Shown here in pieces: positions 1-64,000 of a DNA stretch of 64,000 nucleotides. The translations under genes were made by a program, and so were the position numbers. Under the pieces are notes generated by a model. It was not told where the DNA came from and made no database searches. It saw only the letters and a list, made by a program, of their open reading frames with translations. The DNA comes from Armatimonadota bacterium (GTDB lineage: Bacteria > Sysuimicrobiota > Sysuimicrobiia > Sysuimicrobiales > Humicultoraceae), in assembly GCA_037443365.1 (NCBI GenBank), contig JBBIOM010000001.1:65693-129692 (forward strand), given 5' to 3'. Position 1 is the stretch's first letter. Each line of letters begins with the position of its first letter.

Positions 1-360
1 CCACCTCAACCGCCACCCAGGTAAGCGGCACCGCCCAGAGCGTGGCTCCGGGCCTCCCCCGGGCAAGGAAGGACACGCCGGACGCGAAGCCGCCCACGTA
101 CAGGGCGAGGGTGGCCGTAAGCAGGCCCCAGGCCGGCAGTCCGAAGATCCTGATCCACTCAAGCAGGATACCGAAACCGAGCGCCCCTGCCAGGTAGCCG
201 TACTTGAAGGACTGCCCAGGAGACAGGTCGCCGACAGCCAGCAATAGCGGCACGAGCGCGAACCAGGCCAGCCACGTCAGGTCCGGGGCCGGGAATGCGA
301 GGGCGAACAGCAGACCGCTGGCCAGGGCGCCGCCAACCCGGAGATACCTCCCCGGGGTCT

Positions 361-364
<4 letters not shown>
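1..364 (-). CDS. lnt: Apolipoprotein N-acyltransferase, N-terminal part (runs off the window)
   Basis: Manual translation from GTG at 364 (overlaps the secA stop, GTGA): [44 protein letters not shown]...LEWIRIFG...WVAVEV. This is the typical hydrophobic Lnt N-terminus. Not in the ORF track. Confidence 0.85.
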
Positions 365-3003
<2,639 letters not shown>

Positions 3004-3058
3004 AACGCACCTCGCGGGCCGGGGCCCCGTTGCCCCGGCCAGGCGGCAACCACGGTTG

Positions 3059-3067
3059 ATTCTATCA
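3059..3067 (-). promoter_or_regulatory. Extended -10 promoter element upstream of secA
   Basis: Minus strand TGaTAGAAT, about 55 nt before the secA ATG. No clear -35. Confidence 0.5.
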
Positions 3068-3092
3068 GACTGGGCGGGGAGCGCGCCGCACG

Positions 3093-3746
3093 CTAGCGGT
3101 TGGCTGCCAGCCAGGAGATGGGACGGTTGACCGCTGACAGCGCCGCCCGCACCACCGCCTCACGGGGATCGTCGCGCACGACCGATGCCCCGGCCAGGGT
3201 CTCCTGGTCGGCACCAGCCAGGGTGACGGTGACTACGGCCACCTCGTGCTCGCCGACGGAGTGCAGCGCGGCGCCCTCGAGAACGAGCATTCCCTGGGCC
3301 CGCAGGAACACCTCGATCGCTCGCAGCGTCGCCTGCGCCACGAGGCCCAGCCGGTGGCGCGAGACGTTGGGGCCTGCCGCGGTTCCCTCATAGAGCATCC
3401 CGCGGTCCTCGAGGTGCACCCGGACCTCCGCGCAGTCTCGAATAGCGCTCTGCGAGAGGCCCACGAAACGGAGCCGGGCCTGCGGCACGGCCGAGGCGGC
3501 TTCCTCCGGCCGCATCGCGGCCACACGCACCTGACGCGGTTCGAGCGCCGCACCCATCTCTGCCGCCAGGGCGGAGACGACGTCCAGCGCAATCAGCTTG
3601 GGGCTGCGGTCGGCCTGTCCGAGCACGTGAATCACGTCGATCCGGCCCTCGGGCGTCGGCACCACCCTCGCCGCGACGACCCCCCGCAGACGGCGGACGA
3701 TCTCCTCCGCCTGATCCGCTTCGGTTCGACCGAGTTCGCGAGCCAT
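3093..3746 (-). CDS. Conserved hypothetical cytoplasmic protein
   Basis: 217-aa ORF with a GGAGG RBS, co-oriented between hpf and secA. No function recognised. Confidence 0.75.
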
Positions 3747-3787
3747 CGGGCACCTCCGGCTTCCGGCTGGTCGGGGACGAACCCCGG

Positions 3788-4384
3788 CTAGACCTCGGGC
3801 TCGATCAGCCCGTAGTCTCCGTCGCGGCGCTTGTAGAGCACGTTGATCTCCTGCGAACCGGCGTGACGGAAGACGAAGAACAGGTGCCCCAGCAACTCCA
3901 TCTGGAGCACTGCCTCATCAGGCGTCATGGGCTTCATCGCGAACCGCTTGACGCGCACGATCTGAGCCTGCGCGGGTGTATCCTCCTGCTGTGCGGCCAG
4001 GGTCTTCTCGGCGGCCTGCTCGGCGCGGCGCCGCCGGCGGGATTCGTCGAGTCTGCGCTTCTCGATTATCCGGCTGCGGTACTTCTCGATCTGCCGCTCC
4101 AGCTTGTCCACGGCGCCGTCGATCGAGGTGTACATATCCTGAGAGGTCTCCTCGGCGCGAAGCACAAGCCCGTCACACCATACGGTCACCTCAACCCCCT
4201 GGGCGCGCCCCCTGGCGCTGTCGCGAGTGACGCTCAGCACGACCTGCGCGTCCTGCACGCGATCGAAGCTGCGGGAGAGCTTGGCGAGCTTGCCCTCAAC
4301 GTACGCGCGAAGAGCCTCCGTCACCGTCATGCGCTTGCCCTGAACGCGGACCGGGATCTTCCCGGTCCGCCTGCGTCCGGCCAT
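3788..4384 (-). CDS. hpf: Ribosome hibernation promoting factor (long HPF)
   Basis: [20 protein letters not shown] plus the C-terminal [27 protein letters not shown]...[12 protein letters not shown] domain. Start moved to ATG 4384 after AGGAGG. Confidence 0.96.
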
Positions 4385-4455
4385 TACGTTCCTCCTGTCT
4401 TGCCTCCCCGCGATTCCCGATGCTTCTTCGACGGTGCCGCCACGACCTCCCGCCC

Positions 4456-6408
4456 CTATCGGAACAACGGGGCAAAGATCAGGGCGACCACGGTCATCAA
4501 CTTGATCAGGATGTTCAAGGCCGGTCCCGCGGTGTCCTTGAACGGATCGCCCACCGTATCGCCGATGACGGCGGCCTTGTGTGGATCGCCGCCCTTGCCG
4601 CCGTGATGCCCGGCCTCGATGTGCTTCTTGGCGTTGTCCCACGCACCGCCCGAGTTGGCCAGGTAGAGCGCGAGAGGCACACCCGCCACGATGGCTCCCC
4701 CCAGCAGGCCGCCCAGGGCCCCCTTGCCCATCAACACGCCCACCGCGATCGGGATCAGGACCGCCAGCAGCCCCGGCACGACCATCTCACGGAGCGCGCC
4801 CTGCGTGGCGATGTCCACGCACCGGGCGTAGTCGGGCTGCGCCGTCCCCTCCATCAGGCCGGCGATGCCGCGGAACTGACGGCGGACCTCGCCCACCATG
4901 GTCTGGGCGGTGCGGCCCACGGCCCGCATCGCCAGTGCCGCGAACAGGAACGGAACCATGCCGCCGAGCAGCAGGCCTGCCAGCACTTCCGGGTCCATCA
5001 GATCGATAGTTTGTATGCCCACCGCCTGACGGTAGAAGAAGAACAGCGCCAGGGCAGTGAGGGCGGCGGAGCCGATGGCGAATCCCTTGGCGATGGCCGC
5101 CGTGGTGTTCCCCGCCGCGTCGAGCGAGTCGGCGACCTGCCGGACCTGCGGCCCCAGGTGGCTCATCTCGGCGATCCCGGCGGAGTTGTCGGCGATCGGC
5201 CCATACGCGTCCACCGAGACGGTCATGCCGGTGATCGACAACATGCCGACAGCCGCCAGCGCAATGCCGTAGAAGCCGCCGATCTGGTAGGCGAGTAGCG
5301 TTGACAGCGAGATCACCACCATCGGCAGGGCCACGCTCAGCATGCCCTGCGCCGTTCCCTCGATGATCACCGGCGCTGGCCCCGAGACGGCCGACGCCGC
5401 GAGTCTCCTGACCTCTCGCCCCGAGGTGAAGTACTCGGCCACCTGTCCTATCACCACGCCCGCGGCTAGCCCCAGCACGACGGTCCAGAAGTGCCGCAGG
5501 TCCTGCAGCGTCGCCTGGACGATGAGAAACGTGGCTACGGCCATGATCGCGGCGCTGGCCAGCGTGCCGCGACGCAGGGCTCGCTGCGCATCGCCCCCGC
5601 GCACGAAGAACGTGCCCGCGATGGAAGCCGCTATGCCCCCGCCGGCCAGGAGCACCGCCGCCGTGGCCCCTGGTTCCCTCAACTGTGCGAACCCGATGGC
5701 TACAGCCGCGATGACGGTGCCGACGTACGACTCGAACAGGTCGGCGCCCATGCCGGCTACATCCCCAACGTTGTCGCCCACGGCGTCTGCGATTACGGCG
5801 GGATTGCGCGGGTCATCCTCCGGAATCCCAGCCTCGATCTTGCCGACCAGGTCCGCGCCCACGTCGGCGCCCTTGGTGTATATGCCGCCTCCAACGCGGG
5901 CGAACAGGGCGACGGACGACGCACCGAGCGAGAAGCCGATCACCTGGTTGGCGTCGCGAAACAGCAGGTAGAGAGTGCCTACACCCAGCAGCCCCAACCC
6001 TACCACGGTCATTCCCATCACGGCCCCGCCGGGAAACGCCACCGCAAGCGCGGGGGCCAATCCCTGCCTGGCCGCCTGGGCGGTGCGGGTGTTGGCCCGC
6101 GTGGCCACGTGCATTCCAACGAACCCGGCCGAGACCGAGCAGCCGGCCCCCAGCAGGAAGGCGACCGCGGTGCGGAGCGCAAGACCCTGCACAAGGCCTG
6201 ACGCGAGAACCAGGAAGAGCAACGCCGCGAAGACGGCGATGGCCCGGTACTCCCGCGCCAGGAACGCCATGGCCCCCTTGCGGATTGCGCCGGAGATCGC
6301 CTGCATCTCGGGCGTGCCCGGGTCCCGCGCGTTCACGCGGCGGGCCAGCACCGCGGCATAGACCAGCGCCACCAACCCTGCTATAGGTCCCCACCACAGC
6401 AGTTCCAT
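4456..6408 (-). CDS. hppA: Membrane-bound cation-translocating pyrophosphatase, K+-dependent signature (Na+- or H+-PPase)
   Basis: [63 protein letters not shown] (Ala, not Lys) is the K+-dependent signature. Confidence 0.97.
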
Positions 6409-6453
6409 GTCGGCCTCCCCTGGTCAGCGAGCACCCGTACTGAATGCGCAGCG

Positions 6454-7518
6454 CTAGCCGCTGTCACTCCCACCTACCATGAACAGCCCGGCAAAGGCTC
6501 GAATCGCGTATCTGTCGGTCATTCCGGCCACGAAGTCGCAGGCTGCCCTCTGGGGGGATTCCGCGGATCCCGACCGCAGCGGATCGCCGGGTATCTCCTG
6601 TGGATGCGCCAGGTAGTGGTCGAACAGGAACCGCAGCATGCGCTGCCCCCGCGCCGCCTCGGTCTGCATCGAGGGGCAGAGGTAGACCCGCTCCGCCAGG
6701 AAGTCCTTGAGGGCGTTGAGGGCTTCACGCACAGGGACCGAAGGGCCCACCGCGTCCGTATCCGAAGCCACCGACACGATGTCGCACACGATGGTGTCCA
6801 GCCACCGCGACCGGGGCTCGCCCAGCACCGTTGTGATCTCAACAGGGATGTCGGACTCGAGTATCATGCCCGCGCGCACGGCGTCGTCGGTGTCGTGGTG
6901 CAGGTAGGCAACGCGATCGGCGGCCCTGACGAGCCGGCCTTCCAGCGTGAACGGACCCCCGGCCTCCTCTGCCTCGGCCTCGAGGTCGCGCAGTCCCTTG
7001 GAGTGGCACGTGATCCCGTCGCGCACCTCCCGGGTCAGGTTCAAGCCGACGGCGGTAGAGCCATCGGCCCTCCTGCGTGTCTCGAGATGGTCCACGATGC
7101 GAAGGCTCTGCAAGTCGTGGCGAAACCCGCCCCAGTGTGCCATCGCCTCGTCGAGCGCCGCCTCACCGGCGTGCCCAAACGGGGGATGCCCCAGGTCGTG
7201 CGCCAGCGCGATCGCCTCTGTCAGATCCTCGTTCAGCCGAAGGGCTCGCGCGATTGTGCGCGCGATCTGCGCCACCTCTAGCGTGTGCGTAAGCCGCGTA
7301 CGGTAGTGATCGCCCTCGGGCGCGAGGAAGACCTGCGTCTTGTGCATGAGGCGCCGGAAGGCCTTGGAGTGCACTATCCGGTCGCGATCCCTCTGGAAGG
7401 CGGTTCGCAGCGGATCGTCTGGCTCGGGCTCGGCCCGTCCGCGCGAATCGGCGGAGCGGGAGGCCCGCGGCGCAAGCGCCGCGGCCTCCCACCTCTCGGA
7501 GTCCTCGCGCCGGTTCAC
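6454..7518 (-). CDS. dgt: Deoxyguanosinetriphosphate triphosphohydrolase-like HD protein
   Basis: FQRDRDRIVHSKAFRRL, RTRLTHTLEV, HDLGHPPFGHAGE, DFVAGMTDRYA. Confidence 0.95.
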   Translation of the reverse strand: MNRREDSERWEAAALAPRASRSADSRGRAEPEPDDPLRTAFQRDRDRIVHSKAFRRLMHKTQVFLAPEGDHYRTRLTHTLEVAQIARTIARALRLNEDLTEAIALAHDLGHPPFGHAGEAALDEAMAHWGGFRHDLQSLRIVDHLETRRRADGSTAVGLNLTREVRDGITCHSKGLRDLEAEAEEAGGPFTLEGRLVRAADRVAYLHHDTDDAVRAGMILESDIPVEITTVLGEPRSRWLDTIVCDIVSVASDTDAVGPSVPVREALNALKDFLAERVYLCPSMQTEAARGQRMLRFLFDHYLAHPQEIPGDPLRSGSAESPQRAACDFVAGMTDRYAIRAFAGLFMVGGSDSG

Positions 7519-7522
7519 GCGC

Positions 7523-10417
7523 CTAGACGTCCCGGGCGGCCTTCACCCGCTCCCGGAGGGCCGCCTGCGCAGCAGCCAGGCGGGCGACGGGCACCCGGTA
7601 CGGCGAGCAGCTCACGTAGTTGAGCCCCAGCGAGTGGCAGAACTCTACCGACTCGGGATCCCCACCGTGCTCGCCGCAGATGCCTATCTCCAGGCCGGGA
7701 CGCTGGGCGCGCCCCCCTGATACCGCCAGCCGCATGGCCTCACCGACACCCTTGCGGTCGATCGTCTGGAACGGGTTCTTGGGCAGGATCCCCTTCTCGA
7801 CGTACTGCAGCAGGAACTTGCCCTCCGCGTCATCGCGGGAGATGCCAAAGACGGTCTGCGTGAGATCGTTCGTGCCAAACGAGAAGAACTCGGCTTGCTG
7901 CGCTATCTCGCCGGCCGCGAAGCAGGCACGCGGCAGCTCTATCATGGTGCCAAACTTGTAGGCGACCTCAACCTCCTCGCGCTCGAGCACGGCGCGAACG
8001 ACCGCCACCAGCTCGCGGTGCGTCTCGCGCAACTCGTTGACGTGGCTGACAAGAGGGATCATGATCTCTGGCATCGCCACGATGCCCCGCTTCGTTACGC
8101 GACAGGCCGCCTCCATTATCGCCCTGACCTGCATCGCGATGATCTCGGGGTAGGCGAGCCCCAGCCGGATTCCGCGAAGGCCCAGCATCGGATTGGCCTC
8201 GCGCATCGCGCCGACGGCGCGAAGCGCCGCCTCCCTGCGACGCAACCGTGCACGCAGCGACGCCAGTGAGGGCTGGCCCTTCCGGGGCCGCCACCGGGGC
8301 ACACCCTCCAGCGCTTCCACCCGGGCGCGCAGCGCGCTTACCTCTTCCAGCAGTGAATCGTGCGATGGCAGGAACTCGTGCAGGGGCGGGTCGATGAGGC
8401 GGATGATGACGGGCAGGCCGTCCATCGCCCTGAACAGCCCCTCGAAATCCCGGCGCTGGAGCCCAAGGAGGGTGGATAGCGCGCCCTGGTACAGGCGCAC
8501 CGCCCGGGAGGACCGCATCGTCCGCCGCGCCGCCAGAAGCTCGGACGCGAGCTTCTTGTCATCGGGCCGTTCGGCGGCCGCGCGCTCCGCTGCCCGGCAC
8601 CTGCTGATTGCGGCCTGGGCTTCCCCGGCGTTGAGGATCATCTGGCGCACGGCCGGCAGGCGGTCCTCCTCGAAGAACATGTGCTCGGTCCGGCACAAAC
8701 CGATCCCCTCGGCCCCGAAGCCGCGTGCGCGGACCGCGTCGCGCGGGTAGTCCGCGTTCGCCCACACGCCCAGGCGACGCTCGGCATCGGCCCACGAAAG
8801 CAACTCCATGAGATCTACCTGCTCCTCGAGCCTGGGCTCGATCGCCGGCAGCTCGCCCGAGAACACCTCCCCGGTGCCGCCGTCAATCGAGATGTGCTCG
8901 CCCTGCCGGATCGTGCGCCCGTTCGCCAGGAGCCGGCGGCCCTCCACGTCGACGCGTATCGCCTCGCAACCAGCAACGCAGGGCAGGCCGAGTCCGCGCG
9001 CCACGACCGCGGCATGGCTTGTGGCACCGCCGCGGCTCGTCAGTATCCCCTTGGCGCTGAGCATTCCGTGCACGTCGTCGGGGTTGGTCTCCGGCCTGAC
9101 AAGGATGACCGGCCTGCCGGCCTTGCCCCACTCCTCGGCGGTGTCGGCGTCGAAGACAGCCAGGCCCACGGCCGCCCCAGGAGACGCGTTGAGTCCGCGG
9201 GCCAGGAAGCGTCCGGCCGCGGCCGCCGCCTCCTTCGCGCGCGCGTCGAACCGGGGGTGGAGCAGCATATCGATCTGTCCTGGCTCGACGCGCAGCAGCG
9301 CCTCGCCCTTCGAGATCAGTCCTTCGCGCGCCATGTCCACGGCGACCTTGACCGCGGCCTGCGCGGTCCGCTTACCGGTCCGCGTCTGCAGCATCCAGAG
9401 CCGGCCCCGCTCGATCGTGAACTCCAGGTCCTGCACGTCGCGGTAGTGCCGCTCGAGCATCTCGCAGACGCCAATGAACTCCTCGTAGGCCTTCGGGATG
9501 TCGCGAGCCAGCTCGTGAATCGGCTTGGGATTGCGTATTCCCGCGACCACGTCCTCGCCCTGCGCGTTCATCAGGTACTCACCGAACACTGCGCGCTCAC
9601 CGGTCGCGGGGTTGCGGGTGAAGGCCACACCGGTCCCCGAGTCCGATCCCATGTTTCCGAAGACCATGACCTGCACGTTCACTGCAGTGCCCAGGTCGTG
9701 CGAGATCCCGTGGAAGTTGCGGTAGTCAACCGCCCGCTTACCCTGCCATGAATCGAACACGGCCTGGATCGCCATCCGGAGCTGCCTGCGCGGATCCTGG
9801 GGAAACTCGATCCCCCGCTCGGACTGGATGAGCCGGCGGAAGGCCTCCGCTATGCCGCGCAGGTCGTCCGCGTCCAGGTCGGTGTCCTGGGCGACGCGCC
9901 GCCGCGCCTTGGCGCGCTGGATTATGTGCTCGAACTGCTCCCCGGGTATGCCCAGGACGGTCTTCCCAAACATCTGGACGAGCCGGCGGTACGCATCACG
10001 CGCGAAGCGCTCGTTGCCCGTCTGCCGGGCCAGGCCGACGATGGTCTTGTCGTTCAGCCCCAGGTTGAGCACCGTGTCCATCATCCCGGGCATGCTGAAG
10101 ACGGCCCCCGACCGCACCGAGACGAGCAGCGGGTTGGAGGGGTCACCGAAGCGCTTGCCCACCTTCTCCTCGATGACGCGCATCCGAGCCTCCACCTCGT
10201 CGAACAACCCGGCGGGTATCTTGCGTCCAGCGCGCATGTACTCCACGCAGGCGCCCGTGTTGATCGTAAACCCGGGCGGGACCGGCAGGCCCACACGGCA
10301 CATCTCTGCCAACCCCGCGCCCTTGCCGCCCAGCAGTTCGCGCTTCGACGCATCGCCCTCCTCGAAGAGATGCGTCCACCGCAACCCGCTGGCCGCGTCC
10401 TTCCCTGCACCCGCCAT
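7523..10417 (-). CDS. ppdK: Pyruvate, phosphate dikinase (964 aa, with insertions)
   Basis: LLGGKGAGL, SMPGMMDTVLNLG, phospho-His motif GGATSHAAVVAR, GLCRTEHMF, FSFGTNDLTQ, GICGEHGGDP. Confidence 0.98.
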   Translation of the reverse strand: MAGAGKDAASGLRWTHLFEEGDASKRELLGGKGAGLAEMCRVGLPVPPGFTINTGACVEYMRAGRKIPAGLFDEVEARMRVIEEKVGKRFGDPSNPLLVSVRSGAVFSMPGMMDTVLNLGLNDKTIVGLARQTGNERFARDAYRRLVQMFGKTVLGIPGEQFEHIIQRAKARRRVAQDTDLDADDLRGIAEAFRRLIQSERGIEFPQDPRRQLRMAIQAVFDSWQGKRAVDYRNFHGISHDLGTAVNVQVMVFGNMGSDSGTGVAFTRNPATGERAVFGEYLMNAQGEDVVAGIRNPKPIHELARDIPKAYEEFIGVCEMLERHYRDVQDLEFTIERGRLWMLQTRTGKRTAQAAVKVAVDMAREGLISKGEALLRVEPGQIDMLLHPRFDARAKEAAAAAGRFLARGLNASPGAAVGLAVFDADTAEEWGKAGRPVILVRPETNPDDVHGMLSAKGILTSRGGATSHAAVVARGLGLPCVAGCEAIRVDVEGRRLLANGRTIRQGEHISIDGGTGEVFSGELPAIEPRLEEQVDLMELLSWADAERRLGVWANADYPRDAVRARGFGAEGIGLCRTEHMFFEEDRLPAVRQMILNAGEAQAAISRCRAAERAAAERPDDKKLASELLAARRTMRSSRAVRLYQGALSTLLGLQRRDFEGLFRAMDGLPVIIRLIDPPLHEFLPSHDSLLEEVSALRARVEALEGVPRWRPRKGQPSLASLRARLRRREAALRAVGAMREANPMLGLRGIRLGLAYPEIIAMQVRAIMEAACRVTKRGIVAMPEIMIPLVSHVNELRETHRELVAVVRAVLEREEVEVAYKFGTMIELPRACFAAGEIAQQAEFFSFGTNDLTQTVFGISRDDAEGKFLLQYVEKGILPKNPFQTIDRKGVGEAMRLAVSGGRAQRPGLEIGICGEHGGDPESVEFCHSLGLNYVSCSPYRVPVARLAAAQAALRERVKAARDV

Positions 10418-10433
10418 CCAACATCACTCCCCT

Positions 10434-12564
10434 CTAGATCACCAGCACGCCGAAGTCGGCGATCTTCCTGAAGCTTCCGGACACCCTCTCCAGCAGCGCC
10501 AGGCGGTTCTCGCGAAGCGCCGCATCCGGCGCGTTCACGAGTACCTTGTCGAAGAAGCCGTCTATTGGGCCTGCCAGGGTCGCGATCTCCGCCAGTGCCA
10601 GCGCGTACTGCCGCGACTGGGCGGCCGAGGTCAACCTGGGGTGGGCCCGCAGCCATGCCCCGTGTAGTTCCATCTCCGCCGGTTCCACCAGCAGCTCCTC
10701 GCGGAGGCCCCCTTGGGCTACATCGCGAGCCCCTTCGCCGATTGAGGTCCGGCCGGCCTGAACGAGGATGCGGTGAACCCTCAGGTAGCCCGTCACCAGG
10801 AGCGGCATCACGGGCTGCGCCCTAAGCTCGTGGAGTGCGCGTGCGCGAGCGACGAGATCAGGAACATCATCAGAGCCCACAGCGAGGGTGGCGTTGATCG
10901 TGTCGTACGCGAGCCCCTCCTCCGTCAGCATGCCGACAAGCCGCTGCTGTGCAATGCGAACACATGCCGCCGCGACACGTGCGCGGTCTCCATCCGGCGC
11001 GTCAAAAGTCATTGCCGCCTGGCCGAACAGCTCGCGCAGGGATATCGCCAGACCGTGTTCGCGCAGAACGGTCGCAATCCCAGATGCGGCCCGCCGTATG
11101 CCGTGGGGATCCTGCGATCCGCTGGGCTCAAGCCCGGCGTGCACGGCGCCCGCCATCAGCACGGCGCGGTCAGCCAGGGACAGCAGCGCGCCGGGAAGGC
11201 TGCGCGGCAGGTCTGCTCCTAAGCCCCGGGGGGCGTAGTGCTCCTCGATGGCGACGGCGACGGTCTCGGCCTCGCCCCTCTCCCTCGCATAGATCGCGCC
11301 GATCGCGCCCTGCAACTCCGGGAACTCCCTTACGAGAGAGGTCGTGAGGTCGGCCTTGCACAACCGCGCGGCCCGATCCAGCGCTCGGCCGTCGGAGTCC
11401 GAGATGCCGAGGGCGTCAGCCAGCCATCGTGCCAGGTGGCACACGCGACTCACGTGGTCGGCCACGGTCCCCAGCCCCTCGACGTGGGCTACACGGGTCA
11501 GGGCCTCGTTCCACTGGTCGAATCCGCTGCGACGGTCCTCCTCCAGGAAGAAGAGCGCGTCCTTGAGCCGCGCCCGCACGACCCACTCGTGGCCGGTACG
11601 CACCACATCGAGATGGGAAGTCCCGCCGTCCCGCACGGTCACGAACGCCGGCACAAGTGCGCCTGAGCCGTCCACGATGCCGAAGCACTTCTGGTGATGC
11701 TGCAGCGTCACCCGAACCACAATAGGAGGCAGGGCAGCCACAAGATCCGCCTCCAACCGGCCCAGCACCGGGGTCGGGTGCTCGGTGGACCACACGAGTT
11801 CTTCCAGGAGGGCCTCGTCCAGCACCGGCCGGCCGGCCACGGTCCCAGCCAGCGTGGTCGTACCCCCTGCGATGCGGGCGCGTCGCTCCTCGGCCGAGAG
11901 CAGAACCCGCGCCCGCCTCATGATGCCCTCGTAGTCGGCCGCCCTGGCGACGGCGGCCCTGCCGGGCGCCAGGAACCGGTGCCCGACGGTGCGCCGTCCT
12001 GCCCTCACACCCGCGATCTCCAAGGGAATGACACGCCCGTCGAGCAGCGCGACGATCCATCGAATGGGGCGGCCAAAGCGGAACCCGCCAGCGTTCCACC
12101 GCATCATCTTGGGAAACGTCAGCCCGGCCGCCAGGCGTGGCAACAGCTCTCTCAGAACCTCCGCGGCAGGGCGGCCGGTCTCCCGAACCTCGGCGACGAC
12201 GTACCTGCCGCCTTCGATCTCGCACGCCCGCAGCGACTCCACGGCGACTCCTTGCGACCGTGCGAATCCGTGCGCGGCAGCCGTCGGGCACCCATCCGCG
12301 TCGTAGGCGATCCTGGCCGCGGGGCCGCGCACCTGCGTTACGAGGTCGCGCTGCCGCGAACTCAAACCTTGGGCGGTCAGCACCAGCCTGCGCAGCGTGC
12401 CGGTGGTCGCCAGCCGCTCGGCATCCAGCCGCGCATCGCCCAGGACAGCCGTCGCATCGCGCAGCAGCTGCTCGAGCGCAGGGCGCACTGCCGCGGGCGG
12501 GAGCTCCTCGGTCCCGATCTCGAGGAGCAACCTGGGCGCAGAAGGACGCCTCGCGCCCGGCCGC

Positions 12565-12572
<8 letters not shown>
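10434..12572 (-). CDS. glyS: Glycine-tRNA ligase beta subunit
   Basis: [44 protein letters not shown]. Directly follows glyQ. Confidence 0.97.
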
Positions 12573-13464
<892 letters not shown>

Positions 13465-13530
13465 ATACAGAAGCAGAGCCCCGTCACGGCGACGGGAGCT
13501 CCGCGAACATGGCTGGCGGAATACCCGAGT

Positions 13531-13559
13531 ATTCTACCAACCGCGCCAGACGGGGTCAA
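13531..13559 (-). promoter_or_regulatory. Sigma70-type promoter for glyQ
   Basis: Minus strand TTGACC-17 nt-TAGAAT, with TG at the extended -10 position. Confidence 0.8.
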
Positions 13560-13564
13560 CGCGC

Positions 13565-13819
13565 CTAGCCGATCCCCAGCGGCTCTTCCTCGCGTGAGCA
13601 CCGCCTGATCGCGGGAACCGGAAGGGCGGAGACCACCGCGGCCGCTGCGAAGGCCACCAGCCCCGCAACCGCCCAGGACATCGGCAGTTCGATCACATCC
13701 GACTCCGTCTTGAGGCGCACAACGGACCCTGCCCCTGGCTGGATCACGCCGCGGGCTTCGGCCAGGGCGGCGCCCAGGTCTATGATCGCACGCCGCGCCC
13801 GGTCGAGATCAATGTCCAT
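13565..13819 (-). CDS. Small membrane protein, possibly a divergent DUF4342
   Basis: 84 aa with an AGAGGAGG RBS. VVRLKTESDVIELPMSWAVAGLVAFAAAA resembles DUF4342, which is found between recO and glyQ in Clostridia. Confidence 0.55.
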   Translation of the reverse strand: MDIDLDRARRAIIDLGAALAEARGVIQPGAGSVVRLKTESDVIELPMSWAVAGLVAFAAAAVVSALPVPAIRRCSREEEPLGIG

Positions 13820-13853
13820 GCGGGTACCTCCTCTCGATTCACAGCCACGCTGA

Positions 13854-14594
13854 CTATACCATAGAGAGCGCCCGGACGACCGCGGGAGACCTCAGGCGGG
13901 TCTCCCAGCACGCCTCGGCGTACGCGAACAGCAGGTCCGCCACAGCGGAGCGCACGCCGGGCGCGGGGGCCAGGCGGCGAACCGCGGACGGGGACGCGTC
14001 GAGCAGGAACCGCAGGAGGGCCTGCGCGGCCGGGGCGACTTGCACCGCATCGGGATCTCGGGAACAGCAACCGGCGTGCACACACCCGCCGAGGACGTTG
14101 CTCCACCGGCCCTCACCGCGCACGCGCAGCCCGCACACCGGGCAGTGACCCACCACGGGGCGATGTCCTGTCAGAACCAGCAGCCGGGCGGCAAACCACA
14201 GACCAGCGCAAGCGCAGCCGGCCCCCAGCAGGCTCAGGGCGTCGCGCAGGAGCGCGTAGACATCGGGGTGTGGATGCCGATCAGCCAGCGCCCGGTCGGC
14301 CATCTCCAGCATGACGTGGGCCGGGCCCATGCGTTCGATCTCCCTCCGGAGTCTCGCGTGCGCGTCGAGCACCTCCACCTGAGAGACCACATCGAGCGTA
14401 CGGCCCTCCGCCACCAGGGCGCGAAATCTCGTTGGGGGCTCCAGGCGACCGCCCAAACGGCTGCGGGGGCGCCGCGCGCCCCTGGCCGCGAGGACGATCT
14501 TGCCCCTATCGCGCGAAAGCACCGTGACCAGCCTGTCCGCCTCTCCCAAGTTGCGGCGGCGCAGTACGACGGCCTCGATCTTGTAGAGCCCCAT
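13854..14594 (-). CDS. recO: DNA repair protein RecO
   Basis: EAVVLRRRNLGEADRLVTVLSRDRGKI, ARGARRPRSRLGGRLE, Zn motif CPVC. Sits next to glyQ. Confidence 0.95.
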   Translation of the reverse strand: MGLYKIEAVVLRRRNLGEADRLVTVLSRDRGKIVLAARGARRPRSRLGGRLEPPTRFRALVAEGRTLDVVSQVEVLDAHARLRREIERMGPAHVMLEMADRALADRHPHPDVYALLRDALSLLGAGCACAGLWFAARLLVLTGHRPVVGHCPVCGLRVRGEGRWSNVLGGCVHAGCCSRDPDAVQVAPAAQALLRFLLDASPSAVRRLAPAPGVRSAVADLLFAYAEACWETRLRSPAVVRALSMV

Positions 14595-14597
14595 TGC

Positions 14598-15830
14598 CTA
14601 GAAGCTGCCTGCGAGCAGCAGCGCGGTCAGCAGAATCAGCAAAGCGATCGTGGCGCCGGCCACAAGGTTCGCGCCGCGGCCGTTCACGCTGTCGCCCATG
14701 AGGCGCCGGTCATTGACCAGGCGCAGGATGATCACGAGCACCGCGGGCAGGAGAATACCGTTGAGCGCCTGCGACGCTACCATCACCGGGACGAGAGGCA
14801 GCCGCGGCCACAGCACCACGAGCGCGCTGCCCGCCAGCACCGCGAGGAACAGGCCGTAGAAGATGGGCGCCTGCGAAACGGAGCGGTCCAGGCCTGCCTC
14901 CCAGCCGAACGCCTCGCACACCGCGTAGGCGGTGCACAGCGGGATGATCGCGACCGAAAACACGGCGGCGTTGAGCAGTCCGATGGCGAAGAGGATGGAG
15001 GCGTACTGCCCCGCCAGAGGGGCCAGCGCTCGCGCCGCGTCCTCGGCGCGAGTCACCTGGATGCCGTGGGGGAAGAGCGTGGCGGCGGTGGCCACGATGA
15101 TGGACCCGGCTACCAGCACCGTGACGAGTGCACCGAGTGTCAGGTCCACGCGCTCCAGGCGGAGGTCGTCCGCGGTCAGGCCCTTGTCCACGACGGACGC
15201 CTGATGGTAGAACTGCATCCACGGCGCTATCGTCGTCCCGATCAACGCGACGAGCAGGAAGACGTAGTCGGTCTCGGGCCGCCACGCGGGCACGACCGTA
15301 GAGCGAAGCGCAGCGCCCCAGTCTGGACGCGCCAGCACCGCCGAGACGGCGTACAGGAGGTAGATGGCGGACGCGCCCAGGAAGATGCGTTCAACCAACC
15401 GGTAGCCGCCGCGCAGGACCAAACCGGCCACCGCCACGGTGACAACGGGAACCCCTACCGCCCGCGGCAGGCCGAAGATCTCCAGGCTGCCAGCCACGCC
15501 CGCGAAGTTCCCGATCGTGTTGGCCGCGTTGGCCAGCACGAGCGCGAACATGATCGCGGCGGTTGCCCGAACCCCGAACTGCTCGCGTATGAGGTCGGCC
15601 AGGCCCATGCCGGTTGTCGCGCCCATGCGCGCCACCATCTCCTGTATGACGATCAGGGCGATCGTGGCGACCGGGAGCGTCCACAGCAGAGCGTAGCCGA
15701 AGTGCGCGCCGGCGGTGGAGTACGTGGCGATACCGTTGGCGTCGTTGTCCACCGCCGCGGTGATGATCCCGGGGCCTGCCACCGTCAGGAACAGCGCGAG
15801 GCCCATCCAGCGGCGCCTGAGCCAGGACAA
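14598..15830 (-). CDS. NRAMP-related divalent metal (probably Mg2+) transporter, NRMT type
   Basis: GPGIITAAVDNDANGIATYS in TM1 and GTTIAPWMQF in TM6, instead of the canonical DPGN/MPH of Mn-type Nramp. Multiple hydrophobic segments. Confidence 0.85.
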   Translation of the reverse strand: MSWLRRRWMGLALFLTVAGPGIITAAVDNDANGIATYSTAGAHFGYALLWTLPVATIALIVIQEMVARMGATTGMGLADLIREQFGVRATAAIMFALVLANAANTIGNFAGVAGSLEIFGLPRAVGVPVVTVAVAGLVLRGGYRLVERIFLGASAIYLLYAVSAVLARPDWGAALRSTVVPAWRPETDYVFLLVALIGTTIAPWMQFYHQASVVDKGLTADDLRLERVDLTLGALVTVLVAGSIIVATAATLFPHGIQVTRAEDAARALAPLAGQYASILFAIGLLNAAVFSVAIIPLCTAYAVCEAFGWEAGLDRSVSQAPIFYGLFLAVLAGSALVVLWPRLPLVPVMVASQALNGILLPAVLVIILRLVNDRRLMGDSVNGRGANLVAGATIALLILLTALLLAGSF

Positions 15831-15836
15831 ACCCGT

Positions 15837-17123
15837 CTACCCTCGCCGCACCCTGCGGAGGCGCTCCAGACGGCGCGGCATCCGCTCGCCCAACCGCTCG
15901 GCCAGCAGATCCATCACGTCGTCCACCAGAACGGTGCCCAAGAGGCGGTCCTGCGCGTCCACCACCGGAATAGCCAGGAGATCGTACTTGATCAGCGCAG
16001 CCGCGGCGGCTTCCTCGCTCTCGTCGGCGCGCACGGCTATCACGTCCTGGGATGCGATCTCCAACACGGGGGTCTGCGGGTCCGCTATCAGCAATCCTCG
16101 AAGCGAGAGGACCCCGGCCAGCCTCCCGTCGGGGCGGATGACGTACAGGTAGTAGATCGCCTCGGCGTCGGGTGCCAGCTCGCGGAGGTGCGCGATCGCC
16201 TGCCCTGCCGAGTGGGAGTCGGGTATCGCGATGAAGCTCGGCGTCATGCGTCCCCCGGCCGAGGCCGGAGGGTACGCGAGGAGCCGGGAGACCTCGGCCC
16301 CGGCCTCGGGCTCCATGCGCACGATAAGGTCTGTCGCGGTCTCTTCCGGGAGTTCGGCCAGCGCATCCGCAGCCTCGTCGGGCTCCATCTCCTCCAGGAT
16401 GTCCGAGGCGCGCTCAGCCGGAAGCGACCGCAGGATGTTGGCCTGCACCTCCGGCTCGGCCGCCTCGAGCACCTCGGCCGCGTCCTCCTGGGATAGGGCC
16501 GACATGACCTCCATGCGCCCCTCCCTGTCCATCTCGGTAAGCAGGTCCGCCAGATCGGCCGGGTGGATTGCTTCCAGCCGCTCCCTGGAGATGTGCAGCT
16601 TCAGGGGTGTGACCGGCCCCCCCAGAGCAGCCACCACGGTCCACGGCAGGGCCTGGTCGGCGAGGGAACGTCCCATCCACCGCAGGACGGATCGCACGGC
16701 GGCCTCGGCGCCAAGGCGCCGCAGGAGCCCGCCGAGCCCCACGTCCACGCCGGTCAGGTAGAGCTCGCCGTCGCCCGGGGAGAGAAACAGATCGTTGACC
16801 TTCACGATGCGCAGGCCGTGGGTATCCACGACCTGCTTGTCCAAGAGGGATTCTCGCAGAGGGATCTCGTCGGGCTGGAGCGGGCGAGGGCTGAGCGCGG
16901 CCCGAGGCACATCCAGCGTGACCGCGGGCTCCATGTCGCGGACCGCGCTCCAGGGAATCAGCGCGACCCGAGGGCGATCTACATCAAGCAGCAGTCCGAC
17001 GATGCGCGGGCGGGTGGGATGGACCTCAGCGGCCAGGTCGGCCAGGCGCCCCAGCACGAAGCCTTCGGCATCCTGCACCCGCCTGCCCAGCAACCGGCTG
17101 AAGGGCAGAGACACGACCTGCAA
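15837..17123 (-). CDS. Soluble MgtE intracellular-domain protein (PRC-barrel + MgtE_N + CBS pair, no TM domain)
   Basis: LLDKQVVDTHG, IHPADLADLL, LEEMEPDEAADAL, AGGRMT, IYYLYV, KYDLLAIPVVD...DDVMD. Ends without membrane helices. TTG start after AGGAG. Confidence 0.88.
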   Translation of the reverse strand: MQVVSLPFSRLLGRRVQDAEGFVLGRLADLAAEVHPTRPRIVGLLLDVDRPRVALIPWSAVRDMEPAVTLDVPRAALSPRPLQPDEIPLRESLLDKQVVDTHGLRIVKVNDLFLSPGDGELYLTGVDVGLGGLLRRLGAEAAVRSVLRWMGRSLADQALPWTVVAALGGPVTPLKLHISRERLEAIHPADLADLLTEMDREGRMEVMSALSQEDAAEVLEAAEPEVQANILRSLPAERASDILEEMEPDEAADALAELPEETATDLIVRMEPEAGAEVSRLLAYPPASAGGRMTPSFIAIPDSHSAGQAIAHLRELAPDAEAIYYLYVIRPDGRLAGVLSLRGLLIADPQTPVLEIASQDVIAVRADESEEAAAAALIKYDLLAIPVVDAQDRLLGTVLVDDVMDLLAERLGERMPRRLERLRRVRRG

Positions 17124-17184
17124 GGGGAGGCTCCTGCGCGCCTTCGTCTGCGTTCATGTAGCAGTCACCGCGCACCCCTGACCC

Positions 17185-17214
17185 AATATACGAGCAGGCG
17201 TGCGGAGCCGTCAA
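17185..17214 (-). promoter_or_regulatory. Sigma70-type promoter for the MgtE-N/NRMT pair
   Basis: Minus strand TTGACG-18 nt-TATATT. Confidence 0.65.
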
Positions 17215-17219
17215 GGAAT

Positions 17220-17238
17220 CAGGGGAACTCCTCCCCTG
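17220..17238 (-). terminator. Hairpin after cdd, possible intrinsic terminator
   Basis: CAGGGGA-5 nt-TCCCCTG inverted repeat, followed on the minus strand by ATTCCTT. Confidence 0.45.
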
Positions 17239-17247
17239 GTCGCCGGG

Positions 17248-17691
17248 CTAGCGCGATCCCAGGTGGGAGGAATCGAACGGCAGGCTCAGCAGATCGTTCA
17301 GGCAGAAGACCCGGGGCGCGCCCCTGGGCGCTGCCACGATGACCTCGCGCACCCCGAACTCGAGCATCACCTGGCGGCACGCGCCGCAAGGCATGGCGGC
17401 CGGGGGCCCGGAAACTACGGCGACCGCGCGCAGCCGGCGGTGCCCCTCGGCCACGGCGCGGTGGATCGCGACCCGCTCGGCGCACAGTGACAACCCGTAC
17501 GAAGCGTTCTCCACGTTGCAGCCGGCGATCACCGCTCCAGACGCGGTCAGCACCGCGGCGCCCACCGAATAGCACGAGTAGGGCGAATACGAGCGCCCGC
17601 GGGCCGCACGCGCCGCGCGCACCAGTGCACGCAGCGCCGGGTGCGGCGTCTGCGGGGGGTGCGGACGAGGCAGGGGGCGTTTCACTCGCAT
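17248..17691 (-). CDS. cdd: Cytidine deaminase (homotetrameric type)
   Basis: YSPYS, VGAA, GCNVENASYGLSLCAER, PCGACRQ. Start reassigned to ATG 17691 (TGATG overlap with the upstream gene). Confidence 0.95.
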   Translation of the reverse strand: MRVKRPLPRPHPPQTPHPALRALVRAARAARGRSYSPYSCYSVGAAVLTASGAVIAGCNVENASYGLSLCAERVAIHRAVAEGHRRLRAVAVVSGPPAAMPCGACRQVMLEFGVREVIVAAPRGAPRVFCLNDLLSLPFDSSHLGSR

Positions 17692-18305
17692 CAACTCTTC
17701 GGCGACCCGCCCTCCGGCGTGTGGGGCGGCGTTGCGATGCCGGCCGAGATGACGAGCTTCAGCGCATCCTCCACGCTCATCTCCAGCGGGGTGATCTGGT
17801 GCTCGGGAACGAGGCACAGGAAGCCTGTCGTGGGGTTGGGGGTCGTGACCACGAAGACGTTCACGAGGTGCTCGGCGGTCTTCGCCTGCACCTCCCCCCG
17901 CGTCTCGCCCGTGAGGAATCCCACGGTGAAGAGGCCTGGACGCGGCCATTCGAGCAGCACGGCCCGCCTGAATGCCCCGCGCTTCTGCTGCAAGAGCGCG
18001 TCGCTGATCTGCTTGGTCGCGAAGTAGACGGTCCTGGCCAGGGGGATGCGCATCATCAGGGAGTCGAACAACTGGACGATGCGGCCCCCGATGATGTTGC
18101 TGGCCATGGTCCCCGCCGCCAGGATCAACAGGAACCCGGCCAGCAACCCCAGCCCAGGGATCCTGAAACCCAATACGCGGGCGAAGAATGGACCCAACAG
18201 GTTGTCGAGGAATCGGAACAGGAACAGCAGCACGAAGACCGTCACGCCCAGCGGCAGGGTCACCAGCAGCCCTGCGATGAGGTGCCTCCGGAAGTGGTGC
18301 AGCAT
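17691..18305 (-). CDS. DUF502 family membrane protein
   Basis: RHLIAGLLVTLP, RIPLARTVY, VFVVTTPNPTTGFL, MSVEDALKLVISAG. Confidence 0.9.
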   Translation of the reverse strand: MLHHFRRHLIAGLLVTLPLGVTVFVLLFLFRFLDNLLGPFFARVLGFRIPGLGLLAGFLLILAAGTMASNIIGGRIVQLFDSLMMRIPLARTVYFATKQISDALLQQKRGAFRRAVLLEWPRPGLFTVGFLTGETRGEVQAKTAEHLVNVFVVTTPNPTTGFLCLVPEHQITPLEMSVEDALKLVISAGIATPPHTPEGGSPKS

Positions 18306-19585
18306 CAGCCGTCGGGCTCCAGGTCGGGGGCCGTCTTCGTGACCCGCACCAGCTCGATACTGCGGCCCTCTACCCGCTCGACCGAGAGCTCAACATCGCC
18401 AGAGACCACGCGCTCCCCCTGAACAGGAATGTGCCCCAGCAGGCTGTAGACGAACCCGCCCAGCGAGTCGGCCTCGCCCACGGGCAACTCCAGGCCGAGC
18501 GCGGAGTTGACTTCCTCGATGTGCAGGCGGCCGTCCACCAGCGCGACGCCCTCGCCAATCGCCGTGATCGGCGCGTCTTCCTTGTCGTACTCGTCGCGAA
18601 TCGGCCCCACGATCTCCTCGAGAAGGTCCTCTATCGTCACCAGCCCGGCGGTCCCGCCGTACTCGTCCACCGCGATCGCCATGTGAACCTGCCCGCGGCG
18701 CATCTCGCGGAACAGTTCGTCCAGCCGCTTGCTGTCGGGGACGAAATGCGCCGGGCGAGTGAAGTCGCTGACCCTCCCCTCCAGGCGTCCGTCCCTGAAC
18801 CCCGAGATCAGGTCCTTGACGTGCACCAGTCCGACTATCTGATCCACGGTGTCGCGGTAGACCGGGATCCGCGAGTGCGCGTGGGTCCGGACGACATCAA
18901 GCACGGCCTCGATCGGTTCGTCGGACTCGACGCAGACCATGTCCACGCGCGGGACCATCACCTCGCGCACCACCGTGTCGCCGAACTCCATGATCGAGTG
19001 GATCATCTCGCTCTGGTCCTGCTCGAGGATCCCCTGTTCCTCGCCCATGCGCACCAGAACCTGTATCTCCTCCTCGCTCACCATGGGAGCATCGGGCCGT
19101 ACGCGCCCTCCCAGCGGCCGGGCCAGAAGATTCGTGAGAAAGGAGAGGGCTCGGCCGACCGGCGCGAGCAGCACCGCCAGCAGGGCAACGGGGCGGGCAA
19201 CCATCAAGGAGAGCCGGTCGGCGTGATGCGCGGCAATGGTCTTGGGGGTGATCTCCGCGAGGATCAGCACCGTGAGCGTGACCGCGACGAAGGCGTAGGC
19301 CGGTCCCTTCTCGTGCCCGAGCAGCCTCACCAGGAGCGTCGTCGCGACAACCGCCGCGGCGGTATTCACCATGTTGTTGCCGATCAGGAGGGCGGAGAGA
19401 AGCCGGGCAGGGTTGTCCAGCAGGCCCAGCGCGACCCGGGCCCGCCCGCTGCCCTCCTCGCGCAGGTGCCGCAGCTTGAGGCGGTTGGCCGTGAACAGGG
19501 CCGTCTCCGATCCCGAGAACAGAGCAGAGAGCAGGAGTAGTAGCCCCAGTACCACGACTTCGACTGCATAACTTGACGCTTCCAA
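18305..19585 (-). CDS. HlyC/CorC (CNNM + CBS + CorC_HlyC) family transporter
   Basis: SALFSGSETAL, LLIGNNMVN, AEITPK, VREVMVPRVDM, HSRIPVY, VDEYGGTAGLVTIEDLLEEIVG. Confidence 0.93.
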   Translation of the reverse strand: MEASSYAVEVVVLGLLLLLSALFSGSETALFTANRLKLRHLREEGSGRARVALGLLDNPARLLSALLIGNNMVNTAAAVVATTLLVRLLGHEKGPAYAFVAVTLTVLILAEITPKTIAAHHADRLSLMVARPVALLAVLLAPVGRALSFLTNLLARPLGGRVRPDAPMVSEEEIQVLVRMGEEQGILEQDQSEMIHSIMEFGDTVVREVMVPRVDMVCVESDEPIEAVLDVVRTHAHSRIPVYRDTVDQIVGLVHVKDLISGFRDGRLEGRVSDFTRPAHFVPDSKRLDELFREMRRGQVHMAIAVDEYGGTAGLVTIEDLLEEIVGPIRDEYDKEDAPITAIGEGVALVDGRLHIEEVNSALGLELPVGEADSLGGFVYSLLGHIPVQGERVVSGDVELSVERVEGRSIELVRVTKTAPDLEPDG

Positions 19586-19633
19586 GGAGGATCTTGCCTG
19601 CCTTCTTGGCCACCCGGGCGCCGAACCGCTCCG

Positions 19634-19642
19634 ATTATATCA
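19634..19642 (-). promoter_or_regulatory. Extended -10 promoter upstream of the CorC-family gene
   Basis: Minus strand TGaTATAAT in the dgkA-corC gap. Confidence 0.6.
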
Positions 19643-19647
19643 CAGGC

Positions 19648-20112
19648 CTATCGCCGCGCACCCGAACGCCAGACAGCCAGGCCCGCGCAGACAAGCACCC
19701 CAACAAGAACAGCGGCCCGGCCGGCAGCGAGGGCGTCGGCGGGGCCAATACCAACCGCGGTCGCCACCGGGGGCCCCAGGACGATGACTCCGACGATCGC
19801 CGCGCCCGCGGCGGCAACCAGCACCGCAGCCGCGCTCAAGTCCTTGGCACGAGCGGCCGTGGCATCGCGCCGCCCCCCGGCAAGCATGTCGACCACCGTC
19901 TCGATCGCGGTGTTCACAAGCTCCACGGAGAGCACCGCGACCATCACGACGACCAGAACGGCCGTGTCCGCGACCGGCAGCTCGAGCCACATCACCGCCA
20001 CGGAGACCGCGCATGCGATCAGGACTTGGATCCTCATGGTTCGCTGGGAATTCATCGCCTCGACCAGCCCACGGCCCGCGTACTCGAAGCTATGCCAGAG
20101 GGTGCGCCGCAT
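19648..20112 (-). CDS. dgkA: Diacylglycerol/undecaprenol kinase
   Basis: SFEYAGRGL, ELVNTAIETVVD, AKDLSAAAVL. Lies downstream of ybeY. Confidence 0.92.
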   Translation of the reverse strand: MRRTLWHSFEYAGRGLVEAMNSQRTMRIQVLIACAVSVAVMWLELPVADTAVLVVVMVAVLSVELVNTAIETVVDMLAGGRRDATAARAKDLSAAAVLVAAAGAAIVGVIVLGPPVATAVGIGPADALAAGRAAVLVGVLVCAGLAVWRSGARR

Positions 20113-20121
20113 GCTCTTGCC

Positions 20122-20592
20122 CTACCTCCTTTTGCCGAAGATCCGCGCCAGGATCCTTCGCTCGTGCGTCCTCATGAGCCGCGCTTCACCCGGTGTGCAG
20201 TCGTCGTAGCCACGCAGGTGGAGCAGGCCGTGCACCAGGAGCAACACCACCTCCTGGCGGACTGGCCAACCGGCGTCGCGCGCCTGGGCGCGCGCCCGCT
20301 CCAACGAGATCAGTATCTCGCCGAGCGGCGGCGCCGGAGGGACGGAGCGGCCCCGGGAGCCACGCCGGCCCCGGGGGGTCGTCTCGCCAGGAAAGGCCAG
20401 CACGTCGGTCGGCCGCCGCTGCCCCAGAAACCGGCGGTTGATGCGACTGATCGTGGCGTCATCCACCAGGGCGATCTCGACTCGGGTCCCGCGGGGGCAG
20501 CGAGTGGCCCGCATCGCCGTCAGGGCGGCGTCCCTGAGAAGCCAAAGCGGGATCGAGTGCCGCGCGCCCGACGTGACGATGTCAACCTGCAC
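20122..20592 (-). CDS. ybeY: rRNA maturation endoribonuclease YbeY
   Basis: INRRF, PTDVLAF, LGEILIS, HGLLHLRGYDD (third His replaced by Asp). Confidence 0.92.
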   Translation of the reverse strand: MQVDIVTSGARHSIPLWLLRDAALTAMRATRCPRGTRVEIALVDDATISRINRRFLGQRRPTDVLAFPGETTPRGRRGSRGRSVPPAPPLGEILISLERARAQARDAGWPVRQEVVLLLVHGLLHLRGYDDCTPGEARLMRTHERRILARIFGKRR

Positions 20593-20601
20593 CAGGATTC
20601 C

Positions 20602-22050
20602 TCAACGGGCCCTGGCCGGACGGTCGCGGCGCCGTCGCGCCAGCTCGCCCTCCAGGTCCGGGTACTCCAGGCGCGGGTGGAGCACCCCGCCCAGGACGCG
20701 CGCGAACGCCACGGCGATCCTGTCAAGATCGCGGAACGTCAGGCCGCACTCGTCGAGCTGGCCGTCCTCGAGCTTGTCCCGGATGATCCTGCGAACCGCG
20801 TCCTCCAACCTGTCAGGGGTAGGCCGGTTGAGTGCTCGTATCGCGGCTTCCGCCGCGTCGGCCAGCATCACGATGGCCGTCTCGCTCGTCTGGGGCTTGG
20901 GACCCTCGTAGCGAAACGCGTGTTCGTCCAGCGGGTCGCCACGCTCTAGGGCCTGGTGGTAGAAGTACGTCAGTAGCGCCGTGCCGTGGTGCTGGGGAAT
21001 GAAGTCGGCCACGCTCTGCGGAAGGCCGTACTCGCGCGCCAGGTCTAGCCCATCCCTCACATGGGCGCCAACGGTGAGCGCCGAGAGGCTCGGCGTCATC
21101 TTGTCGTGGGGGTTGTCGATCCCGCCCTGGTTCTCCACGAAGAACGCCGGACGCCGAAGCTTGCCTATGTCGTGATAGTAGGTGCCCACGCGGGTCAGCA
21201 GCGCATCGGCACCCACGGCCTCTGCCGCCGCCTCGGCCATGTTGGCCACCATCAGGCTGTGGTGGTACGTCCCAGGCGCCTCCAACTGCAGCCGGCGGAG
21301 CAAGGGGTGCGCCGGGCTGGCGAGCTCAAGGAGCTTGATGGGGGTAATCAGCCCGAAGAACTGCTCGAGGAAGGGCAGGAACCCGATGGTGATGACGGCT
21401 GAGAGCAGGCCGCTACCCAGGGCGTATGCCGCGTTGCCCGCGACCGCAGGGTAGACGCCCAGGCCCTCCAGCAGGCCGGTCGCAAGCGCGGCAACCGCAC
21501 AGGCTGCGCCCACAAGCACGCCGGCCGCGCCGATGTCCGACCGGCGGTTCACCTGCCGGCAGGCGAAGGCGCCGACCAGGCCGCCGATGAACGCAGCCAC
21601 GACCACCGAGAACTGCCGCTCGGAGGCAAGGCCGACCAGCACGGCAAGCGCGGCCGACGAGAACAGCGCCGGCCTGGGACGCATCAGGATCGTCAGCAGC
21701 ATCGCTCCCGCGGGCGCGGGCGCAAGGTGGTTGCTGAAGCGCGGCGCTCCGAAGACCTGTGACAGCCCGACCGTCCCCACCATCACGAGACCCCACAGGA
21801 CCAAGAGCCGGTCGCTCTCCCACATGTCGCGCTGGTACAGCCACAGGTAGATCCCTGTCACTCCCAGCACCAGGCCCACGACCACGGCCGCGCCGGCCAG
21901 GCCAGCCCACGCCATCCCTGCCGGGAAGTAGTCCAGGGCGATGATGAAGACGAGGCAGACCAGTGTCGCAAGGCCCAGCAGGACACGCCTCACCCACAAG
22001 GGGCGAATCGCCGCGGGGATCCAACCGGCGCCGATAACCGAGACCTTCAT
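20602..22050 (-). CDS. 7TM-HD phosphohydrolase (PgpH-like c-di-AMP phosphodiesterase) lacking the extracellular domain
   Basis: Multiple TM helices followed by LLEL..P.HPLL, APGTYHHS, YYHDIGK, FFVENQ, QHHGT, FRYEGPKPQ, MLAD. Sits between phoH and ybeY. Confidence 0.9.
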   Translation of the reverse strand: MKVSVIGAGWIPAAIRPLWVRRVLLGLATLVCLVFIIALDYFPAGMAWAGLAGAAVVVGLVLGVTGIYLWLYQRDMWESDRLLVLWGLVMVGTVGLSQVFGAPRFSNHLAPAPAGAMLLTILMRPRPALFSSAALAVLVGLASERQFSVVVAAFIGGLVGAFACRQVNRRSDIGAAGVLVGAACAVAALATGLLEGLGVYPAVAGNAAYALGSGLLSAVITIGFLPFLEQFFGLITPIKLLELASPAHPLLRRLQLEAPGTYHHSLMVANMAEAAAEAVGADALLTRVGTYYHDIGKLRRPAFFVENQGGIDNPHDKMTPSLSALTVGAHVRDGLDLAREYGLPQSVADFIPQHHGTALLTYFYHQALERGDPLDEHAFRYEGPKPQTSETAIVMLADAAEAAIRALNRPTPDRLEDAVRRIIRDKLEDGQLDECGLTFRDLDRIAVAFARVLGGVLHPRLEYPDLEGELARRRRDRPARAR

Positions 22051-23048
22051 TGCGGCGGCGTCCCGGCCGGACCCTCGACCCTGGTCGCCTCGAACCGCTC
22101 GTACGCGCGCACGATCGTCTGGACCAACTCGTGACGCACAACATCGCCCTCGGTGAGCTCCACGAACGCGATTCCCGCCACGCCCTTGAGCACCTCGCGG
22201 GCTTCCACCATGCCCGAGGCCCGGTCACGCGGGAGATCTATCTGCGTGATGTCCCCGGTGACTACCGCCTTGGAGCCGAACCCCAGGCGCGTCAGGAACA
22301 TCTTCATCTGCTCACGGGTGGTGTTCTGCGCCTCGTCCAGGATGATGAAGGCCTCGTTGAGCGTGCGCCCGCGCATGAACGCCAGCGGCGCCACCTCGAT
22401 GACCCCGCGCTCGCTGAGCCGGCCGAAACGCTCTGGGCCGATCATCTCGTAGAGGGCGTCATAGAGCGGCCGCAGGTAAGGGTCCACCTTGGCCGCGATG
22501 TCTCCCGGCAGGAAGCCCAGCTTCTCACCCGCCTCGATCGCCGGGCGTGTCAGCACGAGGCGCTGCACGCTGCGGTCGCGCAGCGCCAGGGCGGCCATTG
22601 CGACCGCCAGATAGGTCTTGCCTGTCCCGGCCGGCCCGACCGCAAAGGTGAGATCGTGCCGGCGCATGGCCTCGATATAGGCGCGCTGCCCGGGCGTACG
22701 CGCGGCGATCGGCTTGCCGCCAGCGGTCACCACAAGGGTGTCGCCGCCCAGCGTGACGTCCCCGGCCGCGCCCGTGGCCCGGCCCCGGCGGATGGCGCGG
22801 CGCAGATCGGAAGGGACTACCTCGCGCCCCGACCCGGCGGATGCCACGATCTGCCCCAGCACCCGCACCGCCAGGTCCACCTGTGAAGCGCCCCCGCGCA
22901 CGACCAGCGCCTGGCCGCGCAGCGTGACCGACGCGCCGGTCTCTTCCTCTATGACACGGAGGAGGGCATCCTCGTGGCCGAGCACGGCAACGGCCTCGAT
23001 GCCGGATGAGAGGGGGACAATGACCTCGCTGGTCCCAGGCTGCGCCAA
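22047..23048 (-). CDS. phoH: PhoH-family ATPase
   Basis: GPAGTGKTYLA, RPAIEAGEKLGFLPGD, APLAFMRGRTL, DEAQN, GDITQIDL. Confidence 0.97.
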   Translation of the reverse strand: MAQPGTSEVIVPLSSGIEAVAVLGHEDALLRVIEEETGASVTLRGQALVVRGGASQVDLAVRVLGQIVASAGSGREVVPSDLRRAIRRGRATGAAGDVTLGGDTLVVTAGGKPIAARTPGQRAYIEAMRRHDLTFAVGPAGTGKTYLAVAMAALALRDRSVQRLVLTRPAIEAGEKLGFLPGDIAAKVDPYLRPLYDALYEMIGPERFGRLSERGVIEVAPLAFMRGRTLNEAFIILDEAQNTTREQMKMFLTRLGFGSKAVVTGDITQIDLPRDRASGMVEAREVLKGVAGIAFVELTEGDVVRHELVQTIVRAYERFEATRVEGPAGTPPQ

Positions 23049-23110
23049 TCGGGCCTCCTGTTGCGCTCACCTTCGGCAGGCGGCGGTGAGCCTCCTCCCG
23101 CGCGGGCCGG

Positions 23111-23563
23111 TCAGGCGAACGCGCGAAGCCGGCGCAGGAGGGGCCTGCGCGCAGCCGGACTGCGCGGCACCACCAGTATGGTGTTGTCGCCGGCCACGGT
23201 CCCGGCCACCTCGGGCCAGGCAGCCACGTCTATGGCCTCCGCCACCGCGCCGGCGCTTCCCAGGGTGGTCTTGACCAGGACAAGACCGCTGCCTTCCTCC
23301 ACGTTCACCAGGTATTCAGCGAACGCGCGGCGCAACCTGGCCTCGGCGTCGGCGGCCGAGGGGCGCATTGCCGAGGGCGCCTGGTACCTGTAGCCGCCGT
23401 CGCCGGTTGGGACCTTGACCAGGCCCAGGCGCCGGATGTCGCGCGAGACCGTGGCCTGCGTCACCCTGACCCCGGCGCGGCGCAGCGCGGCCACCAGGCC
23501 GGACTGGGTCCCCACGGGGTGACGGGCGACGATCCGAAGCAGCAGGCGGTCTCTCTTGCGCAC
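23111..23563 (-). CDS. argR: Arginine repressor
   Basis: VTQATVSRDI, KTTLGSA, GTVAGDNT. Confidence 0.95.
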   Translation of the reverse strand: MRKRDRLLLRIVARHPVGTQSGLVAALRRAGVRVTQATVSRDIRRLGLVKVPTGDGGYRYQAPSAMRPSAADAEARLRRAFAEYLVNVEEGSGLVLVKTTLGSAGAVAEAIDVAAWPEVAGTVAGDNTILVVPRSPAARRPLLRRLRAFA

Positions 23564-23572
23564 AGGCAGCCC

Positions 23573-25054
23573 CTATCCTGGCGCGGCATCCAGCAGGCGG
23601 GTGATGGCCGCCTGCTGGTCGGCCCGAACCTGCTCAAGCCATGAGCGCGACACCTCGATCGAGGAGCGCGCCGATTCCATCGCGTCCAAAACCCTGCCGG
23701 GCGCGGTGCCCCCGGGCACGTCCCGGGAGGCGACGGAGCCCTCCAGGGAGACCGCGGCCAGCACGTCATCCTCGAACGCCTGGGAGATCCGGCGGTACTC
23801 CTCCAGGGGCAACTCCCAGAGCTCGCACCCGGCTGCCTCGGCGGCGCGCACCGCTCCCCCGGCGAGCTCGTGCGCCTCGCGGAACGGCACCCCCTTGCGG
23901 ACCAGGTAGTCCGCCACGTCGGTGGCTGTGATGTGCCCGCCGCGCAGCGCTTCCGCCATCCTGTCGGGCTGGATCGTCATGCGCTCCATCACCAGGGTCA
24001 CGGCGGCAAGCGCCATGCCCGCCGAGCGGAACGCGGCGAGCGCAGGCGCCTTGTCTTCTTGAAGGTCGCGGCTGTACCCAAACGCCACGCCCTTCTGCAC
24101 CGCGGCCAGCGTCACAAGCGGTCCCATGACCACCGCGGCCTGGGCGCGTGCCAGTTCCAGGAGATCGGGGTTCCGCTTCTGAGGCATCAGGCTGCTGCCG
24201 GTGGCGATAGCGTCGGGTAGCCGGATGAACCCGAACTCAGCCGTGGCCCACAACACCAGTTCCTCGGCCAGCCGCGACAGGTGAACGAGCAGGCCGGCCA
24301 CCGCGGCCACGGTCTCGAAGACGAAGTCCCGGTCGCCGGTGGCGTCGATGCTGTTCTCGCTCGTCGCTTGGAACCCCATCAGCGCGGCCTGTCGCGCCCG
24401 GTCCACAGGGAAGGAGGTGCCGGCGATTGCCCCGGACCCCAGGGGCGAAACGTCGAGACGCCGGTGGGCGTCGCGCAGACGTCCCAGGTCCCGGCCCAGC
24501 ATCCAGAAGTAAGCCATCCAGTGGTGGGCCAGCCTCACGGGTTGGGCGCGCTGGAGGTGCGTGTAGCCCGGAATGAGCACGTCCGCGGCCTCGCGGGCGC
24601 GCGCCAGGAGCGCCTCTTGGAGGATGATGACCTGCTCGACGAGACAGGCGATGCGGTCCTTGAGGTCGAGACGCATGGCGGTGGTAACCTGGTCGTTCCG
24701 GCTGCGCCCAGTCGGCAGCCAGCCGGCCGCCGGTCCGATTCGGGCCGTAAGCGTGGCCTCGATGAACGAGTGCACGTCCTCCAGGCCGTCCCCTGGAACC
24801 AGGATGCCGGCCTCGGCCTCGGTTATCATGCGGCGAAGAGCCCGCCCGACGCGCGCGGCCGCCTCCTGCGGGACGGCGCCTGCCTCGGCCATGCAGGTCA
24901 GGTGGGCCAGGCTGGCCAGCAGGTCCCACCTGAGCAGGTGCCGGTCCACCGGCAGCGAGGTGAGGAGCGGCGCGACGCGGGGGTCCGGGGGCTCGCTGAA
25001 CCGCCCTCCCCACATCAGGTACGACGCGTCGTGCTCAGCCGGTCTATCCGCCAC
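23573..25054 (-). CDS. argH: Argininosuccinate lyase
   Basis: [44 protein letters not shown]. Confidence 0.97.
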
Positions 25055-26270
25055 GGCTCCGCACCAGGTGCGGGTTGGCCTGCGCGAAGACCTTTGTCGG
25101 CAGGCCCCACAGGTTGATGAAACCCGCAGCCATGCGCTGGTCGTACACCGAGTCCTCGCCGAAGGTCGCCAGCTCGGGGTTGTAGAGCGAGTGCGGCGAC
25201 CGCCGTCCCACCGCGAGGACGCTGCCCTTGAACAGGCGCAGCCGCACGGTGCCGCTGACGGTCCGCTGCGTCGAGGCGACGAAGGCGTCGAAGGCCTGCC
25301 GCAGCGGGGAGAACCACTGGCCGTAGTAGATCAGCTCGGCGTACCGCTGCGCGAACTGAAGCTTGTGGTGGGCGCAGTCGCGCTCGATCGCTATCGCCTC
25401 GAGGTCGCGGTGGGCCGCGAGCAGCACCGTCCCGCCGGGCGTCTCGTAGACGCCCCGGACCTTCATCCCCACCAGCCGGTTCTCCACGATGTCCACGCGG
25501 CCGATGCCGTGTTTGCCGGCCTGCGCGTTGAGGCGCTCCATCACCGCAAGCGGGGCGAGCCGAACGCCGTCGAGCCCAACCGGGCAGCCGCGCTCGAACT
25601 CGATCTCCACGTACTGGGGCTCATCCGGCGCCGTGCGGGGGTCGGACGTGTACTGGTAGAGGTCGTGCGGCGGCTCGGCCCAGATGTCCTCCAGTATGCC
25701 CCCCTCGCTGCTGCAGTGCCACAGATTGCGGTCCACGCTGTAAGGCTTGGCCGCGGTCGCCGGCACGGGCACGCCGTGAGCCGCGGCGTACGCTATCGCC
25801 TGCTCGCGCGACCGGATGCTCCACTCGCGCCAGGGGGCGATGACCGGCAGGTGCGGAGCGAGCGCCTGATACGCCAGCTCGAACCGGACCTGGTCGTTGC
25901 CCTTGCCGGTGCATCCGTGGGCTAGGGCATCGGCACCCTCGGCGAGGGCGACCTCGACCTGCGTCTGCGCGATCAGTGGCCGCGCCAGCGCCGTTCCAAG
26001 GAGGTAACGTCCCTCGTAGACCGCGCCTGCCTGCACCATGGGCACGATGTAGTCGGTCACGAAGGCCTGCCGCACATCCACGACGTGCGCCGACGATGCG
26101 CCGCTCGCCAGGGCCTTGGCGCGGATCGCGTCGAGGTCCTCGCCCTGGCCCACATCCACGATCACCGCCGCGACCTCGCACCCGTAGGTCTCGCGCAGCC
26201 ACGGTATGGCCACCGAGGTGTCAAGCCCTCCCGAGTACGCCAACGCCGCCTTCTTGATCTTCATGCTCAT
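25044..26270 (-). CDS. argG: Argininosuccinate synthase
   Basis: [40 protein letters not shown]. Start reassigned to ATG 26270 after GGAGGAG. Confidence 0.97.
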
Positions 26271-26310
26271 GATCTCGATGCTCCTCCCTCTTTGGTCCGC
26301 GTCCCCGACG

Positions 26311-27525
26311 CTAGCCGGGCGGCGCCTCGGCCTGCTTGGGCTCTCGGGCCGCCGACAGCACGCGGCCGAGGATCTCCAGGGCCTGCTCGATCTCGGTTCG
26401 ATCCACGACGAGCGGAGGCGCGAAGCGCAGCGCCGTGGGCGCCACGGCGTTGGTGAGCAGACCGGCGGCGCGGCACGCGTCCACAACCGGGGCGGCCTGG
26501 CCCTCTAACTCGAGCGCCAGCAGCAGCCCTCGCCCGCGGACGGCCTTGGCTAGGCCCGCGTCCACGAACCCCTGCAGGCCCGCCGCAAACAGCGCGCCCA
26601 TCTGGGCGGCGCGCTCGGCCAGGCGCTCGCGCGAGATCACCCTGAGCACCGCCATGGCTGCGGCGCAGGCCAGCGGGTTGCCCCCGAAGGTGCTGCCGTG
26701 ATCGCCGGGCGCGAACGTTACCGCCGACTCCCTGGCCAGCATCGCCCCGATGGGGAAGCCTCCCCCCAACCCCTTGGCCAGGGTCAGCACGTCGGGCGTG
26801 ATGCCGTACTGCTCATATGCGAACAGGGTTCCGGTGCGCGCGATCCCGGTCTGCACCTCATCCAGCATGAGGAGCAGCCCGCGCTCGTCGCACAGGGCAC
26901 GCAGCCCGGCGAGGTACTCGGGGGTCGCCTGCTGGATCCCGCTCTCGCCCTGGATCGGCTCGAGCAACACGGCGCAGGTGCGGTCCGTGACGGCCCCCCG
27001 CGCCGCCTCCAGGTCGTTGAACGGCACTGGCACGAATCCTGGCGGGAGAGGGTTGAACGGTTCCTGGTACTTGGACTGCATCGTCGCGGCCAGGGTAGCC
27101 ATCGTGCGGCCGTGGAAGGACTGGTGGGCCACGATGATCTCGTAGCGGTTCGCGCCGTCACGCTTTCCCCACTTGCGCGAGAGCTTGATCGCCGCCTCGT
27201 TGGCCTCGGCCCCGCTGTTGCAGAAGAAGGCGCGGTCGCAGGCCGAGTGCTCGACAAGCCACTGCGCCAACTGCGCCTGCTCGGCTATGTGAAACAGGTT
27301 CGAGACGTGCAGCATCCTGGCGGCCTGGTTCTGGATCGCGGCCACAAGCTCCGGATGGGCATGCCCCAGCGCGCTGACGGCGATACCGCCGATGAAATCA
27401 AGGTATCGCCTGCCCTCGAGATCCACCAGCCACACGCCCTCGCCGTGAGAGAAGGCCACCGGCGCGCGGCGGTAGGTCGGCATCAGGTATTGAGCCGTCA
27501 GGGCAATCGTCTGCTCGGTGGTCAT
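26311..27525 (-). CDS. argD: Acetylornithine aminotransferase
   Basis: [35 protein letters not shown] lysine in [17 protein letters not shown]. Lies within the arg operon. Confidence 0.95.
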
Positions 27526-27528
27526 ACC

Positions 27529-28425
27529 TCACCCCGCCTGCGATGTGATCATCGTGCCAATGCCGGACTCGGTGAACAGCTCGATCAGGAGCGCGTGCGG
27601 CACACCGGTTCCTATGATGTGGGCGCTCGGCACCCCACCGTCGAGGGCGTTCAGGCAGGCCTCCACCTTGGGAATCATGCCGCGCGAGATCGTGCCGTCG
27701 CTCATCAACTGCCGGACCTCTTCCACGGACAGGGTGGACAGCAGCTCCGGCGCGCCCGGACCCGCGCGCATGACGCCGGGCACATCGGTCAGAATGACCA
27801 GCTTGCTCGCGCCCAGCGCCGCCGCGAGGGCGCCGGCCGCGTGGTCGGCGTTCAGGTTGAAGCTCTCCCCAACCTCGCCGATCCCGACCGAGGCGACAAC
27901 CGGGATGTGCCCGGCGTCGCTGATCGTCTGGATGATGCCTCCCTGAACCGCCACCACCTCGCCGACGTACCCCAGGCCCTCGGGCGACTCGAGGCGGCGG
28001 GCCCGCAGGAGGCCGGCATCCTTGCCCGAGAGCCCGACCGCGCTGCCCCCGGCCGTGGAGATCATCGTCACCAACGCCTTGTTGGCGCGCCCGGCCAGGA
28101 CCATCTCGACGATCTCGATGGTCTCGGCGTCGGTCACGCGAAGGCCCTGCACGAACCGCGTTTCCTTGCCCAGCCGCTCGAGCATGCGTGTGATCTCGGG
28201 CCCTCCGCCGTGCACCAGCACCGGGTTGACGCCGGCGCCCTTGAGGAGCACCAGGTCCTCAACAACGGTACCGGCGCTTCCGGCGTCGAGCACGCTCCCG
28301 CCGTACTTCACGACCACGGTCCTGCCGCGCCAGGCCGCTGCGTAGCGCAGCCCAAGGGCTATCATCTTCCCCTCTTCCGCCGGCTCAATGGGTGGCATCG
28401 GCCCCTGTTCCTCCTCGTCGTTCAC
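27529..28425 (-). CDS. argB: Acetylglutamate kinase
   Basis: VVKYGGS, VHGGGPEI, GLRVTD, NLNADHAA, LTDVPGV, GMIPKV. Exact start uncertain. Confidence 0.96.
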   Translation of the reverse strand: MNDEEEQGPMPPIEPAEEGKMIALGLRYAAAWRGRTVVVKYGGSVLDAGSAGTVVEDLVLLKGAGVNPVLVHGGGPEITRMLERLGKETRFVQGLRVTDAETIEIVEMVLAGRANKALVTMISTAGGSAVGLSGKDAGLLRARRLESPEGLGYVGEVVAVQGGIIQTISDAGHIPVVASVGIGEVGESFNLNADHAAGALAAALGASKLVILTDVPGVMRAGPGAPELLSTLSVEEVRQLMSDGTISRGMIPKVEACLNALDGGVPSAHIIGTGVPHALLIELFTESGIGTMITSQAG

Positions 28426-29645
28426 GAAAGATACCCGCTGTTGATCCTCACGTAGGATTCCGAGAGGTCGCAGGTCCAGCCCGTGAAGGAGCCGTCTCCC
28501 AGGCCAAGATCAATCGTCACGCGTACCTCGGGCGCCCTGACGAGGGGTTCGGCATCGGGATAGGCCTGAAGAATGCCCACGCCCCCTCGCACGACCCAGA
28601 CGCCGCCGATGGCGATGCCCAGGCGGTCGGGTGCGACCTGTGCGCCGCTGCGCCCCAGCGCCGCGGCGATCCTGCCCCAGTTGAGCTCGGCGCCGTGAAA
28701 CGCGGTCTTGACCAGGGGCGAGGTCATCACGGCCCCTGCCGCGCGGCGGGCGTCGGCGTCAGAGGCCGCCCCCGCCACCACCACCTCTATCACGCGCGTG
28801 GTCCCCTCGCCGTCCTTGACTATGAGCCGGGCGAGCCGGCCCGCCACCTCGGTCAGGCCGGCCCGGAAGGCCTCGAAGCGCGGGCTGCCTTCGGCCAGCG
28901 GGGAGATGCCGGCGGCGCCGTTGGCGAGCAGGAAGACGCTGTCGCTGGTGCTGGTGTCGCCGTCCACGCTGATGCAGTTGAAGGAGCGGTCCACGGCGCC
29001 ACGCAGCGCCACTCGGAGCGCACCCGCTCCCAGGGGAGCATCGGTCGTCATGACAGCGATCATTGTGGCCATGTTGGGGTGGATCATACCGGCACCCTTC
29101 GCGATCCCGCCGATTGTCGCGACCCCGTCGCCCAGGTCAACCTGAACGCCCGCGGTCTTGGGGAACGCGTCGGTGGTCATGATAGCGTGGGCCGCGGTCA
29201 TGCCATCCTGGCCTAGCGCCGCGACCAGCGCCGGGATCCCGGCGACGATGCGCTCGATCGGAAGCGGGCGGCCTATGACGCCGGTGCTGGCCACCACCAC
29301 CATGTCCTCGGGCACGCCCAGCGCGGCGGCCGCGGCCGCGGTCATGGCGAGCGCATCCGTATTCCCTTGGGGCCCGGTGCAGGCGTTGGAGTTGCCGCTG
29401 TTCACCAGCACCGCCTGCGCGCGCCCCGATGCGAGCCTGGATTCGCTGAGGGCGACCGGCGCCGAGCGCATCTTGTTCTGGGTGAACGTCCCGGCCGCCG
29501 CGGCCGGGAGATCAGAGACCACCAGCGCCAGGTCGGGCTGGCTGGCCTTGATGCCGCAGTGGATCCCGGCCGCCCGATAACCGCGCGGACTGGTCACGGT
29601 GCCGTCTATCGAGGTCACATGCTCGCCTGCCTGCATCGTGGTCAC
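28422..29645 (-). CDS. argJ: Ornithine acetyltransferase / N-acetylglutamate synthase
   Basis: NSGNSNACTG, STGVIG, IMTTD, KGAGMIHPNMATM (autocleavage site), DGEG, WTCDLS..YV.IN. Confidence 0.97.
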   Translation of the reverse strand: MTTMQAGEHVTSIDGTVTSPRGYRAAGIHCGIKASQPDLALVVSDLPAAAAGTFTQNKMRSAPVALSESRLASGRAQAVLVNSGNSNACTGPQGNTDALAMTAAAAAALGVPEDMVVVASTGVIGRPLPIERIVAGIPALVAALGQDGMTAAHAIMTTDAFPKTAGVQVDLGDGVATIGGIAKGAGMIHPNMATMIAVMTTDAPLGAGALRVALRGAVDRSFNCISVDGDTSTSDSVFLLANGAAGISPLAEGSPRFEAFRAGLTEVAGRLARLIVKDGEGTTRVIEVVVAGAASDADARRAAGAVMTSPLVKTAFHGAELNWGRIAAALGRSGAQVAPDRLGIAIGGVWVVRGGVGILQAYPDAEPLVRAPEVRVTIDLGLGDGSFTGWTCDLSESYVRINSGYLS

Positions 29646-29694
29646 GCTCCCGCAGCCGGCCGCATGGTCCGGCCGTGTGTCATCCCGGAACTGC

Positions 29695-30732
29695 CTAGGG
29701 ATAGAGAGGCGGCTCCCGCAGCCCTGCGTCCTCCGGGTAGCCGCACATCAGGTTCATGTTCTGAATCGCCTGGCCGGCGGCGCCCTTCACGAGATTGTCG
29801 AGCGCCGCCATTGCGATGACCGCGCCGGCGTGCGTGTCCACGCGCACGGCCACATCACAGTAGTTCGAACCGCAGGTGGCCTTGGTCTCGGGGATTCCGC
29901 CCGGCAGAACACGCACGAACGGCTCCGAGGCATAGGCGTCAACGAGGATCTGCTCGGCCTCCGCGGTGTCGAGCGCGCGCGCCGGCCGCATGTATACCGT
30001 GGCGAGGATGCCCCTGGTCATGGGGATGAGGTGCGGCGTGAAGACCACCGAGACAGGCGCGCCGGCGACTCCTGAGAGTTCCTGCTCGATCTCGGGTGTG
30101 TGTCTGTGTCCCACGACGTTGTACGGCCTCACGTTCTCGTTGACCTCGCTGAAGTGCGTACCCAGCGACGCGCCCCGCCCGGCCCCTGACACACCGGACT
30201 TGGCGTCCACGATGATGTCCCCGGGCTGCACAGCGGCGGCCTTGAGGAAGGGGGCAATGGCGATCAGCGCGGCCGTCGGGTAGCAGCCGGGGTTGCCTAC
30301 CACGCGGGACATCCTGATGCGGTCGCGGTGCAGCTCGGGCTGGCCGTAGGCCGCCTCGCCGAGCAGATCAGGGCAGGCATGCTCGGCCTTGTACCACCTG
30401 GCGTAGGTCGCCGGATCGCGGAACCTGAAGTCCGCGCCCAGGTCAATCACCTTCACGCGCGGGGGAAGCCTGGGGACCATTGTCATCGCGATCCCGTTGG
30501 GCAGCGCGATGAACACGACGTCGGAATCGGCGCCGATGGCCTCGAGGTCGGCTTCCTCTGTCGAGTGCGCCACGAACCCGCGCAGGTTGGGAAAGACCTC
30601 GCCGTAGGCCTCCAGCTTGCGGCTCTCCGCCGTCAGGTGGACGAGCGTCGCGCTGGGATGGCCGACCAGGAAGCGGACCAGCTCTCCGCCGCCGTATCCG
30701 GATGCGCCTATGATGCTGACTCGTGTCCCCAT
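29695..30732 (-). CDS. argC: N-acetyl-gamma-glutamyl-phosphate reductase
   Basis: GASGYGGGEL, NPGCYPT, SGVSGAG, HRHTPEI, DNLVKGAAGQA. Start reassigned to ATG 30732. Confidence 0.97.
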   Translation of the reverse strand: MGTRVSIIGASGYGGGELVRFLVGHPSATLVHLTAESRKLEAYGEVFPNLRGFVAHSTEEADLEAIGADSDVVFIALPNGIAMTMVPRLPPRVKVIDLGADFRFRDPATYARWYKAEHACPDLLGEAAYGQPELHRDRIRMSRVVGNPGCYPTAALIAIAPFLKAAAVQPGDIIVDAKSGVSGAGRGASLGTHFSEVNENVRPYNVVGHRHTPEIEQELSGVAGAPVSVVFTPHLIPMTRGILATVYMRPARALDTAEAEQILVDAYASEPFVRVLPGGIPETKATCGSNYCDVAVRVDTHAGAVIAMAALDNLVKGAAGQAIQNMNLMCGYPEDAGLREPPLYP

Positions 30733-30767
30733 GTAATCTTTATACACCATGATGCATGAATGTGCAA
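30733..30767 (-). promoter_or_regulatory. arg operon promoter overlapped by two tandem ARG boxes; apparently leaderless
   Basis: Minus strand TTGCAC-17-TATAAA, then 6 nt, then the argC ATG. ARG-box-like 14-mers TGCACATTCATGCA (30753-30766) and TGTATAAAGATTAC (30733-30746) are 20 bp apart, in an AT-rich patch. Confidence 0.85.
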
Positions 30768-30803
30768 GCCCCAGGTAGCAGGTTCTCGGGTGTCGGGAGG
30801 GCT

Positions 30804-31526
30804 TCAGGCCCTGGGGCGCAGCAGGCGCTCGTACAGCAGCATGGCGGCGGCAACCAGCCCGGCGGTCTCGGTGCGCAGGAGCAGCGCGCCGAGCGAGACG
30901 GTGTGCCCTCCCGCGGCGCGCGCCGCGGCGACGTCGGCCGGGGTGAGCCCGCCCTCGGGTCCGATCAAGATGGCGGCCGAGGAGAACGCGCATCCCGACG
31001 CCACCACGCCTATGGGACGCGCCTCATCCTCCCAGGGCACGACGAACAGGTCCACCGGGGCCAGGGCGGCCAGCGCCGCTTCAAGACGCGCAGGGGCGCA
31101 TATCTCGGGGCTGTCGGCCCGCCCGCACTGCCGGGCCGCCTCCAGCGCTACCCGGCGCCAGCGGTCGAGGCGCGACGAACCCGGCTCCGTCACCGTGCGG
31201 TCCGTCAGCACCGGGTGGATGCTCGACAGGCCTATCTCGGTGCCCATCCTCACGATCAGGTCCATCTTGGCGCCGCGCGGCACGCCCTGGAGCAGCGCGA
31301 TGTCCACCGGCCGCCGCGCCACGCAGGGCGCCGCTACGCGCCGGGCAACCACGCCGGACCGACCGGCCTCGACAATCTCCACCTCTGCCTCGCGCTGCCC
31401 GTCGAAGGCCACCAGCCTGGCGCCGGGCCGCAGCCGCAGCACCCTTGCGATGTGGTGGGCTTCGCGCGGCGCGAAGGCGAAGGACTCCTGATCGAGCGCC
31501 TGTGGCGGCGCGTAGAAGCGCCGCAT
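30804..31526 (-). CDS. rsmE: 16S rRNA m3U1498 methyltransferase
   Basis: HHIARVLRL, EAARQCGR, IGPEGGL, SLGALLLRTETAG. Start ATG 31526. Confidence 0.96.
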   Translation of the reverse strand: MRRFYAPPQALDQESFAFAPREAHHIARVLRLRPGARLVAFDGQREAEVEIVEAGRSGVVARRVAAPCVARRPVDIALLQGVPRGAKMDLIVRMGTEIGLSSIHPVLTDRTVTEPGSSRLDRWRRVALEAARQCGRADSPEICAPARLEAALAALAPVDLFVVPWEDEARPIGVVASGCAFSSAAILIGPEGGLTPADVAAARAAGGHTVSLGALLLRTETAGLVAAAMLLYERLLRPRA

Positions 31527-32392
31527 CAGGACCTCCTCGCTACGCCGCGCACAGCGTGCACGGCGCACCAGCCCCGTAGCGCCTCTATCCTCCCCAAGCG
31601 CAGGCCGGCCGCCTTGACCAGGCGACTAACCTCCGCGACGCGCGCGCGGCCGAAGCCGCTCCCCACGAAGCGGCCGCCCGGAGCCAGGCACCGCACAACG
31701 TGGGGAAGGACTCCGACCAGAAGCTCGGCCGTGAGGTTCGCCACGATCAGGTCCGCGCGCAGACGCACGCGCCCCAGGCCCCGCGCCCGGCGCACCGTGA
31801 CGCTGTGCGCCACGCCGTTCGCGCGCGCGTTGGCCCGCGCCACGGAAGTGGCGATGGGATCGTCGTCTATCGCCAGCACGCGCCGCGCGCCCAGGCGGGC
31901 GGCCGCTATGCCCAGGATGCCTGAGCCGGTGCCCAGATCGAGCACCGTCTCCCCTCCCGTGACATGCCGCTCCACCGCGGCCAGGCAGAGCCGCGTCGTG
32001 GGATGCTCTCCGCTGCCAAAGGCCTGACCGGCGTCGAGCCGCACCAGCACCTGCCCGGGGAGCGCCTGCGGCCGCGTCCGTGTCGGCGTCACCACGAGAC
32101 GGCCGACCCGCACCGGTCTGGCGTATCTGTGCCACGCGCCGGTCCAATCCGCGTCGTCCACCACGCGCGTCGCCGGGGCGGCTGAGCCCACCCGGCGCTC
32201 TAGCTCGCGCCAGAGCCGGGTGAGGGCAGCGCGGCCGGCCCTCGTACAGGGCAGGTATGCGCGCAGGATCCGGCGGCTTCCTCCCCGGGCCTTGTCCTCA
32301 CAGAGCCCGGACGGGCAACAGCGCAGCAGGCAGTCACCCGCTGCCTCAAGATCCGAGCGCGGCACTTCGAGGGAGATCTCGATCCAGCGCAA
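31526..32392 (-). CDS. prmA: Ribosomal protein L11 methyltransferase
   Basis: AFGSGEHPTTRLC, VLDLGTGSGILG, IVANL. Lies between dnaJ and rsmE. Confidence 0.95.
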   Translation of the reverse strand: MRWIEISLEVPRSDLEAAGDCLLRCCPSGLCEDKARGGSRRILRAYLPCTRAGRAALTRLWRELERRVGSAAPATRVVDDADWTGAWHRYARPVRVGRLVVTPTRTRPQALPGQVLVRLDAGQAFGSGEHPTTRLCLAAVERHVTGGETVLDLGTGSGILGIAAARLGARRVLAIDDDPIATSVARANARANGVAHSVTVRRARGLGRVRLRADLIVANLTAELLVGVLPHVVRCLAPGGRFVGSGFGRARVAEVSRLVKAAGLRLGRIEALRGWCAVHAVRGVARRS

Positions 32393-32408
32393 GACGGCAG
32401 CCTGCCGG

Positions 32409-33548
32409 TCAGACCTGCTCGAGCAGGTCCTTCATCTTCTTGAGAATCGGCTTGCGCCTGCCCGATCGCTTCTTGTCTTCGGGTTGGCGCTCGCCGCCCA
32501 GGCGCGCCAGCTCCTCGAGCAGCGCCCGCTGTTGCGGTGTCAGATGCGTCGGGATCGTGACCCGGGCAGACAGGTGCAGCCCGCCCCGGCCGCCGCGCAG
32601 ATCGGGCAGCCCCTTGCCACGGACCGTGATCGTCGCGCCCGGCTGCGTGCCGGCGGGCACCGTCGCGAAGACCGGTCCGTCGAGACCCGTTATCTCGATC
32701 TCGGCGCCCAGCGCCGCCTGCGTCACGGTGACCTCCAGGTCCCGATAGAGGTCGCGCCCGCGCCGGGCGAACACCCGGTGCGGCGCGACGTGGACCACGA
32801 CAAACAGGTCGCCGCGTCCGCCCCCGCGCACCCCGGCCTCGCCCTCGCCGGCCAGGCGCAGGTGCATGCCGTCCTCTACGCCGGCAGGGATCGTAACCGT
32901 GATCTCCCGCCTGGCCTCTGACTGACCCGCGCCTCGACAGTTCGCACACGGATGGGCTATGTACGTGCCTGTCCCCCTGCACTGCCCGCAGGTCACCACC
33001 TGCGTGAGGTGACCGAAGATCGTGCGGGCGGCGTGGCGGACCTCCCCGGTGCCATGGCAGGACGGGCAGCGCTGCGGGCTCGAGCCCTGCTCGGAGCCGG
33101 TACCGAAGCAGGCCGGGCACGTCTCGAGGCGTTCCACCGCGATCCGTCGCTCCGCGCCCGAGACGACCTCCTCCAGTGTAACCTCAAGATCGTAGCGCAT
33201 GTCGGCGCCGCGCACAGGCCCTTCCCGCTCGGACCCTGCCGCCCTGCCGCGACCGCCGAAGAACATCTCGAACAGGTCCTCGAAAGGACCGACACCGCCC
33301 CCAAACGGGCCGGGCTCTGATCCCACGAAGCCAAACCGGTCGTACTGGCTCCGCTTGACCGGGTCGCTCAGCACCGCGTAGGCCTCGTTCACGTCCTTGA
33401 ACCGCTCTCCGGCCAGGGGATCGTCGCGCCGGACGTCCGGATGCGTCTCACGCGCGAGGCGGCGGTATGCCTGCTTTATCTCGTCCTGCGTGGCACGGCG
33501 GTCAACGCCCAGTATCTCGTAGAGGTCCCTGGTGTCTCCGGAAGTCAT
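32409..33548 (-). CDS. dnaJ: Chaperone DnaJ
   Basis: J-domain HPD, four CxxCxGxG repeats, [13 protein letters not shown]. Confidence 0.98.
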
Positions 33549-33584
33549 CTGTGCTGATATGCCCGCCTGAAGAAAGCCGCCGGC

Positions 33585-34616
33585 CTAGGCCGACGACCTC
33601 ATTGCCTCGCTGAGACCCTCGGCAACGTGACGCACTGCGGCGACCGTGCTGCGGTAGCGCATCCTGGTGGGCCCTATCACGCCGATCGTACCGCAGCGCT
33701 GCTCGCCCGCGCGGTAGGCCGTCATGACCAGACTGCACAGACGCAGCTGCTCGAGCTGATTCTCCTGCCCGATGAAGATCCACACGCCCTGCTCGGGTAC
33801 CGAGGAGAGCACGCGCTCGAGCAGCGGCTCGTTCTCCAGGATCTCGAACAGCCGGGTGGCCCGGTCCGGAGTCCTGAACTCCGGCTCGGCCAGGAGGTGA
33901 CGCGCACCGGCCACACGGATCTGCGACCGGGCGCTCCTTGCCAGGTCGCGCAGCAACCAGGCCCTGACCTCCTCAAGCCAGCGGTGCTGGCGCGAGGCCT
34001 CGCCCAGCACCTGCTCCAGCCGCTGATAGGTTAGGTCGGCCACCCTGGTGCCCCGCAGGCGGTAGGTGATCGCCCTCGACAGGTGCTCAAGGTCGTCGGG
34101 CGCGACCCCGTCCGGGAGCTCGACCGGGTGTCCCAGCAGCGCGCCCGAGTCGGCCGCTATCACGGCCAGGGCGCGACGCTCACCCATCGGGACCAGATGC
34201 AGCGACGCGAACGCCTGCGCCTGCATCCTGGGGGCCGCCGCGACCGACGCGTAGCCGGTCATGCCTGCGAGCAGCCGCGCGGCCTCGCCCACGACACCAC
34301 CGGGCTCCTCGTCCGGGGCGCCCAGCCGGCGGCGAATGCTCTCGGTGGCCGGGCCCCCAAGCGGGTCGGCCTTCGGCAGCATGTCAACGTAGACGCGGTA
34401 CCCCCAGTCCGTGGGGATCCTGCCGGCGGAGGTGTGCGGGTGCGTCAGCAGGCCCAACTCCTCCATGCTGGCCAGCGCGCTGCGGATCGTGGCAGGGCTC
34501 ACGCTCAGCCGCCCCCGCAGGGCGGCGTGCCTTGAGCCCACGGGCTCGGCCGTGCGGACGTGTTCCTCCACGACCGTGCGGAGCAGGATTCGCCTGCGGG
34601 CGTCAAGTCTGAGCAT
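33585..34616 (-). CDS. hrcA: Heat-inducible transcription repressor
   Basis: EPVGS, SPATIR, HPHTSAGRIPTDWGYRVYVD, GVIGPTRMRY. Start reassigned to ATG 34616 because the ORF-track GTG lies inside the CIRCE. Confidence 0.95.
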   Translation of the reverse strand: MLRLDARRRILLRTVVEEHVRTAEPVGSRHAALRGRLSVSPATIRSALASMEELGLLTHPHTSAGRIPTDWGYRVYVDMLPKADPLGGPATESIRRRLGAPDEEPGGVVGEAARLLAGMTGYASVAAAPRMQAQAFASLHLVPMGERRALAVIAADSGALLGHPVELPDGVAPDDLEHLSRAITYRLRGTRVADLTYQRLEQVLGEASRQHRWLEEVRAWLLRDLARSARSQIRVAGARHLLAEPEFRTPDRATRLFEILENEPLLERVLSSVPEQGVWIFIGQENQLEQLRLCSLVMTAYRAGEQRCGTIGVIGPTRMRYRSTVAAVRHVAEGLSEAMRSSA

Positions 34617-34630
34617 GCGTCCACCTGAGG

Positions 34631-34657
34631 CTGGCACTCGTCTGCCCTGAGTGCCAG
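34631..34657. promoter_or_regulatory. CIRCE element (HrcA operator)
   Basis: CTGGCACTC-N9-GAGTGCCAG perfect inverted repeat (consensus TTAGCACTC-N9-GAGTGCTAA) immediately upstream of hrcA. Confidence 0.93.
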
Positions 34658-34668
34658 CGAGCGCTCTC

Positions 34669-34698
34669 AGCGTAGCATCGGCGTTTTTGGGGTGTCAA
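34669..34698 (-). promoter_or_regulatory. Sigma70-type promoter of the hrcA-dnaJ operon
   Basis: Minus strand TTGACA-18-TACGCT with extended TG, just upstream of the CIRCE. Confidence 0.7.
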
Positions 34699-36281
34699 GG
34701 AACAGGGCGAGCCTCTCCGCGCCGCAGAAGGCCGCGCACCAGATTCAGTTCCTCCGCGCGCAGCAAGGCGCACACGATCAGGTACGTGACTCCCGCCGCC
34801 CCAAGGCCGGCCGCTATGAGCAGCAGGTCGGCGCGCTCCGTCACGCGTCCATCTATCAGGCCGCGCTGCGCGATCATCCATCCCACCCACACCGCGGCCA
34901 GGGCCGCGGCCAGCACGCGCGCGGCAGACCGGGCAATCCGCCCTGCCCCCAGCGGCCCCAGATCCCTCGCCAGCATCCAGAGCAGCAGCCCCACGTTCGC
35001 GAAGGCCACCGCGGCGGATGCCAGGGCGATCCCTGCCACGCCCACCACGCGCATGAACGCGTAGGCCAGCACCGCGTTTAGAAGCACCATGGCCGCGCCG
35101 ATGGCCACCGGCGTGCGCATGTTCTTGAGGGAGTAGAAGGTCCGGGTGACGACGTAGTATGCCGCCACCGGCACCAGGCCCACCGCGTAGGCAGCCAGAC
35201 AGGCAGCCACCACCAGGGTCGCCGGCGGCCCGAACTCGCCGCGCTCGAAGACGACCTGGACCAGCGGACGGGCAAAGACAATGAGGCACAGCGACACCGG
35301 GGCCGTCAGGAACAAGAGACTGCGCAGTCCGAGCGATGCCATCTCGCGCAGCGCCACCCGATCGCCGGCGGCGGCGAGCCGGCTCATCCCGGGAAAGAGC
35401 ACCGTCGCCACGGATATCGCCAGGACACCCACCGGCGCCTGGACCATCTCATAGGCGTAGTCGAGCGCCGCAACCGCGTTCACGCCAGAGGCAACCGGGA
35501 GGAGCGAGGCCAGGAACCTGCCCACATAGGCGTTGATCTCCACGATGGCCAGACCCAGCATCGCCGGGGGCGCCAGACGGAGCAGCGTGCGGATGACGGG
35601 GTGCGACCAGTCGAATCCCAGGCGGTAGCGAAACCCGGCCGCGTGCAGAGCCGGCGCTTGCACCAGGAACTGAACGGCGGTCCCAGCCACCCAGGCGGCG
35701 GCCAGCCCCGCAATCCCCATGCGCGGACCCAGTAGAACCGTCCCGGCGATGATGGTGAGGTTGAAGGCCAGCGGGGCCATCGCCGGCGCGGCGAACCTGC
35801 GAAGCGCCTGCAGGTATGCCGTGGCGAACACCGCAAGGGCCAGGAAGAACATCGCCAGGAAGTTGATCCTGGTCAGCGCGATCGTGCGGATGAACTGCGC
35901 TGGATCAGCAGCGAAGCCAGGCGCAGCCAGGCGGACCAGCGCGGGCGCGGCGATCTGTCCGGCCGCCACCATCCCCACACCGAACGCCACGACGAGCGCG
36001 AACAGCCGCGAGGAGACCTGGCGCACCTCTGATTCATCCCCGCGCGCGACGGCGTCGGATATGGCCGGGATCAACACGATGCTGAGTGTGCCGCCGATGA
36101 GAAGACGCTGGACGAAGAACGGGACGTAGTATCCGATCACGAAGGCGGCGCGCTCATCGGAGGCGCCGAACAGCGCGGCCACGACTATCTCCCGTATCAG
36201 CCCCAGGGCGCGGCTGCCCACCGTGGCGCCGGCTATGAGCGTGGCCGCGTGCGCAAGGCGCTGCGGTACCCGCCCGTTCAA
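34695..36281 (-). CDS. murJ: Lipid II flippase MurJ (MviN)
   Basis: SRALGLIREIVVAALFG, many TM helices, FERGEF, RTFYSLKNMRTP. Confidence 0.95.
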   Translation of the reverse strand: MNGRVPQRLAHAATLIAGATVGSRALGLIREIVVAALFGASDERAAFVIGYYVPFFVQRLLIGGTLSIVLIPAISDAVARGDESEVRQVSSRLFALVVAFGVGMVAAGQIAAPALVRLAAPGFAADPAQFIRTIALTRINFLAMFFLALAVFATAYLQALRRFAAPAMAPLAFNLTIIAGTVLLGPRMGIAGLAAAWVAGTAVQFLVQAPALHAAGFRYRLGFDWSHPVIRTLLRLAPPAMLGLAIVEINAYVGRFLASLLPVASGVNAVAALDYAYEMVQAPVGVLAISVATVLFPGMSRLAAAGDRVALREMASLGLRSLLFLTAPVSLCLIVFARPLVQVVFERGEFGPPATLVVAACLAAYAVGLVPVAAYYVVTRTFYSLKNMRTPVAIGAAMVLLNAVLAYAFMRVVGVAGIALASAAVAFANVGLLLWMLARDLGPLGAGRIARSAARVLAAALAAVWVGWMIAQRGLIDGRVTERADLLLIAAGLGAAGVTYLIVCALLRAEELNLVRGLLRRGEARPVP

Positions 36282-36304
36282 GATCGGCGCCCTCGCGCGG
36301 CGAC

Positions 36305-36333
36305 TTGTGACGATGGTACCGGCGTGCTAGAAT
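36305..36333 (+). promoter_or_regulatory. Promoter for rpsT
   Basis: TTGTGA-17-TAGAAT with extended TG. Confidence 0.6.
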
Positions 36334-36379
36334 CGCCCAGGACTGCCGCGCCTGATGCGCGGCGGCCGGAGGGATTGGA

Positions 36380-36619
36380 GTGGCCAAGCGTATCAAGTCC
36401 GGACTCAAGCACCTGCGGAAGTCGGCCAGGCGCGCCCGGGCCAACGTTTCCGTCAAGTCCAGGGTCAAGTCGCTCGTGCGCGGTGGGACCAGCCCGGAGG
36501 CGATCGCGGGGGCGCAGTCCGCCCTTGACAAGGCCGCGGCGCGCCGTGTGATTCATCCCAACACCGCGGCCCGCAGGAAGTCTCGCATGATGCGCCGCGC
36601 CTCGGGCAAGCCCGGCTAG
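36380..36619 (+). CDS. rpsT: 30S ribosomal protein S20
   Basis: Basic 79-aa protein containing KSRVKS and LDKAAARRVIHPNTAARRKSR. Convergent with holA. Confidence 0.95.
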   Translation: MAKRIKSGLKHLRKSARRARANVSVKSRVKSLVRGGTSPEAIAGAQSALDKAAARRVIHPNTAARRKSRMMRRASGKPG

Positions 36620-37605
36620 CCCCGGGGAGGAGCCCACCGCTGCGCCGCAGGAGACCTGCGGCCGGCGAGGTTGACGATCAGGGTCTCCAGGGCGAGGCGC
36701 GGAGCGCTCCCTGACTTGACGGCGCGGTCCGCGGCCTCGAGCACGCCGAAGATCCCCGCGAACTGGTCGGCCCTATAACCGCGTGCCTGTTCTGCGATCT
36801 TGCGCGCGACGAATGGCGGCACGCCCAGGCGCGCGGCCAGGCCCTCGGACGAGCGGTCCCCCACGGCGGCCTGCGCGCGGGCGATCAGGCGGAACTGCCG
36901 GGCTATCATGAACAGCACCTGAAGCGGCTCGTGCGTCTCCAAGTTGTCGTGCAGGGCGCGAAGAGCACCGGCCACGTCTCCCCCGCCCACCGCGTCCACC
37001 AGCACGAACATCGAGGCTTCGCCCATCTGGCTCGCGATCGCCTCCACGTCCGCCGTGCTCACTTCCGGGCGCTCGCCGACGTAGGCGGCCACCTTCGCCA
37101 CCTCGTTGTGCAGGTCTCGCAGGCTACCCCCTGATATTGCCACCAGCCGCTCCGCCACACCCGGTCCCGGACGCTTGCCCTCCGCCGCAAACAGCTTCTC
37201 CACCCATTCAGGCCTGTCGCGCGCGGGTATGGGGCGGCACTCTATGACCGCTCCCACGCGCTTGAACGTCAGGAAGAGCCGGCGGCGCCGGTCCATCTCG
37301 CGCGCCATGAAGATGCCGGTGGTGGGGCTGTCGCCTCGCTCGAGATAGGCGATCATCCCCTCGTGGTCGGCCTCGCGCATCGCCTCCATGCGGCGGACGA
37401 CGACCACGCGGCGGGGGCCGAAGAACGCCGCCGTGTCCAGCCGGGTCAGCAGCTCGCCCAGGGGCGTCGAGGCGTCGAGTACGTCCAGGTTGAGCTGCCG
37501 GTCGGCGGGCGCGAGCGCCTCATCGAGCAGCCGCGCCAGCGTCGCCTCGGCCAGGTACTCCTCTTCGCCGATGATCAGGATTGGCGCTCTAGCGCCCTGC
37601 TGCAC
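36616..37605 (-). CDS. holA: DNA polymerase III delta subunit
   Basis: GEEEYL, AAFFGPRRVVVV, LHNEVAKV, MIARQFR, ADRAVKSG. comEC-holA-rpsT synteny. Confidence 0.92.
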   Translation of the reverse strand: MQQGARAPILIIGEEEYLAEATLARLLDEALAPADRQLNLDVLDASTPLGELLTRLDTAAFFGPRRVVVVRRMEAMREADHEGMIAYLERGDSPTTGIFMAREMDRRRRLFLTFKRVGAVIECRPIPARDRPEWVEKLFAAEGKRPGPGVAERLVAISGGSLRDLHNEVAKVAAYVGERPEVSTADVEAIASQMGEASMFVLVDAVGGGDVAGALRALHDNLETHEPLQVLFMIARQFRLIARAQAAVGDRSSEGLAARLGVPPFVARKIAEQARGYRADQFAGIFGVLEAADRAVKSGSAPRLALETLIVNLAGRRSPAAQRWAPPRG

Positions 37606-40000
37606 CTGCGCGGCTCCTCATCGTGGTTACCTGCCAACGGACCCCATCGCTGTGAAGCGTCACGGCGCCGTCCCTGTCCGTGCGGTAGATCGTTGCGCCC
37701 GCGGCCTCCAGCGTTGCCAGTGTGCCGGGGTGGGGATGCCCGAAGCGGTTGTCGGCCCCCACCGAGATCACGGCGACGCTGGGCCGCACGCCGGCCACGA
37801 ACTCCGGCGTGGTCGAGGTGCGGCTGCCGTGGTGCGCCACCTTCAACACCTGGCTGCTCAGCACAACCCCCCGATCCAGGAGATGACGCTCGACCCCTGC
37901 CTCCACGTCGGCTGTCAGCAGCGCCGCCGTCGCGCCGTAGGTGATTCGGGCCACCGCCGCGTCCGCGTGCGCCGCCTCACCCTCAAGGCGAGGAGCCGGA
38001 TCGCACGGATGGAGGATCGCCAGCCCCACCCCCGCTCCCAGGTCGAGGCGCACACCTTCCCTCACACTGCGATGGGCAACCCGCCTGGCCTCGGCAATCT
38101 GGATGAAGCGGGCATACGCAGGGGTAGGTTGGGCAACACCCGGGCCCAGCACGAGTCCGACCGGGATGTTCGTCAGAATGGCGGCCAGTCCTCCCACGTG
38201 ATCATCATGGGCGTGAGTGACGATCACCGCATCGAGCCGGCGCACGCCCATCCGGCGCAGGGCCGGCACGACGCGCATCAGGCCCACATCCCATCCTGAC
38301 CGCGCGTCTCCGGGGCCGCCACCTCCGTCGAGCAGCACGGCGCGACCGGCCGGGCTCTGCACCAGGATGGCGTCGCCCTGTCCCACGTCTAGCACCATGA
38401 CCACGAGTCCATCCGGCGGACGAAGGCCCGCCGCGCACCAGAGCGCAAGCGAGCAGGCTCCGGCCCCGACAAGCGCCAGCACCTGCGCGCGGCGCGGCCG
38501 CCAGGATCCCGACAGCGCAGCCACCCAGGCCCCCAGGTACATGTACATGACCGCTGCAGCAGCCGGGGATACGACCGGTATCGGCACCACGGCCCAGCCA
38601 AGCGTTCCGAAGCGCGAGCCGATCCAGAGAACGGCGTCCAGCGGCAGGAGCAGCGTCCCGAGCAGGAGATCCCCGAGCGCAGGCACCGCGATCGCCACCG
38701 CCAGGAGCGCTAGGCCAACCGGGACCAGCGCGGCGATCACCGGTAGGACCAGGGCGTTGGCAAGGACGCCTGCAACGAGCAGCACCTGGAAGTGGGCGGC
38801 GAGCAGGGGCGCCACCGCGATCTGCGCGCCCAGCGTGGCCGCAAGCGCCGGCGCCACCAGCGGTCCCAGCCGGTTCAGGCCGGGGCGCAGCACCGGCGCC
38901 ACGTAGAGCAGGCCCCACGTAGCCGCGAACGAGAGCTGGAAACCGACGTCGAAGAGCACGCGCGGCTGGCTCACCATGAGCACGAGCGCGGCCGCCCCCA
39001 GCGTCGCCGCGCGGTCGGGTCCGCGCCCCACGACCGCGGCGGCCAGGCCGGTGAACGTCATGATCGCGGCCCGCGCCACCGAGGGCGCCCAGCCAACGAG
39101 CAGCGCGAAGAGGCCCACCCCCAGGATGCCTGCGGCCGCGGACGGGAGCAGCGGCAGACCCACCATGCGAACCGCCCATGCGCAGGCAGCGGCGACGATC
39201 GCCACCTGCGCGCCCGAGACCACCATCAGGTGAACCAGCCCGGCGCGCGAGAACGCCTGGTACAGTTCGGGCGGGAGATGGTTCTCGATGCCAAGGAGCA
39301 GGCTGAGCAGCAGGCCGCCGTGAGGCTGGCGAAGCGCCCGCAAGATCCCTGCGACCGCGCGCTCGCGCAGCGCGGCCACGGCCCCGCGCACCGACCACGT
39401 ACCCGGGCGAAGCACCGTGATCCCGCCCCCTGGGGAAACACGGATCACGCCCAGCAGTCCCCTGCGTCGCAGCGCTTCGAGCTCGGCGCGCTCCCCGGGG
39501 TTCCCAGCAGGGCGCCCCAGGCGGAAGCGTCCGCGTACGAGGACCTCCGCGCCTACCCCGGCGGAGGGAGGATGGCCTGGGCCCGCAAGCCTCACCATTC
39601 CACCTGCTGGCGGCAGCGGCGGTGCGCGTGGGGACTGCCAGGGCTCCAGCGCCTGGACGCGCATCACCGCGCGCCAGCCCGGCCCAACCGCTTCGGGCGG
39701 GGCCACCACGACGCCGCGCGCCTCTATGTACCGGCCGTCCGCGGCGGCCGGCCACGAGGGCACTAGGCCGGCGAGCAGGATGGCTTGCGCATACGCGAGC
39801 CCGGCGAAACAGAGGAGTGAGGCGATCTCACCGGCGCGCGCGGCGCGCGCCAGGAGCGCGCCGGCCCACATTGCCGCGCAGGCTGCGCACAGGGCGCAGG
39901 CTGCGCTGGAGGGCAAGGGCCAGCGATCGGCTGCCAGAAGGCCCAACGCGAACGCCATGGCAGCCCAGGCAATGGGCGGCAGCACCCGAAGCAGAGGCAC
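37589..40000 (-). CDS. comEC: DNA internalization competence protein ComEC/Rec2
   Basis: AGLVHLMVVSG, PSVARA, GFQLSF competence domain, and a beta-lactamase-fold domain (DVGQGD, THAHDDHVGG, KVAHHGS, GHPH). Confidence 0.95.
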   Translation of the reverse strand: MPLLRVLPPIAWAAMAFALGLLAADRWPLPSSAACALCAACAAMWAGALLARAARAGEIASLLCFAGLAYAQAILLAGLVPSWPAAADGRYIEARGVVVAPPEAVGPGWRAVMRVQALEPWQSPRAPPLPPAGGMVRLAGPGHPPSAGVGAEVLVRGRFRLGRPAGNPGERAELEALRRRGLLGVIRVSPGGGITVLRPGTWSVRGAVAALRERAVAGILRALRQPHGGLLLSLLLGIENHLPPELYQAFSRAGLVHLMVVSGAQVAIVAAACAWAVRMVGLPLLPSAAAGILGVGLFALLVGWAPSVARAAIMTFTGLAAAVVGRGPDRAATLGAAALVLMVSQPRVLFDVGFQLSFAATWGLLYVAPVLRPGLNRLGPLVAPALAATLGAQIAVAPLLAAHFQVLLVAGVLANALVLPVIAALVPVGLALLAVAIAVPALGDLLLGTLLLPLDAVLWIGSRFGTLGWAVVPIPVVSPAAAAVMYMYLGAWVAALSGSWRPRRAQVLALVGAGACSLALWCAAGLRPPDGLVVMVLDVGQGDAILVQSPAGRAVLLDGGGGPGDARSGWDVGLMRVVPALRRMGVRRLDAVIVTHAHDDHVGGLAAILTNIPVGLVLGPGVAQPTPAYARFIQIAEARRVAHRSVREGVRLDLGAGVGLAILHPCDPAPRLEGEAAHADAAVARITYGATAALLTADVEAGVERHLLDRGVVLSSQVLKVAHHGSRTSTTPEFVAGVRPSVAVISVGADNRFGHPHPGTLATLEAAGATIYRTDRDGAVTLHSDGVRWQVTTMRSRAGAAGR

Positions 40001-40057
40001 CGGCAGTAGCCTCCCCTACAAGAGGTCGGCCCCTGCCGGCGCGAATTGCGGTGTGTG

Positions 40058-41977
40058 CTAGGCCTTGGCGGCGATCTCGTCCGCTAGGCGCTTCACTAGC
40101 AGAGGTGCGGGAATCGGGCCCAGGTCGCCCTCGGCGCGGCCACGCACGGCCACGGCCCCGGATGCGGCCTCCTTGTCCCCCACGACGAGCATGTAGGGAA
40201 TCTGATCCACCTGCGCCTGGCGGATCTTGTAGCTTATGCGCTGGTTAGTGCCGTCAATGCTAGCGCGTATTCCGGCCGCCTCAAGCTGCGCCAGCACCGC
40301 CGCGGCATAGGCGGCATGCCGGTCCGCGATGGGCAGTATCCTCGCCTGCTCCGGCGACAGCCACAGGGGAAACCGGCCCTCGTACGTCTCGATCAGAAAC
40401 GCCACCCACCGTTCCATGGTGCTGGTGACCGCGCGGTGGATCATGACCGGCCGGTGCGCCCGCCCGTCCTCGCCGATGTACTCGAGCGCGAACCGCTCGG
40501 GCAGCAGGAAGTCGAGCTGGACCGTTGAGAGCGTCTCGTCCTTGCCGGTCGCCGTCGGAACCTGCACGTCAATCTTGGGCCCATAGAACGCGGCTTCACC
40601 CACGGCCTCCCGGTAGGCGACGCCCAGCTCAGCCAGTGCCTCGCGCAGCATGCTCTCGGCCTGGTCCCACAGCGCGTCGTTCTGGATGAACTTCTCGCGG
40701 TCCGCCGGGTCCCGCAGCGAGAGCTGATACCAGCCGCTCGTGATCTTGAAGTCAGCGTACACGCGCTGAATCAGCCGAACCACCCGGATGATCTCGTCCT
40801 TGATCTGGTCGGCGCGGCAGAAGATGTGGGCGTCGTTCATCAGCATGCCGCGAACGCGGTGCAGCCCGGTCAGGACGCCGGAACGCTCGTACCTGTACAC
40901 CTTGCCCAGCTCGGCGATCCGCACGGGCAGATCGCGATAGGAGCGCTGCTCGTGCAGGTAGATCATGATGTGGTGCGGGCAGTTCATGGGACGGAGCACC
41001 AGCTCTTCGCTCTCGAGCTTCATCGCGGGATACATGTTCTCGCGGTAGTGATCCCAGTGCCCGGACATCTTGTAGAGCTGCGTGCTGGCGATCTCCTGGC
41101 TGTAGACGTGCTCGTAGCCGGACGCGAGCTCCAGGTCCACGATGTAGCGCTCGATGACGCGCCGGATCGTCGCGCCCCTGGGCAGCCACAGCGGCAACCC
41201 CTGCCCCACCTCGGGAGAGAGGTGAAACAGCCGCAGCTCCCTGCCGATCCGGCGGTGATCCCTCCGCCGCGCCTCCTCCAGGCGCTGCAGATAGCCGTCG
41301 AGCTGCTCACTCGTTGGAAAGGAAACCCCGTAGATGCGCGCCAGCATGGGGCGGCGCTCGTCGCCCCGCCAGTAGGCGCCGGAGGTTGACAGGAGCTTGA
41401 AGGCGCGGATGGCGCCCGTGCTCAGCACGTGCGGCCCCCGGCACATGTCGGCAAAACCGTCCTGTCGGTAGAAGGCCACCTCGCCATCAGGGATCTCGTC
41501 GAGCAGCTCCAGCTTGTAGTCCTCGCCCTGCTCCTCGAAGAGCCGCCGGGCCTCCTCGCGGGAAAGCACCAGGCGTTCGATCGGCATGTCGGCCTCGGCC
41601 AGCTCGCGCATGCGCGCCTCGATGCGAGCCAGATCCTCGGGGCTGAACGGACGCCCCGCGTCGAAATCGTAGTAGAATCCCTCGTCTATCGGTGGCCCGA
41701 TCGCCAGCCTGGCCCCGGGAAACAACTGCTTCACGGCCTGCGCCATGAGGTGCGAGGACGAGTGCCAGTACACCTCGCGGCCTGCCGGATCGTCGAACGT
41801 CACGAACTCGACACGCGCGTCGGAGTCGAGCCGCCACCGGAGATCGCGGAGTCGTCCGTCAACCAACGCCGCGAGCGCCCCGTCGGGACCAAACCGCGCG
41901 GCGAGTTCCCCGGCGGTGATCCCGACAGGCACCTCGTGCTTGGCGCCGCCCGGCAGCGTGACGTGAATCAATTCCAT
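40058..41977 (-). CDS. thrS: Threonine-tRNA ligase
   Basis: TGS domain, WHSSSHLMAQA, MCRGPH, GAYWRG, RDHRRIG, PMNCPHH, YRYERSG, FYGPK. Start ATG 41977. Confidence 0.98.
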   Translation of the reverse strand: MELIHVTLPGGAKHEVPVGITAGELAARFGPDGALAALVDGRLRDLRWRLDSDARVEFVTFDDPAGREVYWHSSSHLMAQAVKQLFPGARLAIGPPIDEGFYYDFDAGRPFSPEDLARIEARMRELAEADMPIERLVLSREEARRLFEEQGEDYKLELLDEIPDGEVAFYRQDGFADMCRGPHVLSTGAIRAFKLLSTSGAYWRGDERRPMLARIYGVSFPTSEQLDGYLQRLEEARRRDHRRIGRELRLFHLSPEVGQGLPLWLPRGATIRRVIERYIVDLELASGYEHVYSQEIASTQLYKMSGHWDHYRENMYPAMKLESEELVLRPMNCPHHIMIYLHEQRSYRDLPVRIAELGKVYRYERSGVLTGLHRVRGMLMNDAHIFCRADQIKDEIIRVVRLIQRVYADFKITSGWYQLSLRDPADREKFIQNDALWDQAESMLREALAELGVAYREAVGEAAFYGPKIDVQVPTATGKDETLSTVQLDFLLPERFALEYIGEDGRAHRPVMIHRAVTSTMERWVAFLIETYEGRFPLWLSPEQARILPIADRHAAYAAAVLAQLEAAGIRASIDGTNQRISYKIRQAQVDQIPYMLVVGDKEAASGAVAVRGRAEGDLGPIPAPLLVKRLADEIAAKA

Positions 41978-41999
41978 CGCGTCTCCCCCCACACCACCC

Positions 42000-42485
42000 C
42001 TAGCGGTAGTGGCGCGTGTTCTGGCGCCACACCTCGGCCACGACGCCGCCGCCCACCAAGAAGACCTTGACGACGGGCATGAACATCTCGTCGGGCGGGA
42101 TGCCCGCATCTACCCTGACCTTCTGGAACCCCGCGGCCAGGTCCAACGCCCACCGGTTGCGCGCCTCCTCCGGCTGCTCTACCCAGGTATCCGGAACAAC
42201 CGCGCGCAGGATGGACGGGGTGTCAAGCGACAGCTCGCGCAGCGTCGGATCGGCCTTCTTCTTCTCCGCGATGAACCGGTCCACCGCTGCCTTGTACTCG
42301 GCGCTGCCCTCGATCTGCTGGACGCGCGCGAAGCCGGCTCGTCCGGCCGGGGTCGCTGCGCCGCCGCTCGGCGCCGCCGGCTGCGGACCCGACCGGCAGC
42401 CCGAGGTTGCCATCGTCATCGCCAGGAGGACGGCCACCAACAGGACACGCCCTCCGAACCGACCTGCATGGCCCACTCCGGTCAC
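42000..42485 (-). CDS. Hypothetical lipoprotein
   Basis: GTG start after GAGGGGAGG. Hydrophobic signal VLLVAVLLAMTMA, lipobox-like TSG-C, Pro/Ala linker, then a globular domain. Confidence 0.75.
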   Translation of the reverse strand: MTGVGHAGRFGGRVLLVAVLLAMTMATSGCRSGPQPAAPSGGAATPAGRAGFARVQQIEGSAEYKAAVDRFIAEKKKADPTLRELSLDTPSILRAVVPDTWVEQPEEARNRWALDLAAGFQKVRVDAGIPPDEMFMPVVKVFLVGGGVVAEVWRQNTRHYR

Positions 42486-42519
42486 GTCGTTGCCTCCCCT
42501 CGTATGGCGCTCCTGGAAG

Positions 42520-42825
42520 CCAGCAAACAGACGCGCCCGCCCCAGTGAGGGGCGGGCGCGCCGCGGTTCCACCCTCGCAACCGCCCGGGACCACTTCGCC
42601 GCGCCCTCTGCGGCCGTTCCCAGACGCTCATCGCGCGTTCTCGGGCGCACCCGGCGGCCTGGGCGATGATCGCCTCTGCGATCACCCTTCGTCCGCTGCT
42701 CAGAGGGGGTATTCCGCCGGCCCGTCCGGCAGGGCTCTCAGCCAGGACCCTGCCTCTCTCGTCCCACCCGCCCCCGGGCGGCCAGAACGGCTCCTCGGCG
42801 TACTCGTCCTCGTCGTCGCCGGTCT
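42520..42825 (-). ncRNA. T-box riboswitch, Thr specifier (ACC), with terminator
   Basis: Minus strand: GACGAGGACGAGTA 5' stem I, AGAGA and GCTGAG distal motifs, specifier loop GAAT-ACC-C (ACC at 42710-42708), T-box AGGGTGGAACCGCG (42575-42562), and a 12-bp terminator hairpin at 42532-42560 followed by TCTGTTT. Confidence 0.92.
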
Positions 42826-42833
42826 TCAGGGTC

Positions 42834-42862
42834 ATATTAGGCACCCCATCCTGCGGTGTCAA
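42834..42862 (-). promoter_or_regulatory. Promoter of the T-box/lipoprotein/thrS unit
   Basis: Minus strand TTGACA-17-TAATAT. Confidence 0.8.
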
Positions 42863-42945
42863 TTCGCCGGGCCAGAGGTCGCTGCAAGAGGCGCAGTCCC
42901 ATCGTGGATTGCAGGAGTCCACGCCGGCGTACCGAACAGCCCGGC

Positions 42946-43338
42946 ATGTGCACCACGGCGCTCGCCCTGGTATCCGTCTTCCTGACCGCAACGGCGGTTC
43001 CAGCCCTCGCAACTGAGGACCGTGCCACAATCGCCAGGAACCTGGCCGAGAACGTCCTGGGCAAGGGAACGGTACGCACCAGCAGGATGGCGAACGGCGA
43101 GCGGACCGTAATGATGGTCTGGGAATCGGCCACCTACAAACCCGCCAACCCGCAAGCCAGGACACGAGACCTGCTGCGAGCCGAGGTGCATCTCGTAACC
43201 GAAGGGATCTTCCGGGTGATGACCTCGGTGCAGGACGTGCAGTTCGAGATCGTGCTGGGCAAGAGGTCGCTGGCCTCAGGGGCCGCCCGACGCGCCCAGC
43301 CCATGAGCATCACCTACGCCCGCGATCTGGGCGGGTAG
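42946..43338 (+). CDS. Hypothetical exported protein
   Basis: Signal-peptide-like N-terminus (ALALVSVFLTATAVPALA) and GC3-rich codon usage. Start uncertain. Confidence 0.7.
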   Translation: MCTTALALVSVFLTATAVPALATEDRATIARNLAENVLGKGTVRTSRMANGERTVMMVWESATYKPANPQARTRDLLRAEVHLVTEGIFRVMTSVQDVQFEIVLGKRSLASGAARRAQPMSITYARDLGG

Positions 43339-43369
43339 CTCAAACGACCTTCCCTTCCGAACTCCCGGG

Positions 43370-43444
43370 TGGTGGGCGCTGCAGGGCTTGAACCTGCGAC
43401 CTCCTCTGCGTCAGAGAGGCGCTCTTCCACTGAGCTAAGCGCCC
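43370..43444 (-). tRNA. tRNA-Val (GAC)
   Basis: 75-nt cloverleaf GGGCGCT...AGCGCCC-A-CCA; anticodon arm CCTCT-CTGACGC-AGAGG; T-loop TTCAAGC; CCA is encoded. Confidence 0.98.
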
Positions 43445-43477
43445 GGGCAGTCGTGGCGTTGCACGCGATGCGACTCC

Positions 43478-43506
43478 ATTATAGGGACGGGCCGCACCGG
43501 AGGCAA
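43478..43506 (-). promoter_or_regulatory. tRNA-Val promoter
   Basis: Minus strand TTGCCT-17-TATAAT. Confidence 0.8.
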
Positions 43507-43569
43507 CCTGCCCCGGGCGTTCGCCCGATCACAGGAAAGCGGACGGCACGGCGCGAACGTGGCAGCATC

Positions 43570-45426
43570 ATGAGAACACTCCTGGTACTCCTTGCTGTCC
43601 TGGCGGCCGTAGGCGGACCCGCGGCCGAGGCCTGGGGCAAGTCCTACGACCACCCTGCGATTGATGTCTTATTCCGCCTTCTCCCCGACGGGGATGCGGA
43701 GGTCGAGGAGATACGCGCGTTCCGGTTCCAGGGATCGTTCTCGTGGGCGGAGATCCGGCGCAGGACGGCCGGGCAGTACGGGACCTACGGCATCAGGTAC
43801 GCCGGGGTCTGGGACGCCGACAGCGGCGAGGCGATGATGTTCAAGCAGTCCTCCGACGGGGCCGAGGAGGTCCTGCGGTGGAGCTACAGCGCCGCGGACA
43901 CCACGAAGCGCTTTCGGATTCGGTACCGCATCTCGGGCGCGGTGCAGCGCTACGCCGACGTGGCGCAGTTCTACTGGCAGGCGATCGAGGGGGACCACGC
44001 GCCCATCGGACGGGTCAGGATCACCTTGCGGGCGCCGGAGGCCAGCCCCAACCTGTTCAAGGTCTTCGTGCACGGCAAGGCCCGTCCGGGTGAACTCCGA
44101 ATCGCCCAGGACCACAAGAGTGCTGAGATCACGCAGTCAGACATCCCCGAGACCTCTTTCGTCGAGGTGCGGGTCCTGCTGGATCCCGCGCTCTTCCCGC
44201 GCGCGGCGCTGCGTGAGGGCCAAAGCCACGAGAGCCTGCTCGCGGACGAGCGCCGCCAGTCCGAGGGAGACCGGCGGCAGATGCTGTGGATCCTGGCGGC
44301 CGTGGCCGCGGCGCTGGTTGTTACGGGAGGCCTCATCGGCGCATACGCGTGGACATACGCGCGCTACGGCCGAGAGCCGCAGGTGGCCTACGAGGGGATC
44401 TACGAGCGCGAGCCTCCGCGGGCGATCCCGCCCGCGGTCGTGCCCGCGATCCTCACGCAGTCGGGTGTCAGGAACACCGACATGCCACAGGGCTTCGCAG
44501 CCACCCTGCTCGAGGCCGCACGCCTCGGATACCTCGAGATCGAGCACCGGCAGGGGCGCGGGCTGCTGGGCACGGGCCTGCTGCGCGACGACGACCTGAT
44601 CTACCGGCTCACCGACAAGGGACGCGACCTCCTGTCCGGGCAAGCGCCGCAGGGTCCGGCCCGGGGTCGGGCCCTCGAGGAGTTCGAGGTGAAGGTCCTG
44701 GAGGCAGCCTTCCGCGACGCCGGCAAGGACGACGAGGTGACCAGCGACGAGATCGAGGCATGGGGCAAGCGCATCACCGGGAGCAAGAGCAACTTCCTGC
44801 GCTTCATCGAGGGATGGGGGCCTGACCTGCGCAAGTGGTTCGAGCACAAGTACTTCCGCCTGGACGACGCGGCCAGCGAGCGGGCCAAGGTGCGGTTCAT
44901 CGTGGGCACGGTCATCGCAATGATCGCGGCCTCCGTCTTGACGATGGGCGCCGCCGCGTTCGCGGCCGTTCCCGTGGGCGTGGTGCTCGTCCTCATGGCT
45001 GTCAAGGCGCTCTCGCGCCGCACCCCGGAGGCCGCCCTCGAGGTCAAGCGCTGGGAAGCCTTCCGACGCTTCATGGCCGACTTCTCGGCCATGAAGGAAG
45101 CCGGGCCGGGCCTGCTCGCGCTGTGGGAGACCTACCTCGTGTACGCCACGGCACTGGGCGTGGCCGAGGAGCTGCTCAAGAACCTGAAGCTCGTGGCCGC
45201 GGAGTTCGGCACGAGCGCGTTCCATCCGATCTGGATGCGCGCCGCCTCGGCTGATGGTCGCAGCGGGCAGGCGCTCGCCGGGTTGGGGTCGCTGGAGACG
45301 CTGGCCAAGTCGCTTCAGAACTTCCAGAACCTGTCGCGCGCGCTGTCCAGTTCGTCGGGCAGCGGCGGGGGTTTCAGCGGAGGCGGCGGGGGCGGAGGCG
45401 GCGGAGGCAGCAGCCGGGCCGGGTAG
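43570..45426 (+). CDS. DUF2207 family membrane protein
   Basis: Signal peptide, extracellular domain (VQRYADVAQFYWQ), TM segments, WEAFRRF, WETYLVYATALGVA and a Gly/Ser-rich tail. Start ATG 43570. Confidence 0.88.
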   Translation: MRTLLVLLAVLAAVGGPAAEAWGKSYDHPAIDVLFRLLPDGDAEVEEIRAFRFQGSFSWAEIRRRTAGQYGTYGIRYAGVWDADSGEAMMFKQSSDGAEEVLRWSYSAADTTKRFRIRYRISGAVQRYADVAQFYWQAIEGDHAPIGRVRITLRAPEASPNLFKVFVHGKARPGELRIAQDHKSAEITQSDIPETSFVEVRVLLDPALFPRAALREGQSHESLLADERRQSEGDRRQMLWILAAVAAALVVTGGLIGAYAWTYARYGREPQVAYEGIYEREPPRAIPPAVVPAILTQSGVRNTDMPQGFAATLLEAARLGYLEIEHRQGRGLLGTGLLRDDDLIYRLTDKGRDLLSGQAPQGPARGRALEEFEVKVLEAAFRDAGKDDEVTSDEIEAWGKRITGSKSNFLRFIEGWGPDLRKWFEHKYFRLDDAASERAKVRFIVGTVIAMIAASVLTMGAAAFAAVPVGVVLVLMAVKALSRRTPEAALEVKRWEAFRRFMADFSAMKEAGPGLLALWETYLVYATALGVAEELLKNLKLVAAEFGTSAFHPIWMRAASADGRSGQALAGLGSLETLAKSLQNFQNLSRALSSSSGSGGGFSGGGGGGGGGGSSRAG

Positions 45427-45470
45427 GTCCGGCTGCCCAGGACGCCTGGGGATCGCACTGTCGGGGACGA

Positions 45471-46319
45471 CTACCTGCCTGCCTTGGCCCAGCGCTCGAG
45501 CGCCCGGACGCCCGCTGACCCGACCAGCGTCATCATCAGGTAGAGCAGCGCCACCATGTTATAGGTCTCGAAGGCGCGGAAGGTCCGGGCCGAGAGCAGT
45601 CGGCCTGCCTGCGTCAACTCCGGTACGGCTATCGCCGAGGCCAGGGCCGAGTCCTTCAGCAGCGCGATGAGGTCGTTGCCCAGCGGCGGCAGGACGACGC
45701 GCAGCGCCTGGGGCAGGATCACAAAGCGCATCGCCTGCCCGTAGGAGAGACCCAACGAGCGGGCGGCCTCGGTCTGCCCCTTGGGAATGGACTCGATCCC
45801 GGCGCGGTAGATCTCGGCCAGGTACGCCCCGTATCCGATCGCCAGACCCAGTATCGCCCTGTTGAGGTCGCTCCGGATGAGCCGGGTAATGATCTCGGCC
45901 GCGCCGTGGAAGCCCAACGCCCGGGCGGCTCCGGAGAGCGCGGCCGAGACAAGGGGCGCGGCCACGAACGCGATGTAGATCAGCAGAACGAGCAGGGGAA
46001 CCCCGCGCACAACCTCCACGTACAGGGTCGCCGCGGTGTTGATGACAGGCCGCCGGGACAGCCGCATCAGCCCTGCCACCAGCCCGATCACCAGGGCCAG
46101 CGCGTAGGCCGCGAACGTCAGGCGCAGGGTGAGAAGCACCCCGTCCCACAGGAAGGCCAGGGTCTCCTGATAGACGCGGGAGCCGGCTACCACAAAGGCG
46201 ATGCCGGCTCCCGCCGTCAGCAGCACGAGCACCCACCAGGGAAACCGCTCGAGGGCGGACGGGGCAAGCCTGCTGTGGCCGCCGAGGCCGCCTGCGGACG
46301 GTGGGTGACCGGTGGTCAC
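45471..46319 (-). CDS. Polar amino acid ABC transporter permease
   Basis: YVEVVRGVPLLV, AYLAEIYRAGIESIPKGQTEAARSLGL, PQALRVVLPPLGN, LKDS. Confidence 0.95.
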   Translation of the reverse strand: MTTGHPPSAGGLGGHSRLAPSALERFPWWVLVLLTAGAGIAFVVAGSRVYQETLAFLWDGVLLTLRLTFAAYALALVIGLVAGLMRLSRRPVINTAATLYVEVVRGVPLLVLLIYIAFVAAPLVSAALSGAARALGFHGAAEIITRLIRSDLNRAILGLAIGYGAYLAEIYRAGIESIPKGQTEAARSLGLSYGQAMRFVILPQALRVVLPPLGNDLIALLKDSALASAIAVPELTQAGRLLSARTFRAFETYNMVALLYLMMTLVGSAGVRALERWAKAGR

Positions 46320-46326
46320 GCGCTCC

Positions 46327-47169
46327 CTACTGAGTCGGCGCGCGCTCCACGAACCACTTCTTGTAGAGGGCGTCGAGCGTGCCGTCGTTCCTCATCTGCG
46401 CCAGGGCCGCATCGAACGCCTGCTTGAGTGCCGCATCGCCCTTCTTGATCGCGATCCCCAGGGCCTCGCTCGTGAACGGCTCGCCCACCTTCTTGAGCTT
46501 GCCAGGGTTCACGTTGATGAACCCGTCGGCGGCATAGCTGTCAATGATGACGGCGTCCACGTCCTTGTTGATGAGCGCCTTCACCGCCAGCGCGAAACTA
46601 TCGTAGCGGCGCACGTCACCGACCTTCCCCTCCTTCTGCAGGGCGCTGGCCTTCTCATCGTTGGTGGTCCCGGTCTGCACCGCGACCCTCTTGCCGGTCA
46701 GGGTGTCAACCCCGGTGACGGCCGCCTCGTCCTCGCGCACGAGGACGACCTGACCGTAGCGCAGGTAGGGCTCGCTGAAGTCAAGGGTCTTGCTCCGCTC
46801 CTCAGTGATCGTCACGCCCGAGGCCACGGCGTCGAACTGCCCCTGATCCAGGGCCACGAATATGCCGTCCCAGGCGGTCGTCGTGAATACCGCCTTGCAG
46901 TTTGCGCGCTTGCAGATCTCGGCCAGAAGATCGGGGTCGAAACCGATGATCTGCTTGTTCTCGTCCACGTACTCGAACGGCGGATAGGTCGTGTCGCTGC
47001 CGACCTTGATCTCCCGACCGCCCAGGTCAGCCACCGCGGCGGGCGCCGCGGCCGGCTCCGGAACGGCGGGTGGCACGGTGGCCCGGCGGGGGCCGCGATA
47101 CATGTAGAACAGCGCCGCGACCACGACGACGACAAGCACAACTATGTAGGTCACTGTGCGTCCTCTCAT
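46327..47169 (-). CDS. Polar/basic amino acid ABC transporter substrate-binding protein
   Basis: N-terminal TM anchor; DTTYPPFEY, GFDPDL, WDGIF, TITEER..DFSEPY, VQTGTT. Confidence 0.93.
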   Translation of the reverse strand: MRGRTVTYIVVLVVVVVAALFYMYRGPRRATVPPAVPEPAAAPAAVADLGGREIKVGSDTTYPPFEYVDENKQIIGFDPDLLAEICKRANCKAVFTTTAWDGIFVALDQGQFDAVASGVTITEERSKTLDFSEPYLRYGQVVLVREDEAAVTGVDTLTGKRVAVQTGTTNDEKASALQKEGKVGDVRRYDSFALAVKALINKDVDAVIIDSYAADGFINVNPGKLKKVGEPFTSEALGIAIKKGDAALKQAFDAALAQMRNDGTLDALYKKWFVERAPTQ

Positions 47170-47323
47170 GTGTCTGCCTCCTGGTGGATCACTGGTGGAC
47201 GTGCACGGATGACATGCCTATCCGTTCGCGGCCGACTCCGGGCCTCCTGCCCGCGGACGTCGCTGCACCTTGACGCGGCGCGAGGGGTGAGGAATCCGCC
47301 CACGCCGCGGCGAATCACGCGGC

Positions 47324-47794
47324 ATGACCTGGTGGGCTTGGGGCAAGACGGTGCTACTGGTCACTTGCGTCGCTGCCGCCTCAGCGGCGGGCGCACCAGC
47401 GGTACCGCTGGAAGTCCCCTCGCCGCGGCCCGATCTCGACAGGGCCCTGGCCGGCGACTACCGGCGCGCCCTGGAAGGCCAGGGGTTCCAGGTGGTCTCC
47501 GTGGTCATCACCGACCGCCGGGCCGCGGGCGGGGCGCGCGGCGCGCAGGTCGCCTACCGCACGCGCACGGATGGAACGCCCTCTGCGCTGAGGCCCGAGG
47601 TCGTGCGCGTCATTGCGCCGGCGGCCAACCCCCGCCTGGCGCTCGATGTCATCACCGTCCGGGTGATGCGGCGTGACGGCTCCCTGGCGGCGACAATCAC
47701 GGTCTCCGTGACCGTCCTCGACCGCTGGCTCAAGGCGCAGATGAGCGACGACGAGTTCTTCGGACGGTGGTCCGTGCGCCGGGGCTCACCCTAG
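47324..47794 (+). CDS. Hypothetical exported protein
   Basis: Signal-peptide-like N-terminus and GC3-rich codon usage; fills the gap between divergent and convergent genes. Confidence 0.7.
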   Translation: MTWWAWGKTVLLVTCVAAASAAGAPAVPLEVPSPRPDLDRALAGDYRRALEGQGFQVVSVVITDRRAAGGARGAQVAYRTRTDGTPSALRPEVVRVIAPAANPRLALDVITVRVMRRDGSLAATITVSVTVLDRWLKAQMSDDEFFGRWSVRRGSP

Positions 47795-49144
47795 GGCGTC
47801 GCGCTCGAGGGTAGCGACGGCCTCGACGTGGTGCGTCTGGGGGAACAGGTCGAACGGCTGTACGTCCACCAGCCTGTACCCGAACGGCGCGAGCTCCTTC
47901 AGGTCGGGCGCGAGCGTGGTAGGGTTGCACGACACGTAGATGACCCTGCGTGCGCCGCTTCGACCTATCTTGCGCATGACCTTGCCGCCGGCGCCGGCGC
48001 GGGGTGGGTCCAGCACCAGCACGTCCGGCGCGCCATGCGACGCGACCACCGCGGGGAGCACCAGCCGCGCATCGCCGGCTGCGAACTCTGCCCCGTGCAG
48101 GTCGTTGAGGGCTGCGTTCGCAGCCGCGGCATCCGCCGAGGCGCGCACCAATTCGACGCCGACAACGCGCGCGCCCGCACGTGCCAGCGGCAGCGCGAAG
48201 GTGCCAACCCCGCAGTAGAGGTCCACCACGCGGGCGCCGGCAAGCGGCCCGGCGCGTTCGATCACGTGCTCTATCATCTTGGCGGCCTGCGCGGTGTTCG
48301 TCTGGAAGAAGGTATCGAGCCCGATCCGAAAGCGCAGGCCTGCCAGTTGCTCCTCAAGGAAACCGCTACCGTGGAGGGTCTCGACCGACGAGGGTGGGGC
48401 GCCGTCGGAGGCCGCCGTCACCACTCCCCGCACGACGCCGGTGATCCCGGGCACCGTCTGAACTACTTCCTCGACGAACGCACGCGACGCCGGAAACGGT
48501 CCCACTGACGTCAACAGTCCGACCAGGCGGTCGCCGGTCCCTTTGGCCTCGCGGATCACGAGCGAGCGCAGGAACCCAGCGTGGGTCCTCGGATCGTAGG
48601 GAGCCAGGCCGCTTCGTCGAACGAACTCCCGCACCGCGGCTACGAGCGCGACCGACTCGCTCGACTGCAGGAAGCAGGCCTCGACTGGCACGATCCGGTT
48701 CCACTCCCCACGGCGGTGGAGCCCCAGCACACCGTCGGGATGAAACGAGAACTCCATCTTGTTGCGGTAGTACCAGGGGGCCGGCGCCGGCACGATCGGG
48801 CGCACGGCGGCCTCGACGATGCCGCCCAGGTGAGCCAGGCTCTCCCGAACGATCGCCTCCTTGGCGCGGGCCTGCGCCGCGTAGGCGATGTGCTGCCAGA
48901 TGCAGCCCCCGCAGGGGCCGAAGTGAGGACAGCGTGGCTGGATGCGGTCGTTCGATGCGACCTCGACCGCGACGACCTCGGCCTCAACGTAGGACCTCCT
49001 TGCGCGCAGGACGCGCGCCCGCACCACATCGCCCGGCACGGCGCCGGCCACGAACACGACCAGCCCGCCCAGGCGGCCAACCCCTCTCCCCCCGTAGGCG
49101 AGACGGTCCACCACCACCCTGATCTCATCGCCGCGCTTCAGCAT
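47786..49144 (-). CDS. rlmD: 23S rRNA m5U1939 methyltransferase
   Basis: TRAM domain, CPHFGPCGGC, YRNKMEF, FFQTN, DLYCGVG, LDPPRAG, YVSCNP, FPQTHHVE. Start ATG 49144 after GGAGG. Confidence 0.95.
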   Translation of the reverse strand: MLKRGDEIRVVVDRLAYGGRGVGRLGGLVVFVAGAVPGDVVRARVLRARRSYVEAEVVAVEVASNDRIQPRCPHFGPCGGCIWQHIAYAAQARAKEAIVRESLAHLGGIVEAAVRPIVPAPAPWYYRNKMEFSFHPDGVLGLHRRGEWNRIVPVEACFLQSSESVALVAAVREFVRRSGLAPYDPRTHAGFLRSLVIREAKGTGDRLVGLLTSVGPFPASRAFVEEVVQTVPGITGVVRGVVTAASDGAPPSSVETLHGSGFLEEQLAGLRFRIGLDTFFQTNTAQAAKMIEHVIERAGPLAGARVVDLYCGVGTFALPLARAGARVVGVELVRASADAAAANAALNDLHGAEFAAGDARLVLPAVVASHGAPDVLVLDPPRAGAGGKVMRKIGRSGARRVIYVSCNPTTLAPDLKELAPFGYRLVDVQPFDLFPQTHHVEAVATLERDALG

Positions 49145-49244
49145 TCCGACCTCCGGGCGCAATCGTACCACTCGCGGAGGGGCGTGCCCATCCGGGTTGC
49201 GCCCCCAGCAGGCACGGCCACCGCTGCCCGCGAACTAGCCGGGC

Positions 49245-49778
49245 ATGGACCTCTATCGCTGCGTTGTCAGCAAGCGCGACCTGCGGACGTTCACCGATCA
49301 GCCCATTGATCCGGACGCCCTGCGACGGATACTGGAGGCCGGCCGGCGGTCCGGCAGCGCGCGCAACCGGCAGCCATGGCAGTTCGTCGCCGTCACCGAG
49401 CGCGACCTGCTGCGGCGCCTTGCCGCGTGCGGCCGCTTCGCCGCGCACCTGGCGTCGTCCGCCGCCGCGGTAGTGGTTCTGGTTGAGGACCGCGGCCAGA
49501 TGTTCGACGCCGGGCGATGCGCGCAGTCTATGATGCTGGCGGCATGGAGCATGGGGGTGGCCTCGTGCCCTGTAACGCTGCACCACGAGGCAAAGACCCG
49601 CGCGGCGCTGGGCATACCCGAAGGCCCTGTGGTGGCCACGGCGATCGCCCTGGGCTACCCCGACCCGAGAGGGCGCGGGCGCCTGGAGCGGATCTCGCTG
49701 CGCGTCCTCGTCGGAAGGGGCCGCAAACCGCTGGCGGAACTGGTGCACTGGAACCAATATGGCCGGCGTCTGCTATAA
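49245..49778 (+). CDS. Nitroreductase family protein
   Basis: KRDLRTF, SARNRQPWQF, DAGRCAQSMMLAAWSMGVASC, LGYP. Confidence 0.92.
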   Translation: MDLYRCVVSKRDLRTFTDQPIDPDALRRILEAGRRSGSARNRQPWQFVAVTERDLLRRLAACGRFAAHLASSAAAVVVLVEDRGQMFDAGRCAQSMMLAAWSMGVASCPVTLHHEAKTRAALGIPEGPVVATAIALGYPDPRGRGRLERISLRVLVGRGRKPLAELVHWNQYGRRLL

Positions 49779-49788
49779 TACTGCCGCA

Positions 49789-50589
49789 ATGGGACGCCGC
49801 TCATGCCGGTTGGCCTTCACAGCGCTCGTCGTCCTGGTGCTGACCATTCCGTCCCTGGCCCAGGGACTCTCGATAGACACGCTCATCGCGCGCATCCTCA
49901 CCGATCCCTACCCGCAGCCCTACACCATGACCGCGGACTTCTCGGCGCGCATGATCTTCAACATGACCACGGGGCGAATTGACGTCTTTGCCGCGGGCAC
50001 CATTCTCGAGTCGCGCGCGGCGGCCGGCGAGCCCCGCCGACGCAAGGCCACGCTCACCCGGCTCGACATCCCGCTGCTGCTGCGGCCGTTCGCGAGCTCG
50101 ATCAGGCGAACGGTCACCGATCTGGTCGAGGCCGAGCCCAGGCCTGCTGAGTTCTTGCCGACCATGGACGTGTTCATCGTCGAGGAGCGCCCCGGAGGCC
50201 GCGCCCTGGTAGGCGGCGTCCGGCAGGACATCGTAACCGACACCATGGTTCGGTACAACCAGGCTGCCAACCTGAAGGACCCCGCTTCGAGGCGGGCGAT
50301 CGCCCGATGGCTGTGGTCCCCGCCCAAGCGCCCCTCGATCGTGCGCGGGGGGCCCGGCCCGTACATGATCTCGGCCATGGCTGATGAAGCAGGTCTCCTG
50401 CACCAGCTCTCGCTGTTCTACGACTGGGGCGAGCTTTCGAACAGGTTCGCCTTCGCGAGCGTGTCAGGCCGGCCCTTCTGGCGCGAGATCGTCACCGACA
50501 CCTCGTCGGAGTTCGTGGGGCTCGGGCGCGTGGACGCTACGATCGCGCTGCAGATAACGAACCACTGCCTGAACTGCCCGGCGCGATAA
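49789..50589 (+). CDS. Hypothetical exported protein with C-terminal CxxC
   Basis: Signal peptide ending SLA-Q; C-terminus NHCLNCPAR. TGcTATAAT lies 9 nt before the ATG. Confidence 0.75.
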   Translation: MGRRSCRLAFTALVVLVLTIPSLAQGLSIDTLIARILTDPYPQPYTMTADFSARMIFNMTTGRIDVFAAGTILESRAAAGEPRRRKATLTRLDIPLLLRPFASSIRRTVTDLVEAEPRPAEFLPTMDVFIVEERPGGRALVGGVRQDIVTDTMVRYNQAANLKDPASRRAIARWLWSPPKRPSIVRGGPGPYMISAMADEAGLLHQLSLFYDWGELSNRFAFASVSGRPFWREIVTDTSSEFVGLGRVDATIALQITNHCLNCPAR

Positions 50590-50596
50590 TACCGCC

Positions 50597-50926
50597 GTGC
50601 GTATCGAGTTCCTGTACTGGGAGGACTGCCCCTCGCACACCGAAGCCCTGGAGCGGCTGCGGCAGGTGATGCTCGAAGAAGGCCTCCCCGACCGGGTGGA
50701 ACTGGTGCGCATCGCCTCGCAGGATGACGCGGTCCGCCACGGCTTTCCAGGATCACCCACTGTCCGCATCAACGGCGAGGACCTTCAACCCGAGGGTGCA
50801 CGGGGAGGCGCGGTGCTGACCTGCCGCACCTATCGCACGGAGGACGACCGGCTCTCGCCGCTGCCCACGGCAACCATGCTCCGGAGGGCTCTTCGGGCGG
50901 CCCGCCGGGAGACCCAAGGAGGATGA
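50597..50926 (+). CDS. Small thioredoxin-fold protein (DUF2703-like)
   Basis: IEFLYWEDCPSH, FPGSPTVRINGED, CRTY. Confidence 0.75.
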   Translation: MRIEFLYWEDCPSHTEALERLRQVMLEEGLPDRVELVRIASQDDAVRHGFPGSPTVRINGEDLQPEGARGGAVLTCRTYRTEDDRLSPLPTATMLRRALRAARRETQGG

Positions 50927-51462
50927 TCATGCCCCTGGCCATTGGCGAGGAGATCGTGCACTTCACGCTGCCGGCAACCGACGGCTCGAGCGTCTCACCC
51001 GACCAGTTCGCCGACCGACCGGTGCTGGGCGTTGTGTTCTGGTGCAACCACTGCCCCTACGTCAAGGCGTGGGAGGACAGGCTGATCGCGATCCAGCGCG
51101 AGTACGCCGGAAGAGGCGCGTCGCTGGTCCTGATCAATAGCAACGATCCGGTGGCGTACCCTGACGACTCATTCGAGGCCATGAAGATTCGCTCGCAGGA
51201 GAAGGCCTACCCCTTCCCCTACCTGTTCGACGAGTCGCAGCAGGCCGCCCGGGGCTACGGCGCGACGCGCACGCCCGAGATCTTCCTGTTCGATCGTGCG
51301 CGCGTCCTGCGCTACCACGGAGCGCCCGACGACAACTTCGAGCGCGCCGAGGCGGTGACCGAGCACTACCTGAGGGACGCCCTCGACGCGCTGCTGGCCG
51401 GCCGCGCTCCGTCGAAGGCGACCACGCCTCCCAAGGGTTGCACGATCAAGTGGCGCCCGTAG
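50923..51462 (+). CDS. Thioredoxin/AhpC-TSA (peroxiredoxin-like) protein
   Basis: FWCNHCPYV, INSND, YPFPYLFDESQ, GATRTPE, GCTIKW. Confidence 0.92.
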   Translation: MIMPLAIGEEIVHFTLPATDGSSVSPDQFADRPVLGVVFWCNHCPYVKAWEDRLIAIQREYAGRGASLVLINSNDPVAYPDDSFEAMKIRSQEKAYPFPYLFDESQQAARGYGATRTPEIFLFDRARVLRYHGAPDDNFERAEAVTEHYLRDALDALLAGRAPSKATTPPKGCTIKWRP

Positions 51463-51484
51463 GAAGGCCTGGCCCTCTGCCGGG

Positions 51485-52480
51485 CTAGGGCCGCAGCACC
51501 GCCGCGGCGCGCAGTTCGCGTCGCTTCAGGCGCGCCAGCACCTCGTTGGCCGCCTCCAGCGGATGCGCCTCCGCCTCCACGCGCAAGGGGACCTGTGCGG
51601 CCAAGCGCATGAAGCCCACCGCGTCGGCGCGCGTCAGGTGGCTGACGGTGCGCAAGACGCGCTCACCGTACAGCGCCGCGTAGGGCATCTCTGGTATGCG
51701 GTCCAGCGTCACGGCATTGATGGCGACCACGCCGCCTGGCCGCACGCCGCGCAAGGCCTCGACCACGACGTCGCCCGCAGGCGCGAACACCACGGCGCGA
51801 TCGAAGGGTCGCTCGGGCGCCGTCCCAGGATGGCCCACCCAGGCGGCGCCGAGAGCAGCGGCCAGGCCGCGGTGCTCCTCGCCGCGGGTGACCACGCCGA
51901 CCTCGCATCCCCAGTGGTGCGCGACCTGGATCGCCAGATGGGCGGACGCGCCGAAGCCGTAGAGCCCCAGGCGCTCGCCCGGGCGCAGTCCGGCGACGCG
52001 CAGCGAGCGGAAGCCGATCACGCCCGCGCAGAGCAGAGGCGCCGCGCGCACATCGTCGAAGCGATCGGGTACCGGCACGACGAAGCCGGCATCGGCGACC
52101 GCATGGACGGCGAAGCCGCCGTCCACGTCGTAGCCGGTGAACGAGGCGTGCGGGCAGAGGTTCTCCTCCCCCCTGGCGCAGGAGGCACAGGATCCGCAGG
52201 CGCGGGCCAGCCAGGTCACGCCCACTCGCCTCCCCTCCAGATCAGGAGGCGCGCCCGGGCCGAGCCGGTCGATCTCCCCCACGATCTGGTGCCCTGGGAT
52301 CACGTGCGGCCGGCGGGGCGGCAGGTCGCCCTCTACGATGTGCAGATCGGTGTGACAGACCCCGCACGCTCTCACGCGGATGCGCACCTGGCCGCTGCCC
52401 GGGAGCGGCGCCTCGCACTCCCCGAGCACGAGCGGCGCGGCCTCGATCGGTGCGGGCGCGAGCAGCCGGGCGGCCAGCAC
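51485..52480 (-). CDS. Zinc-dependent alcohol dehydrogenase family protein
   Basis: CGVCHTDLH, PGHQIVG, CGSCASC...ENLC, APLLCAG, GLYGFGASA. Start reassigned to GTG 52480. Confidence 0.92.
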   Translation of the reverse strand: MLAARLLAPAPIEAAPLVLGECEAPLPGSGQVRIRVRACGVCHTDLHIVEGDLPPRRPHVIPGHQIVGEIDRLGPGAPPDLEGRRVGVTWLARACGSCASCARGEENLCPHASFTGYDVDGGFAVHAVADAGFVVPVPDRFDDVRAAPLLCAGVIGFRSLRVAGLRPGERLGLYGFGASAHLAIQVAHHWGCEVGVVTRGEEHRGLAAALGAAWVGHPGTAPERPFDRAVVFAPAGDVVVEALRGVRPGGVVAINAVTLDRIPEMPYAALYGERVLRTVSHLTRADAVGFMRLAAQVPLRVEAEAHPLEAANEVLARLKRRELRAAAVLRP

Positions 52481-52488
52481 TGTGGCGC

Positions 52489-53154
52489 CTACCGCAGCCC
52501 GCTCTGCGCAATCGCGCCGCCGGCGAACCGCTCGATCCGGGAGGCGGCGACGGCGGCGTGTCCCTCGAGCCGTGCAGGCGCGTAGCTGGCCGGCGCGTAG
52601 ATGATCATCAGGCAGCGCCTGGTCTCCGGCGTGATCATCGTCCGGCGCGAATCGCTCGTCGGGCTGCCGCACGGGCCATCATCGTCGGCGACGGTGAGGC
52701 GGCCATCTACGCTGTAGGTCCCCTTGCCGATGGCCTCGTATCCCTCACCCGGCAGTCCGCGGCGCACAACAAGCGCCCCCCGGACGCGGTCGAGATCGTG
52801 CAGCCCGATCGGCAGCAGGAAGTCGAGCGAGCAGAGGTTGTTGATGTCAACGAGCGTGCCTATCCTGGGCAGCCCGTCGCCCCGCAGGACACGCCGCAGC
52901 AGCGCCTCGGAGGACGGCCGCAGCTTGGTGGGGTCCACGCCGATCCGATGGTACAGCTCCCTGGCAGGACGCAGCCCCTCGATCTGCGCTGGCTCGCACC
53001 CTGCGTACGCGCTCCGGAGCCGCGCGCTGGTCGCCTCGATCTCGTCCCAGAGCGCCTGGCTGTGCTCCGCCGCGGTCACGCCTTCGGCTTCCACGATGGC
53101 GATGCGCACGCTGGCGGCGAGCGTCGGATCCACCCGCACCTCGATCACAGCCAT
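52489..53154 (-). CDS. Stand-alone B3/B4 (PheRS-beta editing-like) domain protein
   Basis: GVDPTKLRPSSEALLRRV, LVDINNLCSL, PIGLHDLD, GSPTSDS. ATG 53154 after AGGAGGG. Confidence 0.88.
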   Translation of the reverse strand: MAVIEVRVDPTLAASVRIAIVEAEGVTAAEHSQALWDEIEATSARLRSAYAGCEPAQIEGLRPARELYHRIGVDPTKLRPSSEALLRRVLRGDGLPRIGTLVDINNLCSLDFLLPIGLHDLDRVRGALVVRRGLPGEGYEAIGKGTYSVDGRLTVADDDGPCGSPTSDSRRTMITPETRRCLMIIYAPASYAPARLEGHAAVAASRIERFAGGAIAQSGLR

Positions 53155-54137
53155 CCCCTCCTGCGTCGCTGGTCCAGTCTCCGGATGCCGGCGCTGTTGG
53201 CCAGTGCTATGGCTTCGCGATACTCCTCGCGGGTTATGCGGCGGTTCAACTCCGGGAAGCGATCCCCGCTCACCCTGCACGCGGGAGCATACTGATCCAT
53301 CAGGTTGACATATGTGTCAGGGGACACCTCCACGGCCAGCCAGCGCATGACCTGGGCGGTCCCGGCAAGGCCCCCAGGCAGCACGAGGTGCCGGACGAGC
53401 ACGCCCCGCAGCGCCAGCCCACGCTCGTCAATGACGAGATCACCGGTCTGCCGGTGCATCTCGCAGATGCACGCCCGCGCCGCCTCCGGGTAGTCCGGGG
53501 CCAGAAGGTAGCGACGGGCGACCTCGCGATCCCAGCACTTGAAGTCGGGCATGTAGATGTCCACTATCCCGTCGAGCAGACGCAGGCATTCCACTGAGTC
53601 GTACGCGCTGGTGTTGTACACCAGGGGCAGGCGCAGTCCTGCCTCGATGGCCAGGGGCAGCGCCTCCAGGATCTGCGGCACGACGTGCTCGGGCGTCACC
53701 AGGTTGATGTTGTGGCAGCCGGCCTCCTGGAGGTGGAGCATCATGGCCGCCAACGCCTGGGGCGAGACCGGTCGTCCCTCGCCCAGGTGGCTGATGGCGT
53801 GGTTCTGGCAGAAGACGCACTTCAACGGGCAGTACGCGAAGAAGATCGTACCGCTCCCCTGCCAACCTCTCAAGCAGTCCTCCTCGCCCATGTGGGGCGA
53901 GAAGGAGCTCACGATGGCGTGACGGCCGGTCTTGCAGACCGCCCAGCGCCCCTCCAGGCGATCCACACCGCATGCGCGCGGGCAGGCGCGGCACTCGCGC
54001 AGCAGATCGAGCGCGGCCAGGGCGCGGCGGTGCAACTCGCCCGCATCCATCCGGCAGTACGCCGGCTCGGATGCCTCGAGTGGCGTCCGGTGCCTATCAG
54101 GACCCGCGGCCATGCGCAACCATCCCGAGGCCATCAT
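53145..54137 (-). CDS. Radical SAM protein, PflX-like
   Basis: N-terminal CRACPRAC, HMGEE, GSGTIFF, CPLKCVFCQN (CxxxCxxC), GCHNINLVTP, VDIYMPDFK, VRHLVLPG. Start uncertain. Confidence 0.9.
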   Translation of the reverse strand: MMASGWLRMAAGPDRHRTPLEASEPAYCRMDAGELHRRALAALDLLRECRACPRACGVDRLEGRWAVCKTGRHAIVSSFSPHMGEEDCLRGWQGSGTIFFAYCPLKCVFCQNHAISHLGEGRPVSPQALAAMMLHLQEAGCHNINLVTPEHVVPQILEALPLAIEAGLRLPLVYNTSAYDSVECLRLLDGIVDIYMPDFKCWDREVARRYLLAPDYPEAARACICEMHRQTGDLVIDERGLALRGVLVRHLVLPGGLAGTAQVMRWLAVEVSPDTYVNLMDQYAPACRVSGDRFPELNRRITREEYREAIALANSAGIRRLDQRRRRGWL

Positions 54138-54227
54138 GCAACGACCGCGTCATCTCGACAAGCCATGCCCTGAGCGATCAACCGGGGAGGCTTCGGCCTG
54201 GCGCCCGGCGTAGAAGTCCACGTGGCC

Positions 54228-54794
54228 ATGGCTCGATTGGCGATTATGCTCGCAATGCTGCTGGCGGCGTCCGCGGCTCCGCCAGGACATCTGGCCAGCA
54301 GCGGCGTGGCCATTGGCGGCGGCGGATTCGCAAGCGTCACGGCGCTGTGGGTGACCCCGGGCGTGGTGGACCATGCATACTACCACGCGCTGGTCCCGGC
54401 GGAACACCGCGCCTGGCAGCGGGCGGCGGCCCAGGCCTTCACGCTGATCCGGCTGGACGTGGAGAACCACTCCGATCTGACCCTGGAGGGCTACCTGGCT
54501 CTGAACCTGCGCCTGTCGGCAGGCGGCGTCCTTCACCCGGTGGTGGGGGGCGCCACCGCGCTCGCGCCCCACAGCCGCCTGGTCCCTGACCTCGGACGGC
54601 AGGTGCTTCCGCCCCGAACGCGATTCGGGGCGCTGTACGCGTTCCCCCGCGTGCCCAGGAGCACACGCGAGGTGGGTCTGGTCATCCGCCCGCTGTGGGC
54701 CTTTGCGCGCGGGGTAGGACAGGTGGAGTCCCTTCCGGAGTTCGTCCTTCGCTTCGATCCCGCAGCCCTGACCTATCCTCCGGACGATCCCTAG
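54228..54794 (+). CDS. Hypothetical exported protein
   Basis: Signal peptide MARLAIMLAMLLAASAA and GC3-rich codon usage. Confidence 0.7.
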   Translation: MARLAIMLAMLLAASAAPPGHLASSGVAIGGGGFASVTALWVTPGVVDHAYYHALVPAEHRAWQRAAAQAFTLIRLDVENHSDLTLEGYLALNLRLSAGGVLHPVVGGATALAPHSRLVPDLGRQVLPPRTRFGALYAFPRVPRSTREVGLVIRPLWAFARGVGQVESLPEFVLRFDPAALTYPPDDP

Positions 54795-54799
54795 CCCCT

Positions 54800-55684
54800 C
54801 TATCCCAACAGGATCATTGCCGTGCCCGTCAGCGCGATCACCGTGCCGGCTACGATCCACGGCGTGACTGTCTCATGGCCGCGCAGCAGGAACGGGCTTG
54901 CGATCAGCACCACGAGCGCCTGAAGGTTGTAGAGCACCGACGCGATGGCCACGGGAGCGTGCCGGAGAGCCGTGAACAGAAGCAGGATGGCCATGGTGTT
55001 GCACAGCGCGCTGCCAAGCACGTCGCCGCGCAGCCACGCCCGCCCGGCCGGCCACCGCGCCGCGGGGCGAAAGGCCGACCACAGCAGGTGCGCGAGCAGC
55101 GCCGTGACCGCGCCCACCGCGGCGCCCAGGACCGGCGCCGGGGTCAGGATCAGCCCGAACCGGCGCGCGGTGTCGCCTATCGCGAACGAGGCGGCTCCTG
55201 CCAGCGCCATGGCCACTCCCACCGGGTCGAGGGTGCGCCGGCCCCGAGCGCCGGCGCGGCGTCCTGGCCAGAGGCTCACCCACAGACCTGCCGTCACCGT
55301 GGCCAGGCCCACGACCTGCAACGAGCGGGGCATCTCTCCCAGGAGCAGGTAGCCGAACAGGAGCGTGAAGACGCTGTTGCTCAGGCGGATGGCCGTGGAG
55401 AGCGCGGGGCCGAGCCGGCGGATGGTCTGGTACGCCAGGTTTCGACCCAGCAGCGTTCCAGCAATGCCGCCGGCAGCGAACATGCCCACCGAGATCAGGT
55501 GAACCGGCGGCAGCATCCGGCCCAGGGCTGACGCCGCCAGGAAGGTCGAGTAGACCAGGACGTTCATCGCGATGCTGACCAGGACGCCCGACTCGGGCGC
55601 GACAGCCACCATGAAGCGCCTGGCCAGCACAGTGCTGATTCCAAACGACAGCGCGGCAGCCAGGGCCGCGAGCTCGCCAATCAC
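54800..55684 (-). CDS. EamA/DMT family transporter
   Basis: About 10 hydrophobic segments in two repeats (LLLGE; FLLRGHE); starts at VIGELAALAAALSFG. Confidence 0.88.
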   Translation of the reverse strand: MIGELAALAAALSFGISTVLARRFMVAVAPESGVLVSIAMNVLVYSTFLAASALGRMLPPVHLISVGMFAAGGIAGTLLGRNLAYQTIRRLGPALSTAIRLSNSVFTLLFGYLLLGEMPRSLQVVGLATVTAGLWVSLWPGRRAGARGRRTLDPVGVAMALAGAASFAIGDTARRFGLILTPAPVLGAAVGAVTALLAHLLWSAFRPAARWPAGRAWLRGDVLGSALCNTMAILLLFTALRHAPVAIASVLYNLQALVVLIASPFLLRGHETVTPWIVAGTVIALTGTAMILLG

Positions 55685-55776
55685 TGGACGGCACGCCGGG
55701 CGGCGGCCCCCCCGCAGAAGTCGGCACACTCGGCCGATAGCGATGGTGCAGAGCGTGGTCGCGAGGGGGAAGCCGC

Positions 55777-56466
55777 GTGGGCACCATGCCCGGGCACATG
55801 GCCCGCGGTCGGCGGGGCGTTCAGGAGGGCGTATCGCTCGCTGAACTTGTGGTGGCGCTGGGGCTGATGGCCGTGGCGGCGGCAGGCCTGTTGGGGCTTG
55901 TGCGCATGACCGTGCAGGCGGTGGCCCTCATCGGGGACGGGCTCGATGGCCAGCAGGGCGCTCGAAGAGCCCTGGAGAGGATCACCGAAGAGCTGCGCTG
56001 GGGGGAGAGCGTGGTGCCCGATGCCACGTGCGCTCCCACCGGCCTGTGTCAGAACCGTGTGAGTGTGCGCATCCCCGCGGGCAATCCCTACCGGCGCGCC
56101 GAGGCCTACGAGGTCGCGTTTCAGCACAACCCAAGGCAGCGCGAGGTCGAGCGCAGGCTGGGACGCGGGGTCAACAACCTGGCCTCGCGAATCGATGCGT
56201 TCGAGGTCACCTACCACGACGCACAGGGCGTCCCCACGCCTGACCCCATGGCAGTGGCGCGCGTCCGGATCACGCTCGTGGCCCGGTCGCAGGCCGGGCG
56301 TACGGTGCAGGCGCAGAACACCGTCTCCCTTCGAAACCGGCAGATCCCCTTTGCTCCACCCACGTACGCGCCCGCATGGAGGCCTTCCCCTGCGGGGTAC
56401 GGGGATCCACCCGCCCCTGGCCCAGGCGCCCCGCCGGGCCGTCCCGGACCCGGGAACGCGCGCTAG
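55777..56466 (+). CDS. Type IV prepilin-like protein (minor pilin / PilW-GspJ-like)
   Basis: Basic leader, then G|VSLAELVVALGLMAV (class III signal with Glu+5), ARRALERITEELR and a Pro-rich tail. Start uncertain (55777/55786/55798). Confidence 0.8.
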   Translation: MGTMPGHMARGRRGVQEGVSLAELVVALGLMAVAAAGLLGLVRMTVQAVALIGDGLDGQQGARRALERITEELRWGESVVPDATCAPTGLCQNRVSVRIPAGNPYRRAEAYEVAFQHNPRQREVERRLGRGVNNLASRIDAFEVTYHDAQGVPTPDPMAVARVRITLVARSQAGRTVQAQNTVSLRNRQIPFAPPTYAPAWRPSPAGYGDPPAPGPGAPPGRPGPGNAR

Positions 56467-56492
56467 CGTTCTTCCAGGCCTCACGACGCAGG

Positions 56493-57626
56493 CTACACGC
56501 AGTAGGTGTCGCGCCCGGAAGCGCACGGCGGTCCCGCCGCCACCAGCGCGTGACCGGCGTGCAGATCCATCAGCATCGAGACCCCGGTCTGGTAGCGGTC
56601 GGCCTCGGGCAGCGCCGGGTTGGGATGCCGGCAGATTGACTCCGGCTGGCCGTCGTGATCCCGCAGGATCGCCAGAAGCGCGTCCGATGGGATCGGGCCA
56701 CGGCCGGCGGCCTCCTCCAAGAGCCGCTCTGCGCGCGCGCACCTGTGGAAGGTCGAGCGCCACTCTTCGGTGATCGGCTGCCAGACTCCAAGCCGGTCGG
56801 GGTCCCGGAAGTGATTGGCGTGCGCCAAGGTCCCACGGGCAGGACTCAGCGCGCAGACCCCGTATGGTGCCACCTCCAGGTCAACAACCGTTCCCTTTCC
56901 CGCGCCCTCTGCATGGCCCAGCAGGAAGTTAGCGGAGCAGGCGTGACCTCCCTGTGTAACGGCCCAGAGCGCAGCCTCCAGCGTCGCGCTGCACAGCGCC
57001 TCCCATGTGCGCAGGTGAAAGGGGCGTCCCGGGCGCGTCCAGTCGTCGTCGGCGGATGTGAGGCCGCTGACAGCAAGGCCGATCCCGGCGCTGTTCAGCC
57101 CGATCTTCCCTCCCGCTATCCCGGCCTCGGTGAAGCACAGCACGCGAAGCCCGTCCGGGCGCGTGACGTGCACGAGCAAGCCCGCAACCCCGGGTATCCA
57201 GTCCCAGTTCTCGCCAATCCAGAGGTGGCCGTCGCCCGAGGCTTCCGGGGCAACCGCCACAAGCGTGCACTCCTGGCCCGGCGCCGACGTCCCACCCAGC
57301 TCTTGCCTCGCCAGCCGCGAGAACTCGCCGTAGAACAGCTCATAGCGCAGGTTCAGCGCGGCTATCTCCAGCACAGGCTGGCCCGCGCCGTCTGCCAGGC
57401 CCTCAACCATCTCCGCGAAGGCAGCGCTCGAGGCGCGCACGCCGGGCCACATCCGCTCTGTTCGCCCCAGCACCTCGTCCCGTGAAAGGCACACCTCGCC
57501 GGCGAACCGGCGGAAGTAGAGGTCGAGGTTGTGCGCGACCAGATCGGCGGCGGCCCTCCCGTGGCCCTCCCCGATCTGGCGCGGTCCGCCCGCCAGCCGG
57601 AGCAGCGGCAGCGATGCCTCGCTCAC
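56493..57626 (-). CDS. Peptidase C45 family Ntn-hydrolase / acyltransferase
   Basis: G..HG, LNLRYE, E-CT autoprocessing Cys, GENWDW, TEAG, KIGLNSAG, HANHF, LRDH...SICRH. Confidence 0.9.
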   Translation of the reverse strand: MSEASLPLLRLAGGPRQIGEGHGRAAADLVAHNLDLYFRRFAGEVCLSRDEVLGRTERMWPGVRASSAAFAEMVEGLADGAGQPVLEIAALNLRYELFYGEFSRLARQELGGTSAPGQECTLVAVAPEASGDGHLWIGENWDWIPGVAGLLVHVTRPDGLRVLCFTEAGIAGGKIGLNSAGIGLAVSGLTSADDDWTRPGRPFHLRTWEALCSATLEAALWAVTQGGHACSANFLLGHAEGAGKGTVVDLEVAPYGVCALSPARGTLAHANHFRDPDRLGVWQPITEEWRSTFHRCARAERLLEEAAGRGPIPSDALLAILRDHDGQPESICRHPNPALPEADRYQTGVSMLMDLHAGHALVAAGPPCASGRDTYCV

Positions 57627-58645
57627 GGCGCGGCCGGCGGCTCCAGAGCAGCCTCGTAGCTGATCCAGGCCGGCTGTCGGGCAAACCCCAGACGCGCGTT
57701 GATCGCCAGCATGTCCGCGTTCTGCGACGCGTTCCAGGTGCGTATTTCCAGGTAGCCGTGCCGGCGTCCGTAGGAGATCGTCGCCAGCTTGAGCCCCATC
57801 GCGATGCCGCGCCCCCTGTGCGCGGGGAGCACGCCGGTTATTCCATGGTAGAGGTGGGTCCCCAGGGCGGGCCGCTGCAGGTCGGCCACGCCCACGTAGG
57901 CGCTGTCTGCGACGGCCAGGAAGTGCGCGTCGGGCAGTGCCCTGGACGACTCGACAGCGCTGTAGGCGTACAGGTCGTACGAGATGGGCGTGTACGGGAT
58001 CGGCATCGGAATGTCCGCGACCACGGCGTTGTGCAGTTCGTAGGCGCGGCGCAGCGCGGAAGGATCGCGCCGGAGCTCGTCTTGGAGCGTCACTATCGCG
58101 ACGCCTTCTCGCCGCAGGCGGTCGTCGTAGTGCTCAAACGGAGCAGGATCGAACCGTGCCAGTTCGAGCCGGACCTCCCAGGTCCGCATCGTCTCACGGA
58201 ACCCCCTCTGGAGCAGGAACCGGATCGCCTCGGGCGCAGTCTCGCGGGCCGACGATTCGAGCACTCGGGCGCCCTGCGCCGCCAGCAGGTGGCGTGCGTG
58301 GGCGTAGAGCGCGGAGCCGACTCCCTGATTCCGCCAGGCGGGGTCGGTGTAGACGCCCACGCGGTAGCGCGCGGGATCGAACTGCCCTGGCATGTGGTGG
58401 GCGTGCGAGTACCCGACAACCAGCCCCGAGGGGATCTGCGCGACCACCAGGTGGGACGCGTAGCCCCCCTCCCGCAGGCGCGCCTCGAACTCCCGGAACT
58501 CCTCCAGTGTGTCGCGGTACTCCGGGTAGACCGCGTTGTGGATCTCCAGGATCCGCGCCTCGTCGGTGTCCTGGCAGGCGCGCACAACAAGCGGCGTCAC
58601 GATCCGGGGGCGGTCCCCACGCGCGTCCTGGCTAGGCGAGCCCAT
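57623..58645 (-). CDS. Tandem-domain GNAT N-acetyltransferase
   Basis: Two acetyl-CoA-binding motifs (PAWRNQGVGSAL...FLLQRGF and TGVLPAHRGRGIAMGLK...NADMLAINARLGF). Confidence 0.9.
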   Translation of the reverse strand: MGSPSQDARGDRPRIVTPLVVRACQDTDEARILEIHNAVYPEYRDTLEEFREFEARLREGGYASHLVVAQIPSGLVVGYSHAHHMPGQFDPARYRVGVYTDPAWRNQGVGSALYAHARHLLAAQGARVLESSARETAPEAIRFLLQRGFRETMRTWEVRLELARFDPAPFEHYDDRLRREGVAIVTLQDELRRDPSALRRAYELHNAVVADIPMPIPYTPISYDLYAYSAVESSRALPDAHFLAVADSAYVGVADLQRPALGTHLYHGITGVLPAHRGRGIAMGLKLATISYGRRHGYLEIRTWNASQNADMLAINARLGFARQPAWISYEAALEPPAAP

Positions 58646-59972
58646 GCTTCTTCACGAATCCGTCCAGCACGTCCGCGAGATCGGGGTGGCCGATCTCCTC
58701 CAGCCGATAGCGCACGCGTGTCGAGGGCCTGTTGATCCTGATGATGCGGCCCAGATTGACGGGCGTTCCGATGACCACCGCGTCGCATTCGGTCCGGTTG
58801 ATCGTGGCTTCCAGATCCCGGAGCATCGCCTCTCCGTAGCCCATGGCCGGCAGCAGGGCGCCGATCTCGGGGTAGGCCTGGAAGGCGTCTATGAGGGTCC
58901 CTGTGATGTACGGGCGTGGATCCACGAGCTCGGCGGCGCCGAACCTCCTGGCCGCGACGACGCCCGCGCCCATCTTCATCTGGCCGTGCGTCAGGGTTGG
59001 GCCGTCCTCGATCACGAGCACCCTCTTGCCCCGGATCACCGAGGGGTCGTCCACCTCAACCGGCGAGGCCGCGTGGATGACAACCGCCTTCGGGCACACC
59101 GCGGCGATGTTGCGGCGCACTGTCGCCAGCCCTTCCTGGCCGGCGCTGTCCACCTTGTTGATTACCACCACGTCGGCCATCCTGAGGGTGACCGCCCCGG
59201 GCCAGTAGCTGGTCTCGTGCCCCGGCCGCAAGGGATCAACGACCGTAATCTGGAGATCGGGCCGGTAGAATGAGAAATCGTTGTTGCCGCCGTCCCAGAG
59301 GATCACGTCACAGCCCCTGGGATCGTCCTCGGCGGCCCGAAGCACGGCCTCGCAGTCCACCCCAGAGTAGATCACGTTGCCGCGCTCGAGGTGGGGCTCG
59401 TATTCCTCCATCTCCTCCAGCGTGCACCTGTGCTTGTGGAGGTCGGCGGGCTCGGCGAACCGCTGCACCTTCTGGGCGACGAGATCGCCATAGGGCATGG
59501 GGTGGCGGACGGCCACCACGCGCAGTCCCCAGGCCATCAGCAGCTCGATGATCCGCCGCGATGTCTGGCTCTTGCCGGCCCCGGTGCGCACCGCGCACAC
59601 CGCGATCACCGGCCGCTTGCTCCTGATCTGGGTATCCCTGGGCCCCAGCATCACGAAGTTGGCCCCTGCCGCCTGTACTATCGCGGCAACGGTCAGGACG
59701 TGCTGGAAGGAGACGTCGCTGTAGGAGAAGACGCAGTCGTCCACCTCGAGATCCCGGATCAGCGAGGGGAGGGCCTCCTCCGGGTAAACGGGAATGCCGT
59801 CCGGATACAGCTGGCCTGCGAGTTCCGGGGGGTACTTCCTGCCTTCGATGTTCGGGATCTGGGCCGCGGTGAAGGCCACAACCCTGTAGTCCCTGTTCTC
59901 CCTGAAGAAGGTGTTGAAGTTGTGGAAGTCCCTCCCCGCCGCGCCAATGACGATCACGTTTCTCCTGGCCAT
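58632..59972 (-). CDS. arcE: Arginine synthetase (ArcE)-like P-loop protein, usually annotated as a cDPG-synthetase-like GTPase
   Basis: IGAAGRDFHNFN, AFTAAQIP, AVRTGAGKSQTSR, RHPMPYGDL, EEYEP, WDGGNND, EDGPTLTHG and LPAMGYG match my recollection of Thermococcus kodakarensis ArcE. Lies 8 nt downstream of an OTC gene. Confidence 0.8.
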   Translation of the reverse strand: MARRNVIVIGAAGRDFHNFNTFFRENRDYRVVAFTAAQIPNIEGRKYPPELAGQLYPDGIPVYPEEALPSLIRDLEVDDCVFSYSDVSFQHVLTVAAIVQAAGANFVMLGPRDTQIRSKRPVIAVCAVRTGAGKSQTSRRIIELLMAWGLRVVAVRHPMPYGDLVAQKVQRFAEPADLHKHRCTLEEMEEYEPHLERGNVIYSGVDCEAVLRAAEDDPRGCDVILWDGGNNDFSFYRPDLQITVVDPLRPGHETSYWPGAVTLRMADVVVINKVDSAGQEGLATVRRNIAAVCPKAVVIHAASPVEVDDPSVIRGKRVLVIEDGPTLTHGQMKMGAGVVAARRFGAAELVDPRPYITGTLIDAFQAYPEIGALLPAMGYGEAMLRDLEATINRTECDAVVIGTPVNLGRIIRINRPSTRVRYRLEEIGHPDLADVLDGFVKKHGLA

Positions 59973-59980
59973 CCGAAGGG

Positions 59981-60982
59981 CTAGCTCCCCAGGGTGGCCA
60001 CCATCACGGCCTTGATCGTGTGCACCCTGTTCTCGGCCTCGTCGAACACGACCGAGGCGCCGGATTCAAAGACCTCATCCGTCACCTCCATGGCCTCGAG
60101 ACCGAACTTCTGGTAGATCTCCTCGCCGATCTTGGTTTCGCGATTGTGGAAGGAGGGCAGGCAATGCAGGAACTTCACGTTTGGGTTGCCGCTCTTCTGC
60201 ATGACGGCCCGGTTGACCTGGTAGGGGGCAAGCAGCTTGATGCGCTCCCCCCAGACCTCCGGCGGCTCGCCCATCGAGACCCAGACGTCCGTCGCGATGA
60301 AGTCGCACCCCCGCACCCCCTCGTCCACGTCCTCGGTGAGGGTGATCCTGGCGCCTGTCTCCCTTGCGATCTCGCGCGCCTGCTCCACAAGAGCCGGGCT
60401 CTGCTGAAGGCTGCGGGGCGCCACGGACCGGAAGTCCATGCCCATCTTGGCAGCCCCCACCAGGTACGAGTTGCCCATGTTGAACCGCGCGTCGCCCAGA
60501 TACGCGAACGCGATCTGGCTCAACGGCTTATCGCTGTGCTCCATCATGGTCAGCAGATCGGCCAGGATCTGCGTGGGGTGGAACTCGTTGGTTAGGCCGT
60601 TCCAGACCGGCACGCCGGCGTGCCTGGCCAGGTCCTCCACGATCTGCTGGGAGAACCCCCTGTACTCGATCCCATCGTACATCCGACCAAGGACCCGGGC
60701 CGTATCCTTGATTGACTCCTTGGACCCCATCTGTGAACCCGTGGGCTCGAGGTAGGTGACGCGCGCGCCCTGATCGTAGGCGGCGGTCTCGAAGGCGCAC
60801 CGGGTTCGAGTGGAGGCCTTCTCGAAGATCAGCACGATGTTCTTGCCGCGCAGGCGCTGCTGCTCGGTCCCGGCGTAGCGGGCCTTCTTCAAGTCCGCCG
60901 AAAGGTCCAGCAGGAATCTGAGCTCCTGGGGCGTGAAGTCGAGCTCCTTCAGGAAGCTCCTGTTCCTCAGGTTGAAGGGCAT
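59981..60982 (-). CDS. arcB: Ornithine carbamoyltransferase, catabolic (ArcB)-like
   Basis: [29 protein letters not shown]-terminus and GIEYRG (Glu, as in Pseudomonas ArcB). AAGGAGG RBS. Confidence 0.9.
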
Positions 60983-61146
60983 GTCCAGACCTCCTTCGGG
61001 TGACCGCGGGCCGACGCGCCGCAGGAAGCCATGTTTCGACGGCGCCTACTGCCCTCCTCCTCTGGCTGTCCTTGCCGCGGACGTTTTCACTGAACGCCTA
61101 CGGGGTGACAGAATCACAGAACGTTCACAAGAGCCACTACGGCGGA

Positions 61147-61175
61147 TTGACGATGGCGCCCGGGCGTGCTATCTT
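61147..61175 (+). promoter_or_regulatory. Sigma70-type promoter of the amidohydrolase/ABC unit
   Basis: TTGACG-17-TATCTT with extended TG. Confidence 0.75.
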
Positions 61176-61189
61176 CCTCAACGAACGTA

Positions 61190-61226
61190 CTCCTTTAAGG
61201 AGCCGTCCTGCGAGACGGACAAGGAG
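61190..61226 (+). promoter_or_regulatory. PyrR-binding RNA element
   Basis: CTCCTTTAA...CCGTC-CTGCGA-GACGG...AAGGAG: the CUUUAA motif, a GUCCNGNGAG terminal stem-loop and a CUCCUU/AAGGAG closing helix. Confidence 0.8.
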
Positions 61227-61253
61227 GATGCGATGACAGACGGCACCCTACCG

Positions 61254-61280
61254 CGCCCGCCGCTAGAGCGGCGGGCGTTT
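61254..61280 (+). terminator. Attenuator terminator hairpin
   Basis: CGCCCGCCGC-TAGA-GCGGCGGGCG followed by TTT (short U-tract), downstream of the PyrR site. Confidence 0.7.
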
Positions 61281-61355
61281 CGCTGTCCCCGGGCGGGGAC
61301 GGTACCCCGGCAACTCCCAAGAACGCTAAGTGCCCCAGACGAAGACTAAGGGAGA

Positions 61356-62564
61356 GTGGCGCCGACCATGGACACCCACACGGACAGGGTAGAGCACGGC
61401 AACTGGGACAGGGCGCTCGAGCAGGCCGCCCGCGCATTCGGCGGCTGGCTCAATGCGCACACGCACCTTGACCGGGCCAACACCTTCGCGCCCGAGTTCC
61501 TGCAGCATGCCAACATCGATCCGATGGGCGCGGCGGGCCTCTCGCTCCCGGTCAAGCAGATCCTGGTGGGCGAGCTGCACAAGGGCCTCGCCTACCAGCC
61601 CGAGAGCCTCTATGCCCGCATGCGGGCCGAGCTGGAGCGCATGGAGGCAATGCACACGCGCGAGGTCATCTCGTTCGTGGACGCCACCCCGGACATCGGG
61701 CTGGTGGCCATCGAGCAGGCGGCGCGGCTGCGCGAGGAGTTCCGGGGCCGGCTTGCGCTCCGGATCGCGGTTTCGCCGATATTCGGCTTCAAGAACCCCA
61801 GGACCAACCCGGACCGTTGGGACGTGTACAGGCAGGCGGCCGAGATCGCCGACGTGCTGGGCGGGCTGCCCTCTCGGGACCGCGCGGAGGGCCGCGTGGG
61901 CTTCGACGGACACGTCCGAATGGTCCTGGAGCTCGGAAAGGCGCTGCGCAAGCCCGTGCACTTCCAGGTGGACCAGGACAACGATCCGAGGGAATCCGAG
62001 ACCGAGCAGCTCGTGCAGGCGGTGAGGTGGCTGGGATCGCCCGCGGCGGACGGGGAGAACGGTCCCACGGTATGGGCCGTACACGCCATCTCGCCATCGT
62101 GCTACGAGGAGGGCCGCTTCCAGCGCCTGGTGGAGGACCTGCTGGCCCACCGCGTGGGCGTCATCTCCTGTCCGACGGCGGCGCTGTCCATGTTCCAGCT
62201 CCGCCCCATGGTGGCGCCGCTGCACAACTCCGTGGCGCGGCTGCTGGACATGATGGCCGCCGGCGTGCCCGTGCGCATCGGAACGGATAACATCTGCGAC
62301 ATCTTCATCCCCAACGGCGACGGCAGCGCGCGCAGCGAGCTGTGGGTGGCGGCCTCTGCGCTGCGGTTCTATCACACGGTGGTCTGGGCGAAGATCGGGG
62401 CCGGTGTGGCCCTTAACGAGGGCGACCGCGAGTGGATCCGGCAGGCCCTGGCGAGGGCGCGCGACACCTGGTCCACGGTGCGGGCGACGCTCGCAACAGC
62501 GGCGTCAGACGGCAACCGCCGGGACCACGCCGAGGACAGAACGCACCTGGCCGCGGCGCGGTAG
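61356..62564 (+). CDS. Amidohydrolase, cytosine deaminase (CodA)-like
   Basis: NAHTHLD (HxH), LGGLP, HFQVDQDND, VHA, SCPT, IGTDNICD. Start is GTG 61356 or ATG 61368. Confidence 0.85.
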   Translation: MAPTMDTHTDRVEHGNWDRALEQAARAFGGWLNAHTHLDRANTFAPEFLQHANIDPMGAAGLSLPVKQILVGELHKGLAYQPESLYARMRAELERMEAMHTREVISFVDATPDIGLVAIEQAARLREEFRGRLALRIAVSPIFGFKNPRTNPDRWDVYRQAAEIADVLGGLPSRDRAEGRVGFDGHVRMVLELGKALRKPVHFQVDQDNDPRESETEQLVQAVRWLGSPAADGENGPTVWAVHAISPSCYEEGRFQRLVEDLLAHRVGVISCPTAALSMFQLRPMVAPLHNSVARLLDMMAAGVPVRIGTDNICDIFIPNGDGSARSELWVAASALRFYHTVVWAKIGAGVALNEGDREWIRQALARARDTWSTVRATLATAASDGNRRDHAEDRTHLAAAR

Positions 62565-62695
62565 CCTCACGGAGGAATCAGCGCGCGCAGACCTGAAGTG
62601 TATCGGTTGGCGGGCAGCGGCGGCGTGCTCCGAACGCCGTGCCTGACTGGGAGCCATCGCCGTCGCGCCAAGTCATCTGCGAGGAGGTTCCAGCC

Positions 62696-63976
62696 GTGAG
62701 GAAGGTCTGGACTGCGATAGCCGTCGCCGCCGCGGTCCTTGCGATGCCGGCCGCCGGCGCAGGGCAACCGCGAGTGACAATCACCTACTGGCAGTACTTC
62801 TTCGAGAGCAAGGTCAAGCTCGTTGACCAGCTCATAACCCAGTTCGAGGCCCAGTTCCCAAACATCAAGGTGGCGCACGAGCACTTCCCCTACGACGCCT
62901 ACAACCAGAAGGTGGCCAGCGCCGTCCCGGCCGGCACAGGGCCGGACGTGGTGAACCTGTTCTACGGGTGGGTGCCGCTCTACGTGGACAGCGGCTACCT
63001 GCAGCCGCTGCCGGTCGAGGCGTTCCCGCCTGTGCAGCTCGAGCGCGACTACATCCCGATGATCAGGGGGTCGAAGCTGGACGGCAAGTACTGGGCGATC
63101 CCCACGGCCGTGCGCAGCCTGGCACTGTTCTACAACGCCGATCTGTTCCGCGCGGCCAATGTGGTGCGGCCGCCGGTCACCTGGGATGAGTTTCAGGCCG
63201 CCGCCGAGCGCATGACCGCGCGCGACGACCGCGGCCGGATCACGACGATGGGCTTCGGGATCGCGCCTTCCGGGCAGGACCATCACCTGCTGCGCGAGGT
63301 GCTGTTCCGGCAGTGGGGAGCGTCGCCGTACAGCTCGAACAACCAGCGCGTGACATACGCGACGGACGCCGGCGCCGAGGCCCTGCGCTGGTACACCGAC
63401 CTGATCACCAAGTCCAAGGTCGGCGCCATCGACTTCTTCCCGGGCGCCGGGGGATACCGCAACGCCTTCATGGCGGGCAGGGCGGGCATGATCGTTGACG
63501 GCTCCTTTGCCATCGCCGCGATCCGGCGCGGGACGCGGGCCGCCTGGGGAGTTGCGCCGCTGCCCGGGCGCACGGTGGGCGGCGCGCCTTCCAACTTCGG
63601 CTCCTACTGGGTGCACGGCCTGACGAAGCGGGCGCAGGGACCTCGCCGCGATGCCGCGATCCAGTTCCTCAAGTTCCTGGTCTCGGAGCAGACGCAGCGG
63701 TTGTGGCTGGACGCGGTGGGCGAACTCCCGGCGTACAAGCGCCTGGTCGACGACCCGCGACTCGTCGCCGATCCGGTCTTTGGCCCGTTCGTCTCGGCGC
63801 TCCCTCACGCGCGCGCCACGTTCTTCGTGGATGAGGCCGCGCAGCGGCAGGTGCTGGTGGACGCGGTCAACGAGGTGGTGCTGAACAACAGGCCGCCCAG
63901 GCAGGCACTCGAGGAGGCAGCGGCCAAGGAGCAAAAGGTACTCGACGAGTTCTGGGCCAAGCGCAAGCGCCCGTAG
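62696..63976 (+). CDS. ABC transporter substrate-binding protein, carbohydrate/nucleoside (family 1) type
   Basis: Signal peptide, ITYWQY, FEAQFPNIKV, GPDV, ALFYNADLF, PPVTWDE, GMIVDGSF. GTG after GAGGAGG. Another ORF probably starts at the window edge. Confidence 0.9.
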   Translation: MRKVWTAIAVAAAVLAMPAAGAGQPRVTITYWQYFFESKVKLVDQLITQFEAQFPNIKVAHEHFPYDAYNQKVASAVPAGTGPDVVNLFYGWVPLYVDSGYLQPLPVEAFPPVQLERDYIPMIRGSKLDGKYWAIPTAVRSLALFYNADLFRAANVVRPPVTWDEFQAAAERMTARDDRGRITTMGFGIAPSGQDHHLLREVLFRQWGASPYSSNNQRVTYATDAGAEALRWYTDLITKSKVGAIDFFPGAGGYRNAFMAGRAGMIVDGSFAIAAIRRGTRAAWGVAPLPGRTVGGAPSNFGSYWVHGLTKRAQGPRRDAAIQFLKFLVSEQTQRLWLDAVGELPAYKRLVDDPRLVADPVFGPFVSALPHARATFFVDEAAQRQVLVDAVNEVVLNNRPPRQALEEAAAKEQKVLDEFWAKRKRP

Positions 63977-64000
63977 GGTGGCCCTCGGGCGGGCGGGATG

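Follow-up and report, generated by a model that had tools for sequence, protein, structure and literature searches.

Operon and Leader Region

The window studied here is a stretch of 64,000 nucleotides from the genome of an Armatimonadota bacterium. Towards its 3' end it carries a gene for a cytosine-deaminase-like amidohydrolase, followed by one for the substrate-binding protein of an ABC transporter. Genes for two permeases and an Amidohydro_2 protein lie 3' of the latter, beyond the end of the window. The amidohydrolase matches NF005365 with 182.6 bits (cut-off 340) and, weakly, cytosine deaminase models, and it resembles the cytosine deaminase of PDB entry 4r7w (E 3.9e-10); no Pfam match was found for it. 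Pyrimidine salvage is probably the function of this operon.

Upstream of the enzyme is a leader region with a promoter, a hairpin predicted to bind PyrR, a short reading frame, and a putative intrinsic terminator inside that frame (Table 1). The promoter is the only promoter-like site between 60900 and 61500, where shuffled sequences gave an expectation of 0.0, and the pattern TTGAC...GTGCTAnnnT is conserved 5' of the hairpin in relatives. The initial annotation had located this promoter, a CTCCTT element (61190-95) and two copies of AAGGAG that can pair with it (61197-202 and 61221-26); on re-reading of the sequence, all of these coordinates proved right.

Table 1. Features of the leader region and the genes behind it, in positions of the window.
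Feature	Position	Strand	Details
Sigma-70-type promoter	61147..61175	+	TTGACG 61147-52, 17 nt, TG-n-TATCTT (TATCTT 61170-75)
PyrR-binding hairpin (predicted)	61190..61226	+	Rfam RF00515 alignment
Lower stem of hairpin	61190-95 with 61221-26	+	internal loop contains UUUAA
Upper stem of hairpin	61203-07 with 61214-18	+	hexaloop CUGCGA 61208-13
Shine-Dalgarno sequence AAGGAGG of leader frame	61221..61227	+	6 of 7 bases lie in the lower stem, as its 3' arm
Leader frame	61233..61349	+	38 codons (MTDGTLPRPP...DED) and TAA 61347-49
Intrinsic terminator (predicted) inside leader frame	61254..61284	+	10-bp GC stem, loop UAGA, tail UUUCGCU
Second hairpin inside leader frame	61285..61300	+	GUCCCC-GGGC-GGGGAC, from folding
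GGGAG ribosome-binding site of the enzyme	61350..61354	+	directly 3' of leader stop
Cytosine-deaminase-like amidohydrolase	61368..62564	+	398 aa, first gene under control; NF005365, PDB 4r7w
ABC-transporter substrate-binding protein (SBP_bac_1/8)	62639..63976	+	

PyrR and Its Predicted Binding Site

From its sequence and pairing, the hairpin at 61190-61226 is predicted to be a PyrR-binding site. It has the UUUAA bulge and the CCNGNGAG loop region, and it lies at the 5' end of the transcript. A scan with the Rfam model of PyrR sites, which the initial annotation had proposed, bore this out in part. RF00515 aligned over its full length to 61188-61284 with an E-value of 9e-4 in a search of 401 nt. 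The score of 37.6 bits is below the gathering score of 54, so that the window holds no PyrR site at the gathering threshold and the site emerges only at an E-value threshold. The posterior probability of the alignment is high over the hairpin part and not over the spacer part, which in the model was built from Bacillus-type leaders. Among 18 aligned sequences from relatives, 99% of the hairpin cells are paired, and a double change from U-A to C-G in the upper stem provides one compensatory pair.

Searches with Rfam, with a regular expression and with a model built from the relatives agree that this is the sole PyrR site of the 2.2-Mb genome. The earlier reading of the site had been made to depend on a pyrR gene, and an intact one is present elsewhere in the genome (G000:C10:15747-16274; NF003549, 234.7 bits, cut-off 138), as is a separate upp gene. 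pyrR lies directly behind a pseudouridine-synthase-like gene (rluD, named by eye), without a leader. PyrR sites are absent from the rluD-pyrR junction and from the region 3' of pyrR, as well as upstream of upp and upstream of a carbamoyltransferase gene on C12. The genome seems to be without genes for de novo pyrimidine synthesis, with carB, pyrD, pyrE and pyrF apparently missing.

The Leader Reading Frame

The ATG at 61233 is placed 5 nt 3' of AAGGAGG. The frame that it opens crosses the GC hairpin, and its stop directly abuts the GGGAG of the enzyme, whose own ATG is in frame with a GTG at 61356. The spacing, the crossing of the hairpin and the position of the stop agree with the initial annotation, as does the presence of rare codons. 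The GC content at third positions is 0.66 in the leader versus 0.90-0.91 in three neighbouring genes, and 6 of the 38 codons occur at most twice each among 1,177 reference codons.

That the frame is open is weak evidence by itself, because such frames are common at 69% GC: in dinucleotide shuffles, 38-codon frames stay open in 57% of cases on average. In the comparison described below, the two alternative frames are open in 11 of 19 and 14 of 19 leaders. Frame openness as the sole test of leader translation was given up as too weak at such a GC content.

Better evidence can be found in the orthologous leaders, of which 23 distinct ones from Armatimonadota were compared; these are phylogenetically related, so that counts across them overstate their independence. 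A start codon follows AAGGAGG by 5-6 nt in 22 of the 23 (18 ATG, 4 GTG). All 18 aligned sequences carry the motif AAGG[A/G]GG, and the spacer behind it has no consensus. A short frame of 29-50 codons is found in 19 leaders, and in all 19 it crosses the terminator. These frames stop between -13 and +18 nt relative to the ATG of the enzyme, 17 of them between -4 and +8 nt and six in an ATGA overlap, where, of the in-frame ATGs, the one closest to the leader stop was taken as the enzyme start, a choice that tightens the gap figures and leaves the following result unaffected.

The distance from the leader ATG to the enzyme ATG takes nine values (92, 98, 110, 116, 122, 125, 131, 134 and 140 nt), and in 18 of the 19 short-frame leaders it equals 2 modulo 3. 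The exception is the window itself, with 135 nt: one additional base is present, the TGA usual elsewhere is gone, and the frame ends at a TAA of its own. In three further leaders this start codon serves the enzyme. In one of them (L007) the same Shine-Dalgarno sequence and ATG begin the enzyme directly, and a terminator is missing; the other two (L011 and L020) have an ATG that shares the reading frame of the enzyme, with the terminator inside codons 8-17. One leader (L009) has a frame across the stem unlike the others, and one (L010) keeps site and terminator with the start codon absent. The conserved Shine-Dalgarno sequence with its start codon, and the open frame behind it, which the initial annotation had looked to relatives for, are both present.

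The Terminator

The terminator hairpin, CGCCCGCCGC-TAGA-GCGGCGGGCG at 61254-77, has a folding energy of -22.7 kcal/mol and starts 21 nt after the leader ATG. Its tail, TTTCGCT, has three consecutive U only, and for this reason termination here may be inefficient. The U-tracts of relatives are stronger, with 4-6 U. A hairpin with a U-run is present in 22 of the 23 leaders, 20-25 nt past the start codon (32 nt in three), and in 17 sequences 89% of the stem is paired, two of its pairs showing double changes. Leader codons 9-10 encode Pro-Pro on the 5' arm of the stem, and 19 of the 22 terminator-bearing leaders have Pro-Pro in exactly this place. Where the window has its second hairpin, a hairpin of different sequence also occurs in the four remaining leaders of its genus.

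These observations bear on whether control could be purely translational. PyrR would then block the Shine-Dalgarno sequence of the leader, the enzyme would decrease through translational coupling only, and the role of the GC hairpin would be unregulated: constitutive partial termination, pausing or an effect on RNA stability. Such coupling would suit the leader stops, which in every one of the 19 short leaders abut or overlap the enzyme start, and the weak U-tract of the window; L007, moreover, has Shine-Dalgarno occlusion alone. A wide pattern scan also gave SD-type PyrR sites that enter a long frame directly in 108 of 122 cases among the matches listed, which are mostly from Actinomycetota and do not give a true taxonomic distribution. 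We nevertheless regard purely translational control as unlikely. The near-fixed distance of hairpin and U-run from the start codon and the compensatory changes in the stem argue against it, as does the same terminator placement in pyrR leaders of Deinococcota. The enzyme also has an AGGAG of its own, at the same place in relatives, so that coupling is not obligatory.

Alternately, the main off switch may be Rho-dependent polarity, with the intrinsic hairpin in a secondary role. A PyrR-bound leader would not be translated, and Rho would load on the C-rich RNA past 61284. The segment 61285-61345 is indeed C-rich and lies within the leader frame, and the tail of the terminator is weak in the window. 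The longer U-tracts of relatives, however, suggest that intrinsic termination matters, and Rho as the main switch seems quite improbable to us. Polarity of this kind is compatible with the explanation preferred below and could act alongside it.

Absence of a Conserved Antiterminator

A PyrR attenuator may also work through RNA alone, in which case the reading frame would be incidental and a Bacillus-type antiterminator, or another structure such as a local CUCCU/AGGAG hairpin, would have been overlooked. The frequency of open frames at this GC content is in keeping with such a reading, and so is L010.

The alignment of 17 leaders was cut before the 3' arm of the terminator and its consensus fold computed. 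A conserved antiterminator did not appear in this fold, in which the PyrR hairpin alone remains. PyrR sites before pyrB in a sister family serve as a control: there, GGCCGGCAAGG is complementary to the CCUUCCUUGCCGGC arm of the leader's own terminator, which makes a clear antiterminator. The initial annotation, judging by eye, had likewise seen none in the window, where the PyrR hairpin has a 3' half without complementarity to the 5' arm of the terminator.

Individual leaders are less uniform. Some with a GGCGG upper arm could pair with the CCGCC of the terminator, with site/5'-arm duplex energies down to -17 kcal/mol, and by this calculation a weak RNA-only competitor could exist in them. Leaders with a GACGG arm, the window included, would mismatch CCGCC. 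Neither the energy gain from upstream pairing of the 5' arm nor the duplex energies separate the two leader classes cleanly, in part because the program that located terminators cut short the long arms in the sister family. The consensus fold of the alignment was used in place of these energies.

The two copies of AAGGAG had been given a switching role in the initial annotation, with a local hairpin freeing the Shine-Dalgarno sequence when PyrR is absent. This role did not survive comparison. Of the 23 distinct leaders, only 4 have the inner copy, and these belong to a single genus; the local hairpin (-12.3 kcal/mol) and the PyrR-competent fold (-13.0 kcal/mol) are nearly equal in the window. 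The local hairpin was dropped as a general feature of the switch. Its near-equal energy can be counted in favour of an incidental frame. An incidental frame would leave the invariant start codon, the modulo-3 lengths and the in-frame fusions unexplained, and we hold it to be highly improbable.

Proposed Mechanism

The likely explanation is a translation-coupled PyrR attenuator of the Thermus type in front of a salvage-like operon. Transcription would begin a few bases 5' of 61190, and the nascent RNA would fold into the PyrR hairpin, the 3' arm of which is the Shine-Dalgarno sequence of the 38-codon leader. When pyrimidine nucleotides are plentiful, PyrR would clamp the hairpin and a ribosome could not load at the ATG. 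With the leader unoccupied, the GC hairpin would form behind RNA polymerase, which would stop near 61278-84. Under pyrimidine scarcity the RNA would be free of PyrR, and a ribosome could initiate at 61233 and trail the polymerase. Once over codons 8-11, it would cover the 5' arm of the terminator and keep the hairpin from forming. It would then proceed to the leader stop at the ribosome-binding site of the enzyme, and the amidohydrolase and the ABC importer would be switched on.

In outline this is what the initial annotation had suggested: masking of the Shine-Dalgarno sequence lets the terminator form, and otherwise ribosomes pass through it. The conserved Shine-Dalgarno sequence and start codon, the frame-preserving lengths, the fusions to the enzyme and the missing antiterminator all point in this direction.

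The leader could be more than a passive track for the ribosome, which we find rather doubtful. In that case Pro-Pro would slow the ribosome on the 5' arm, and PyrR, left without biosynthetic targets, would in a pyrimidine auxotroph govern nothing but salvage and uptake, and in a relative argC as well. A ribosome slowed at Pro-Pro would hold the arm longer, so that read-through would respond to PyrR and also to the capacity for translation, through EF-P or the supply of proline.

Comparison with Known PyrR Systems

Van de Casteele et al. are said to have proposed in 1997 an attenuator with a translating ribosome for the pyr operon of Thermus ZO5. Its support reportedly comes mainly from inspection of the sequence of one operon. 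The initial annotation had taken the combination seen here to be undescribed for PyrR; this does not hold, since it matches the reported Thermus model, and the same anatomy is found before pyrR in Meiothermus rufus (L192, 30-codon leader), in another member of the Deinococcota (L071, 22-codon leader with a TGATG overlap with pyrR) and in a Dehalococcoidia MAG (L069). Thermus records were absent from the best 80 of a scan with a Deinococcota PyrR, and a full-text literature search found no description of the Thermus-type model. The passages on PyrR in PMC6524683, PMC3766115 and PMC1913097 give the Bacillus mechanism only.

As in the Thermus type, the Shine-Dalgarno sequence of a short frame lies in the PyrR hairpin and the start codon 5 nt downstream. 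An intrinsic terminator lies in the frame, an antiterminator is absent, and the leader stop is at or overlaps the start of the next gene. The differences concern the phylum, here Armatimonadota, and the genes, which are not a biosynthetic pyrR-pyrB-pyrC operon. The new part is this target, a cytosine-deaminase-like amidohydrolase and ABC operon instead of pyrimidine synthesis genes. The terminator is also nearer the start codon in the window (21 nt) than in L071 (33 nt) or in L069 and L192 (36 nt), and the Pro-Pro on the 5' arm is absent from L071 and L192.

In the pyr attenuators of Bacillus subtilis (RF00515), the PyrR hairpin is an anti-antiterminator. The window shares with them the protein, the motif of the binding hairpin and, behind it, an intrinsic terminator, but it is without an antiterminator helix that joins the hairpin to the terminator. 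The Bacillus-type design is that of the sister family's pyrB leaders.

Mycobacterial PyrR reportedly acts by translational repression, as described by Fields and Switzer in 2007. Here too the 3' arm of the hairpin contains the Shine-Dalgarno sequence, and the pyrD sites of relatives (L055-L058) and L007 have the mycobacterial arrangement. In the window, however, the occluded sequence belongs to a terminator-bearing leader of 38 codons and not to a structural gene.

The enterobacterial pyrBI attenuator and the leader-peptide attenuators of amino-acid operons likewise let the ribosome on a leader decide whether a terminator forms. Their signal is the speed of the ribosome or the polymerase, whereas here a protein would gate ribosome loading.

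Significance

The leader family provides comparative support for real leader translation, in the form of frame-preserving lengths, stops at the start of the next gene and natural start-codon fusions. Within one bacterial order, PyrR appears in three modes: RNA antitermination, direct occlusion of a Shine-Dalgarno sequence, and the ribosome-coupled form. The PyrR regulon would be widened to a cytosine-deaminase-like enzyme and an ABC importer, with argC in one relative, and this link offers a functional lead for an uncharacterised family of amidohydrolases.

A probable PyrR-controlled leader

The leader upstream of the cytosine-deaminase-like amidohydrolase gene is best explained by the mechanism proposed in the initial annotation: PyrR probably masks the SD of a short leader ORF, and translation of that ORF would prevent the terminator from forming. 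The observation was confirmed and the mechanism drawn from it is the best supported one, but one proposed detail is not conserved and the kind of mechanism is already known. What is new is the target operon, the phylum and the comparative evidence for leader translation. To our knowledge, such evidence was lacking in the original Thermus proposal.

On inspection of the sequence, each feature first reported was found at its position (see table). One promoter-like site occurs in 60900-61500, compared with 0.0 in shuffles. The leader ORF is without coding-type codon bias. Its GC3 is 0.66, whereas three neighbouring genes have 0.90-0.91; among 1,177 reference codons, six of the leader's 38 are found no more than twice, in agreement with the rare codons noticed at first. 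A second hairpin (61285-61300) lies just past the terminator tail, within the leader frame; the genus's other four leaders have a hairpin of other sequence at the equivalent position.

Features of the leader and of the genes that follow it
Feature	Position	Strand	Remarks
Promoter, sigma-70-type	TTGACG 61147-52; TATCTT 61170-75	+	17-nt spacing; TG before -10
CTCCTT	61190-95	+	
AAGGAG, two copies	61197-202 and 61221-26	+	
AAGGAGG (SD)	61221-27	+	5-nt gap, then ATG 61233
Leader ORF	ATG 61233 to TAA 61347-49	+	38 codons
GC hairpin (terminator)	61254-77	+	10 bp; -22.7 kcal/mol; then UUUCGCU
GGGAG		+	before enzyme gene; touched by leader TAA
Enzyme start	ATG 61368	+	same frame as GTG 61356
Amidohydrolase (enzyme)	first gene	+	398 aa; NF005365 182.6 bits, under model cut-off
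Sugar-type substrate-binding protein, two ABC permeases, Amidohydro_2 protein	after enzyme	+	
PfkB kinase, family 4 glycosidase, RpiR regulator	beyond Amidohydro_2 gene		these and the four genes in the row above: candidate members of the enzyme transcript

The PyrR site and pyrR

Across the whole window, Rfam at gathering threshold reported one tRNA and no PyrR site. When 61050-61450 was searched alone, the PyrR binding site model RF00515 aligned over its full length at 61188-61284 (37.6 bits, E 9e-4; gathering score 54). The binding hairpin aligned with high posterior probability, unlike the spacer of this Bacillus-based model. The genome (G000; 2.22 Mb, 69 contigs, 97.7% complete, 68.8% GC) contains an intact pyrR (234.7 bits, cut-off 138) and a separate upp gene. 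The site and the regulator presupposed by the initial annotation can both be found, the site at a score below gathering. The pyrR gene lies directly behind a pseudouridine-synthase-like gene (named by eye), has no leader, and is followed by no pyr genes there. By Rfam, regular expressions and a model built from relatives, the only PyrR site in the genome is that at 61190.

Conservation of the leader

A protein search with the enzyme returned 19 loci; the public genomes that carry them are almost all MAGs labelled Armatimonadota or unclassified. Two were left out: L023, limited to the 3' end of the gene, and L022, where a low-GC contig labelled Candidatus Paceibacter lacks an upstream PyrR site. 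All 17 remaining loci carry the leader element, in the order promoter, ACUCCUUUAAG-nnn-CCGYCC-nGnGAG-RCGGWCAAGGAGG, variable spacer and start codon. The L022 amidohydrolase (labelled Candidatus Paceibacter normanii) is 69% identical, which gene transfer or faulty binning could explain.

Pairing holds for 99% of the PyrR hairpin across 18 sequences, and one upper-stem pair has changed on both sides, from U-A to C-G. Its covariance model, searched at phylum scope, matched 38 of the 94 genomes scanned, and the 24 strong matches (at least 59 bits) all come from the window's own family (23 genomes); these tallies count the unpublished genome G025, whose locus is outside the leader analysis. Merging identical sequences gave 24 distinct leaders, 23 before the amidohydrolase and one (L054) before argC.

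Evidence for leader translation

The SD, start codon and open frame of the window recur in its relatives. A start codon follows the SD by 5-6 nt in 22 of the 23 enzyme leaders (18 ATG, 4 GTG), and the spacer between them has no consensus. The sole exception, L010, belongs to a leader (L010/L043, genome G031) with a duplicated GAGACGG then CCGTC, able to form a GAGA-loop hairpin overlapping the terminator base; this may be a change of mechanism.

Short frames of 29-50 codons are present in 19 leaders. They stop -13 to +18 nt from the enzyme ATG, at offsets of -13, -4 (six leaders, ATGA overlap), -1, +2 (seven), +5 (two), +8 and +18 (the window), figures tightened by setting the enzyme start as the in-frame ATG closest to the leader stop. 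The frame relation is not affected by that choice: in 18 of the 19, the distance between the leader and enzyme ATGs is 2 modulo 3. Since it takes nine distinct lengths (92, 98, 110, 116, 122, 125, 131, 134 and 140 nt), at least eight net length changes were multiples of three. The chance of this for eight independent changes is about 1 in 6,500, although the leaders are related and every count across them overstates independence. The exception is the window, at 135 nt. It differs from its genus by one additional base near the leader end, by loss of the usual TGA and by a TAA of its own 21 nt upstream; despite the changed frame relation, its leader frame ends at the enzyme ribosome-binding site.

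Further evidence is provided by loci in which the start codon serves the enzyme. In L007 the enzyme itself begins at the conserved SD and ATG, without any terminator; L011 and L020 read in frame from the ATG into the enzyme, with the terminator inside codons 8-17. In those organisms, ribosomes must therefore initiate at this SD and pass through the hairpin. Frame openness by itself means little: the other two frames are open in 11 and 14 of the 19 leaders, and on average 57% of dinucleotide shuffles leave the frame open.

Terminator and antiterminator

Across 17 sequences, 89% of the terminator stem is paired and two of its pairs show double changes; the stem is followed by 4-6 U in relatives compared with three in the window. 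It begins 20-25 nt past the start codon (32 nt in three leaders), which by established footprint sizes is slightly too far for a ribosome at initiation to reach. Once a few codons into the leader frame, a ribosome would cover the terminator 5' arm. Of the 22 leaders with a terminator, 19 have Pro-Pro codons on this arm, as codons 9-10 or 12-13 (61257-61262 in the window). They may be a mere result of CCGCC read in one frame, or may slow the ribosome there.

A less likely alternative is regulation through an antiterminator of the Bacillus type. In an alignment cut before the terminator 3' arm, the consensus fold retains the PyrR hairpin alone, in line with the initial annotation, which by eye saw no classical antiterminator strand. 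A sister family of the same order serves as control. Its PyrR sites, before pyrB (L049 scores 363.9 bits), are without a well-placed SD and ATG, and have a clear Bacillus-type antiterminator, in which GGCCGGCAAGG of the PyrR hairpin stands against CCUUCCUUGCCGGC of the terminator. Per-sequence energies separate the two leader classes less cleanly than the alignment fold. Duplexes between site and 5' arm reach -17 kcal/mol in some leaders with a GGCGG arm; that of the window has scattered pairs and -9.8 kcal/mol, and its GACGG arm would mismatch CCGCC.

The detail that is not conserved is the switch between two AAGGAG copies. The inner copy is limited to the window, L005, L034 and L036, all of one genus. 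The two folds of the window differ little in energy, with -12.3 kcal/mol for the local hairpin and -13.0 kcal/mol for the PyrR-competent one, whereas the latter is the minimum-energy structure in three relatives without the inner copy. In the window's genus the local hairpin may make the switch sharper.

Comparison with known PyrR systems

The initial annotation knew of no such PyrR mechanism. For the pyrR-pyrB-pyrC operon of Thermus ZO5, however, Van de Casteele and colleagues reportedly proposed in 1997 that PyrR acts without an antiterminator, and that the terminator does not form while a ribosome translates a leader peptide. The window's leader would work as the Thermus type does and has all of its sequence-level features; only the controlled genes differ. 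The PyrR hairpin of L071 (a Deinococcota genome) ends in AAGGAGG with a GTG 5 nt later, which opens a 22-codon frame through CGCCC-CATGC-GGGCG plus U8, and the TGA overlaps the pyrR ATG. Equivalent leaders are found in L192 (Meiothermus rufus, 30 codons) and L069 (a Dehalococcoidia MAG, 22 codons, GTGA overlap).

Among the matches listed, 108 of 122 sampled PyrR sites with an AAGGAGG arm enter a long frame directly, mostly in Actinomycetota; this is presumably the mycobacterial type. At L055-L058 (G020, G031, G003, G001) the AAGGAGG of the PyrR hairpin directly serves a gene's start codon. The L056 product scores as pyrD (363.1 bits), and the other three were taken for pyrD by eye from their N-termini. 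G031 belongs to the window's genus, and the window genome has no such pyrD. The sister-family sites (L049-L053, L062-L067) are Bacillus-type attenuators: their antiterminator is clear and a leader frame is missing. Three PyrR mechanisms are therefore used within the one order. In another family of the order, L048 (G038) has a PyrR site with AAGGAGG and an ATG 10 nt downstream, whose frame crosses a terminator-like hairpin and, by eye, seems to run into a PyrR-like N-terminus.

Controlled genes and genome context

The enzyme has no Pfam domain match; it matches cytosine deaminase models weakly and the PDB cytosine deaminase 4r7w at E 3.9e-10. A role in salvage of pyrimidine bases or nucleosides would fit PyrR control. 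An ornithine carbamoyltransferase gene (59981-60982, minus strand) diverges from the PyrR promoter, and at G000:C12:5447-7365 a gene judged by eye to be carbamate kinase has a pair of carbamoyltransferase genes a few hundred bases upstream.

The same design precedes argC (439.6 bits) at L054 (G005:C60, minus strand, ~918-2102). Its PyrR hairpin and SD lead to an ATG that opens a frame of 37 codons, which has Pro-Pro at the terminator and overlaps the argC start. Such a leader would tie PyrR to arginine synthesis.

The window's genome seems to lack the de novo pyrimidine pathway, although at 97.7% completeness one missing contig could explain the gaps. Matches for carB and pyrE stay under the cut-off, at 33 bits at best and 27 bits, and pyrF has none. 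A pyrC-like match is also below cut-off (207.7, cut-off 279), and the sole DHO_dh-domain match, weak and partial at 60.6 bits, covers a stretch with just 22.6% identity to the pyrD of a relative. If the absence is true, PyrR controls only this operon, in a pyrimidine auxotroph.
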